A stretch of 64,000 bases of DNA, taken from Isurus oxyrinchus (taxonomy: Eukaryota). Shown here in pieces: positions 1 to 64,000 of this stretch. The stretch's first letter is position 1. Each line of letters starts with the position of its first letter. A model generated the notes under the pieces. The model searched no databases, had not been told where the DNA came from, and was given only the letters and a program-made list of their open reading frames with translations. The position numbers and the translations under genes were made by a program. The stretch lies in contig JANJGN010000042.1 of the NCBI GenBank assembly GCA_026770705.1, positions 2,356,001 through 2,420,000 of the forward strand. The letters are read 5' to 3'.

Positions 1-3000
1 TATGGATTTGTACCAACTGAGATAGGGTTTATCACAGTGATTACTGATACAGTGTCTGGATTAGCATAAACTGAGACAAGGTCTTTTACTTTGATTACTG
101 ATATATGGTACTGATTAACATAACTTGAAAGAGCCTGTTACAATGACTACCAACACAGGGCCTAGATTAATATAATAGACAGTGTCTATTATAGTGTTTA
201 CCAATACAAGGCTTAGATTGATATAAATTCATTCAGAATCTACTTCAGTGATTACTGATACAAGGTATTGATTAATATCAACTGAGACAGGGACTTTTAT
301 TGTGATTACTGAGACAATGTCTGCATTAATATAAACCAAGGCATAGTCTATTACAGTGGTTACTGATACAAGGTGTCGATTAACATCAACTGAGTCAGGG
401 TCAATTTCAGTGATGACTGATACAGGGTCTAGATGAATATAAACTGTGTCAAGGTCTATTGGAGTAATTACTGTTACAAGTAATGGATTAACATAAACTG
501 AGACAGGGCGTATTACAGTCATTCCTGATGAAGGGTATGGATTAATAAATTGATGAACAGAGTTTATTGCAGTGATTAGTGATACAAGTAATGGCTTAAT
601 ATCCACTGAGAAAGGGTGTATTACATTAATTACAAAAAACTATGCCTGTATTACTATAGACTGAGAGAGGGTAGCTAACAGTTGTTATTGATACAATGTA
701 TAGATTAATATCAAGTGAGGCAGGGTCTATTACAGTGGTTATTAAACACAGTTTAGATTAGTGTAAATGGAGACAGAGTCAATCACAATCACAATTATTG
801 ATACAGAATCTAGGTGAATACAGACTAAGGACAGGGGCTATTGCAGTAATTACCAATAGAATGCCTGTCTTAATTAGCGATTACTGATATAAAGTATGGA
901 CTAATATCAACTGAGACAGAGCTTGTTATAGTGACTACAGATACAAGTTTTTTGATTAATAAAACTGAGACATGATCTATTACGGTAATTACCAATGCAA
1001 TGTCTGTGTTAATATAAACTGAGTCAGTGCCTATTACAGAGCTTACTGATGCAAGGTATGGATTCACATCAATTGATAGAGGGTCAGTTACAGTGATTAA
1101 TGATACTGGGTCTGGATTAATATAAATTGAGACAGGGTCCATTACAGTCATTACTGATACAAGTTATGGATTAACATAAACTGAGACAAGGCCTATTACA
1201 ATGATTACTCATATATGGTATGGATTAAAATATACTCAGACGGGGCCTGTCACATTGATTTCTGATACAGCGTCTAGATTAATATAAACTAAGCCACGGT
1301 CTATTAGAGTAATTACCTATACAAGATCTGAATTAATATAAACTGAGACAGGGTATATTACTGTGATTACCAATAGAAGGCCTGTATTGATATAAACTAA
1401 GTCAGGGTTAGCATCAGTGATTACTGATTCAAGGTTTTGATTAATATCAACTGAGACAGGGCCTATTACAATGATTAGTGATACAGGATCAAGCTTAATA
1501 TAAACTGAGAGAAGGCCTAATACTGTGATTACTAATAAAAGGTCTAGATTAATATAAATTGAAACAAAGTCTACTAAAATGATTATTGATACAGGGTCTA
1601 GATTAATATAAACTGAGTCAGCATCTATTAGACTAATTACTAATTCACAGTCGGTATCAATATGAATTGAGACAGGGTCTATTACAGTGATTACTGATAC
1701 AGGGTCTAGATTAATATAAATGGAGACACTGTCAATCAGAATGATTATTGATATTGGATCTACATTAATATGGACTCTGGACAGCATCTATTTCAGTGAG
1801 TAATGATACAAGTTATCGATTAATATAAACTGAGACAGGTTCTATTACAGTATTTACCAATGCAATGTCCGTATTGATATGAACTGAGACAGGATCTATT
1901 ACACTGATTACTGATACAAGGCCTGCATTACCATAAACGGAGATATAGTCTATTGCATTGATTACTGATACAAGTTTTGGATTAATATAATCTGAGACAG
2001 GGTCTATTACAATGTTTACACTGATACAAGATATGGATTCATATCAACTGAGATAGAGCCTATTACAGTGATTCCTGATACAGGGTTTGTATTAATATAA
2101 ACTGAGAAAAGGCCTACTACAGTGATTACTGTTATATGGTATGAATTAAAATAAACCGAGACAGGGTCTTTTACAGTGATTAATGAGACAAGGTCAGTAT
2201 TAATATAAACTGAGACAGGGCCTATTACAGTGATTACTGATACAGGGCCTGGAATAATGTAAACTGAGACACGGTCCATTACAGTGATTACTGATACATG
2301 GTATGGATTAATAAAAAATGAGACAGGGTTTATCACAGTAATTACTGATACACGGCATGGAATAAAATAAACGGGGACAGTATCTGTTACAGTTCTTACT
2401 GATACATGGTCTTGATTCAGGTAAATAGAGACCATGCCTCTTTCAGTGATTAATAATACAAGGTCTGGATTGATATATTTTGAGACAGTGTCTATTTCAG
2501 TCATTATCAAGATTAGGTCTGTGCTAATATAGATTTAGTCAGCATCTACTTCAGTGATTACTGATACAAGGTATTGATTAATATCAACTGAGACAGGGTC
2601 TGTTACAGTGGTTATTGGTAAAATATTTGGATTGATATAAACTGAGATAGGGTCTTTTACTGTCATTAATGATACAAGGCCTGTATTAATATAAAATGAG
2701 ACATGGTCCATTACAGTGATTACTGATACAAGGAGTGGATTAAAATAAAGTGAGACAAGGTCTGTTAGATTTATTATTGATACATGGTATGGATTATAAG
2801 AAACTGAGACAGGGTCTTTTACAGTGATCACCAATACAGGACCTGGATTGATATAAACTGAGATAGGGTCTATTCCAGTCATTACCGAGACAAGGTCAGT
2901 ATTGATATAAACTGAGTCGGGGTCTACTTCAGTGATCAATGATTCAAGGTATTAATTAATAACAACACAGACAGGGTCTGTTCTAGCGATTACTATAACA

Positions 3001-6000
3001 ATGTATGGATTGATATAAACTGAGTCAGGGTCTTTTACACTGATTACTGAGACAAGGTCTGTGTTAATGTAAAGTGAGACAGGGTTTGCTGATACAAGGT
3101 ATGGATTAATTTGAACTGAGGCAGGGCCTATTACAGTGATCATTGATACAGGGTATCAATTTACATAAACTGAGGCAGCGTTTATTACAGTGACTACTGA
3201 TACAAGTTATTGTTTCATATCAACTAAGACAGGGTCTATTGCAGTGATTACTAATGCAGGGTATGGGGATAATATGTACTGAGACAGAGTCAATTACAAT
3301 GATAACTGATACATGGTGTGAATTAAGATTAGCAGAGACATGATCTATTACAGTGATTACCAACACAAGGCCTGTATTAATATAAACTGAGCCACGGTCT
3401 ACTTCAGTGGTCAGTGATACAAAATATTGATTAATATCAGCAGAGACAGGGTCTGTTATAGTGATTACTGTTACAATGTATGGATTGAAATAAACTTAAA
3501 GAGCATCTTACACAGTGACTAATGATAAAATGTCTGTATTAATATAAATGGAGATAGGGTCTCTTTTAGTGGTTACTGATACAAGGCATGGATTAACATC
3601 AACTGAGGCTGAGTCAGTAATTACTGATATAGGACCTAGATTAATATAAACTGAGGGAAGGCCTATATCAATGATTACTGTTAGAATGTATGGATTACTA
3701 TAGATGTACAAAGGGTCTATTTCAGTGATTAATATACATGGCCTGTATTAATATAAACTGAGGCAGGGTCTCTTTCAGTGTTTACTGATACAAGGTATGG
3801 ATTAATATCAATTGAGGCAGGGTCCATTACAGTGGTTACTGATACAAGGCATGGGTTAATATAATATGAGACAGAGTCTATTACATTGAAAAAATTCAGC
3901 AGGTCTGGCAGCATTGGCGGAGAAGAAAAGAGTTGACACTTCGAGTCCTCATGACCCTTCAACAGAACTGAGTGAATCCTAGGATCATCTTTCCATGAGG
4001 ACTTGAAACATCAATGTTTTTCTTCTCCGCCGATGCTGCCAGACCTGCTGAGTTTTTCCAGGTAATTCTGTTTTTGTTTTGGATTTCCAGCATCCGCAGT
4101 TTTTTGTTTTTATCTATTACAGTGCTTACTGATACAAGGTCTGGGCTGGTCTAAATTGAGACAGGGTGTATTACTGCGACTAGTGATACAGGGTCTGAAT
4201 TAATATAATCTGATACTGGGTGTAGTACAGTAATTTCTGATGCCGGGCCTAGGTTAATATACACTGCGACAGGGTCCATTACATTGAACACTGATACAAG
4301 GTCTGTGTTAAATTAAGGTGAGGCAGAATCTCTTTCAGTGATTGCTGATAAAATGTATGGATTAATATCAAGTGAGGCAAGGTCTCTTTTAGTGGTTGCT
4401 GATGCAACATATGGATTAATATCAACTGATGCAGGGTCTATTACAGTGATTACTGATACAGGGTCTAGATTAATATAAACTGAGACAGGTTCTGTTACAG
4501 TGTTAATGATGCAAGGTCTGGACTGGTGTAAACTGAGACAGCATGTTTTATAGTGAATACTGCCACAGGGTTTGTATTGATATAATCTGAAACTCAGTAC
4601 AGTACAATGATCACTGATACAGGTTCTGGATTAATATAAACTGAGACTGGGTCTAGTACAATAATTACTGTTACAGGTTCTGGATTAATATAAACTGAAA
4701 CATGGTATGGATTAAGATAAACTGGAAAGGGTCAATTAATGTGGTTACCGACATAAGGCCTGCACTAATGTAAACTGAGAATGGGTCAATTACATTAATT
4801 AATGATACAGGGCCTAGATTAATATAAACTGAGACACGCTCGGTTACAATGATTACTGATAAATGGTCTCAATTAATTTAAGCTTATACAGAGTCTATTA
4901 CAATGATTACTGATACAGGTTGCAGGTTAATATTAGCTAAGACAAGGCCTATTATAGTGATTACCAGTACAATATCTGCATTAATATAAACAGCGACACT
5001 GTCTATTCAAGTGAATACTGATACAAGGCATGGATTAATATAAACGGAGACAGTGCGTATTACTGTGAATACTGATACAGGTTATGGGTTAATATAAACT
5101 GAGACAGGCTTTATTACAGCATTCACCAATACAATATCTGTGAATATATAAACTGTGAAAGGGTATTTTACAGTGATTATTGATTCAAGGCATGGATTAA
5201 TATAAACTGAGACTGGGTCTATTATAGTGATTGCTGATACATGGTATTGATTAACATAAACTGAGACAGGGTCTATTACAGTGATAATAAATACATGGTC
5301 TGGGCTGATATTAACTGAGACAGGGTCTATTCCAGTGATAAACAAGACAAGGTCTATATTGATATAAAGTGTGTCAGGGTTTTTACAGGGATTACTGATA
5401 CAAGTTATTGATTACTATCAACTGAGGCAGGGTCTCTTATGGTGATTACTAATACAAGGTTTGTATTACTAAAAACTGAGACAGGGTGTCTTTCAGTGCT
5501 TACTGATACAAGACATGGATTAATACAAACTGAGACAGGGTCTATTACAGTGAATATTGAAACAGGCTATGGGTTATTATAAACTGAGACAGTGTGTATT
5601 ACAGTGAATACTGAAACAGGTTATGGGTTATTATAAACTGAGACAGTGTGTATTACAGTGAATACTGAAACAGGTTATGGGTTATTATAAACGGAGACAG
5701 TGTGTATTACAGTGAATACTGAAACAGGTTATAGGTTAATATAAACTGAGACAGTGTGTATTACAGTGAATACTGAAACAGGTTCTGGGTTATTATAGAC
5801 GGAGACAGTGTGTATTACAGTGAATACTGAAACAGGTTATGGGTTATTATAAACTGAGAAAGTGTGTATTACAGTGAATACCGAAACAGGTTATGGGTTA
5901 TTATAAACTGAGACAGTGTGTATTACAGTGAATACTGAAACAGGTTATGTGTTATTATAAACTGAGACAGTGTGTATTACAGTGAATACTGAAACAGGTT

Positions 6001-8750
6001 ATGGGTTAATATAAACTGAGACAGTCTGTATTACAGTGAATACTGAAACAGGTTATGGGTTATTATAAACTGAGACAGTGTGTATTACAGTGAATACTGA
6101 AACAGGTTCTGGGTTATTATAAACTGAGACAGTGTGTATTACAGTGAATACTGAAACAGGTTATGGGTTAATATAAACTGAGACAGTCTGTATTACAGTG
6201 AATACTGAAACAGGTTATGGGTTATTATAAACTGAGACAGTATGTATTACAGTGAATACTGAAACAGGTTCTGGGTTATTATAAACTGAGACAGTGTGTA
6301 TTACAGTGAATAATGAAACAGGTTATGGGTTATTATAAACTGAGACAGTGTGTATTACAGTGAATACTGAAACAGGTTATGGCTTATTGTAAACTGAGAC
6401 AGTGTGTATTATAGTGAATACTGAAACAGGTTATGAGTTATTATAAACTGAGACAGTGTGTATTACAGTGAATACTGAAACAGGTTATAGGTTAATATAA
6501 ACTGAGACAGTGTGTATTACAGTGAATACTGAAACAGGTTCTGGGTTATTATAAACTGAGACAGTGTGTATTACAGTGAATACTGAAACAGGTTATGGGT
6601 TATTATAAACTGAGAAAGTGTGTATTACAGTGAATACTGAAACAGGTTATAGGTTATTATAAACTGAGACAGTGTGTATTACAGTGAATACTGAAACAGG
6701 TTATGGGTTATTATAAACTGAGACAGTGTGTATTACAGTGAATACTGAAACAGGTTATGGGTTATTATAAACTGAGACAGTGTGTATTACAGTGAATACT
6801 GAAACAGGTTATAGGTTATTATAAACTGAGACAGTGTGTATTACAGTGAATACTGAAACAGGTTATGGGTTATTATAAACTGAGACAGTGTGTATTACAG
6901 TGAATACTGAAACAGGTTCTGGGTTATTATAAACTGAGACAGTGTGTATTAGAGTGAATACTGAAACAGGTTATGGGTTAATATAAACTGAGACAGTCTG
7001 TATTACTGTGAATACTGAAACAGGTTATGGGTTATTATAAACTGAGACAGTGTGTATTACAGTGAATATTGAAATAGGTTATGGGTTAATATAAACTGAG
7101 GCAGTGTGTATTACAGTGAATATTGAAATAGGTTATGGGTTAATATAAACTGAGGCAGTGTGTATTACAGTGAATACTGAAACAGGTTATGGGTTATTAT
7201 AAACTGAGACAGTGTGTATTACAGTGAATACTGAAACAGGTTATGGGATATTATAAACTGGGACAGTGTATATTACATTGAATACTGAAACAGGTTATGG
7301 GTTATTATAAACTGAGAAAGTGTGTATTACAGTGAATACTGAAACAGGTTATAGGTTATTATAAACTGAGACAGTGTGTATTACAGTGAATACTGAAACA
7401 GGTTATGGGTTATTATAAACTGAGACAGTGTGTATTACAGTGAATACTGAAACAGGTTATGGGTTATTATAAACTGAGACAGTGTGTATTACAGTGAATA
7501 CTGAAACAGGTTATAGGTTATTATAAACTGAGACAGTGTGTATTACAGTGAATACTGAAACAGGTTATGGGTTATTATAAACTGAGACAGTGTGTATTAC
7601 AGTGAATACTGAAACAGGTTCTGGGTTATTATAAACTGAGACAGTGTGTATTAGAGTGAATACTGAAACAGGTTATGGGTTAATATAAACTGAGACAGTC
7701 TGTATTACTGTGAATACTGAAACAGGTTATGGGTTATTATAAACTGAGACAGTGTGTATTACAGTGAATATTGAAATAGGTTATGGGTTAATATAAACTG
7801 AGGCAGTGTGTATTACAGTGAATATTGAAATAGGTTATGGGTTAATATAAACTGAGGCAGTGTGTATTACAGTGAATACTGAAACAGGTTATGGGTTATT
7901 ATAAACTGAGACAGTGTGTATTACAGTGAATACTGAAACAAGTTATGGGTTATTATAAACTGAGACAGTGTGTATTACAGTGAATACTGAAACAGGTTAT
8001 GGGATATTATAAACTGGGACAGTGTATATTACATTGAATACTGAAACAGGTTATGAGTTATTATAAACTGAGACAGTGTGTATTACAGTGAATACTGAAA
8101 CAGGTTATGGGATATTATAAACTGGGACAGTGTATATTACATTGAATACTGAAACAGGTTATGTGTTATTATAAACTGAGACAGTGTGTATTACAGTGAA
8201 TACTGAAACACGTTATGGGTTATTATAAACTGTGACAGCCTCTATTACAGAAATTACCAATACAATATCTGTATTTATATAAACTGAGAAAGGTTATTTT
8301 GCAGTGATTATTGATATAAGGCATGGATTAATATAAACTGAGACAGGGTCTATTACCGAGATTACTGATACGTGCTATTGATTAACATAAACTGAGACAG
8401 GGTCTATTACAGTGATTACCAATACAAGGTCTATATTGATATAAAGTGTGTCAGGGTTTTTACAGGGATTACTGATACAAGGTGTTGATCACTATCAACT
8501 GAGAGAGGTTCTCTTGCAGTGATTACTAATACAATGTTTGCATTAATATAAACTAAGACAGGATCTCTTGCAATGGTTACTGATACAAGGTATGGATAAT
8601 ATCCACTTAGGCAGGGTTTATTAAAGTGATTACTGATACAAAGTCTGTATTCATATAAACAGCGGCAGGGTCTAGTGTAGTGATTACTGGTAAACGGCCT
8701 AGATTAATATCAACTGCTACAGAACAGGATTACTGATACTGAGCCCAATT
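1..8750. repeat. 54-bp tandem satellite (two related 27-bp subunits); diverged at 1-5570 and 8230-8750, homogenised at about 5570-8230
   Basis: Homogenised unit ACTGAGACAGTGTGTATTACAGTGAAT + ACTGAAACAGGTTATGGGTTATTATAA; AAACTGAGAC recurs at 5581 and 5635 (54-bp period). The array begins before the window. Confidence 0.97.
3889..4112. mobile_element. Short fold-back (inverted) fragment of the Penelope-like element terminus, inserted in the satellite
   Basis: Arms CAGCAGGTCTGGCAGCAT..GAGTCCTCATG and CATGAGGAC..ATGCTGCCAGACCTGCTG match the ends of the 49.9-54.8 kb element. Probable 12-bp TSD TCTATTACA(T/G)TG at 3877-3888 and 4113-4124. Confidence 0.9.
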
Positions 8751-9459
8751 TAATAAAACTGAAGCGAGGCATAAAGAGATAATCTCTGACACAGCACGGA
8801 GTGTAAGTCAACCAGGGATAAATCTGGTGTGGAATCAATTGATGCAGGGCTTTGCGGCATATTGAGAGGGACAGAGAGTAAAGCAGTTATAATTAATGCA
8901 TAACCTAGTGTAATATACAGAGAGATCGGGTTTAGTGTTACATCATTAGAAACATCTTACTGTGCGATATAATAAGTGTATTAATTTCGAATTAACATAA
9001 GCCCCAGCATCACTGATCCATTTGCCAGTGGAACAACTTCTCCCTAAATATTCAAAAACATCCCTCAAACATTGGACCATTTCTGATAAACCTATCTTAA
9101 GATTCTCGTTGATGAGGAGAGCAATCCCAGTTTTTTGTTGTGCAGAGAGTGAGGGGCAGTGCAAACTTAAGTTCCAGGAAATCTTCTGTCTTGTTACTTC
9201 GAAATGAGCATTTAACAATCGTTGACACTGTTATATGGGGCCAATGGAAATAAAGTGCACTGTTACAACAGAGTCAGTCTAAGACACCGGGCTACAAGGC
9301 AACGGATCCCTTACAACTCAATTGATGTGTGTAAGTTTGGAGCCTGCTCCTGAACTTTATACACATAGAACCAAATGCTATAATTTCAAAATAGCAATTG
9401 CAACATGTCCAGTGCCTTGCATTAGTGGCTCACATACATGGACAGTAACCACTACTGAA

Positions 9460-9560
9460 CTGAAAACAGAAAGTGCTGGAAAGACTCAGCAGGTCTGGCA
9501 GGATCTGAGAAGAGAGAAACAGAGTTAACGTTTCGATCCCATGTGAGTTTATTCAGAGCC
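9460..9560 (-). mobile_element. Decayed Penelope-type terminal fragment
   Basis: AAAACAGAAAGTGCTGGAAAGACTCAGCAGGTCTGGCAG...GTTAACGTTTCG resembles the Penelope terminus elsewhere in the window. Confidence 0.7.
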
Positions 9561-9649
9561 ACAACTGCAGGTTTGAAGCATGGTCAGGTGGGTGATCATT
9601 CAGATGTGGCGATGGTAATGTCATCTCAGTCTTAGGGAATAGCAGCATC

Positions 9650-10110
9650 GAGGTACATTAACTGGGCTGGTAATACAGAGAAGATCAGAAATGCTCCAGA
9701 GACATGATTTAAACGCCACGACGGCAGCTGGCGGGATTTCCATTCAGTTAATTCATTAAAACCGAAACTGGAATAAAATTACTCATTGCATTAATAATCG
9801 AACAACCTCATTGTCATGAAGTTGCAACTGGTTCACTAACGTCATTCGGGGAGGAAATCTTACCCTTACCAGCCTGGCCTACGTGAGACTGGAGCCCCAC
9901 AACAACGTGGTTGACTCTTAACGGCCCTTGGAATGGTCCAGAAGGCCATTTAGTTGGGTCAAAGCACTTCTTGGAAAGTCAAATAAGAGGCGCACGGCAC
10001 AAACTGCAGCTGTTGAAGATGTCGGCTCCCCGCCACCTTCTCAAGGGTACTAATTGCAGGACAGTTAAGGCTGGCCTTGTTTTCGACGTTCACAACCAAA
10101 GACCAAATAA
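9650..10110 (+). mobile_element. Decayed SINE (probably Deu-domain/SacSINE1-like) with LINE-derived tail
   Basis: CTGGTTCACTAA..GGAGGAAATC..CTGGCCTAC..GTGGTTGACTCTTAAC body followed by the CCACCTTCTCAAGGG tail shared with other copies in the window. Family name from recall. Confidence 0.55.
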
Positions 10111-11269
10111 AAACAACGGTCAAAGCTTTGTAAACTATTACGGATGCTCTCAATGTAAAATAGGGCCACAAAATCTGGAAACACTCAGCATCATTCTCCG
10201 CTGACACTATTTTACAGCGCAGGGGTATCCTGGACCAATACCTAATGCGCAACTAACATCACTAATAAACAGGTGATCTGGGCTTTTATTACATCTCTGT
10301 CGGTGGGAGCTTCCTGTGCACAAATTGCCTCCTGTAGTTCTACCGTGACACAAGGGATTATAATTCGAAATAAGGTACATCAATGAGGTTAATGCGATAT
10401 GAGATTTGGGACCTCCTGAGATGGTGAAATGTGCTGTATAAATACAGAGTTTTTACTAAAAGTGAACATGTCAAAACATACGTGGTGCTGTGTTAGAAAG
10501 TCTGAGAAGAATGTGATTAACGGTCATTTCTCTGTTCATTATTTAAACATGCGGAATAACAGGCTGCTCAGAAATGCTTAATTGATTTAAGCAGCAGAAT
10601 TTCCAGAAACATTTTTTTTTTAATTTAATGGCTTCTTTTTTTAAAATAAATAACATCTGTACCAATTGGTTTTCTGAAAATTGTGTTCAATTTTTATACC
10701 ATCTGTGAATATTCTTAAAATAAACTTGTTTTGCGCTGAACATAATCAATAAGTGACTGTTGATCTGATTCTGCTGCCATGAACACCACTTTGAAACTAG
10801 TGAGGCGGTTATGTAAATAAACACAGAAATAGACGCCTCAGAATAGAATATTGAGCGTCGGAAATACAATAGATGTTTCCCCACCAGCAGAGCGTAGAAT
10901 TAACAACAGAGAGAAATGCAAATCACACAAAGGATTCCAGTAATGATTGATAGTTGGAAGATTTCTATAAGTTATGGGATAACAATATAAAGATGTTTTT
11001 TGTGTTCAAAACTGGCGAAGCGTCCTTTGATCCGGTATACAGCAGCATTGAAAATGTATTTGAGGAGTTTCCTGCATTCTATCCCGCTCTGTCTCCCTTT
11101 CTCCCCTATGCCGGGCGTGTCTGGCCTCTCATTAATGTGTCAGCGTCTGTAACTCATAACGTGAAGTCAGTATCTTATCAAAGATTAATCTCACCCCTAT
11201 TCATTGACTTTTAACGAAATAGATGGCTGTTCGCAGAAGGAACTTAACTCTAAAATGTGTCCGGTTCAC

Positions 11270-11600
11270 TCAACAACATGGGAGTATTTAATGGGACAGT
11301 CTAAAGGGAGCACTCCTCTGCAAATTAACATTCCTATGTCTTCCTGTGAATGGTATATGGGAAATTGTAGAGGGATCTTTTTTCTGCATCTGATACTGCT
11401 GCACCATTCTTGGGAGCATTCGATCGAATCATGTAGAGGGACCTTTGTCTATCCAGCACTATACATGTCCTGAGAATGTTCGGTGGGATAGTTTAGAGAG
11501 ACCTTTACTCTGCCTCACCCCGGAATTTACCAATGTAGAGGTAGCTTTACTCTGCGTCTGAACTGTCCCGTGTCTATCCTTAGGAGTGTCTAATAGTGTT
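11270..11600. repeat. Degenerate minisatellite, about 60-66-bp unit (GGGACAGTGTAGAGGGAGCTTTACTCTG-like)
   Basis: GTAGAGGGA..CTTT..TCT motif recurs near 11300, 11367, 11433, 11490 and 11535. Confidence 0.7.
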
Positions 11601-13649
11601 TCGGAGTCAGTGCATGAAATGGTGTTCGAGACCGAATCCCTCATCACATGTCAAAATACATTTGGATGTTCACTTGAAGTACTGTAGCCCCAAGGGCCCT
11701 GGCACAAAAGCTAAGAAGTGGGATTAGACTTGATAGATCATTTCAGGCCATTATGGTTAGGGTGTGCGCAATGGCCTGTTTCTGTGCTGCAGAAATCTAT
11801 GATTTTCAGATCCTATGAAGTGCGTTGAGGTCTCAGAAAGTGTACAGAGGAAGGTAACGAGTTTGTTAACAAGGATCAGGGTCTTTAGTAACAACAATCA
11901 ATAGGACAAATTGGCAGCATTCTGCTTGTGATAAAGAAGATTAAGCAGAAACCTAAACGCTTTTTCCAAGATGATGAGAGGTTTGAAAGAGAATTAGGAG
12001 AGAACACCAGTTCTTTCTGTTCATTGTGTCAATATCCAGTGATCATAGCTTCAGAACAAATGTATATATTGGAAGATTTGTAAAAGGGCGTTGAAGAGAA
12101 ATATTTCGCCAGCAACTGGTTCTCTTTATATTACACCAGATCCTGCCTCAATTATTACTCTTTGAGTTCAAGTCACAGTTTTATTTTGCTGAAACCTGTG
12201 AAATTTATGGATGCATAATCTGGTATTTGTATTTTTATTACACTAGGCTCTGACACAATTAACTCTGTGCTAATGAAGCCTCTGTTTCAGGCCGGCCCCC
12301 AAATCAGTTATTACTAAATTAGAGCATTTCGCTATTTATATTATATAATGCTCTGTTTCAGTTATTAGTGAACCATACACCGTGTCTCTATATGTCGCAC
12401 TCGACCACGTCTCAGTTATTACTATACTAGAACATGTATGTGTTAATATTACCCTGGATCCTGTCTCTGTTGTTACTGCACTGGAACTTGTCTCCATTTA
12501 TAATGTTTTACATAATTGTTTCTGTTAAAATTGCACTGGAAAATATATCTCTTTATATTTCACAGTGGGCCCTTTCTCAGTTATTACTGCCCTATACCAT
12601 GTTTCTGTTAAGCTAACACTTTACCCACGCCAATAAACATTGAATTATATCAGGCAAACGTATTGGAAACTGGTGAGGAGATAGTGAAGTTAACGCGCAG
12701 CACAAAACAATGGAAACAGAAACAATTTTTTTTTATTGAATTTCATTGAGAGTGGAAAGTGTTACATTCCATTCCAAGTGAGAGAATTACAGATTTATTA
12801 TGCTCACGTTAGGTATAGGTACAGTTGCATTTTCACCGCCTCTTGCACGGATCATCACACACTCCAGTGACGCACAAGTGATCACTTGTCAACAAACAGA
12901 GAAAATGGTGGGTAGATGTCCTTTATTCTCCATGTGATTTAATCCACTTTCGAACTGAATTCTGAGCGCAGCTAAACTCACTTTGGAATCTAAATAGGCA
13001 TTTTCCACACAAGAACTTGAAAAAGACGTCCGCATCAAGAAATGTTAACGATAATAGATGATCTGAAATTGCTGGATGGATGGTTCGAAATATAGATAGA
13101 TAGACTGACAGCCAAACAGACAGGTACGCAGCTAGATGGGTTGACAGATAGAGAGATTGAGATACACAACATCTAGCGTAATATATACAGTTTAATGCTA
13201 AATAACCTTTTCGGTGGCTCATATGATACAAACAGGGAGATGGTCTTGTATAATGTGAAGAGATGTATGCATCAGTGCAATTACTTACTCCAACAGGGCC
13301 TACTGTAAAACATGAATTGAGACTAGGTCTTTTGCACTGCGATCTGAGGCAGAGTCCTGTGTAATTTAAAGGAAGGCATAACCCTGTCATTACGTATCAG
13401 TACCTTTCATGGTCTTAAATACCTCGATCAAAGCCCCTCTTAACACCCTCTATTCTAAGGAAAACGATTCAAGATCTCCAAGGTCTAGTAACATTCGGAT
13501 CAATCTCCTCTTCATCCTCTCTGCGACCTTCAAATGCTTTATAAAACAGAGTTCCTGGAATAATTATGTACAATACCCATGGAAACACAATAGGGAGTAC
13601 TTTAACAAATGTTGTTTTTAATCATTCACTAGGCTGAAGTATTTATTTC

Positions 13650-14330
13650 TCTCTATTCATCCAGGAGATGTGAGCGTCTCTGACACGGCCAGCATTTCCC
13701 CCCATGCTCCGCTGTCCTGGAACTGAATATCTGGCTAGACATTTTCAGAGTCGGAGGATAGTTAAGAGTGAACCACGTGCTGTGGGCCTGGAGTCACATT
13801 TAGGCCAGACTGGGGAAGGATGCATATTTACTTCACCGAATGTTCATTAGTGAACCAGATGCGTTTATAGCAATGAAAATTGTAACGATCCAGTTCCATT
13901 TCCATTTTTTTTATTCATTCATGGGATTTGTGCGTTTCCAGCTGAACCAACATTCAATAGCCAAACACAATTGCCCTTGAGAAGGTGTTAGTGAGCAAAC
14001 CACTTGTACTGCTGCAGTCCACGTGCTGTAGGGACACCCACAGTGCTTCTAGGAAGGGAGTTGTATGATTTGGACCCAAGGATAGTGAAGAAACAGGGAC
14101 TTTCCATTGTTGTCCCTGTGCTTCTGCTGCCCTTGTTGCCCGGAGAATTGGGGAATATTCCACCACACTCCTGACATGTGCCTTGTAGTTTGTGGACAGG
14201 TATTTGCAGAATTCCCAGCTTCCGAACGGCTCTTGTCTCAATCGCATTTAAATTTCGCCAGCTGCTGTGGTGGGATTTGAATTCATGTCCCCAGAAGATG
14301 AGTCTGGACCTCTGGGCTAGTGATGAGCAC
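13650..14330 (-). mobile_element. Two decayed SINE/LINE-tail copies
   Basis: Reverse-complement matches to the 9650-10110 element (GTTAAGAGTGAACCAC, ATTAGTGAACCAG, CCCTTGAGAAGGTG) and a tRNA-like head (GGGATTTGAATTC). Confidence 0.55.
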
Positions 14331-14878
14331 TTGGGACGCTATAACATTCAAGGCTATGGGCCAAGTGCTGGTAAATAGGATTAGGTAGGTAGGTAGGTCA
14401 AGTGTTTCTCAAGTGCTGGTGCAGACTCGATGGGCCGAAGGGCCTCTTCTGCACTGTGATTCTGTGAATCTGTGGCAGAGCTACAGCCAGGTCGTGCCTG
14501 AGTTAGGGTCCAGTGTAATGTAACCAGAGATAAGGCCTGGTATAATTTAAATGGTAAGTTGCTCCAGTGCAGTAATAACTGAAACAGAGCCTGGTTAAAA
14601 TAAACTTAAACATGGTCAAGTACATTAAAAACAGGGACAAGTTCTATGAAATATAAACATAAACAATATAGCACATCAATAACTAAGAAACCGCCTTATG
14701 TAACACAAACAGATATTATATGAGGTCAAATTTCAACAAAGCTTTTTGGAATTTAAACTTAGTTAATTTTATACATCTGAACTATTAAAAATGCCCTCAA
14801 TATCAGTAATGGGAAACGTGCATCTCCCAGACTCATCAAAACACAGCTGACATATAAAGGTACGTTTCAGAAATACAT

Positions 14879-14958
14879 TCCCACCCCCCCCCACCCCCCC
14901 CCACCCCCCCCCCCCCCCCACCCACCACACCCCCCCCACCCCCCCCCCCCCCACCACC
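14879..14958. repeat. Poly-C / (CnA) tract; G-quadruplex potential on the minus strand
   Basis: About 80 nt consisting almost entirely of C. Confidence 0.9.
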
Positions 14959-15224
14959 TTCCATGTTTTTTCCCAAAGGGACTCCAGATAAAGAGCAAGG
15001 TGGTTAACTTTGAATCTCTCTCTAAACATTCTCAGTGTGCAGTCATTTTTATTAAACGGCCACGAGAATCAGCAACCTGAGCACAGTCAGTAAAGCCAGA
15101 CGGCATCAACCGAGGCACAGGCAAAGACACAGACAGTCCAATTAACTGTATAAAATTCTCTGAACGATCTTCTGTGGACATCTCCCACAGCTGAGAAACA
15201 CTGAACGCAGGCTAGCGGAAACAC

Positions 15225-16012
15225 AACAAGAACAACAACAACAAAGAACAAAGAAAAGTACAGCACAGGAACAGGCCCTTCGGCCCACCAAGCCTGTGCT
15301 GATCATATTGCCCGTCAACTAAAACATTTTGCACTTCCGGGGTCCGTATCCCTCTCTTCCCATCCTATTCATGTATTTGTCAAGCTGCCTCTTAAACACC
15401 ACTATCGTACCTGCTTCCACCACCTCCTCTGGCAGCGAATTCCAGACACTCACTACACTCTGCATAAAAATCTTGCCCCGCACATCTCTGTAGTTTTCTC
15501 CTCTCACCTTAAATCTATGTCCCCTAGGAATTGAATCTCCCACCCTGGGAAAAAGATTCTGACTATCTACTCTGTCCATGCCACTCATAATTTTGTAAAT
15601 TTCTATCAAGCCGCCCCTCAATCTCAGTCCCTCCAGTCAGAACAATCAGAGTTTCTCCAACCTCTCCTCATACTTAATAACCTCCAGATCAGGCAGCATC
15701 CTGGTAAACCTCCTCTGCACCCTCTCCAATGCCTCCATATCCTTCTGGTAATGTGGCGACCAGAATTGCAAGCAATATTCCAAGTGTAGGCTAACCAAGG
15801 TTCTATACAGCTGCGGCATGATTTCCCAGCTTTTATACTCAATACCTCTGCCAATGAAGGCAAGCTTGCCATATGCCTTCCTGACTACCTTATCCACCTG
15901 CGTTGCCACTTTCAGTGACCTGTGGACCTGTACACCCAGATCCCTCTGCCTGTCGATGCACTTAAGGGTTCTGCCATTTACTGTATAATTCCTACCTGTA
16001 TTAGACCTTACA
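15225..16012 (-). mobile_element. CR1-type LINE 3' fragment (ORF2 C-terminus, 3' UTR and repeat tail)
   Basis: Minus-strand ORFs LYRTLVSLHLEYCLQFWSPH..ALERVQRRFTRM and RGGLIEIYKIM..RGHRFKV..WNSLPEEVVEA are typical CR1 ORF2 ends. Frameshifted, with a TTGTTC-like repeat tail. Confidence 0.93.
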
Positions 16013-16019
16013 AACTAAA

Positions 16020-18160
16020 CACCCGCCTGACATAGTCATGCTCAATGTTAATACCTTCCAACCAATATCCCCACGCCTGATTGACCCACCAGTGATGGCG
16101 GGATATTAGTCGGGAAGGAGTGCCCCTGGGGGTCCTCAATATTGACTCCAGGAGTCATGAATACTCCTGGCATCAGAACAGGCAACAGTGGAAAATCTCC
16201 TTTCTAATTCGAATTATTTCCCTACCTCAACTAATGAATCAGCGCGTCTCCATGTTGAACACAATTCTGGTGAAACCCTGAGAGCAGAAAAGGAAATGGA
16301 ACTTCAATGCACATCAGCAAGAATGGCTCGATACCAATACTGACTGAGCTGGCCGAGTCACGAAGGACATATCTACCAGACCGTGCCCCTGGAAGGTGTT
16401 GAGAGAACACAAGGAGAAAACTTACTTGAGATGGCTCTCATTACTCTACCTGGCACAGATACATCTCTCCACATCAGTATTGATGAGAGTGTGCACCGCA
16501 CTTTTCTTTTGGATACAAAGACCCATCTTCAGACTGAGAGCACCACCCGCGATGTTGTGTGGCATAATCATCGTGCTAAATGCGATAGACTTGGAGAATA
16601 TTTGGCAATTAAAACCGTGCGTCAGTGAGGCCATTAGCTTGAGCAACATTCTCATTCCCCCACAATATGCACGTCATGGGATGTATAACCCTCACTCTAC
16701 CATTAGGATGAAGCCAGGGGATCAACGGTTGTTCAGTGATGAATTTAGAGCAGTAGACCAGATGCAGCAACAAGAACATCTAAAAATGGGGCGTCAGCCT
16801 GATCAAGCTGTAACATGGTGGAAAATTGCTGAACAAACCCAATGCAGCCCATTGACCCTCAATCATTGTACTCTCAGCCAGCAGCAACCTGATGGAAGGT
16901 GTCATTGACGGAGCAATCAAACAGCAGCTCATCACCAACAAGCTGCTCAACAATGCCCAGTTTAGGCTTCACAAGGGCCTTTCAGTTCCCGACTACATCA
17001 CGTTGTTGATCTGAACAAAGACAAACAGCTGAATCCTAATATGAGAGTGAATGCCCTTCACATCAAGGTAGCAGTTGACAGATTGTGGCACCAAGGATCA
17101 TTAGCAACATTGAAGTCAATGAGAATCGTGGGGCGGGGGGTGGCGGGGCGGGGGGGGCGGGGGGGACTCATTGGAGTCATACCTAGCACAAATGAAAATG
17201 ATTGCCTTTGCTGGAGGCCAAAAACTCCACACCAGAGCATCGCTCTCGGAGTTCCTCAGGAAAGTGTCCTAGGCCCAGCCATCTTCAGTTGCTTCATCAA
17301 TGACTTTATTTCCATAATCATGTCAGAAGTAGCGATGTTCATGAATGTTGGCACAACTTTAGCACCTTTCTGGATTCCTCAGATACTGAAGCAGTTCATG
17401 CCTCCATGCAGAAAAAAAAAAAACATTTGGACAATATTAAACCTTTGGCTGATGAGTGGAAAGTGACATAACGTGTTACAAGTGCCAGGCAGTGACCATC
17501 TCCATCAAGAGAGAATCTAACCATCTCCGGTTGTTATTCATTAACATTAGCATCGCGGAATCCAACACCAGCAACACTGTGGGGGCCACAGCAGTAAATT
17601 AAGTTAACTGAACCAGCAACATATATGAAGCATCTAGAAAAGGTCAGAGGCAGCAGGTTGTATGGCGAGTGACGCACCTCATGACTCCCCAGAATCTGTT
17701 CACAATGTCCATGCAAACTTTAGGAATGTGATTGAATATCTCAGCTTGCCTGGATCAGGGCAGTTCCAACAACACACTTGCCGAGCAGGCCCGACGAACC
17801 ACATGGTCTTCTCCTAATACTATTTCTTATATTCGGAAGAACGAAGACACCATCTAGGAAAAATCATCGCGCCTGATGGCAATCCAATCCGCTATTTATA
17901 AATCCATTCCCTCCAGCACCACTGCACAAATACAGCTGTGTGCACCATCTACGAAATGCACTGTGGCAACTAGCCAACTGCCCTATGAAAGCGCCATGCA
18001 AGCCCTTGACTGTTAGCACCTAGAGGAACAAGTGTAACAGACCCATGGAAAGACCTATAAGTTCACCTCAAGGCCAAATACCACATTGGCTTGGAAATAT
18101 ATCGTTATTTCTTCACTGTCGCCGGGTCAAAACCCTGAAACCCCCTATCTAACAGCAATG
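16020..18160 (+). mobile_element. Highly decayed CR1/L2-superfamily LINE (EN/RT remnants and 3' end)
   Basis: GVPQESVLGPAIFSCFIND RT motif at about 17250-17305; its 3' portion matches the tail copies at 46420-46915 and 55285-55600. Confidence 0.8.
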
Positions 18161-18369
18161 AATCATAGGGTCATAGAAATCCACAATACAGAAGAGGGAC
18201 ATTCATCCCAGTAAACAAGCAGTAACCAGCCTTGTCAACTTTCCAGCTCTTGGTCTGTAACCTTTTAGGTTGTTTCTCTTCCAGTCTCTGCGATCCTTTC
18301 ACATCATGAGTTTTAGATTCCCATCATCCTTTGGGTGAAAACATTTGCCGTGACCTATTTACTCTAGAA

Positions 18370-19990
18370 TGAAGGGGTCGACAGTACTTTAGCCAGATTT
18401 GCTGATGATACTAAGCTGGAAAGCGAAACAGGTTCTGAGGAGGACACTCAGAGGCCACAGTGACATATTGGTAAGCTAAGTGATTGTGCTGAAATTTGGC
18501 ACATGGACTATAAGGTTGGAAAAATATGAGGTTGCCTAAGTTTGCAGGGTAAGTCGAAAGGCAACATGTTATTTAAATTGAGAGACGGCTGCAGAATTCC
18601 TCGGTGCAGAGAGATCTGCGTGTGTTTGTACACAGATCACACAAAGCATGCGGGCACAGCAAAGAGTTAGGAGGCAAAGAGAATAATCCCTTTTCTGCAG
18701 CATTGTGTTACCTCAGTTTCCTTTGTTCAAAAGTAAACAAACCTAACCTATCCTCCCAAATAGCAAACCCAAATAGTAAATCTCCATTGTAACGTGTCGA
18801 GCCCAATCAAATCTTTCCGATAGTTCCTGGCCCAGGGCTGCACCAAACACTCTAACTCGGGGCTACCTAGTGTTTTACACAGTTCCAGCAGAACGTCTCA
18901 ACTCGTACTTTCTATGCCTCGGAGAATAAAGGCAAGAAACCCGTCTGTTTCTTGATCACCTTATCTACCTGTCCAGTCACCTTTATGAATCTCTGCATTC
19001 GATAGTCCCACTTTACTTCTCAGTGTCTTATTATTCGTGAATCAATGGAATTCACTACCTCAGAATGCACTGGATGCCGGGATGCTGAATAAAGTTAAGG
19101 AGGAGAAAGACAGATTTTTAATTAGTAATGGATTGAAAGGTTTTGGGGAGAGGATGGGAAATTGGAGTTGAGGCCGAAATGAGATCAGTCATGATCGTAA
19201 TGAATAGCGGGGCAGGCTCGAGGGGCGGAATTGCCAACTCTTGCTCCTGGTTCTTATGTTCTTATTTACTGTTTATTACTTTACCTTGTTAGCTTTCCTT
19301 AAATGCACTTCCTCGCAATTATCTTTATGCCATTCTTATGTCTATCTGACTGGTCGATTTCCTGCAGTGTACAGCTATCTGCTTCATTTTTAATCACGCA
19401 CCCAATTTGTGTATCATCTAAAGCCTTCTTAATCATGCTCTTTTCAGTCATGTGCGAGTAATTGATACATGCAAGAAAAGGCAAGTGTCCTATTACTAAG
19501 GCCTGGGGGATACCACTCCCATTTACAGAAACACCCCGTGTCATTTACCGTTTGCTTCCTGCCATTGAACCAATTTTGGATTTACCTCTCCGCTTTGCCT
19601 TGGATCACATTGGCCTTTAATTTCGGAACCGCTCTGCCATGTAGAAACTGGTCATTTTAAAATCCACATAGACTACATCGAATGCATTGTATCCATCGGC
19701 ACTCCTTATTATCCTTTCAAAACATTTAACCATAATAGTCACACTCGCCCTTCCTTTAACAAATTCTTGCTGTCCAGATTTGCTTAGTCAGTGTCATTCT
19801 AAATGTAGATGCACCTTGTCTCTTAGAATGTTCTCTTTCCAATACTATTCCCGGTTCCTACGGTTCCTAGATTATATTCACTGTTCTGTAATCACTCAGT
19901 ATATACCTTTCTCCGTTTTGAACAATGCACAACGTTAGCTGTCCTCTTGCCCTGTCTCAGTGCCTGAATTTGCAAAGGATTATAAAGTGA
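18370..19990. mobile_element. Nested decayed CR1 fragments on both strands
   Basis: FADDTKL (18399) and QRDL on +; SGIPQALVIGHLPFLACIN and DDTQIG on -; CR1-like 3' tail at about 19065-19262. Confidence 0.75.
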
Positions 19991-20297
19991 TGGTGATTCC
20001 TATGCCGAGGATTCAATTCGGGCGGATCTTGGGATTTATGCAGTTTCAAAGGTATTAAACCGCTTGATACTTTCAAGAAGGTGGAAATTCGCCATTTCTC
20101 AAGGAGAACTGGGAATGGGTAGAGATGTTTGACTTAACCACTATTCCAAATCAGTCGATAATTAATAAGTAAAACATTAGAGACTGTCTAATGTAATATA
20201 AACCATCCATGCCCATCCCTACATTACACTAGGCCCTTTCTCAGTTATTGCCGCCTGAGGCAGTGCTGGTTTAGTATGATTTCGGCAAACCAACTTA

Positions 20298-20316
20298 CAC
20301 TGTCACCTGGTGGCCA
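20298..20316 (-). promoter_or_regulatory. CTCF-like motif (module copy 1)
   Basis: Minus strand TGGCCACCAGGTGACAGTG, one mismatch to the core CCASYAGRKGGCRS. Confidence 0.5.
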
Positions 20317-21504
20317 ATCGTTGTCATTACTGCTATCGTGAAAATGTCGACGTTCGTAACTGTTGTTGATAGAAACGTATCAACAAACAAATGTGCGCTT
20401 ACATTCTGCTCAACACATTTTTAATGAAAGGGAATTAAATGCTGTGAAAATAACTGAAGAAGCAAATCCACCTTTGCAAACATTAGGAATAATGTGTTTT
20501 GTATGGACACACTCACAGACACAAATAGACGCAGATACATATGTTGAGGCTCAGTCACACAACCAGTAACACGGAAAACGTGAATGTAAAGGCCCTCAGG
20601 AGAAACATTCTTTAACATTAAAACACGGTGTACAATAGACACAACAGAGATTTCCACTAATCTTTATAAACTGCAATGCACTCTGGCTCTCCTATCCTTC
20701 AGTCCCTCAATCCAGTTCAAATTTCCGAGATTGTCATAAGATTCGACCAGTACTTTCAACAAAACTGTGACATAACACCAGAGCAATGGGAAATTGTACA
20801 CAGGTTCTGATGGCTGTGACCAAGACTAAACGTATTTTACAACAAACAAAAATCCATCTTCCCACCTAGTCAAATATATGTTCTTGAATTATTATGAGAC
20901 ATACTTCTCCCTTCATCCATCTGTCCATTTACCTATCACAGAAAAAAATGCTGTACCACAATAACTGACATTGGCAATAGATTAATATAAACAAAGTGTC
21001 CAGTGCTGTCATTACAGAAAAGAGGCCTTATTTAACATAAACAGCGATAAGGACTCCTGCACTCTGAGCAGTTTAGTCCATGAATAACTATGGCAGACCC
21101 CGTCGAATATAAGCAGGGAGATGGCCTCATGCAATTTAAAGGTGGGCATAAAATAGTGCAGAAATAAAGGAGAAAGGGTTTAGTGTAATATAAATAAGGA
21201 CATGGATGAGTGCAATATAACCAGACACATGCGTCAGTGCAGCAATAATTGAAAAAGGGCCTAGTGTAAAGGATGGATGCGCACAGAGTTTATTGCACCA
21301 ATGTCCGTGACTGGACCCAGTAGAATATGGACGGAGACATGGTCAGGTTATGGCCTTGCAAACCCCTTCAGTAACTTGAACACTTCTTTTAAAACATCTC
21401 TTAACTCTCTCTGCTCTAGGATGCTATTTCTATCGTTTTTCCACATAACGGAAGCCCCTCACCCCATTCTGATAAATCCTTCGACAGCATCTTCAGAACC
21501 CGAG

Positions 21505-21770
21505 AGCTCTGCGACATAGAAGACCAAGGACAGCAGGTGAATGGAAGCACCAACAACTGCTAGTGCCGCTCCAAGTCACACACAATATTCTAATTTGGAA
21601 ATATAGATTTTTTTCCTTCGTTGTTATTGAGTCAAAACCCCAGAGCTCCCTTCCCACCAAAACTGTTTTTGGATTTGAAACACACACAAGGCGGCTCACC
21701 AACACATTCTCCAGGGCAATTAGGTATGGCTAGTAAATGTCGGCCTTGACAGAAATGTCAAAATCTGAGA
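21505..21770 (+). mobile_element. LINE 3'-end fragment
   Basis: Same family as 46420-46915 (TTGGAAATATA..GAGTCAAAA..GGCGGCTCACC..GGGCAATTAG). Confidence 0.75.
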
Positions 21771-21888
21771 ACGAAGTAGAACTAGCAATAACTGAGTGAA
21801 GGTCTGCTGTGATATAAACATAGACATGCTATGGAGCAGTAATAATTGAGGCAATGTATGTATGTTTCCATGGAAGCAATCGCGCTAG

Positions 21889-21907
21889 CACTGCCACATG
21901 GTGGCGA
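21889..21907 (-). promoter_or_regulatory. CTCF-like motif (module copy 2)
   Basis: Minus strand TCGCCACCATGTGGCAGTG, one mismatch to the core; flanks are paralogous to copy 1. Confidence 0.45.
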
Positions 21908-22176
21908 AAGATTGCCATTGCTGTTACTGTAAAATGCCTTCATCAGTTATTGTCACTTATATTAACGCACCAAAAACAAGATACAATGATATATAAGATC
22001 ATTACATTCTACAAGGGGTGGCAAAGGATAACAATGCAAAGGATTCCATCTGAGTGAAGCTTTGTTGCACAAAGAAACATTAGCAAAAGGACAAAGTGGT
22101 TCAAATCCTGTTAATTTATATTAATGTACCTTTATTGGCGTTAATTGAAGGGAGGACTTTTGATCAGGGAACATTT

Positions 22177-22322
22177 ATGTGTGTGTGTGTGTGTGTGTGT
22201 GTACGTCTGTGTGTGTGCATGTGTGTGTGAGTGTGTATGTGCGCGTGTGTGTGTACGTCTGTGTTTGTCTGCCTGTATCTCTGTTTGTCTGCTTGTTTAC
22301 TTATGTGCCTGTGCGTGTTTGT
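22177..22322. repeat. Imperfect (TG)n microsatellite
   Basis: Direct inspection. Confidence 0.95.
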
Positions 22323-23349
22323 CTAAACACATCATTCTTAATGTTTTTATGCGAATTCTGCAAAGGTAAATGATTATGTTTTCCAGTTATGTTTCTATAT
22401 TTTATTCCCTTTGATTAAAAATATAATTTTAGGTCCTGTAATATCCTTAATGTGCATTGATTATCCATTTATTTTGTTCTCATATTTAGATCGCATTGTC
22501 CCACCGATCTGTTATCAAGGCAATGTCTGTCCTCAGAAATCATTTGTGAAAAGTGATTATATCGGAGCATGCATAACGTGTATGAACACATTGTTCTTTG
22601 TGACAGATTGTTAGTTGATCAAAAGCGCATCTCACGGGACCTTGTATTGATTTCTGCATGTTGCAGTAAAAGTGAGAATCTCACTATCCGTGACCTGAGA
22701 TTAATAAAACATTTCCTTCAGTCAGAAAGAAATCGAATTATATCCAACAATCATTTGCAACTATATAGCCCCTTTAATGTCGTAAATCGCTGCACGTTGA
22801 TTCACCAGACCACTAACAGGCCAAGTCTGACACCGAGTCACGTAAGGAGACACAAGGGCGGATGACCATACATTAGGTCAACGACGTAACTTTTAGTGAG
22901 GATAGTAAAGGAGGAGAGAGGGAGAAGGGGTTTATGAGTGAATTCCATGGCTTAGGGCCAAGGCAGTTGGCAACAAGTGATAAAATTCACGGATACAAAA
23001 GATGTGAGAATTCGAGGAGGGAAGGGGGAGGATTGTGAGGCTGAAGGAGCTGATAGGGATGGGAGTGGTGGTGGTAAGGTCGGGGGAGAGGTGGTGGAGG
23101 CCATGGAGGGAGTTTAACAATTGTGATAATTTTATTACTGATGCATTCCTTAACCGAGAGCCGCTGTGAATCAGGGAGAATAAGGTTGATGGGCCAACTG
23201 GACATGTCTGCCTTAAGATATGGGCAAGAGCATTTAGCTTGAGCTCCTATTTATGGAAGGTAGACTCTGGGGGGATGGTCAGGAAACCATTGGAATATTC
23301 AGGTCTAGAAGTGACAAAGAGTTCGATGGGAGTTTTAATCCACTGCCTA

Positions 23350-23930
23350 TGTCATGTTGACCCAGAAACAGGGAATAATTAATTGGGTTTCTGCTCCTAT
23401 GTCTGTCGGTGTCATATAGGACCAGTAACAAATAATCATTCCTAGGGTTTGTGCTCGCATGACTGCCTGTATCAAATAGGCCCAGCATCTGGAGATAATG
23501 CCCAGGGCTTGTGATTCAATGTGTGTCTGTGTGACTTGGGACCAGCACCTGGGAATCATTAATATGACGTGTGATTCAAGGGCACTTCGTATCAGATAAT
23601 CCCTGCACCTATTAGCAATTCCCAGGTTTTGAACAACTAAACGGTCATACATCAGCAAATCCAGGTTCTGGGGACAATTCCCAGCGTTTATCTTCTCTGG
23701 TGAGTCTGCTGGGCCCAGGTGCTTGATACTAGCCCCAGGACCTATGCTCCCTGATGCTTCTAACATCCCCCAGTATCTAGGAATCACATTCAGGATTTGT
23801 GCTCTCTGGAGCGTCAGATGGTTTCTGTCACAATTGCCTCATGATCTGAGAATCTTTCCCAGGATTCATACCCCGGTACTTCAGAGAGGATACAGGTTCT
23901 GGGAAGCAATCTCAAGGTATGAATTCATTC
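23350..23930. repeat. Degenerate about 60-bp tandem repeat (about 10 units)
   Basis: GACCCAG/GGACCAG/GGCCCAG/GGACCAG at 23359, 23419, 23479 and 23539, each followed by a CTGGGAAT-like and often a CCCAGG(G)TTTGTG-like motif. Confidence 0.7.
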
Positions 23931-25800
23931 GAAATGAACGTCCATATACCCAATGGAGATGAACCTGGACTGTTTGGAAACATTGTTGCTGGGCAGATCT
24001 GTGTATAAATAGGTTCCTTTGCTAACAGCTGGGTTCTTGTTGCCTTGCTCTATTTGATCTGTGAGCAGGAAACTGATTGTTGAAGTTTCTGCACAGCAGC
24101 CACAGATGTTTCCTGTAAATTGAAATGTGAATATTCTCTCCTCCCTGATGGTGGAATGCTGGACTCCTGTCACTGCCTGTTGGGCAGAGATATGGGATGA
24201 ACGTGTTGTTCAACAAACTGGGAATAAATTTAGCAGCAAATGAATCGTTAGGCAATCTTAATCTAAATTGCATTTCTTATGAGATGATATTAAGGAAACT
24301 GTGTTTTGCGTATGGCAGGTGCAGAACAGACTAAATGCGGCAACAACAGTACAATGATTTCGGGATTTTAATTAATTAAGGCCAATTTGATTCTGATAAT
24401 TGCGAAGTTCTTTCACAATCCTGTAACATGGAATGCCAGCTGAGCTGGTATCACACAGATATAAATAACACATTAACTACTCTGATACTAAAGTTTGATT
24501 CATTTAACAATTTTGTAATTTACCCAATGGTCTGCAGACGGTGGAGTCACAATCCCAATCTGGAGACTGGGAACTCATATTATTCACTGAACTGTTAGTA
24601 CAATTGTAATGGCAGGCTTTATATTTTCATATATAACCCGTTAGCACATTTGGTCTTGGCACCTGAAAAGCTGAGCACAACTGGCTTGATATCACCATAA
24701 ATTCAATGATTTCTCATCCTTGGTGCAAATTAACAACATCAAAAAAAAAAATCAAACTCGTGATGCCCCAAATCTCTGAATATAATTTATGGTTTAGTGG
24801 GGTCACCCAGATCGATATTGTTTTATCTGCATTGCTAAATATTTCCCAATGGTTTGTGGGATAAATCTGTCACATCAATTAGAAAGATAGACATGGTGAT
24901 TTAATTCTTAACTAAACAGGGTTCAGCTGCACTGTGCAGCATCATCACACACACATTCCTCGGTGCAAATCTCAACTTCTCCCATTTAGAATCATTCACT
25001 GTGAAATGAAAGAACAATATTCACACTGGTGACCAGAAATCCAGTGGAAAATTGATTCACGGAGGATTGTTTTAAAGTGAAGCTTCACATTTCACGATGG
25101 ATTATATCTGAAATTAAGTGACATTATTCCGAAACTGTCGATGTCTTGGGACAAATATAATAGCTTTCTCTGAACAAATATCAGTAACATTTGTATCTTT
25201 TATCACACAGATAGGGGAACATGGGAATAAAGAAGACATACATTTAACCAGTGCATTTCACAACCACAGGATACCTTAAAGCGCTTTATAGGCAATGAAG
25301 ATTTGTTTGTTTATTTATAAACCTATAATCACCATTGTATTGCAAGGAAAGACAACCGTGAATTTACGTATAGGAGGATCCAACAAACTGCGCTGTGATA
25401 AATCACTAGATAAGCTGATTTTGGGATGTTGGCTGAACGAGAAATATTGGCCCCAGGGGATCTCTCCCTTCATCTTTGGAATAATTCCATGGGTGTGTTT
25501 AGGTCCTTCTGAGAGCAATTGGACACTGAGCACATGTGAGGTGTTTATTGGGAATGTAAAGATTCGCACTGAATCAATTTAAACCTGCTTTGGAGTGAGA
25601 GTATCACATCCCAAAGGATAAATAGACAATCAAAAAGATACGTTTGTGGAACACGGAATATTAATGGTTAATAATTGTTTATACAGCTGGACTCAGACAG
25701 GAAAAAGGAGGAGGAGCCAGGCTGTTAACTGGGGGAGGAGAGTGACTCCCATTCTCCAGCTTTGTCTCTCTCTCTCTCTCTCTTATTTGACTCTAGCTGG

Positions 25801-25808
25801 TATAAATA
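25801..25808 (+). promoter_or_regulatory. TATA box of the VH promoter
   Basis: TATAAATA 98 bp upstream of the leader ATG, preceded by a (CT)n tract. No ATGCAAAT octamer seen in the proximal promoter. Confidence 0.8.
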
Positions 25809-25898
25809 GCGGGACGGTTCAGCTCCTGGTTCACAATCCGCAGGTGTCACTGCGACGGAGAGTCACGCTCCCAAGTCAGTTATACCCAGAGACTGAGG

Positions 25899-25944
25899 AT
25901 GGGATTTGCGCTGTGCCTTTGCTTCTTCTTGGCTTACTTCACCT
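25899..25944 (+). CDS. IGHV: IgH leader exon (MGFALCLCFFLAYFT)
   Basis: 46-nt hydrophobic exon ending in phase 1 before GTGAGT; a 125-nt intron ends at CAG 26069. Confidence 0.93.
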
Positions 25945-26069
25945 GTGAGTATTCCTGACTATATAAGTGATACAATAAAGTCTGCTTCTTGTCTGATATC
26001 GTGTTGCTATTTAAGTTCAATGATTTGATTGTTTTCTAATGTAATTACATTTTTTCCATTCGCTAACAG

Positions 26070-26371
26070 ATGTCCAATCCGCCATTGTGCTGACTCAGCC
26101 GGCTGCAGAGACCGCTAAGCCGGGACAATCTCGCAAACTGTCCTGTTCGGTGAGCGGGTTCAGTCTGGACAGCTACTATGTGAGCTGGGTTAAACAAGTT
26201 CCTGGGAAAGGGCTGGAGTGGCTCCTTGCTTACAGAAAACCCTCGGATACCACGTATTACGCGCCTGGAGTCGAAGGTCGAATCATCCCATCAAGAACTT
26301 CGTCCACATTTTACATTGAGATCAAAAATCTGAGAACCGAAGACACCGCGAGGTATTATTGTGCAGGAGGC
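26070..26371 (+). CDS. IGHV: Unrearranged immunoglobulin VH exon
   Basis: (Y)VQS-AIVLTQP..LSCSVSGFSL..WVKQVPGKGLEWL..EDTARYYCAGG; canonical Cys, Trp and YYC; open frame; followed directly by an RSS. Confidence 0.98.
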
Positions 26372-26410
26372 CACAGCGAACTGAACAAGCCCAGAACTCG
26401 TACATAAACC
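26372..26410 (+). other. VH 23-RSS
   Basis: CACAGCG (26372-78), 23-bp spacer, ACATAAACC (26402-10). Confidence 0.95.
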
Positions 26411-26766
26411 GCAGAAGAATAATTACAGCGAATCATAAGTCAGTATTAGCTCAAAATAGGTTAAGAGATGTGTTTGAACCTAGCTTGAAAAGTTACATTT
26501 TCCAAGGAAATAAAGTGGTGAATAATAAAAACCAAAAATGACTAACTCTGTATATTAAAGAGCATAGATACCGCTTAGAATGTGCACAACTGATGACTAG
26601 GAGCCAAATGGAAATATTAACAAATTATTAGGTGAATGGGGATAATTTTAGCCCAAAGTTCTGCTCCTGAGTAAAACTCTTGGATGAATTGCAATCAAAA
26701 TCTACAAACCTTCTGCTGACTGAAAGGTTTTATTTATACACTGACTCACAGTCAGTGTGTGAGAGC

Positions 26767-26846
26767 AGTATTTGTGCCGGCTTGTGTCACTGTGTTACTA
26801 CATTGGGTCACGGTGCTGTGTATAGCGAACTCCTCATACAAATACC
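26767..26846 (+). other. IGHD: D1 segment (core 26795-26808 TTACTACATTGGGT) with 5' 12-RSS and 3' 22-RSS
   Basis: AGTATTTGT-12-CACTGTG | core | CACGGTG-22-ACAAATACC. Confidence 0.95.
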
Positions 26847-27162
26847 CCAGAGAGGGAGTTTGATCAAATCTGCGATCCGTATCACAGCAGGAAAATCAAA
26901 TAAAATAAATATGACCAACAATAAGGGTTTGAAGGAACACTGAATTACGAAAAATGTATAAAAGTCTCCATTTTTTACTAATTTTGATTGTCTTGCTAAA
27001 TAGGGGCACAGATGTTAAAGGCATATTTCGGTCCGTTTATAAACATAATGAAAAATTCTAACTGAAATATCACAGTGATGTATTCCTCGAGTATTCAGTA
27101 TCAGGTTTCTCAGGCCGCTGTGGATTTGAATCTCTGTATTTCTCATTTAACAGTCCGCCGCA

Positions 27163-27232
27163 TTTTTTTGTCATGGTGCGTCTCACAGTGATACAACTGG
27201 ATGGCACAGCCGTTACTGTTAATGCAAAAACC
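27163..27232 (+). other. IGHD: D2 segment (core 27191-27204 ATACAACTGGATGG) with 12/12 RSS
   Basis: TTTTTTTGT-12-CACAGTG | core | CACAGCC-12-GCAAAAACC. Confidence 0.93.
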
Positions 27233-27556
27233 TCATCGGGGCTAATTGATTGCATTTCGGTCGATGCATTTTGTTTTTTTACAATACAACCATTTTAACC
27301 AAAGCCCAAACTGTGCCTGGAGCTTCCCAATTGACAGGTTTCAAGAGGTGCTAGTGTGTTAATTATTAAATCATTGGCTGCTGCTTTCAATGCATGATCA
27401 TCAGTTACTCTGTGAAATACAGAAAAAAGTGTAATTTATAAACTTTAGAAATTCTTTAACAAATTTACTATTTTGATAAAGCAGGTCATGACTTTACTCT
27501 GCCTCTCCGCTCGGAATTTAAACTAATATTGAATTTCTCCCCTTGTGTGCAGAACT

Positions 27557-27595
27557 GGTTATTGTGTGACCCAGACCAGCGAATGTAACACTGTG
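27557..27595 (-). other. JH 23-RSS
   Basis: GGTTATTGT (27557-65), 23-bp spacer, CACTGTG (27589-95). Confidence 0.95.
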
Positions 27596-27643
27596 ACTAT
27601 GCTGGCTACTGGGGACAAGGGACCATGGTGACGGTGACTGCAG
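27596..27643 (+). CDS. IGHJ: JH segment (YAGYWGQGTMVTVTA)
   Basis: WGQG motif; phase-1 donor G|GTAAG at 27644. Confidence 0.97.
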
Positions 27644-29527
27644 GTAAGAAACATGCCTTCATTCTGTGCTGTTGGATTTGCTTCATTGTCTCATATTTGT
27701 TTATTTTAGACATTAATGTGTTAACCGAAACTTTGCATTGGTGGATTCTGTGTTTACAATGTTTCATTTAATTCTGCCGCAAAGGGATTTAACAATTGCT
27801 TCTCGGCAAAAAAAAAAAAAACAATGGGAGTTTTAAGGACTTGTTTGAGTGATTTGTCTTTTATCTGCTGATGAGGCTTTGTGCCTGGCTTACTTTAACT
27901 ATTTGAGTTTTGTTAAAGGATTTGGTGTTTCTACTGCTGCAAGTTTTGTAATCGACTGAAAGTATTGTGTTTAAAAGTGTTGGAAATAAGATTGTAGACA
28001 GGAAAACGAGTGCTATCAAGGTCAAAATGTCTTTTTAAACTATGGATTTTATAATAAATGTTTGTCATGTTTATTTGTGTTAACTGCGCTGAAAAATATC
28101 AATATAAGGTTGACGAACTTTCACCTTAAATAAGTGAAATGCTACGATAAGTAGGAACAACAGAGTTAACAAATTTCCTGCCAGAATCAAGCTTAAAATA
28201 ATACAACTTGAAACATTGTAATGCTGTAATATTCCTCCCCATATTACTAAAGTATACCGTGAAAATCAAACAATGCATTAAACATGACCCATCGAAATAC
28301 AATTCTTCTGCCATTGTTTCATATTTCTGTTTATTTTAATAAATGACTTGTTCAATGAAAGATGATTTCAGTGCGATGTATTGAGGTTTATTTGAAATGT
28401 TGCATCTGATTCTGCTGAAAGGACTTAGGTAATTAAGCAGTTGTTGGATTCAGTCCCTCGGTGTTCTGATTTGGTGCTAAGTGCTAAGGAGAGTATGTGC
28501 CTTGGGTTACTTTGAACAGTTAAAGCTCGTGGAACTGTTTGATGATTCTACAACGTGTAATGTCGATCACATCAAACATGTGTTGGTTATGTGCTTAAAC
28601 CATTGTGAAGGAGGGTTATAGTTACAAAGCAAACAGGCTTTTTAATCAATATTGAAAGATATATTGATGCATTTTTATTTCAGTGCCAATTGCAGATTGA
28701 ACAATTAATATTTTGTTTCTGATACTCCTATTTAATACTTGAGGTAATAATGCAATGCTAAAGTACATAACCAGCGAAGTTCAACTGTGATGGGGAGTTA
28801 AATGAATATAACTCAAACGACTATAATGCGACAATATTTCCCAAGATTACAACAATAAAAAATAATATTGTTAGACATTTAGCAGATAATCTGTGCTATC
28901 CACAACAATGCTGCAAAACGCAGCACAATTAATAGCAGCCGGACAAATGCAAAGGTTCCAGCAATTTCCATTCTTTTTTTTTAATATAATACACACTGAT
29001 CGCACTGCAGTATTTAGTTCAAACAGTGATTTTAAATTAATTGGTTCCTCCCTGGTTTATGCAGGTTGAAAGGTGCTAATTATTTATCAATATTAAATGC
29101 GTTTCAGCTGGCTAATTTAATATATCTGCCGGGTTGTTGAACCTTTGCTGTGCAGCCAAACAGTTCCTTGAATTTTAGCCCATTATCACTAAGCTAATCT
29201 TAAACGGTTTGCAGTTAATGAATTGCTCAATAATACTCAAATTCAAAGAAAATTCAGAATGCATAAGGCTGGAGATGGACAAACATTGCTATTGAAGCAG
29301 GTTGGCTGTATTATAAATGTAACTTCTGAATTGAAGAACAGCAACTAATCTTGCAGAGCTGTGAGATATCCGGGTTGAATTAAATGGGAGCTACCTTTAA
29401 TTCTCATTAAAATCGTTCTGTTTGCTCGCAGAGTTTCAGTGTCTCGGGTGATGCAAAGGAATTGTTATCTCTCAGTTCTGCATTGATGATTGTGGATCTT
29501 CATTTCAATAAGTAGCATTATATATTT

Positions 29528-29725
29528 AAACAGAAAATGCTGAATAAAACCTCAGCATGACTGGCAGCATCTGTCCATGGAGAAGCAGAGATCTGAAGAA
29601 GAGTCCTACCGATTCGAAATGCTAAGTCTGTTTCTCTCTCCACTGATGCTGCCAGACGTGCTGAGTTTTGCCAGCATTTTCCATTTTTATATCAGATTTC
29701 CAACATCCGCCGCATTTTATTTTCA
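29528..29725. mobile_element. Short fold-back Penelope-derived element with a decayed hammerhead motif, in the J-C intron
   Basis: AAACAGAAAATGCTG..CTGGCAGCATC arm and GATGCTGCCAGACGTGCTGAG arm; CTGAAGA-A-GAGTC-CTACC-GATTC-GAAA at 29593-29619. Confidence 0.75.
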
Positions 29726-31944
29726 TTATATATTTGAAACTCATTTACGTGTAGATTACGGGAATGGTATATCAAAGCTTGGCTGTATTATTATCTAGGG
29801 GAGGCTCCGATAATGGCTACAAACTGGCAGGGATACATTAATTATTAAAAAATAAAACTGCTGTTGAAATGTGGGATGATATTTAAACTCCAGAGTCCTG
29901 CTTCAGTGACTTGAGGATGATGCACTCCATTTTTTATTACCGATATGAGTACCCGAATAGTGTTTGAACAATTTTAAGCTGCCTACTTATAAATCTATCA
30001 TGTGAAATACACGTTTAGAACAGAAGAGCTTTTATGTCGTGCCAACATAATCACAAACATGAAAACTTTACCAGAGTGTAGGTATAGGACCACCTTCTTA
30101 TAATTTTTGGTCATCTTAATTTATTAAAAGTAATATAATGTATTTGTCCGAAAGTGTATGGAATTATTTATTTAATTTAAGAAGTGTCACCTTAATTTAA
30201 ATAAGCCTATTATTAACAAGAGACAAATCAGAAGGAGAATAAAATTATTAACAAATTTGGCATAATGGTGTTAAATATCACCAATATGAAAATAGAGTCT
30301 AAGTTCAGTACGAATTCATTACAAAAAAATCTCTCAAATGTGCTGCGCTGAGTCCAGGATTAAAGTTAAAACTCATGGTGGAGAATTTTTTAAATTATTT
30401 TCAATTAACTTGGAAAGCAACATGTTTCTTAGTCAACTGCCTTCAGCTCCATTGGATGTTGCTGTACAATTTAATTAATTATCTTCGTGTTTTGCCTCAG
30501 CAGTTTCAATGATTATATATTAATCTGAAAGTATGTCAGTGAATAATAGGAGTACAGTGTAAATATCTCCCAATTTGTTAAATTCTTGCTCTGTTACAAT
30601 GTCCCTGTTAGAGACATAAATTACCATGAATGTAAATTATTTTGATGAACCTGTTCTCAGCCAAACTAACTCTAAGGCTGTTGTGAAAACTGCACACAGA
30701 CAGGGAGAAATTAAGGCCCATCAAAGGGAATTTTTCCATTTAGAATCAGAATAATTTCACAGAAGTGACGTGGTCATAAATTTACAAACGTTTTAATCTA
30801 TTCAAACGGATTAATGGATACTGGAGAAATCTATCTTTAATAGACTGATTTTTGCATCGTTTATGTCTGTTCTGTTTCTATGTGTGTGGTCACTGTGCGA
30901 GAATCGGGAGCCTTCTGGCTGTTTGTGAACTTCCTGGTTCATTGTCCTGTAATTCAGGGAATTCATTTCGAACCATTTATTTAAGAAGTTTGTATATCCG
31001 AGAAAGGTGCAAATCTGTTCTAAAGTTTGAGAAGGTGCCTCAGAAATCAGATCAGTATTCCAGTTTGTGGAATTCAGAAGGAAAGCAAAATGTAGAAAGA
31101 TATTTTTCTGTTCAGTGTTTGCTGTATCAGAGCCGGTGGTTTGTTGATGGTCCAGTCTAAGCACAAGTTTTAACTAACAATGCGGAATAGAGGGCGTTTT
31201 AGAATGCATCCCACCATTACTGTTCCTGAAATACAGCGCTTCACAGGACTGTGCAAAGAGACTTTTAGTATAATTCACTTGTTCTGTATCTGACATGAGA
31301 GTGTTGGCATTGTCAATGGTCAAGGAACTTTAACCACTATCAAACATATTAATTGCTCCGAATTAGATATGTAAAAGTAAATGCTTAAATTCCTCCAATG
31401 AAGTAGCAGATCGTTAATTTAACGTACATTTCATTCTTAAAAAAAAGCTAAGTTTGTGATGATTAAACATTTTCAATATGAGATAATATTTGAATCAGAT
31501 TGGCCTGATCTAAAGCTCAATTTCAGGACAGTTACAGGAAGTGACGGTAACGTTACCTTCTGCGATATGATCGAATCTGAAAATAAATTGAGCAACTTAA
31601 ATGGACATTATGGTGCCTTACCCCGTGTCTCATACAAACTACGGTGGGAAGGAAAGCTGGAAAAATATGAGTTTAACTTAACTCAATGCACAACCTGATT
31701 CCAACTGCCCGAAGGACATTTGATGAACTATCAGAGAGGCAGTTTTACTCTTGTTCCAAGGGCTTTACTAGGGCTGTGGGTTTTATGTGGAACTTCAATG
31801 TTCTTCTATCTTGTATCTAATCAGTACAGTCTGTGAACTGTAAACATTTGATTATGTGGTGGAGATGAAACACCTTTTTCTGGACATGTATCTATTCATG
31901 CATCCATTTTTCATCCAACGATGCAAAGATCGATATATTGAATG

Positions 31945-32067
31945 GTCTATCTATCTATCTATCGATCGATCTGTCTTTCTACATATCTGTCTACCTGCCT
32001 ATCATGTCTATCTGTCTATCTCTCTCTCTCTCTATCTTCTATCACTCTCTATCTCTATCTCTTTCTA

Positions 32068-32101
<34 letters not shown>

Positions 32102-32360
32102 CAACCATCTGTTTATCTGCCTGTCNNNNNNNNNNNNNNNNNNNNNNNNNNNNNNNNNNNNNNNNNNNNNNNNNNNNNNNNNNNNNNNNNNNNNNNNNNN
32201 NNNNNNNNNNNNNNNNNNNNNNNNNNNNNNNNNNNNNNNNNNNNNNNNNNNNNNNNNNNNNNNNNNNNNNNNNNNNNNNNNNNNNNNNNNNNNNNNNNNN
32301 NNNNNNNNNNNNCTACCGATCTCTTTAACTCTCTATCTATCTATCTATCTGTTTATCTAA
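31945..32360. repeat. (TCTA)n/(CT)n microsatellite containing a 187-nt assembly gap (32126-32312)
   Basis: Direct inspection. Confidence 0.97.
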
Positions 32361-33147
32361 CCAAGATAGCTGATAATAATTGATTATTTGTAAACATCAT
32401 TGTGCATTGGCAAATTTGGAGAGTTAATTCAGAATTGTGATAGACCGAAAGCTAACTATCCATGCTATCAAATAGTCTCATTGAACAATTCTGGGTCATG
32501 CTTTATAAAAGTGCTAAAAAATTGCCTGTAAGTAATGAAACTAGTCGATCCACCCGTTGGAGTTACATAATCTTTAGAGCAAATGCTGCCAAGCATCATC
32601 CAAGTTTATCCTCTGAAAACGACAACGTGTTGATCATGAAACTAGAATAGATTTGTGTAAAAACCCCTCTGGCTCACTGATGTCCTTCCTGGAAGATAAT
32701 CGGCCATCCTGGCCCAGAGATAGCTAACTGTTTCTGTATTACAATAGTCATTTGCTGGTGATAAGAGGTTGATAGTAAAATACTTTAAGCGAGAGCTCAT
32801 TGGAAATAATGTGGAAGCGTGTAAAGTGAAAGTGTTTGAGGAATGATTGATGTTTTCTTCAATAGAGGAGCAAGGGCTGGAGGAAGCCCAGGTTACAATA
32901 TCCCGTATTTAACTCGCAATTATGTGGCCTCATGTAAAGTATTTCCCTTTTCCGACTTGTGCAACATCTTGTGTACAAGACTGGCCATCAAGGCAGCGTG
33001 TCCTGTCGGGCATATCAACTCCTAAATGCAGTTTATTACCAAGATATTTTGGAAATTAATTATATCAATATTAAACTTCGAACAATTTGCTTATTTCATA
33101 ATCACGAATCACATTTTTAAGTTGTTCAATTGACTCTTAATTCGCAG

Positions 33148-33447
33148 TGACACCGTCTCCCCCCACCCTCTACGCTCTGCTCTCCTCCTGTGAACAAGCA
33201 AACACTGCCGGCTCCATCACCTACGGCTGTTTGGCTGCGGACTACTCCCCCGAAATCACCAGCGTTTCCTGGAAGAAAGATCAAGAGACGATCACAGCTG
33301 GATTGAAGACTTACCCATCAGTACTGAACAAGAAGGGAACCCACACCCTGAGCAGCCAGTTAACCATCACCGAATCAGAGGTGGGAAGCAGCACAATCTA
33401 CTGCGAGGTTCGAAGGAGCAACTCGGTCTGGCAGAAGGAAACGCCAG
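33148..33447 (+). CDS. IGHM: IgM Cmu1 exon
   Basis: (V)[51 protein letters not shown]; 300 nt, phase 1/1, CAG acceptor and GTTCGT donor. Confidence 0.97.
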
Positions 33448-33529
33448 GTTCGTGTTGTGGGATGCACAGGGCGGCAGTGGCGGGGCTGGGTGAAGGGTGA
33501 ACGTGGTCAGCAAATGAGTTATGTTCAAA

Positions 33530-33815
33530 TTCTGCATCACATGGGTTAGAATGGATTGAGAATATTGTGTATAGTTCAGGTGCCCATATCACACTTAGTG
33601 CATTGTGGATACCTGTATCCTCCACATCACACTTAGTGTGATATGTACAGCTGTGATTTCCGCATCACAGTTATTGTACTGTAGACAGTTTTTACTTCCA
33701 CATCAAAATGTAGTGTACTGTGTATAATTAGGGCCTCCACATCATAATAGGTGTATTGTGTGCAGTTATTCCCTCCAAATCATATCGAATATACCATATG
33801 TAGTTCTGGTTTCCA
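33530..33815. repeat. Degenerate 38-bp minisatellite (about 7 units) in the Cmu1-Cmu2 intron
   Basis: Repeating ACATCACACTTAGTGT..TGTG..CAG....TCC units. Confidence 0.75.
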
Positions 33816-34354
33816 TGTAAGGAAAATGCTACAGGGGCGTTGCAATCGGAGCTAAACTATTTACAAGGACATTACCAGAGCTGATAGATTACTTCTGTCA
33901 TGTAATTGCGAACAGGTTGGTGGTCAATTCTCTACAAAATAAAAAATTGTGGTGTGACCAAATAAAGGTCCTCAGACTTCTGAAATAATTTGATACATTA
34001 GACAAGAATTAGAGCTCATGTTTACAACAGAATGTTAAAAAGAAACGATTGGCTATTCTGAATCTTTACACAAAGAGTGAGCAGAATGTGGGAATTCCTG
34101 TAGGTGAGATGTTACCGAAACTCTGTTCAGGGGAATCTTAATAGATACATGAGGGAGATTGTAAGGGAGGTTTTTTTTTCTGCTGAGAGGTGAAATAGGG
34201 CGAGAGGATGTTCCTGTGGATCCTAAACTCCAGCATTGTACTATGGGGCCGGTTGGCCTGGTTCTGTCCTGTGGATTTTATGTAATTAGTTTTACAGTTT
34301 TTAATTTTTGGTTTGAAGCAATTTTAATTCCAAATAATATATATTTTCTTGCAG

Positions 34355-34666
34355 TTATTGTGGTGCATCATCCGACTGTTCTGCTCACCGTGAGCCCCAG
34401 TGAAGAAATCACAAGCAGCAGATTTGCAACCATCGTCTGTTCAATCATTGATTTCCGTCCAAATTCAATCAAGGTGAAATGGCTGAAAAATGGACAAGCC
34501 ATGGCCTCCGGCTTCGTCACCTCTCCCGGCTTTGAAGTGAACAGGAACTTCTCGGCGACCAGTCGGTTGACAGTCCCCGCTGGGGACTGGTTCAGTCACA
34601 CGCTCTATACCTGCCAGGTCACTCATAAAGGGGTCACCCAAAGCCGAAACATCACCAAACCTGAGG
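34355..34666 (+). CDS. IGHM: IgM Cmu2 exon
   Basis: (V)[51 protein letters not shown]; 312 nt, phase 1/1. Confidence 0.97.
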
Positions 34667-35129
34667 GTAAGAGACACAACCCGAGGAAGTTCAAGGCCAT
34701 TCTTGGTGTCAATCTCTTCCAAGCCAAGAAATATTTTGGAATGATTAAACGTCAGAGATTGTGTCCCATTTGCCAACTTGCCCATTTGTGTTTCCTTCCA
34801 AAGGAAACAAGAACACACTAAAGAAATCCTTTCATTTATAAAGCGCCCTCCCCAGCATCAGATTCTCCCAAAACACTTAGCAGCCAATGAATGACCGTGG
34901 AAATGTGCTCATTGTGGTAAAGTAGAATATTCAGCAGCGATTTGCTGCACAACAGTCACCAAGACCCTGGGACATGATGCTCACAGGATTTATTTATTTA
35001 TTTTTTGATTTCATTCTGTTTGTTCAGGTACACATGTTGTCCAGGAAATAGACGCACTTTAGCTCAGCATTTCGAACGTTTTCTTTTCATTTTTATTTCA
35101 AATTTCCAGCAATATTTGGCTTCTAGAAC

Positions 35130-37200
35130 TAAAGAACATTATTGGATTTGCTGTTGGGGAGAGTTAAACTAACTCAGGAGGAGCGTGGGAACAACGAGAG
35201 AATTTCAGCATGTAATAGCATGGATTCTGGGAGAGGCAGCTAACTCTAAAAGAGGGAATAGTCAGTTAATAGGCGGAGTCAGGATAAGGGAGCAAACAAT
35301 GAATTCTAAATTAGCGTTGCACTGCATGTATGTGCATGCATGGAAAATAGTTAAAATTTGGGAGTTACAGGCACAGATTGCCTTTTGGGATTATTATGAT
35401 AGGGTGATAACGGAGACCTAATTTAAGGAAGGACAGAATTGGGTGATAATTAGTTCTAGTTACAAGATGTTCATAAAAGACAGGAAAGGACACAAACTGG
35501 AGGCGGGGTCGTGGTGGCGTTTTTGTTTAAGGAGAGTATTTCAGTACTGGCGAAAAATAATGTGTCAGGCGATTCAAGGACAGAACCAATTTGGCTGGAG
35601 CAAAGGAATAAGAATGGTGCAATTACATTGCTGGGTGTAATGTATAGACCGCAATAGCTAGTGGGAAGATGGAGAGGAGCAAGTAAATAACAGAGAGTTG
35701 TAAATATCATCGAGTAGTCATAACGGAGGGGGAAGGGTACATTACCCGAATACATACTGGGATAGTAGTACTGTAAGGGGCAGTGAGGGAGCAGCATTCC
35801 TAGATCATATTCTGGAGAATTTCCGACAGCAGTGTGTGTCCAGTGCAAGGAGAAAGGAGGCACTGCTAGACCTGGTTCTTGGGAATGAGGTGGGCCAAGT
35901 AAAGAAACTGATAGGAGGGGAGCATTTAGGGGACAGTGATCATTGTATCATAAGGTTTAGGATGACGGTGGAAAATGACATTGATCAATCCAGGGTAAGA
36001 GCAGCCAACTGGCAGAGAGCAGACTTCAATGGGGCAAGAATGGGCCTGGGCCTGATAGACTGGAACCAAAGGTTGGTGGGAAAAACAGTAGCTGAACATT
36101 GGGCTAACTTCAAAGAGAAGATGGTTTTGGCACAGTCTAAGTATGTTCCCTCAAAAGAGAAGGGCAGGAGAAACAAGTCCAGAGCTCCCTGGATGGCAAA
36201 GGAGATAGAAATTAAGTTAAGGAAGAAAAAATGTCTTACAACAGGTGTCTGGTAGCAAATACATTTGATAACCAAGCTTAATTCAGAAGTTTCAGAAAGG
36301 ATGTGTAAAAGCAAATACGAGAATCAAAGAGGGATTATGAAAAAAATACTGACAGCTAACATAAAAGGAAATCCCAAGGTATTCTATAAGCATATCAATC
36401 GTAAGAAGGTTGTAAAAGGAGGAATAGACCGATTAGGGATCAAAAAGGGGATTTACACATAGCGGCAAGAGGCATGGCTGAGGTGTTAAATGAATACTTT
36501 GCAGCTGTCTTTACCTACGAGGTAGATGCTGCCCAGGTTATGGTGACAGAGGAGGAAACTCAGTCACTAGAAGGGTTTGAAATTGCTAAGGATGAGGTAT
36601 TGCATCAGCTGTCGGCTCATAAAGTGGATAAGTCTCCGGGACAGGGTGATATTCGTCTAAGAGTATTGAAGGAAGTGAGAGTGGAATTGCAGAGGCACTG
36701 ACAATAATCTTTCAGCGTCCCCTGCATTTGGACGAGGTGTTAAAGGACTGGAGAATTGCAAATATTACGCCCTTGTTCAAAAACGTTTGTAAAGGTCTTC
36801 CCTGCAATTACAGACGATTCAGTTTAACTTCGGTGGTGGGGAAACTTCTAGAAACAATTATTCCGGATGGAATTAATATCATGTGGGATAATGTAGATTG
36901 ATTAGGAAGAGTCATCATGGATTTATTAAAGGAAAATCCTGTATAACTAACTTGCTGGAGTTTATTCAAGAGGTAACAGAGATGGTTAATGAGGGCAAGG
37001 CCGTTGATATGGTCTATTTGGATTTCCAAAAGGCTTTCGACACAATGCCACACAACAGACCTGTGAGGAACGTTATAGATGATGGACTTAAAGGGACAAT
37101 AACTAACTGGATAAATATTTATATATATAAATGATGTAGATCTTGGTTTGCAGGGGGCAATTTAAAGGATTGTGGAGGATGCAAAACTTGGGAGAATTTG
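35130..37200 (+). mobile_element. Decayed CR1 LINE (endonuclease to RT N-terminus) in the Cmu2-Cmu3 intron
   Basis: ALLDLVLGNE..EHLGDSDHCIIRF, MAEVLNEYFAAVFT and HGFIKGKSCITNLLEF..YLDFQKAFD; multiple stops and frameshifts. Confidence 0.93.
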
Positions 37201-38266
37201 GAGAAAGGTGACGTCACACTGACAAAGCAGGCATTCCTGGGCCTTAACAGTTGATGTTGAAGTCGGAACCTCCCACAATACAATACTCACCCAGTACTAC
37301 ATTGCTGGTATCAACTACACATGTGTTCAAACACCTGGAGTGGGGATTGAACCCATGTTCTTTCTGAATCAGAATCCCCCGTTGTTCAGGATTCCATTAG
37401 CTCACAAAACACGGTGACATTTTGTTCAAAAGTTAGACAGTGAGTGGGGAGTCAATGGTTTTAGTTTTATCCGAAATTGATTGTGGGTAGAATCGGTGTC
37501 TGCAGGCCTTTACTGGTAATTGCCCACGACTTCAATTCTGACAATGATGTGCACCTTATTTCTGCTGCTGTTTTCAGACTGAGCAGCGCTGACAGCAGTT
37601 TGCATAGTCTCGGCTGCATTTCTTTGAGTACAATAGTCTAATGAATGATCGAATTGCGGTGTTTCAGTTAATTAATAAAGTGGGGAGAAAATGCTTAGTC
37701 CTCCAAATTAGAGATAGGAAAATAGTGAGGAAGCCAATTTTGGCAACATTTCCCTCACACTGTGAAATATTATCACTTTCATTTTCCCCAAGAATTTCTG
37801 AGGCTGGGAATCAATTGACATTTCAAAAAAAGGGATTAACATTTTTTTTTGAAAATGTTATCGCACATGACAGAACGAGGAGGATAAATGGGGTTAAGGC
37901 ACACATTATTCTTACAGAGAGACATAGAGAGTTGAATGGTCTCCTCCTGTGCTGTTAGCATCTATCATTCTCTGATTCCTTGATTTCGGGACGAGTGATA
38001 TTCTGTCTGTAAGACCATTGTACCTGAATTTATTCACATTGTTGGACCGGCATTTGGTTTAGTCATTCCCACTGGTTCTGGCTGGAAATACACAGGGAAT
38101 GTTATGGAGTCTCCCGGAATTATTGCAAGTCATTGACCTTCAAACAATGAAGGCGTTAACAGGGCAGGGGGAGATCAGGTAAATATTCCTGTCGTGAGAG
38201 TGAAAGCTGAATACCGGATTTCTGATTCTGATGATGTTTTGGTTGACATTCATTTCTGCTTCACAG

Positions 38267-38572
38267 TTTCCGACTGCAACGACCCCGTAATTACTCTACA
38301 GCCGCCGCCAATAGCACAGGTCTTACTGGAGGCGACAGTGACCTTAACCTGTATCGTGAGTAACGCCCCTTATGGAGTCCTCGTGTCCTGGACACAAGAA
38401 CAGAAGCCTTTGAAATCAGAGGTTGCTGTCCAGCCGGGTGAGGATCCTAACAGCGTGGTCAGCCACCTGAACATCTCAACACAAGCCTGGCTGAGTGGGG
38501 CTGAGTTCTACTGCGTGGTGAGCCATCAGGATCTGCCGACTCCTTTAAGAAATTCCATCCACAAGGAAGAAC
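38267..38572 (+). CDS. IGHM: IgM Cmu3 exon
   Basis: (V)[52 protein letters not shown]; 306 nt, C|GTGAGT donor. Confidence 0.97.
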
Positions 38573-39068
38573 GTGAGTGGTGAGAATGAATCAATGTGAG
38601 AGAGTGTGCAAATTCCCAGTGTAAGTTTAAGAACCAATAATCAATGCACAATGTACTAATGAGCAAGTCTGATTGGCAATTTCACTAACTATAACCCCTT
38701 GGTCCGTAAATGATGCATTTAAGTAGTAAATTCATATTTAGGTGAATGAACAAGAAACTGTGCTGCAGGGTTTGATTATATAATGTGGGAGGAGCTTGGT
38801 GTGGAGTTCAGACACCAGTACAGAGCTGTTCGGCCGAATGGCCTGTTACTGTTACTGATGAAACTTTCCAGTCCAATCCCGCATATTCTCAGAGTGAATG
38901 ATTGCATGCACATCTGCTCCGATCTAGAAAGCCGGTCAGACCCCAAAGTGGAAAATGGAGATCTTGAAAAGTCAAAACAAAACACATTTCTCTCACATCT
39001 AACCACTGGTGTCATTGTCCCTGGAATTCTCCAGTTTTTTTTTGACATTTATTGTCAATTTTTTGCAG

Positions 39069-39460
39069 CTAAATATCCGCGGGAACCGTCCGTCTCTGTC
39101 CTCCTGCCCCCGGCTGAAGATGTCTCCACACAGAGATTCATCTCCCTCAGCTGCTTAGTGAGAGGTTTCTCCCCCCGAGAGATCTTTGTCAAGTGGACCG
39201 TCAATGACAAGCCGGTGAATCCGGGGAACTACAAGAACACCAAGGTGATGGCGGAGAACGGCAATAACTCCTTCTTCATGTACAGCCTGTTATCTATTGC
39301 AGCGGAGGAGTGGGCCAGCGGCGCTTCTTACTCCTGTGTGGTGGGACATGAAGCCATTCCCTTGAAATTCATCAACAGAACGGTTGATAAATCCAGCGGT
39401 AAACCGAGTTTTGTGAACATTTCCCTTGCACTGATGGACACCGTTAATTCATGTCAATGA
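39069..39460 (+). CDS. IGHM: IgM Cmu4 exon plus secretory tailpiece (internal donor for the membrane form after 39398)
   Basis: (P)[46 protein letters not shown]|[19 protein letters not shown]; tailpiece has an N-glycan site and penultimate Cys; G|GTAAAC at 39399. Confidence 0.98.
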
Positions 39461-39496
39461 GAATCTATCACTTACTTTTCGAACTTTAGTAGAAAT

Positions 39497-39502
39497 AATA
39501 AA
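39497..39502 (+). terminator. Secretory-form polyadenylation signal (alternative AATAAA at 39671-39676)
   Basis: AATAAA about 36 nt after the stop codon. Confidence 0.65.
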
Positions 39503-40449
39503 GGATATTCCTCCAATTGTGAATTAAATACACAGCCACTTAATTAATTATTTTTTTCCAGTTTTGCTAATGTTAAGCCTGTTTAGTTGATGTCGGGAAT
39601 TTACAGGTCTCAGACCCGAGTCTTGTGCAATCCGTGCCCCCAGCTCAGATACACCCTGGGTTAGAGACAGAATAAAGCTCATTCATTACAGAATTCTGTA
39701 AAGTCACTTCACCAACTTGCCCCTCGCTGAGGTGAATTCTGACCATTTCCCATTAGCACACACAGTAGCAGCATTTAGATCCCATTGTTCCTGCTTCACT
39801 TTTCGTCCATCCATTCAAACTTCTACCAGCCGGATGTTGCCACATCGCACCCACTGGGAACTGAAGTGAGGGTCACAAGGGAAGGTGAAATCTATCTCGA
39901 CTTAGCCAGCATAGAAATGGGGGAGGGCATTAGTTAACGCAATGCACCTGCACATCCCAACACAGATAACCGGAGTGGAAATTGTTTAGCCAACGAGAGA
40001 GAGTGGAGAGGGGAACATTAACTCACTAACCTCCCAATCCCAGTCACAGAGGGTTTAGAAGTGAACAGCTGTCTATGATATGAGTTCAGATACAAGGCGG
40101 CTTCTAGCTTCCTGCACTCAGATTGTAATCTTCAATCATGGCAAACATATCATGGCAAATCATGGCAAAGTGATGTTTTGAAATGATTTTCAATCTCTTG
40201 TTCTTGTAAATCACAAGTTGCCAATGATTTTTCATAATCCAAATCTGAACTGCTGTTTCCATCCTTCCTGTTTTTCCGGTAATGTTTCTAATGTTTCTGG
40301 GGAACCTCTGTTTAATTGTTGCATTCTATCGCTTGATGTCACATTGAACCCCAAAGAAAACACATTCATACATAGAATGGCGATTGTGTTCTCCATCGAT
40401 CATACCTTCACTGTCAGGCCACGTTATTGATGTTCAGTGATACAAGAAA

Positions 40450-41885
40450 CAACAACATAATACACACACACACTGACATAAGCTCATAAACACACACACA
40501 CACACACGGACTCACATGCACACACAGAAGCACACACAAGCACGCGCACATACTCACACACACATTGACAGAAACAATGCAAGTGCACGAGTACATAACA
40601 ATACACACATAAACACACACATGCACACATACACACAGGCAAAGACAGACAGACACACACCCTGGCACAAGATCACACGCACACACAGACACACACACAC
40701 ACACACGCACACACATACACACACACATATACACATACAGACAAAGACAGGCTCACACACACCCTGGCACAAGATTACCTACACACATGCACACTCACAC
40801 ACACAAAACAAAGACACACACACAATCTGACACCAGATCTCTCTCTTTCTCTCTCTCACAGACAAATGCACACAGCGACACAGAGATACAAACACATGCA
40901 TACACAACCAGTGATAGGAAAATGCACACACAATAGTACGTAAAACATACACACATACACACACCCAAACACCCACACATACACACACACAGACAAAGAC
41001 ACTGTCACACACACCCTGGCAAAAGATCACAAACGGACTCACACACACACAACAAAGGCACACACCCCATCTGAAACCAGATCTCTCCGTCTCTCACAGA
41101 CAAACACACACAGTGACACACACATGCACTGAAACCAAATTGCATACAAACACGTACACAAAGGCAGGCACACACACACAAACATGAACAAGCACACACA
41201 TCCACATGAACACACACATACACACACACACGCACACACACACTCCCGCGTGCACTGGATCATGCTCACATGCTCGAACAAATCAACACAGAAGACATAC
41301 ACACATGCAGACAAAAACACGCAGACAGACACACACACACACATACACACACACACACACACATACATAAACAGGCAAACACATCCACACACAAACACGC
41401 ACACACAACATTGGATCATGCCCGAACACATAAACAAAGGCTGACATAAACACAGTGAGAGAAAAGCACACGGACAGGCACAGATGCACATATAAGCACA
41501 CACACACATACGTAAACAAGCACACACATCCCCACACACACACTAACATCCACACACACACACAAACGCACACAGGCTTTGACACAGACTTGCACACACA
41601 GACGCACTTACAGACACACAAACACATGCATATATGAACACGCATACAGTTATGCACAGATATACACACATTCGGGCACACATGCAGGCAGACAGATGCA
41701 CACACACTAACACATCCACTGGATCATACACATATGCCCGAACAGATAAACACAGACTGGCATTGACACAGACAGACAAAATTACACAGACAGACACAGA
41801 GGCACACACGCATGCATGCACATACACAGACACACACACAAACATACAAACATACATAAACAAGCACACACATTGACGCACACAC

Positions 41886-41926
<41 letters not shown>

Positions 41927-42726
41927 AACGCACTCTGATAGACACACACAAACACAGGCATGCGCACACACACACACTCACACATGCATAAACGAGCATA
42001 CATACAGACATACACCGACATCCACACATTCGTGCACACACGCAGGCAGATAGACACATACACCCACCCACTGGATCATGCACACTTGCCCGATCACATA
42101 AACACAGACTGACATTGACACAGACAGACAAAAGCACGCACCCAGACACAGAGGCATCACACACACACACAAAAGCATATGTAAACAAGCACACACATCG
42201 CCATACACACACACACATTCACACACACACACATTCACACACACACATTCACGCACACACACATACACAAACACACACACATTTGGATAGATACAAACCC
42301 ACAGACATTGAAGCAGACATGCACACACACATGCACTTACAGACACACACACATACACACACACACACACACACATGCATACATGAGATCGCATACAGGC
42401 AAAACAGAGGTACACACATTCGAGCACACAAGCAGACAGGCAGACAGAGACACACAGAAGCACACATACATCATAAAGAGAAACACACACTCACACACAT
42501 CCAGACACAAGATCACACACACACATACGCAAACACACACACAATCACAGAGGCATATACACAAACTCGCACACACATATTCACACAAACACACACACAC
42601 ACAAACACATGGACGCATACACACAAAAACAAATTGAGTCACACGATCAAAACACACAAACACACATGTAAACGCACACCCACACACTGATAAAATACAC
42701 ACACAAACACACACACAGGCAGAAGA

Positions 42727-42782
<56 letters not shown>

Positions 42783-43072
42783 AAACATGCATAGGTACAC
42801 AGAAACAAACACACAGGTTCGTGCGTAGGCACGGGAAAAGTGGCACACGTACACAAACACGTGCAAGCATGCATGGGTACATAGGCAGGCATACATGCAC
42901 ACACACATACACATACATACACAAGCACAAGCATACATATACACACAAACCAGCACACAGACACATATACACATAGCCACACACACAAGCACACAAGAAT
43001 GCACATGCAAACACAGACCCACACAATGATAAACATGCACAGGCATACACACACAAACAAACCCACACTCAC

Positions 43073-43122
<50 letters not shown>

Positions 43123-43420
43123 GAGTACACATATACATAGAAAATATGCAGACATGCAACTCACAGGAACACACAACACATATGCACAGATGCAACCTCA
43201 CACTCAGAAATATACACTCACTCTCGACAAACAGACACACAGGCAGACACACTCACGCACAAGCAAGCACCTAAAAATGCAGATATCCTCTCACACACAT
43301 GCAAACGGTTGTGAGCAAACACACAAACACACATGCATGGATGAACTCAACACACACAATTACACATATACACAACCCCATAAACAGGCTCAGACAGGTC
43401 CTGTAAGTTTGTACATGAAC
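40450..43420. repeat. About 3-kb imperfect CA-rich tract with internal sub-repeats, between the secretory polyA site and TM1
   Basis: (CA)n-dominated; recurring blocks CACACCCTGGCACAAGATCAC and CACTGGATCAT; AC-rich decay continues to about 44050. Confidence 0.97.
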
Positions 43421-44668
43421 ATGTTCATTACTGTGCTTCAACGAGCACAACAATATAGAATTAAGGACACACTATCATGCACAATAGTGCACATGCATAG
43501 GCATTTGTACACACACATTAAAAATCGACAAACGGGTACACAGACAAATAGATGAACAGACAGTAACATTTTCACAAACATAGTGCAAGAAACAACGATG
43601 AATACATCCACGCACTCACATTAAAACAAACATATATAAACACACGCTTTAGTAAACATAGATACGTAAATATACATTAAGACAAAGCTAGAAACATCCA
43701 AGAACACATAACGGCACGCCTCAACATACTCACACGCTCGTGGGGGCACAATCATTAACATATCAAACATAGAACATAAAAAGGCACAATATCAGATATA
43801 TTAACAGGCATGGACGTAAATAAACTCCTTAACACAGACATTAATAAGTGGACATAAACATCAACGCATACAGACACATTAACAGACTGATACACATTCA
43901 TTTACAAATGAACAAACATACACACAAAGGCGGACCACACATAAATAAGCATATCAACACTCATGCCACATGAACACACACATCAACGCTCATACAACAG
44001 GGCACACAAACACAGTTAAAGGCAGAGCAAGAGATACTCGTGCACATATACGCAAATATTTAAAAAACACAAAGGCAAATGCCAGGCTAAAGACGAAAGT
44101 ATATTTTAAATCTATTTTTTTAAAGGACACATCTTCCAAAAATTTCTAGGAGCACATAAAGACCCAGGAGACAGGCTGAAGCAATGTTCTTAATCATAAA
44201 CTGATTTAAGTTAATTATGTGCCAAACATTACCACCACAAATAAACAAACAAGATCAAAATTCACAAAAGATAGCTAACAGAGTTCAGAGTCTTGGAATT
44301 AATAGCTATTAGTACTTATCATTAAAATAATTGTGATCAATTAGCAAACCTCCTGCAATTTCCACCATAATATAATCCAGTGATAGGTCGTACTAAATTC
44401 ATCCAAAATAAACTGGCATCGAAGGAATAAAAACACATTTTCCAGTAGGGGCAGGATGAGAAATGTAAAGTGAGAGCAGCTGTGGAGTTAGTAACAGACA
44501 GAGATTATTGAGAGTCACTTATTCATTAACAGATATGCATTGAAAACTTAATTACTGAACAGATCAAAAGCTTGAGGAAGATACAATAGAATTAATATAT
44601 TATAAAAACGGTAAGACACCCTCGATTAATAAGAATGCAATTAAAATTGCTCGGTTATATCCCTGTAG

Positions 44669-44796
44669 ATTCCACAGACCGCATCTGGATTGAAGACAAT
44701 GAGGACGATAACGGGAACATCCGGACAACCGCTTCCACATTCATTGTCCTGTTCTTCCTGAGCATTTTCTACAGCACTGCCGTCACTCTGGTGAAG
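44669..44796 (+). CDS. IGHM: IgM TM1 exon
   Basis: (D)STDRIWIEDNEDDNGNIRTTASTFIVLFFLSIFYSTAVTLVK; acidic spacer plus CART-type TM motif; TAG acceptor in phase with the Cmu4 internal donor; GTGAGA donor. Confidence 0.96.
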
Positions 44797-44936
44797 GTGA
44801 GAAGATTCAATCCACTAACACTACAATCTGACAGAAGCGGTTTGAAAACTTTCTAAATATTTGAACAATTAAAGACTATAACATAAATGCACCAGATCAT
44901 AAACATCTGCTTCATTATTTTCTCCCTCTTTTACAG

Positions 44937-44945
44937 ATCAAGTGA
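44937..44945 (+). CDS. IGHM: IgM TM2 exon (IK-stop); candidate polyA signals AATAAA at 45342 and 45378
   Basis: Pyrimidine tract, ACAG|ATC AAG TGA. Confidence 0.9.
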   Translation: MK

Positions 44946-46419
44946 TCGGTTGAACTTGGACCCCGTAGCTTTTCCTCAGCTGTTCATTAAATCTCTGTAT
45001 TTCAATTTAAAATATGTTCTCTTAATGATCCCGAATCTGTGACCGAACCTCTAACAGTATTTCTGTGATCCTGTAAGAAATGTGCGAAATGGTAATGGTT
45101 GTAATGTAATTGTAGCATCTAATTTCCCTGGAATTAGGATTTCAATTTTAATTAAATAACTTCTCTCATTCCTTATTCACTATTGCCCCCTTCCCTTTCC
45201 GTTGAGCTGCTGTTTTCTTTTTCTGATCTATGTTCCAGTGGTACATACAGTTTACCAACTCAGAGCGCATATGGACTCAGAGCGCATGTGTTCTGTTCCC
45301 AACGTGACTTCAGGAATTATATTCACTTCTGTTAACTTTAAAATAAACTTTCCTGTAAAATATTCTCTCAAATTACTAATAAATCTGGAATGAAAAGTGA
45401 ACTAACTGTGACTTTGCTGAATTCCTTTCTCCAAGGCCCATCGACACTGCTCCATTTTCCCTATTGCACATTTCTCTCAGTTTTACCAGTCCTGTCTGGG
45501 ATCTGTTTCCACCCATCGCCCCATCCGTGTAAGGAGACCTTTACCTCTGTTTCTGGCAATTGCCCGAGGCGGAATGAATGAACAGGGAGGGTCACCTCGG
45601 CGATTTCACTCTGGACGGTCACAGTCACATGTCTGGCAATTCCAAACTGTAGGGTTCGGCTTCATCGGAGGCTGATATAGGACAGGAAATTGGAGCATAA
45701 AACGCCCTTTACAATGCCCCATCAAACACTCCCACGGTTGGTGCAGCCAGGATCAGGAACAGGGTAAAGATCCCTCTGCATTGTTGGATTAAACACTTTG
45801 AAGGTGGGGATGCCACAGGCTAGATATATGACACAGGCAGAATAAGGAGCACAAACCAATGGGTGTATCCAGGGACTGAAGCGTATCTGGCACTGATATA
45901 TTATTAAGTACAACTCCTGCAAATTATTACAGAGCTTTAGGTCTCTTGGACATACCTGGGGGGACAAAACTGCGAAAATGCTCAAAGATGGGGTTCAATG
46001 TTATGCAGCAAGTAACCATAAACATGAGGCTTGTTCCCAGACTCTGGGGCCGATCGGATACTGAGACACTGGCTTCACATTTTCTGTTAAATACACAAAC
46101 AGACATAGCCCACACGTCGCCCTGCCCCACCCCTTTCTGTTAAGCATATACACGTCCTTATTCCGGTAAACACACATTGACTCTCCACTTCCACCTTTTC
46201 TGTTAAATCCATTAGCCCTGTCATTTTCCCTTATGCTTCGATAATGAATCGTATTCCTGATCAGCTCAGTCGTACTGATACTATCTCTGAACATCACCCC
46301 AGGGATCCGTTCTCCCTGCTCCATTCCCTCTGATACCAATTTCCTGAACTCACTGAACATCACCCCAGGGGTAAACACAGAAAGCGCTGGAAAGCTCCGC
46401 AGGTCTGATAGCATCTCCA

Positions 46420-46915
46420 GTTATCTCCACTTGCCTGGGTGAGCGCGGTTCCAACAACACATTAGAAGTTCGACACCATCCAGCACAAAGTCGCTCAATT
46501 GTTGACAGCTCATCTACCAGCTTCACCATTCATTCCCTCCACCACCGCCGCACAGTAGCAGCAGTGTGTGCCAATTACTAGATGCACTGCAGGAACTCAT
46601 CAAGGCTCCTTCGCTAGCACCTTTCACACCCACGACATCTACCATCTAGAAAGACAAGGGCAACAGATACATGGGAACACCACCACCTGGAATTTCCTTC
46701 AAGGGCACTCACCATTTTGACTTGGAAATGTATCGCTGCTCCTTCGCTGTCGCTGGGTCAAAATTATGGATCTCCCTTCCTAACAGCACTGTGTGTGTAC
46801 CTGCACTACATGGACTGTAGCGGTTCAAGAAGGCAGCTCACCATCACCTTCTCAAGGGCAATTACAGATGGGCAGAGAAATGTTGGACTCACCAACGGAG
46901 CCCACGTCCCTTGAA
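46420..46915 (+). mobile_element. LINE 3'-end fragment (abundant CR1/L2-like family)
   Basis: Paralogous to 17750-18160 and 55285-55600. Confidence 0.8.
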
Positions 46916-47689
46916 ATAATAATAAATAATTTTCTAACTGATCATTGGGAATAGAAAAGCCGATTCTTGGAAACAAAATGGACAGCCTGATATCACTTTG
47001 TAAACAATAGAAAACAACCCAATAGTTATTAATAAATAGTTGCAGTATTAAACTATCTGCAATTAAAATGCAGGAACACTTTGGGATTTAACACATTCAC
47101 TGAGGGCGGAGATGGGCTGAAGGTTATCACTGAAGTTAATGTAGGGGAATTATTCTTTATTCAGTTTTTTATTCAGAAAAGCGTTATTAGAAAATCGGAG
47201 ATTTAAAGGAATGGGCAATTTCCCAGAGACAGAGAGACAGAGGGAGAGAGAGAGAGTTCAATAAGTTTCAGTGAGTTAGACTCTGTCTCAGGGAGAGAGA
47301 TGACAGACATTAAGTAAGTGTGCTGACAAACATGCACATCTTAGCAAAGAAATGGTCAGTATCACATGAAATTCTAAACAAGAGCACAACAGAATGTATT
47401 ACAAATAAATATTTACGATATTAGGCGATCTGTAGTTACAGGTTGAATAAGAGAAAATAAAAAAAGCTGAAACATTCTGGTGAAGATAAATCTTTTATCT
47501 TTGCAGAATGATATAGCATGATTTCATTTAACACAGACACACACAAAAGGTGATGTCTCATATGTAATTCTGTTGGCTGTAATGCAAATTAATATGAGGA
47601 GCTGCTTGGAACAACCAGTCAATGGGAAACCTCTAGTTTTAGGCCAAAGTGAGAGGCCCATTTCTAACTCAACATCCACTTTATAGAGA

Positions 47690-48990
47690 CATAGACAAGT
47701 GAATTAACAACAGAGACAGAGGTTGGTGTGGTAATTACTGAGACAGGGCCTAGTGCAATTTAAGCAAAGACATTACAGGTGCAGAAATAATCGAGACAGC
47801 ATCTAATGTTACTTAAGCAAAGATGTGACTGAGTGCACGAATAACAGGGATGGGGACAAGAGCTATATTAACATGGACAGGGTCTACTGCTATAATAGCG
47901 GAGACGGGATTACAGGGCCTGGATCAATATCAAGTGAAATAGGGCAGTTATTACAGGCACAGGGCCTAGAGTAATTGCTTCCTAGAGAGAGTCTAAGTCG
48001 TAATAATGGAGACTGCTGCCAGTGTAAGAGACACAGGTATGATGTCGTGGAGTAAAATCAGGGAAAGGGAGAGTGGAATAGAAGCAGAGACAGAGGTACA
48101 AAGACAAAGCCTCTGCAAAGACAGGATTCATTTTAATTGAAAAGACAGACAAGGTCGTGTGTGATACAGGCTGATACAGAATCTAGTGTAACTTGTTCTG
48201 AAATGGTCTAGTGGAATATAAATGCAGACATGATTGAGTGTGTTATAAGCAGGGCCGCGATTAGTGGAACATAAGTGAGGCAGTGCAGTGTGTAATAATA
48301 ATTGAGACAGGATCTTGTGTAATACGAACCTGCCTATTGTAGCAATAACACAGACGGGATCCAGTATAAGAAAACTGATACACGGTCTAGTGGAGCTTCA
48401 CATAATCCAGCGCTCTTTGTAATATAATCTGACACAGTGTCTGGTGAATTAAATACCTGCAAAGGTATGAGATTAATAAAAACGGGGACATGCACTAGTA
48501 CAGCAATAAGAGAGTAATGGTATAGGACAATAACAACAGAAACAGGGAATTGTGTGATATGAATGGAGGAATGTATTGGTGCAGCATTACCTGAGACAGG
48601 GTCCAGTTTGACAGACAGGTGGCAGATTCTACTGGAGTAATAGCTGAGACAGAGTCTTGTTAAATGCAAGTAAAAACATGTTCCAATTTTCTATAACCAG
48701 AGACAAGCTCTAGTGCAGTGACAACTGGGGCATGGCTTATTGTAACTTCAACCGAGACCTGCTTCAGTGCAGTCATGACTGAGATAGTGCCAACTGTATT
48801 GTGGCCCTAGCCCAGTACATAAACAACTGAGACTGAGCCAATTACAGAAACAACTGATAGATGACCTTCTCTAATATGATTAGAGACATGTCCTAGTGTA
48901 ATAGAAATAGAAACGGCGTCTAATTTAATATGAACAGGGACAGTGGCAAATGCAGTAAAAATTGAGACAGCGCCTGCTTCATGTGATGTG
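47690..48990. repeat. Highly degenerate 26-27-bp-subunit repeat related to the 5' satellite
   Basis: Recurring ACTGAGACAGGG(T/C)CTAGTG(C/T)AAT motifs. Confidence 0.75.
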
Positions 48991-49004
48991 AGCAATCACA
49001 GTTA

Positions 49005-49023
49005 CACTGCCATCCACTGGTCA
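49005..49023 (-). promoter_or_regulatory. CTCF-like motif (module copy 3)
   Basis: Minus strand TGACCAGTGGATGGCAGTG; flanks (TTACACTG..CAATC.TTG..ATTAC..GAAAATGTCGA) are paralogous to copy 1. Confidence 0.45.
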
Positions 49024-49108
49024 ATCTTTGCTATTACAGGTGTTGCGAAAATGTCGATTACATCTACTGTTTCTGAGATCAATGGTTAAAATCCGAAATA
49101 ATGGAAAA

Positions 49109-49190
49109 CGTAGTCGGCAGGATTTGAACCTGCGCGGGGTAACCCCAATAGACTTCGAATCCATCACCTTAACCACTCGGCCACGACTAC
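49109..49190 (-). tRNA. tRNA-Ser(CGA), near intact (may be a pseudogene)
   Basis: GTAGTCGTGGCCGAGTGGTTAAGG..TT-CGA-AG..GGTTCAAATCCTGCCGACTACG followed by a TTTT terminator; a few substitutions relative to the vertebrate consensus. Confidence 0.8.
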
Positions 49191-50280
49191 AGACCTGGAG
49201 AGTAAAACATATATATTTCATATATGAAATCATAGAATAGTTACAGCAGAGAAAAAGCGTCTTCTTCCTACCCTGTCACTGCAACAACCCAGCCTATTCC
49301 CCATAACCCTGCAATTTATACTGTCCCTCCTCGTTCTCCCTCCCAAACTGGGAATGAAAGAGAGAGAATGAAAGAGGAAGAGAAGTGATGGGTTTTCTAG
49401 ATCTCAGGGAAAAGAGACTTCAGGAACAGTTCATTGTGACAGTTCACACAGCAACAAGAAAACAGCATTCCCTGAGGAGGGCCAGGAGTGGGAGCGTGTT
49501 TAGTTCAAACACAGAAGACTTGTTCAGCCAATAACAGCATCGGATCTGTTAGACATATACATGAAGTGAACAGTGAGGTGAAATAGTGCCACAAGCTGTG
49601 GATGTGCAACTTTCAATTTCCAAGACCCACCATCCTCATCAATGCACCTCCTCTGAAACTTTCAAGGTCAATGTTGATCCTTTATAAGGTGCCGTTCCCA
49701 GAACGAGACACAGTCCTCCAGGTGTGACCTAACCAGGGCTTTGTATAGCTGCAGCAAACCTTTCCCTCTTTCCTATAACAGCCTCTGTAACAGGTTGTAT
49801 AGACAGAGGGATTAGATTGTATCGATCCAATAAGAAAAATAAGGAGATGCTTCATCAAACTAAAATTCCTTTTGAAATTCCATTTGAAATGAACTTAATT
49901 TTTTCGAAACAAAAACAGAATTACCTGGAAAAACTCAGCAGGTCTGGCAGCATCGGCGGAGAAGAAAAGAGTTGACGTTTCGAGTCCTCATGACCCTTCG
50001 ACAGAACTTGAGTTCGAGTCCAAGAAAAGGTTGAAATATCAGCTGGTTTAAGGTGTGTGTGTGGGGGGCGGAGAGATAGAGAGAGAGAGAGGTGGTTGTG
50101 TAGACAAACAAGCAGTGATAGAAGCAGATCATCAAAAGATGTCAACGACAATGGTACAATAGAACACATAGGTGTTAAAGTTAAAGTTGGTGATATTATC
50201 TAAACGAATGTGCTAAGTAAGAATGGATGGTAGGGCACTCAAGGTATAGCTCTAATGGGGATGGGGAGAGCATAAAAGAT

Positions 50281-52293
50281 TTAAAATAATGGAAATAGGT
50301 GGGAAAAGAAAAATCTATATAATTTATTGGAAAAAAAAGGGGGAAACATAAATGGGGTGGGGATGGGGGAGGGAGCTCTCGACTTAAAGTTGTTGAATTC
50401 AATATTCAGTCCGGAAGGCTGTAAGGTGCCTAGTCGGAAGATGAGGTGTTGTTCCTCCAGTTTGCGTTGGTCTTCACTGGAACAATGCAGCAAGCCAAGG
50501 ACAGACATGTGGGCAAGAGAGCAGGGTGGAGTGTTAAAATGGCAAGCGACAGGGAGGTTTGGGTCATTCTTGCGGACAGACCGCAGGTGTTCTGCAAAGC
50601 GGTCGCCCAGTTTACGTTTGGTCTCTCCAATGTAGAGGAGACCACATTGGGAGCAACGAATGCAGTAGACTAACTTGGGGGAAATGCAAGTGAAATGCTG
50701 CTTCACTTGAAAGGAGTGTTTGGGCCCTTGGACGGTGAGGAGAGAGGAAGTGAAGGGGCAGGTGTTACATCTTTTGCATGGGCATGGGGTGGTGCCAAAG
50801 GAGGGGGTTGAGGAGTAGGGGGTGATGGAGGAGTGGACCAAGGTTTCCCGGAGGGAGCGAGCCCTACGGAATGCCGATAAGGTGGGTGAAGGGAAGATGT
50901 GTTTGGTGGTGGCATCATGCTGGAGTTGGCGGAAATGACGGAGGATGATCCTTTGAATGCGGAGGCTGGTGGGGTAATAAGTGAGGACAAGGGGGACCCT
51001 ATCATGTTTCTGGGAGGGAGGAGAAGGCCTGAGGGCGGATGCACGGGAGATGGGCCGGACACGGTTGAGGGCCCTGTCAACGACCGTGGGTGGAAAACCT
51101 CGGTTAAGGAAGAAGGAGGACATGTCAGAGGAACCGTTTTTGAAGGTAGCATCATCGGAACAGATGCGACGAAGGCGAAGGAACTGGGAGAATGGGATGG
51201 AGTCCTTACAGGAAGCGGGGTGTGAGGAGCTGTAGTCGAGGTAGCTGTGGGAGTCGGTGGGTTTGTAATGGATATTGGTGGACAGTCTATCACCAGAGAT
51301 TGAGACAGAGAGGTCAAGGAAGGGAAGGGAAGTGTCAGAGATGGACCACGTGAAAATGATGGAGGGGTGGAGATTGGAAGCAAAATTAATACATTTTTCC
51401 ACGTCCCGACGAGAGCATGAAGCGGCACCGAAGTAATCATCGATGTACCGGAGAAAAAGTTGTGGAAGGGGGCCGGAGTAGGACTGCAACAAGGAATGTT
51501 CCACATACCCCATAAAGAGACAGGCATAGCTGGGGCCCATGTGGGTACCCATAGCCACACCTTTTATTTGGAGGAAGTGAGAGGAGTTGAAGGAGAAATT
51601 GTTCAGCGTGAGAACAAGTTCAGCCAGACTGAGGAGAGTAGTGATGGATGGGGATTGTTCGGGCCTCTGTTCGAGGAAGAAGCTAAGGGCCCTCAGACCA
51701 TCCTGGTGGGGGATGGAGGTGTAGAGGGATTGGACGTCCATGGTGAAGAGGAAGCGGTTGGGGCCAGGGAACTGGAAATTGTTGATGTGACGTAAGGTGT
51801 CAGAGGAATCACGGATGTAGGTGGGAAGGGACTGGACAAGGGGAGAGAGAAGGGAGTCAAGATAACGAGAAATGAGTTCTGTGGGGCAGGAGCAAGCTGA
51901 GACGATCGGTCTACCGGGGCAGTTCTGTTTCTGGATTTTGGGTAGGAGATAGAAGCGGGCCGTCCGAGGTTGGGCGACTATCAGGTTGGAAGCTGTGGGA
52001 GGGAGATCCCCGGAGGAGATGAGGTCAGTGACGGTCCTGGAAATAATGGCTTGATGTTCAGTGGTGGGGTCATGGTCCAGGGAGAGGTGGGAGGAAGTGT
52101 TTGCGAGTTGACGCTCAGCCTCTGCGATGTAGAGGTCAGTGCGCCAGACAACAACAGCACCACCCTTGTCTGCGGGTTTGATGACAATGTCAGGGTTGGA
52201 CCTGAGAGAATGGAGTGCAGTAAGTTCAGAGAGAGACAGGTTAGAATGGGTGAGAGGAGCAGAGAAATTGAGACGACTAATGTCGTGCCGACA
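50281..52293 (-). CDS. Penelope-like RT plus GIY-YIG endonuclease; frame open but 5'-truncated
   Basis: IKPADKGGAVVV, LLPKI.K..PGRPIVS, MDVQSLYT, GVAMGT, RYIDD, Cys knuckle, LVYCIRC..LYIGET. Confidence 0.9.
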   Translation of the reverse strand, partial: CRHDISRLNFSAPLTHSNLSLSELTALHSLRSNPDIVIKPADKGGAVVVWRTDLYIAEAERQLANTSSHLSLDHDPTTEHQAIISRTVTDLISSGDLPPTASNLIVAQPRTARFYLLPKIQKQNCPGRPIVSACSCPTELISRYLDSLLSPLVQSLPTYIRDSSDTLRHINNFQFPGPNRFLFTMDVQSLYTSIPHQDGLRALSFFLEQRPEQSPSITTLLSLAELVLTLNNFSFNSSHFLQIKGVAMGTHMGPSYACLFMGYVEHSLLQSYSGPLPQLFLRYIDDYFGAASCSRRDVEKCINFASNLHPSIIFTWSISDTSLPFLDLSVSISGDRLSTNIHYKPTDSHSYLDYSSSHPASCKDSIPFSQFLRLRRICSDDATFKNGSSDMSSFFLNRGFPPTVVDRALNRVRPISRASALRPSPPSQKHDRVPLVLTYYPTSLRIQRIILRHFRQLQHDATTKHIFPSPTLSAFRRARSLRETLVHSSITPYSSTPSFGTTPCPCKRCNTCPFTSSLLTVQGPKHSFQVKQHFTCISPKLVYCIRCSQCGLLYIGETKRKLGDRFAEHLRSVRKNDPNLPVACHFNTPPCSLAHMSVLGLLHCSSEDQRKLEEQHLIFRLGTLQPSGLNIEFNNFKSRAPSPIPTPFMFPPFFSNKLYRFFFSHLFPLF

Positions 52294-54469
52294 TTTTTCT
52301 CCCTCCACCTGGACCCCTCCCTCTGGATTCTTACCTTCTCTTGATCTTTCCATTGAGAACTGTCGGCGCGACATTAGTCGTCTCAATTTCTCTGCTCCTC
52401 TCACCCATTCTAACCTGTCTCTCTCTGAACTTACTGCACTCCATTCTCTCAGGTCCAACCCTGACATTGTCATCAAACCCGCAGACAAGGGTGGTGCTGT
52501 TGTTGTCTGGCGCACTGACCTCTACCTCACAGAGGCTGAGCGTCAACTCGCAGACACTTCCTCCTACCTCTCCCTGGATCATGACCCCACCACTGAACAT
52601 CAAGTCATTGTTTCCAGGACTGTCACTGACCTCATCTCCTCCGGGGATCTCCCTCCCACAGCTTCCAACCTGATAGTCGCCCAACCTCGGACGGCCCGCT
52701 TCTATCTCCTACCCAAAATCCACAAACAGAACTGCCCCGGTAGACCGATCGTCTCAGCTTGCTCCTGCCCCACAGAACTCATTTCTCGTTATCTTGACTC
52801 CCTTCTCTCTCCCTTTGTCCAGTCCCTTCCCACCTACATCCGTGATTCCTCTGACACCTTACGTCACATCAACAATTTCCAGTTCCCTGGCCCCAACCGC
52901 TTCCTCTTCACCATGAACGTCCAATCCCTCTACACCTCCATCCCCCACCAGGATGGTCTGAGGGCCATTAGCTTCTTCCTCGAACAGAGGCCCGAACAAT
53001 CCCCATCCACTACTACTCTCCTCAGTCTGGCTTAACTTGTTCTCACGCTGAACAATTTCTCCTTCAACTCCTCTCACTTCCTCCAAATAAAAGGTGTGGC
53101 TATGGGTACCCGCATGGGCCCCAGCTATGCCTGTCTCTTTATGGGGTATGTGGAACATTCCTTGTTGCAGTCCTACTCCGGCCCCCTTCTACAACTTTTT
53201 CTCCAGTACATCGATGATTACTTCGGTGCCGCTTCATGCTCTCGTCGGGACTTGGAAAAATGTATTAATTTTGCTTCCAATCTCCACCCCTCCATCATTT
53301 TCACGTGGTCCATCTCTGACACTTCCCTTCCCTTCCTTGACCTCTCTGTCTCAATCTCTGGTGATAGACTGTCCACCAATATCCATTACAAACCCACCGA
53401 CTCCCACAGCTACCTCGACTACAGCTCCTCACACCCCGCTTCCTGTAAGGACTCCATCCCATTCTCCCAGTTCCTTCGCCTTCGTCGCATCTGTTCCGAT
53501 GATGCTACCTTCAAAAACGGTTCCTCTGACATGTCCTCCTTCTTCCTTAACCGAGGTTTTCCACCCACGGTCTTTGACAGGGCCCTCAACCGTGTCCGGC
53601 CCATCTCCCGCGCATCCACCCTCACGCCTTCTCCTCCCTCCCAGAAACATAATAGGGTCCCCCTTGTCCTCACTTATCACCCCACCAGCCTCCGCATTCA
53701 AAGGACCATCCTCCGCCATTTCTGCCAACTCCAGCATGATGCCACCACCAAACACATCTTCCCTTCACCCACCTTGTCGGCATTCCGTAGGGATCGCTCC
53801 CTCCGGGACACCCTGGTCCACTCCTCCATCACCCCCTACTCCTCAACCCCCTCCTATGGCACCACCCCATGCCCACGCAAAAGATGTAACACCTGCCCCT
53901 TCACTTCCTCTCTCCTCACCGTCCAAGGGCCCAAACACTCCTTTCAAGTGAAGCAGCATTTCACTTGCATTTCCCCCAAGTTAGTCTACTGCATTCGTTG
54001 CTCCCAATGTGGTCTCCTCTACATTGGAGAGACCAAACTTAAACTGGGCGACCGCTTTGCAGAACATCTGCGGTCTGTCTGCAAGAATGACCCAAACCTC
54101 CCTGTCGCTTGCCATTTTAACACTCCACCCTGGTCTCTTGCCCACATGTCTGTCCTTGGCTTGCTGCATTGTTCCAGTGAAGACCAACGCAAACTGGAGG
54201 AACAACACCTCATCTTCCGACTAGGCACCTTACAGCCTTCCGGACTGAATATTGAATTCAACAACTTTAGGTCGAGAGCTCCCTCCCCCATCCCCACCCC
54301 ATTTATGTTTCCCCCTTTTTTTTCCAATAAATTATATAGATTTTTCTTTTCCCACCTATTTCCATTATTTTTAAATATTTTAAAATCTTTTATGCTCTCC
54401 CCACCCCCATTAGAGCTATACCTTGAGTGCCCTACCATCCATTCTTACTTAGCACATTCGTTTAGATAA
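52294..54469 (+). pseudogene. Penelope-like RT plus GIY-YIG, 5'-truncated, in-frame TAA at 53033-53035
   Basis: Same motifs as the left arm; GAA>TAA nonsense change and D>N in the first RT aspartate motif (MNVQSLY). Confidence 0.92.
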
Positions 54470-54669
54470 TATCACCAACTTTAACTTTAACACCTATGTG
54501 TTCTATTGTACCATTGTCGTTGACATCTTTTGATGATCTGCTTCTATCACTGCTTGTTTGTTCACACAACCACAACCCCCACCCACCTCTCTCTCTCTCT
54601 ATCTCTCCGCCCCCCACACACACACCTTAAACCAGCTTATATTTCAACCTTTTCTTGGACTCGAACTCA

Positions 54670-54708
54670 AGTTCTGTCGAAGGGTCATGAGGACTCGAAA
54701 CGTCAACT
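54670..54708 (+). ncRNA. Minimal hammerhead-ribozyme-like motif in the Penelope terminal repeat (mirror copy 49970-50008, minus strand)
   Basis: AGTT-CTGTCGA-A-GGGTC-ATGAG-GACTC-GAAA-CGTC-AACT: 4-bp stem I, 5-bp stem II, palindromic ACGT stem III; core deviates (U at position A6). Confidence 0.65.
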
Positions 54709-55284
54709 CTTTTCTTCTCCGCCGAAGCTGCCAGACCTGCTGAGTTTTTCCAGGTAATTCTGTTTTTGTTTTGGATTTCCAGCATCCGCAGTTTTTTTTG
54801 TTTTAATTTTTTCGAAAGCTGCGTAAGAATCCCCAGTCTAGCTCTTCATGTCACTGCATCAGGGGAACTTTGTTAATGTTCACACACTGAGCATGGACAC
54901 GGCAGCAGCTCCTGCGCCTCTTCCAATATTGTTTTTCGTAACTCAGAGTTTTCGAAAGGGAATTGGATAATGACTTGAAAGGGAGAAAAACGATCAGGAT
55001 GATGGAGAAAGAGAAGGAAATTGAGACTAATTGGAAAGAACATTGTAAAAAACTGATATTGATATGATGGTTTAAATGGTCTCCTCGCACACTCTGCCAT
55101 TTTGTGATGACAACACCAGATTAATTTGATGACAACATTTCTAAATTTGTCAACCGAATTCCATTTCTGTAAAACAAAGATGCAAAGTGCGGCTGAAGGA
55201 CCTCACAGTTTAACATAGTGTGCAGGTGCCTCTGGCTTTGTCAGGTATTGTTCTGTAGGGGAGTGGTTTTCACATGTGCATGGA

Positions 55285-55600
55285 ATCACCAAGCCTCCTT
55301 AGACAGAACCTTCCAAGCCCACGACAATTACCATCTAGAAAAACAAGGGCAGCAAATAGATGGGAACATGACCATTTGGAATTTCTCCTGCAAGGCACTC
55401 ACCCTCTTGACTTGGAAATATGTCGCTGTTGCTGGGTCAAAATCCTGGAACTCCCTTCCTAACAGCACTCTGGGTGTACCGACACCACAAAGACTGCTGA
55501 GTTTCAAGAAGGCAGCTCAGCAGCACCTTCTGAAGGGACAATGGGATGGGCAATAAATGCTGGCCCAGCCAGCGAAGCCCACATCCCGAGAATGAATTAC
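55285..55600 (+). mobile_element. LINE 3'-end fragment
   Basis: Same family as 46420-46915; ends GGGCAATAAATGCTGGCCCAGCC..GAATGAAT. Confidence 0.8.
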
Positions 55601-56105
55601 AAACTGTCTGCAGAATTAATCATAAATCTTCTTCTCATCCGTGTCACTCAAAGTTATTTTAGTTGCAAACATTCACTAAATTTGGAGTCTGAAACGGAAC
55701 AATCATTGACCAATTTGATGACACCGTTGTTTTCTGGGTCTTTGTCTCTCCTTAGGCCTCTGTCACTCTCGGTGTACATGTCTGTGTGTGCTCCTCTCTG
55801 TGTGTCAATGTGATTCAGTCCCCCGAGGGGTTGAACACATTTTTTCCCACCACAAACGTTTTACACATTGGTTGTGCAGATTCACATTACAATGCAACAG
55901 AGAAAAGTATCAAGATGAAAGAGGAAATTGCAATGTTCTTGCATCCCATTTCTTAACCTCTGCGTTTGCTCTGTTGGCATTCCCAGCTGTGGTACCAAAT
56001 TCCAGCTCTTGCTCCATTCATTCTGGTAGAGGTGATATGCAGGATTTCTGCATGTGCTATTACTCAGGGTCATCCCAGCACTTCGCCAAGGTTATTAAAT
56101 CACTG

Positions 56106-56177
56106 CTCCTTCATCAGGAATTGAACCCACGCCCTGACTATGAAAGCGCAGAATCCTAGCTATTGGGCCACCAAGGA
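56106..56177 (-). pseudogene. tRNA-Glu(TTC) pseudogene
   Basis: TCCTTGGTGGCCCAATAGCTAGGATTCTGCGCTTTCA..GGGTTCAATTCC; stems disrupted. Confidence 0.8.
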
Positions 56178-57380
56178 AGGTGCTCACAAGCCTCACAACC
56201 TGGGTAAGCCATGCTGTCTGTGCCTTTTATTTTCATTTCCGACCTCTTTCATTAGAGGAACGTTTCTCCCCCAAATTGACACGTTTATATAAAACACAAA
56301 CAACATCCATTGTCAGACAGTTCCGGGTTGTTATTGGGTCCTTAAGCGACAAAGAGAAAATAATCCAACTCTCCTGTTGCTCAGCGGGTTCCAACAGCAG
56401 TGTTTTTTTATCTGAATATAAATGTAAAATATAATTTAACAACTGACCAACCAGGTACCTACAAATCTATGAAGTTATTGGATCAAATAGATCCGTTAAT
56501 GATTCTCTCTTCCTCAGCTCCGCAGTGAGTGAGACAGGGAAAAGCAGAAAAGCAGCAACATTCTGGCCCCGCACTCTCCAATCACCCGCTGCCAGCAAAC
56601 AGATACACTCACTTTCCTGAGTGTTTATTCTGTGAAATGGTGAAGGGCGAATCTAAGACGCTTGTAATATACTGCGCTCAGTTAATATCCACCAACAAAC
56701 AGGAACAAGGCGGCTTTCCTCTCACTTAAAAGGGCAAGTTTTGATAATGCTTCTGCATTAATAACTTATATTGATAAAGCGCATTTAATCTGTTGAAACG
56801 TCACAAGGCGTCCCCCGTGAATATTATATAATAAAGTGTGACACCGAGCCTCATATTCGATCAGAATACTAAAAGCTCGGTCAAAGGGGGAGGCTTTAAC
56901 AACTGTCTTAAAGGAGCAAGGTATCGATTTAATGTTCCAGCTAACAGCAATAGTTCTTCTCATTGGCGAAAGAAGTCTCCTGTGTTCAACCTAAACAGAC
57001 CAATTAGTCGGAGAAAGTTCTGCCTGGTGAAAAGATCGGGAATGAAAAGAAAAAATGGAAAGTAACCTCTAAATGCCAAATGTCAAACCTTTCTGGTACT
57101 TTCCCTTATGTCTCATGACTGGGGATCGGCGCTTCCATTGGCCCACAGCGAACAGGGTGGAGGGTTTGGAAATTGAAAGTTACGCATGAGCAGCTTGTGG
57201 GACTATTTCACCTCACTGTCGGGTTCATGTTCCAGCTCACAGAAACCGTTGTTTTCATTGGCTGAAGAATTCGTTTGTGTTTAGGCTAAACAGGCAGTTT
57301 TGTGGTGAAAGAGATCTGAACTGAAAAACAATAGGCAAAAGCAGCGTAGATAAGCCAAATCGAAAAGCATTTTGATCGAT

Positions 57381-57452
57381 TCCTTGGTTGTCTAGTGGTT
57401 AGGATTCGGCGCTTTAAGCACCACGGCCGGGGTTCGATTTCCAGTCAGGGAA
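57381..57452 (+). pseudogene. tRNA-Glu-derived pseudogene (anticodon now TTA)
   Basis: TCCTTGGTTGTCTAGTGGTTAGGATTCGGCGCTTTAAGCACCA..GGTTCGATTTCCAGTCAGGGAA; two mismatches in the anticodon stem. Confidence 0.85.
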
Positions 57453-58447
57453 TGAAGGTTTGTTGAGTGTGGTCAATTTCTATTTGCGAACAGCTCCACC
57501 GAGAGTTAAAAGCTTAGCCTCACAGCAAGAAATACCACACTTCGAATAAGTCGCGAACAAACAGAAAAGAAGAAGGGCTGGTTGCAAGGCGAAATATCGG
57601 TGGGAGAAGGATGATTGTTACTGTCTCCTATTTGCACCGGCACAAATATCACTTCTGATCAATCAACTCCGCTTTGAAAGCAGCGCGCCGGGCCCAATGG
57701 GCGCTTTCTATGCTGTAATTATCTATAATGTTATGTTTCCCAACACCGCCAACACTGCCTTTTTATAACCCACTCTAGATAAGTGAGCTTTCTTACCTTG
57801 TATTCGGCTCTTTTGAAACCAAAACACGGAGCAAATTCAGCGAGTTTTCTTGTCATTTCCAGCACGAGATTAGTCACGAGACTAAATGAGCGACACATTA
57901 ATGGTGCCGATCCTTCACTGGAGCTCACAGTGTCCAAAGTGTACTGTTATCATCAGCCTGTTAGGCACCTTCCTGCAATACATCTGCTGAACAATATAAG
58001 CTTATCACAGCTCTGCTTTCTTCACATTGAAATCCAGTGTAAAAAATGTGAACAACTTCAAAGCTGATTAACGTAGACAAGACTGGAAGGAGAGTGTGAC
58101 TGTTGACAATCGGCACTGTGCACATTCCTGTAATCCTTACCTGGGGGAATCAGGAAGATTAGATCATGGTGTCTTTTTACTCTATGGTCTGCAAACTTAT
58201 CGTCTTGTGTCTTACATTCCCACGAACTGACTGTGTCTGCATCAAGCAACTAATTGACCCGGAAGCTGTACGGGCAGAGGGAGCTGGAGGCGACACAGGG
58301 ACAGAAGCAGAAAGAAACGCGACATGAAAATGTTTTGAATTTGATGTCTGTCAGTTGGTGCCAGTGGTGAATATCTGCCTTGCCGGTGCCACTGAATGAG
58401 GTTGTGTTTTTTTTGTTTTAGAGCAGCAAAATTGAAAGTGACAACAG

Positions 58448-58520
58448 CCCCCAGCGTGGGGCTCCAAGACCTGACCCTGAAATTAAGCGTTTTATATTCT
58501 GTTGACTGAGGTAGCCGGGA
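58448..58520 (-). pseudogene. tRNA-Lys(CTT) pseudogene
   Basis: TCCCGGCTACCTCAGTC..CTTAATTTCAGGGTC..GAGCCCCACGCTGGG is colinear with the Lys-CTT consensus. Confidence 0.75.
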
Positions 58521-59824
58521 ATGGGGGAAGGGATCCTTCATATCCCAACACATATGGCGACAGACGTGTTTTTCTCACCAGGAGCCTCAGCTTGTTCTGA
58601 ATCTGAGTGTAGAAGGGAATCGACCTACAAAAGCCCCAAGGTTGCAATGCATTCCTCTCAATCGCAGTAACATCGTTCACATCTTCCACTTCTTAGTTAG
58701 ACCTCGTTCCAAAAATTTCAAACTCTCTTTAATTTTTCATCCTCACATTTTTCTCTAACATTTTAACATGAAGTTGTGCAACTAATTTAAATAAAGTTAG
58801 TGATGGTAAAAATGTGTTCACCCCTCGGGGAACTGACTCATATTGACACACACAGAGGAACAGACACAAACATATGCACCGAGGGTGACAGAGGGCAAGG
58901 GTTTGTCTCTAAGGAGAGGCAAATATCCATAAAGCAAGCATGACACCAAGTTTTATTCCAGTTCCAAGTTTCATGATTGTTTTCGTGAACGAACAAATAG
59001 AAAAAAAACCAAGTGTTTGTATGGATTTTATTGAATTCAACCGATAATTAACTCTGTAGACACATTTTAAACCAGGAATAATGACAAGTGGGAATCTCAA
59101 TGGACTTGGGCTCCATCACCTAAATCAATCGACCACGACAACTGGCCCTGTGCACAGGTTAATGTTGATGGTATAAAATCATAAATATCTACAGCAGAGG
59201 AAGATGACATTCTGCCCATCGTGACAATGCCAGCTGATGGCAAAAGGAATACAGCTAATTTGATAACCCCACATTTTCTCTACTGCAATTTAAATTGATA
59301 TTGTCTCTCCTCCCTCTTCCTGTTAAAATGAAGCATGACAGGCATCTATTTTGACAGTGAGCTGGCACCTTTTACATGTTTCGCGTTTGTAGTTGCATGT
59401 TAAGTGAATGTAATATATCTCAGTCACATTACATTTCCTCTTCACCATTTCACAGGATAAATCCTCAGCAAAGTGAGAAAATCTTTCAGCTGGCAGCGGG
59501 TGATTGGAGAGTGGGGGGCCGGAATATTGCTACTTTTCTGCTTTTCTCTGTCTCGCTCACTGTGGAGCCGAGAAAGAAAGAATCATTGACGGGTTTGTTG
59601 GACTCCAATAATTTCACACGTGTCTATTGAGTTAGGTGTAATTATATAGTCGTTTATTGTTTTTTATTGTGTTTGAAATGAACATTCAAAACAAAAACAT
59701 CGGTGTGGGAACACACTGGTTAAGGGTAAAGTTTGTGGAATAATTCCTTGCAGCTCAAGTAGCCAATGAGAGCCCGGAACTGTGTGACAATGAAAGCTGA
59801 TAGGGAAAAATAGCTTGACACTTT

Positions 59825-59898
59825 TGTCTCTGGGTGGTTTTGAACCATCAACTTTTTGCTTAACAGTTGAATGCGATAAACAATTGTGCCACAGAGAC
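59825..59898 (-). pseudogene. tRNA-Asn(GTT) pseudogene
   Basis: GTCTCTGTGGCACAAT..CTGTTAA..GGTTCAAAACCACCCAGAGACA; mostly CpG-type decay. Confidence 0.85.
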
Positions 59899-59981
59899 AG
59901 ACGTAAGGCTGACTTGCCAACTTTCCTAAACCAGGGTGTCAGTTAATTTAAGCTTCAGATTGCTGCTACCGGGATGACAAT

Positions 59982-60119
59982 CCTAGTTCTGTTGAAGGGT
60001 CATGAGCACTCGAAACATCAACTCTTTTCTTCTCCGCCGATGCTGCCAGACCTGCTGAGTTTTTCCAGGTTATTCTGTTTTTGTTTTGGATTTCCAGCAT
60101 CCGCAGTTTTTTTGTTTTT
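59982..60119 (+). mobile_element. Solo 3'-terminal Penelope fragment
   Basis: Near identical to 54670-54802; 8-bp direct repeat ATGACAAT at 59974-81 and 60120-27. Confidence 0.9.
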
Positions 60120-61257
60120 ATGACAATTGTTCTGTTCACTTTTACTCTTCCAAAATAAATGGAGGGACTTTCACTGTGGATACATGGAAACAGTCTGATC
60201 CCACCCACTGCTGACACATCCATATCACCAGGACCGTGCTCTCTGACAACCGGTGCCGTCTTCTTTCCAGCCTTTCGGTGTCTTGTCTGTTACCAAGTAT
60301 TCTGATTGTCCTGACGCCGCTGTTAGGTTGGAGTTCCTGATGTGCAGTAACGAGAATCATTTCAATCTCTCAGGTCAGTTAATTTCACTGATAACTTCAG
60401 AGTCAATGTTCCAGCGTCTTAAAGAAGGGAAAGGTGCCTTTAATGTCTCTGGTGAGTCGAACAGATCACCCTTCATTCTCCTCTGATTCTGGTTCCCAAA
60501 GAGTTTCTAAAGATTCACAAAGCTGGAGACTGGGTTTGCTGTTTTGGTTCCTTCTCCATTTTCCCACCTGCCAACTGACAATATTTTCCAAATATTGAGG
60601 AGACAGAAAAGCCTTGAGACACAATTAGATCAGCCATGATCTTACTGAATGGCGGAGCAGGTTCAAAGGGCTGAATGGCCTCCTCCTGATCCTCATTCCT
60701 CTCTTTCCTGTGACACAGCCCGAATCACTCCTGACTTTAGCAAACTGCCTTCGGAATTAATGATCAGTTAAATGAAATAAAAACCATTCAACTATTTCCG
60801 TGTTTCTTATTTCCGTTCCTCTGCAAACATTCACTAAATTTGCAAGCTGAAATGGAACAATAATTGGCCAAGTTGGTGACATCCTTGTCTTCTGGGTGTT
60901 TGTCACTCTCAGTGTAAAGGTCTGTGTGTGTCAATGTGCTTCAGTTCCCCGAGGGGTTGAACACATTTTCACCATCACAAGCTTGATTCATATTGGTTGT
61001 GCAGTTTCATACTAAAATGTTACAGAGACAATATCAAGATGAAAGATTGAAGAGGGGTTTGCAATGTTTGGAAGGAGGTGCAGCTAAGAAGTGGAAGATG
61101 TGAATGATGTTATTGATGATTGAGAGGAATGTATTGCAAACTTGGGGCTTTTGGTGGTCGATCACCTTTGAAATTCAGAACAAGCTGAGGCTTGAGGTCT
61201 ATAACAGCAGTGATCTCCAAGGATGTTGGGATGTGCAATACTTCGCTCTTCTTACAT

Positions 61258-61330
61258 GCCTGGCGAGTTCAGTCGACAGCGTCTGAGATTCTTAATGCCA
61301 GGTTGTTGGGTTTGCGACCTGTGCTCGACG
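61258..61330 (+). pseudogene. tRNA-Lys(CTT) pseudogene, heavily decayed
   Basis: GCCTGGCGAGTTCAGTCG..TGAGATTCTTAAT..CAGG; lies within an inverted paralog of the 58.4-58.9 kb block. Confidence 0.65.
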
Positions 61331-61609
61331 AAATTCCCTTTTTAAACTTTGCTGCTTTCATGGGTGATCCCCAGGTCTCCATTCCTCCGGCAGTGTCACC
61401 GCTCAAACTGAGTCTTTCTCCATCCTGCTTTGTTAATATCACAGCTGCTGGCTTCTGAGTGAAAACTGCTCTCTGCGTCATTGAAAGTCAGAGTATTTAA
61501 TTCTGAGCATTTGGTGCTTTCACCGCTGCAGCCTAGGTTTAATTCCCCTACAGGAAAAAACCTTTTCCTTTCCATTGTGTGAACTATCACAATGAACAGG
61601 AATTCCTTA

Positions 61610-61840
61610 CTGAATGAAACCAGGTCTGGCAGCGTCTGTGGAGTGAGAAACAGAGATAATCTTCCAGCTGGATGATCTTTCATCAGAGCTGGAAAAGTCA
61701 GAGATGTAACAGGTGGAAAACAAGTCGAGAGGCGGTGGGAGGGGAATGAAAGGACAAAAGGGAAGGACTGTGATAGGTTACAAGGCATGAGAGAGAAACA
61801 GACTAAAAGGATGATGGTGCAAAATGTGGGTGGGAATGGG
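61610..61840 (-). mobile_element. Decayed Penelope-type terminal fragment
   Basis: CAGGTCTGGCAGCGTCTGTGGAG..; CTGATGA core on the minus strand near 61680. Confidence 0.6.
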
Positions 61841-62420
61841 ACAGATTTTTCTTCCTGCCGTTCAAACTGGGACAAATATCACTGATCAACCAATAACAAC
61901 TGCTCTTTCAAAGCAGTGCGCCGGGCTGCATGGCCTCTTTCTGTGCTGCAATTTTCTATAATTATTTCATTTCTATCCTCACTGCTGCTGCCTTCACAGT
62001 CATTCTATCATCTTACAACCCTATCCAGTAAAATCCACCTTCTTCCCTTGTGTTCAGCACCTTTAAGGTCATGGGACTGAGTAAATTCAGTGGGAAATTT
62101 CCTTCTCATTTAGCACGAGATTTGGAAACAGGTCTGGGAAATATTTGTGTCATTGCAAACAATACAATCTCCACTATCACCTCTACATTTTCCCATGCAC
62201 CACCATTTCTATGGTCACTGCTTTTCAGCCTATCACAGCCCTTCTCTGATTCCCTACCTTCACCTCTGTGTTTGTTCCCGACCTGTTGCACAGGTGACAT
62301 TTTCGGCTCTGATGCAAAACTCCAGCTCTCACTCCACTGATTCAGGCGGAGCTGATATGCGTTTTCAGTTTTCAGTCAGGAAGTAATGCACATTTATTTT
62401 AATCATTCGCATGACATTTA

Positions 62421-62453
62421 TAAGCGCCAAATCCTAACCACTAGACCCCAAGG
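62421..62453 (-). pseudogene. 5' half of a tRNA-Glu gene
   Basis: CCTTGGGGTCTAGTGGTTAGGATTTGGCGCTT; upstream flank is paralogous to that of the 56106-56177 copy. Confidence 0.75.
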
Positions 62454-62917
62454 CTTGCAACTTCACAGCCCGGCTTATCCATGCTACCTGTGCATTTTAT
62501 TTTCATTTCACAACTCTTTCACTAGAGGCACTTTTCTCCCACAAAATGACACATTTATGTCGAACACAAATGACTTCTTGAGCCAATGACAACAGCGATT
62601 GCTGTTAGCTGGAGCAGTATTCATTGGCTCACAGTCCCACGTTGTCATTGGGTCCTTAAGCGACTAAAGAGGACAGAAATCGCCAACTCTCCTGTTACCC
62701 GGCGAGTTCCAATATTCAATTTATTGAATATTCATTTTGAATATTCCCCACTCACTGGCTGCCAGTTGAAGGATATCCTCACTTTGCTGTGTCCACTTTG
62801 TGAAAAGACGAAGAGTAAGTGCAATCCGAATGTGAGATTCTGCATTCAGCTAATATTCAACAACAAGCAGGGAACAAAGCAACTTTCCCTCTCCCCTAAT
62901 TGAACAATTTTCAATAA

Positions 62918-62990
62918 TGTTTTTGCCCGGTTTTGAACCGGGGACCTTTCGCATGTAAGGCGAATGTGATAACTACTACACTACAGAAAC
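62918..62990 (-). pseudogene. tRNA-Val (AAC/CAC-type body, anticodon TAC), probable pseudogene
   Basis: GTTTCTGTAGTGTAGTAGTTATCACATTCGCCTTACATGCGAAAGGTCCCCGGTTCAAAACCGGGCAAAAACA; acceptor-stem mismatch and D-loop GG>AG. Confidence 0.85.
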
Positions 62991-63655
62991 ATCACACACC
63001 AGCATCAAGTGCACCTGACGACAATGCAGTTCCACAGCAGCACTTTGGGTCCATGTTTTGAAGAAATGGAATTCGACTGTTCTCATCAGGAATGCTGAGA
63101 CAGACTGATCAACAATGTCATCATCAAATGGCACAGCGTGTTGGAGAGTTATTAGATCATCGCAGCTTCTTTTTTAAAGAGCAATCAATTAGTCTCAATA
63201 CTCCTCTCTCTTTCCATAAGCCTCAATTTCTCAATTTCAACTAACTGTCTAATTCACTTTTGAAGAATGAGTTTCTGCAGAATCCATGCACAGTTTCCCT
63301 GACTCAGTGGCATGGAGATTTGGACTTGGGTTCCTTCCAGTCCCTTGAGGAGTTGATCCTAATTCCAGCGTTGCCACAGTTTGAGTCACATTCCCACTTT
63401 TGCACACTTTAGGAATTCCTTTTCGGAGAACAAGAGGGAGCTCTAGTTTAATACAGGGCGGGTTGTGGTCCTTTATTTTGTTTGGAAAAGCACGGACAGG
63501 CAATACAAATATAAATTGTTGTGGGGGTAAAGGCAGGTGTGTGGAATCGCTAGAGCTACTCTTCCAAAGAGCCAGCACAGACACGACGGGCCGATTGACT
63601 TATTTCGCAGTCACCTCTGATTTGATAAGGACACATTTGAGCTCGCGAGCAGCTG

Positions 63656-63734
63656 TTAGTCAAGCTGACTGTTTAAGGTGACGGATTTGAAATCCATTGG
63701 GGTCTCCCTGTAGGTTTGAATCCTGCTGACTACA
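63656..63734 (+). pseudogene. tRNA-Ser(TGA) pseudogene
   Basis: ..TTAAGGTGACGGATTTGAAATCCATTGGGGTCTCCC..AGGTTTGAATCCTGCTGACTACA, with small deletions. Confidence 0.8.
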
Positions 63735-64000
63735 GTTCACATTCTTCCTCATTTTAACCAGGTGCCGCCAACCTCATCCTTGCGGCTACTGTGAAACTGA
63801 CAAGGTGGCACATGGCAGAAATTCATCTCTGAAAGTAACTGATACACATCAAATTCTGCCGCTTTCATGTTGCATCTTTTAACTTCCTGTTCTCCATCTC
63901 AGCCATTTTCACGTCTCTCAAATGTCACCCACCTGGGACTTAGCATCTACCTCAGTCTATTGAATATGGATGCTTTCCTGTGTGGTCTTGTTAGCTGGTG

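Follow-up and report, generated by a model that had tools for sequence, protein, structure and literature searches.

The 64,000-nucleotide stretch of Isurus oxyrinchus DNA analysed here (the window) carries an intact, unrearranged IgM minicluster with an IgW-like leader and V. It is probable that this cluster is a germline hybrid of an IgW V and an IgM constant region, created by ancient capture of an IgW-lineage leader and V and later amplified. The hybrid is a family of about 47 assembly copies (family A) and not a single gene, a point that was missed in the first reading of the sequence. That reading offered two origins, a germline hybrid or a retained ancient lineage; the hybrid is favoured, and it is itself old, having a counterpart in the cloudy catshark.

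Anatomy and copy number of the cluster

The cluster consists of leader, V, D1, D2, J, four C exons, a secretory tail and a first transmembrane exon, TM1 (Table 1). Leader and V exon splice into a single open frame with the leader, FR1, FR2 and FR3 motifs first listed from the sequence, and the one V, two D and one J are flanked by recombination signals in the arrangement V-23, 12-D1-22, 12-D2-12 and 23-J. The spliced C1-4, secretory tail and TM1 have AG/GT at every junction and no internal stop and give an open IgM-type chain, its tail with a penultimate cysteine, in line with the earlier claim that all C exons are of IgM type. A TM2 exon could not be placed with confidence. The cluster has neither the pre-joined VDJ nor the missing C-mu2 of germline-joined (IgM1gj) clusters, nor the D, J and multi-domain C region of the IgW isotype, and its complete C-mu sets it apart by description from the Ig-like V associated with TCR-delta, which have no Ig C of their own and belong to a TCR locus. 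The chain retains the C-mu1 cysteine and the interface residues of FR2, and would be expected to pair with a light chain and to give ordinary membrane and secreted IgM. Farther downstream, at 50281-54469, lie tandem retroelement ORFs of reverse-transcriptase type (746 and 477 aa, by eye).

Table 1. Features of the cluster in the window, with V segments of presumed TCR type located elsewhere in the genome
Feature	Position	Strand	Support
Upstream block common to the C-less V-D-J cassettes of family X	25634..25751 (approximate)	+	local alignment
TATA-like box, putative function	25801..25807	+
Leader exon, IgW-clan type, GT donor	25899..25944	+	splice 25944>26070 in runs X1 and X2
V exon, probable IgW V lineage, open frame, short IgM-like patch in early FR1	26070..26371	+
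V recombination signal, 23-bp spacer	26372..26410	+
V-D1 interval, putative switch from IgW to IgM ancestry	26411..26752	+	overlapping contigs, independent runs
D1 (26795-26808) with 12- and 22-bp signals, IgM type	26767..26846	+
D2 (27191-27204) with 12/12 signals, IgM type	27163..27232	+
23-bp signal and J (27596-27643), IgM type	27557..27643	+
N stretch in microsatellite of J-C intron, no mis-join	32126..32312	.	11 of 11 paralogues colinear and N-free
C-mu1, family-specific A type	33148..33447	+
C-mu2, A type	34355..34666	+
C-mu3, 91% identical to canonical IgM of the same genome	38267..38572	+
C-mu4 and secretory tail; internal donor after 39398 for the membrane form	39069..39460	+
Transmembrane exon TM1	44669..44796	+
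TCR-delta-like or NAR-TCR-like V (presumed labels)	L111:2267-2545, 6425-6604; L112:2295-2570; L121:5034-5345, 9168-9347	-

When the genome was searched with the V (150 of 716 candidates scored), at least 36 open-frame copies of family A at 88-100% and at least 11 broken copies were found among the scored candidates. Contig C88 gave five V at 65-66%, and C26 and small contigs gave many at about 45-57%. The search with C-mu1 (150 of 512 candidates scored) returned at least 49 matches at 89-99%, here called the A type, and about 62 at 61-74% (hand count, 37 on C26), with one broken A-type remnant on C26; the A type makes up 49 of about 111 matches, nearly half, haplotype duplicates included. Every one of the 47 family-A V is followed on its own strand, after 6.4-11.3 kb, by an A-type C-mu1, and for two of the 49 A-type C-mu1 no V occurs among the scored matches. 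The first 30 family-A copies fall into 24 groups at 99.5% and 12 at 99%. As haplotype duplicates are likely, the counts are upper bounds of the true loci, though lower bounds of the search. Eight alike family-A clusters, one per contig (C132, C336, C342, C358, C502, C506, C523, C544; L107-L108), share one broken V and have a longer J-C intron; they are either a recently multiplied pseudogene or assembly redundancy. Broken A-type exons C-mu1 to C-mu3 also lie at C26 5.91 Mb (L050/L090), with no V among the segments listed for roughly 28 kb upstream.

The five clusters on C88 are assigned to IgW from their anatomy and their grouping with the Swiss-Prot IgW V W26. They have three D, a different J and 8-10 C domains (two clusters followed to the end), which is the established anatomy of IgW. 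A first IgW C domain of this genome and that of white-shark XP_041031595 are alike but for about 3 of 105 residues (by eye), which marks the host as a lamnid-like shark. The clusters on C26 are canonical IgM, with V 75-77% identical to houndshark IgM V. Germline-joined VDJ occur among the canonical IgM clusters (L075, L082, L084; C26 and C242), and fused or missing D segments in clusters of both families (L023, L065, L077).

Ancestry of the V gene and the constant exons

Against six shark IgW V (four rows from the same genome, white shark and horn-shark W26) the V has an identity of 63-67%; four batoid and bamboo-shark IgW rows reach 51-60%, and canonical shark IgM V 43-56%. The leader resembles those of IgW and family X, unlike the canonical IgM leader. 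In a tree of 39 rows and 96 columns, from which four near-duplicate family-A rows were omitted, family A groups with the catshark V (98/97) in a clade that is sister to horn-shark W26, the IgW V of the same genome and family X (99/95) and lies inside a clade of all IgW V (97/84), while the canonical IgM V, chimaera included, stand separate at 100/98. The V nests among the V of IgW clusters and outside the canonical chondrichthyan IgM VH family (nurse, horn and hound shark and chimaera V), and an AU test rejected a single clade of all IgM-linked V (p 0.031); the earlier note had named nesting in the ordinary IgM VH clade as the outcome that would speak against its reading. Identity, leader type and tree agree with the IgW-like character that it gave to leader and V, and it is likely that the V belongs to the IgW V lineage, the V alignment being short and the AU values modest.

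The early part of FR1 had been described as IgM-type. Canonical IgM V is indeed matched there at nine consecutive informative sites (p about 0.005, post hoc), of which three are confined to the window copy among six family copies compared; this short patch is real, but over its full length FR1 is nearer to IgW, with an identity of 56-64% versus 44-56% for IgM within the genome. A breakpoint inside the V was considered and rejected, as site patterns number 40 for IgW and 27 for IgM overall and the FR1 patch, a hint only, forms no clean tract. The short FR3 was likewise dropped as a marker, since it is present in bony-fish and tuatara V and therefore not diagnostic of the IgW lineage. A PDB sequence search and a protein atlas queried with the V gave generic VH matches only, and no full-length chain carrying a family-A V was found among 90 longer-protein candidates, a number at which the test is weak.

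From 26753 to 27777 the DNA, coding and non-coding, aligns over about 1 kb at 67-70% with four of six canonical IgM clusters and partially with the other two, so that D1, D2, J and the intervening DNA bear out the D-D-J layout as IgM-type. Alignment of the window with four IgW clusters is limited to the V exon and a 60-70 bp piece of J, and these clusters have three D and a different J, compared to two D and an IgM-type J here. The V-D1 interval is alignable to neither IgW nor canonical IgM, and because its flanks are IgW-type and IgM-type the change of ancestry is placed within it, the putative crossover lying between the V signal and D1. The spacing from V to D1 is alike in family A, IgW and canonical IgM (416-438 bp), which would favour an exchange in register. 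The upstream block matches family X (local score 72-75, shuffled maximum 39-46), and no match is detectable in IgW (28-30) or canonical IgM (39-40), where scores are at background level. As the promoter matches family X and not IgW, it may be that something other than an IgW cluster was the immediate donor.

C-mu1 and C-mu2 are of a distinct, family-specific type relative to canonical IgM. C-mu3 and C-mu4 are 91% alike between family A and canonical IgM of the same genome, versus 72% and 84% to the catshark counterpart, a pattern that suggests homogenisation of the Fc end with canonical IgM. In the C-mu1 tree the canonical types form a clade (100/98), horn-shark IgM comes next (93/89), and the A types lie outside as an unresolved grade; they are not a clade, lamnid and catshark grouping in 0% of bootstraps, and apparently share ancestral states. 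The A types group in the C-mu2 tree at 93/95, just under starred support. Deep forks are open in a concatenated C1-C3 tree (quick mode) and likewise in trees of C1+C2 and C3+C4.

Age and origin of the family

In the cloudy catshark, GCB60864 has a V 81% identical to that of the window, and GCB60865 has an A-type C-mu1 at 84% (versus 66% to its own canonical type) and C-mu2 at 79% (versus 66%). The two are consecutive accessions, the source contig of each being 159,436 bp, and the order of accessions, rather than DNA, suggests that the V adjoins the A-type C. A second catshark IgM has a canonical C-mu1. Since both C-mu1 types occur in catshark and lamnid, both predate the lamniform-carcharhiniform split, and on these sequences the join of V and C-mu is also older than that split. 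The C-mu trees would allow an origin before the divergence of the horn shark. Horn-shark IgM carries a canonical V on a C-mu1 similar to the A type, which would fit the canonical V being the older of the two partners.

It is likely that the capture took place by non-allelic recombination between neighbouring IgW and IgM clusters before the lamniform-carcharhiniform split; clusters of the two isotypes are linked in four elasmobranchs (PMC12227049). Crossover between the V signal and D1 would have brought leader and V from IgW to D1, D2, J and C from IgM. The hybrid cluster would then have been amplified in the lamnid lineage, with C-mu3 and C-mu4 kept alike with canonical IgM and with V, C-mu1 and C-mu2 remaining distinct. 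In B cells RAG would join V-D1-D2-J within the cluster, with junction bases added, and the predicted product is a light-chain-paired membrane and secreted IgM with an IgW-type CDR1/CDR2 scaffold.

It is unlikely that family A is instead a retained ancient lineage, in which IgM clusters always had two V lineages and one shark IgW V family derived from, or shared an older ancestor with, the family-A V. The position of A-type C-mu1 outside horn-shark and canonical C-mu1 shows that the cluster type is old, and the deep branches of the V tree are open. However, batoid and bamboo-shark IgW V branch below family A (97/84 and 94/90), monophyly of IgW V excluding family A is rejected (AU test, p 0.022), and canonical V are found on chimaera IgM and on horn-shark IgM, the latter with the similar C-mu1.

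Family X has an IgW-lineage V, one D, an IgM-type J and a promoter related to that of the window (10 matches, C26 31.1-38.7 Mb; L079, L086, L119, L123, L124), and appears to be an orphan V-D-J cassette. Its upstream block, its similar leader, its IgM-type J region (82% over 104 bp), its location near TCR-type V segments, the lack of a C exon in about 87 kb downstream of one copy and the survival of a single clade of families A and X under test (p 0.28) are all consistent with a two-step origin, in which an orphan V(D)J cassette of the TCR-delta/NAR-TCR region, and not an IgW cluster directly, supplied the V. Such an origin is nevertheless quite improbable, as family X already has IgM-type D and J, would be explained more simply as a hybrid copy that lost D1 and C, and groups with IgW in the free tree (97/86).

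An assembly mis-join, or a somatic IgW-to-IgM switch product from the sequenced tissue, might be suspected from the N stretch between J and C-mu1 and from a nurse-shark report of IgW V placed somatically on IgM C (PMC4279169), but is hardly credible: the 11 fully fetched paralogous clusters are all N-free and colinear with the window on both sides of the gap (about 84-98%), all 47 V-C pairings are of one kind, four independent runs cover 30, 30, 30 and 29 of 30 bins over 25400-28400, with overlapping contigs that bridge the V end into D1, and a switch would move a whole rearranged VDJ, whereas the D and J here are IgM-type and unjoined, which excludes a fixed somatic switch. The blocks on either side of the gap are thus not mis-joined, an error for which the first reading had left room.

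Several other loci of the genome may be mentioned. V segments of presumed TCR-delta-like type and apparent NAR-TCR V cassettes lie between canonical IgM clusters on C26, two of them apparently germline-joined. Clusters of IgNAR type, a label that we take from their V and C patterns, occur on the same scaffolds as, and between, hybrid IgM clusters (L091-L099; C38, C42, C126 and C26 at 0.69 Mb). L109 (C21 111.48 Mb) and L100 (C5136), with a joined V-J-like exon or several C1 domains, match all three heavy-chain classes poorly and are possibly non-rearranging Ig-like genes. In the region studied by PMC12227049, isotypes are reported as not intermingled, and V domains of intermediate type are described between clusters.

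Expression, relation to known families and significance

Four runs that are presumably RNA, from three samples and three studies under two organism labels, were aligned on 25800-34700. The leader splice is present in runs X1 and X2 and a V-to-D1 joint in X1; in X3 and X4, V is joined to J in frame across 32 and 36 junction letters. One 536-nt contig (X4 record 24) runs from V through junction and J into A-type C-mu1, with differences at 6 of 250 positions in V and 7 of 211 in C-mu1, which answers the proposed search for RNA of this V spliced to C-mu with a close copy. The spliced joints mark the contigs as transcripts, and close copies, in contigs of two studies, are therefore rearranged, transcribed and spliced to C-mu; the contigs are assembled from paralogues or relatives at about 97% and are not single molecules of the window cluster. 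Among the family-A V (26 distinct sequences), pN/pS comes to 0.19 for the frameworks, 0.29 for CDR1 and 1.7 for CDR2 (based on few changes and on pairs that are not independent), the CDR value being about 1.0-1.1 in five canonical V and 3-4 in four IgW V. One CDR2 is common to 22 of 33 family-A copies. With germline CDRs so nearly uniform, germline diversity is low and most variety must come from the junction. It is tempting to speculate that family A has an innate-like role.

The canonical elasmobranch IgM miniclusters (nurse shark Groups 1-5, horn shark main VH) have the same V-D1-D2-J layout within 2 kb and similar signals, D/J sequences, C-mu exons, secretory tail and TM exon; the window differs in its V, leader, promoter, C-mu1 and C-mu2 and in a C region of 6.3 kb compared to about 3 kb. 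The shark IgW V family (W26, P83907, and the five C88 clusters) shares leader type and FR3 length and pattern with the window V, whose FR2 is identical to that of the IgW rows of the same genome. The IgW clusters differ in their D, J and C domains, the first of which is 29-30% identical to the window C-mu1, and no promoter or intron similarity was found between them and the window.

At the nucleotide level the window V is 61-63% identical to the canonical V of its own genome; the second VH family of the horn shark is presumably about 60% identical to the main family. A divergent nurse-shark VH family, in Rumfelt's work of 2004, is said to be orthologous to that horn-shark family. By comparison, functional nurse-shark IgM V are over 75% identical among themselves (PMC2435157). 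The second horn-shark family is monotypic (Hinds-Frey 1993, PMC2191167) and likewise places a divergent V on IgM, but is single copy there, compared to about 47 assembly copies here. Likened by description, family A may be its orthologue, as the first reading had suggested. In nurse-shark somatic IgW/IgM switching (Zhu 2012, Zhang 2013, via PMC4279169) an IgW-type V also comes to lie on IgM C; there a rearranged VDJ moves in single B cells, whereas the join in the window is germline, unrearranged, upstream of D1 and inherited. A germline IgM cluster with an IgW V was not described in the accessible parts of the literature searched (including PMC2191167, PMC2435157, PMC4279169, PMC5192425, PMC8692893, PMC12227049 and bioRxiv 2022.06.22.497154), a partial coverage by which novelty is not established. 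Table S1 of PMC12227049 may list family-A loci of white shark and catshark. Possibly family A is a known single-copy family for whose hybrid make-up and large expansion no description was found, and a large hybrid IgM subfamily may have been overlooked so far.

Shark IgM and IgW are usually seen as separate V families that meet by somatic switching only (PMC4279169, and in part general understanding). A germline, expressed, old and amplified family with IgW V and IgM C would mean that a V can cross isotypes heritably, with a breakpoint that can be mapped, and would offer a testable identity for the long-unexplained single-copy VH family of the horn shark. Surveys of the IgM repertoire that rely on canonical V primers would fail to detect a large share of the loci in these sharks, and an IgW-like V on an IgM cDNA would not necessarily be a switch product. 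We tentatively raise the possibility, which is still the less probable view, that family A is an unrecognised second IgM subclass of galeomorph sharks, with a captured IgW V, C-mu1 and C-mu2 of its own, nearly invariant germline CDR1 and CDR2, lamnid amplification to almost half of the IgM loci and a semi-fixed, innate-like repertoire. If true, such a subclass would stand as the heritable equivalent of IgW/IgM switching in sharks and would serve as a living model for V sharing between IgM and IgD.
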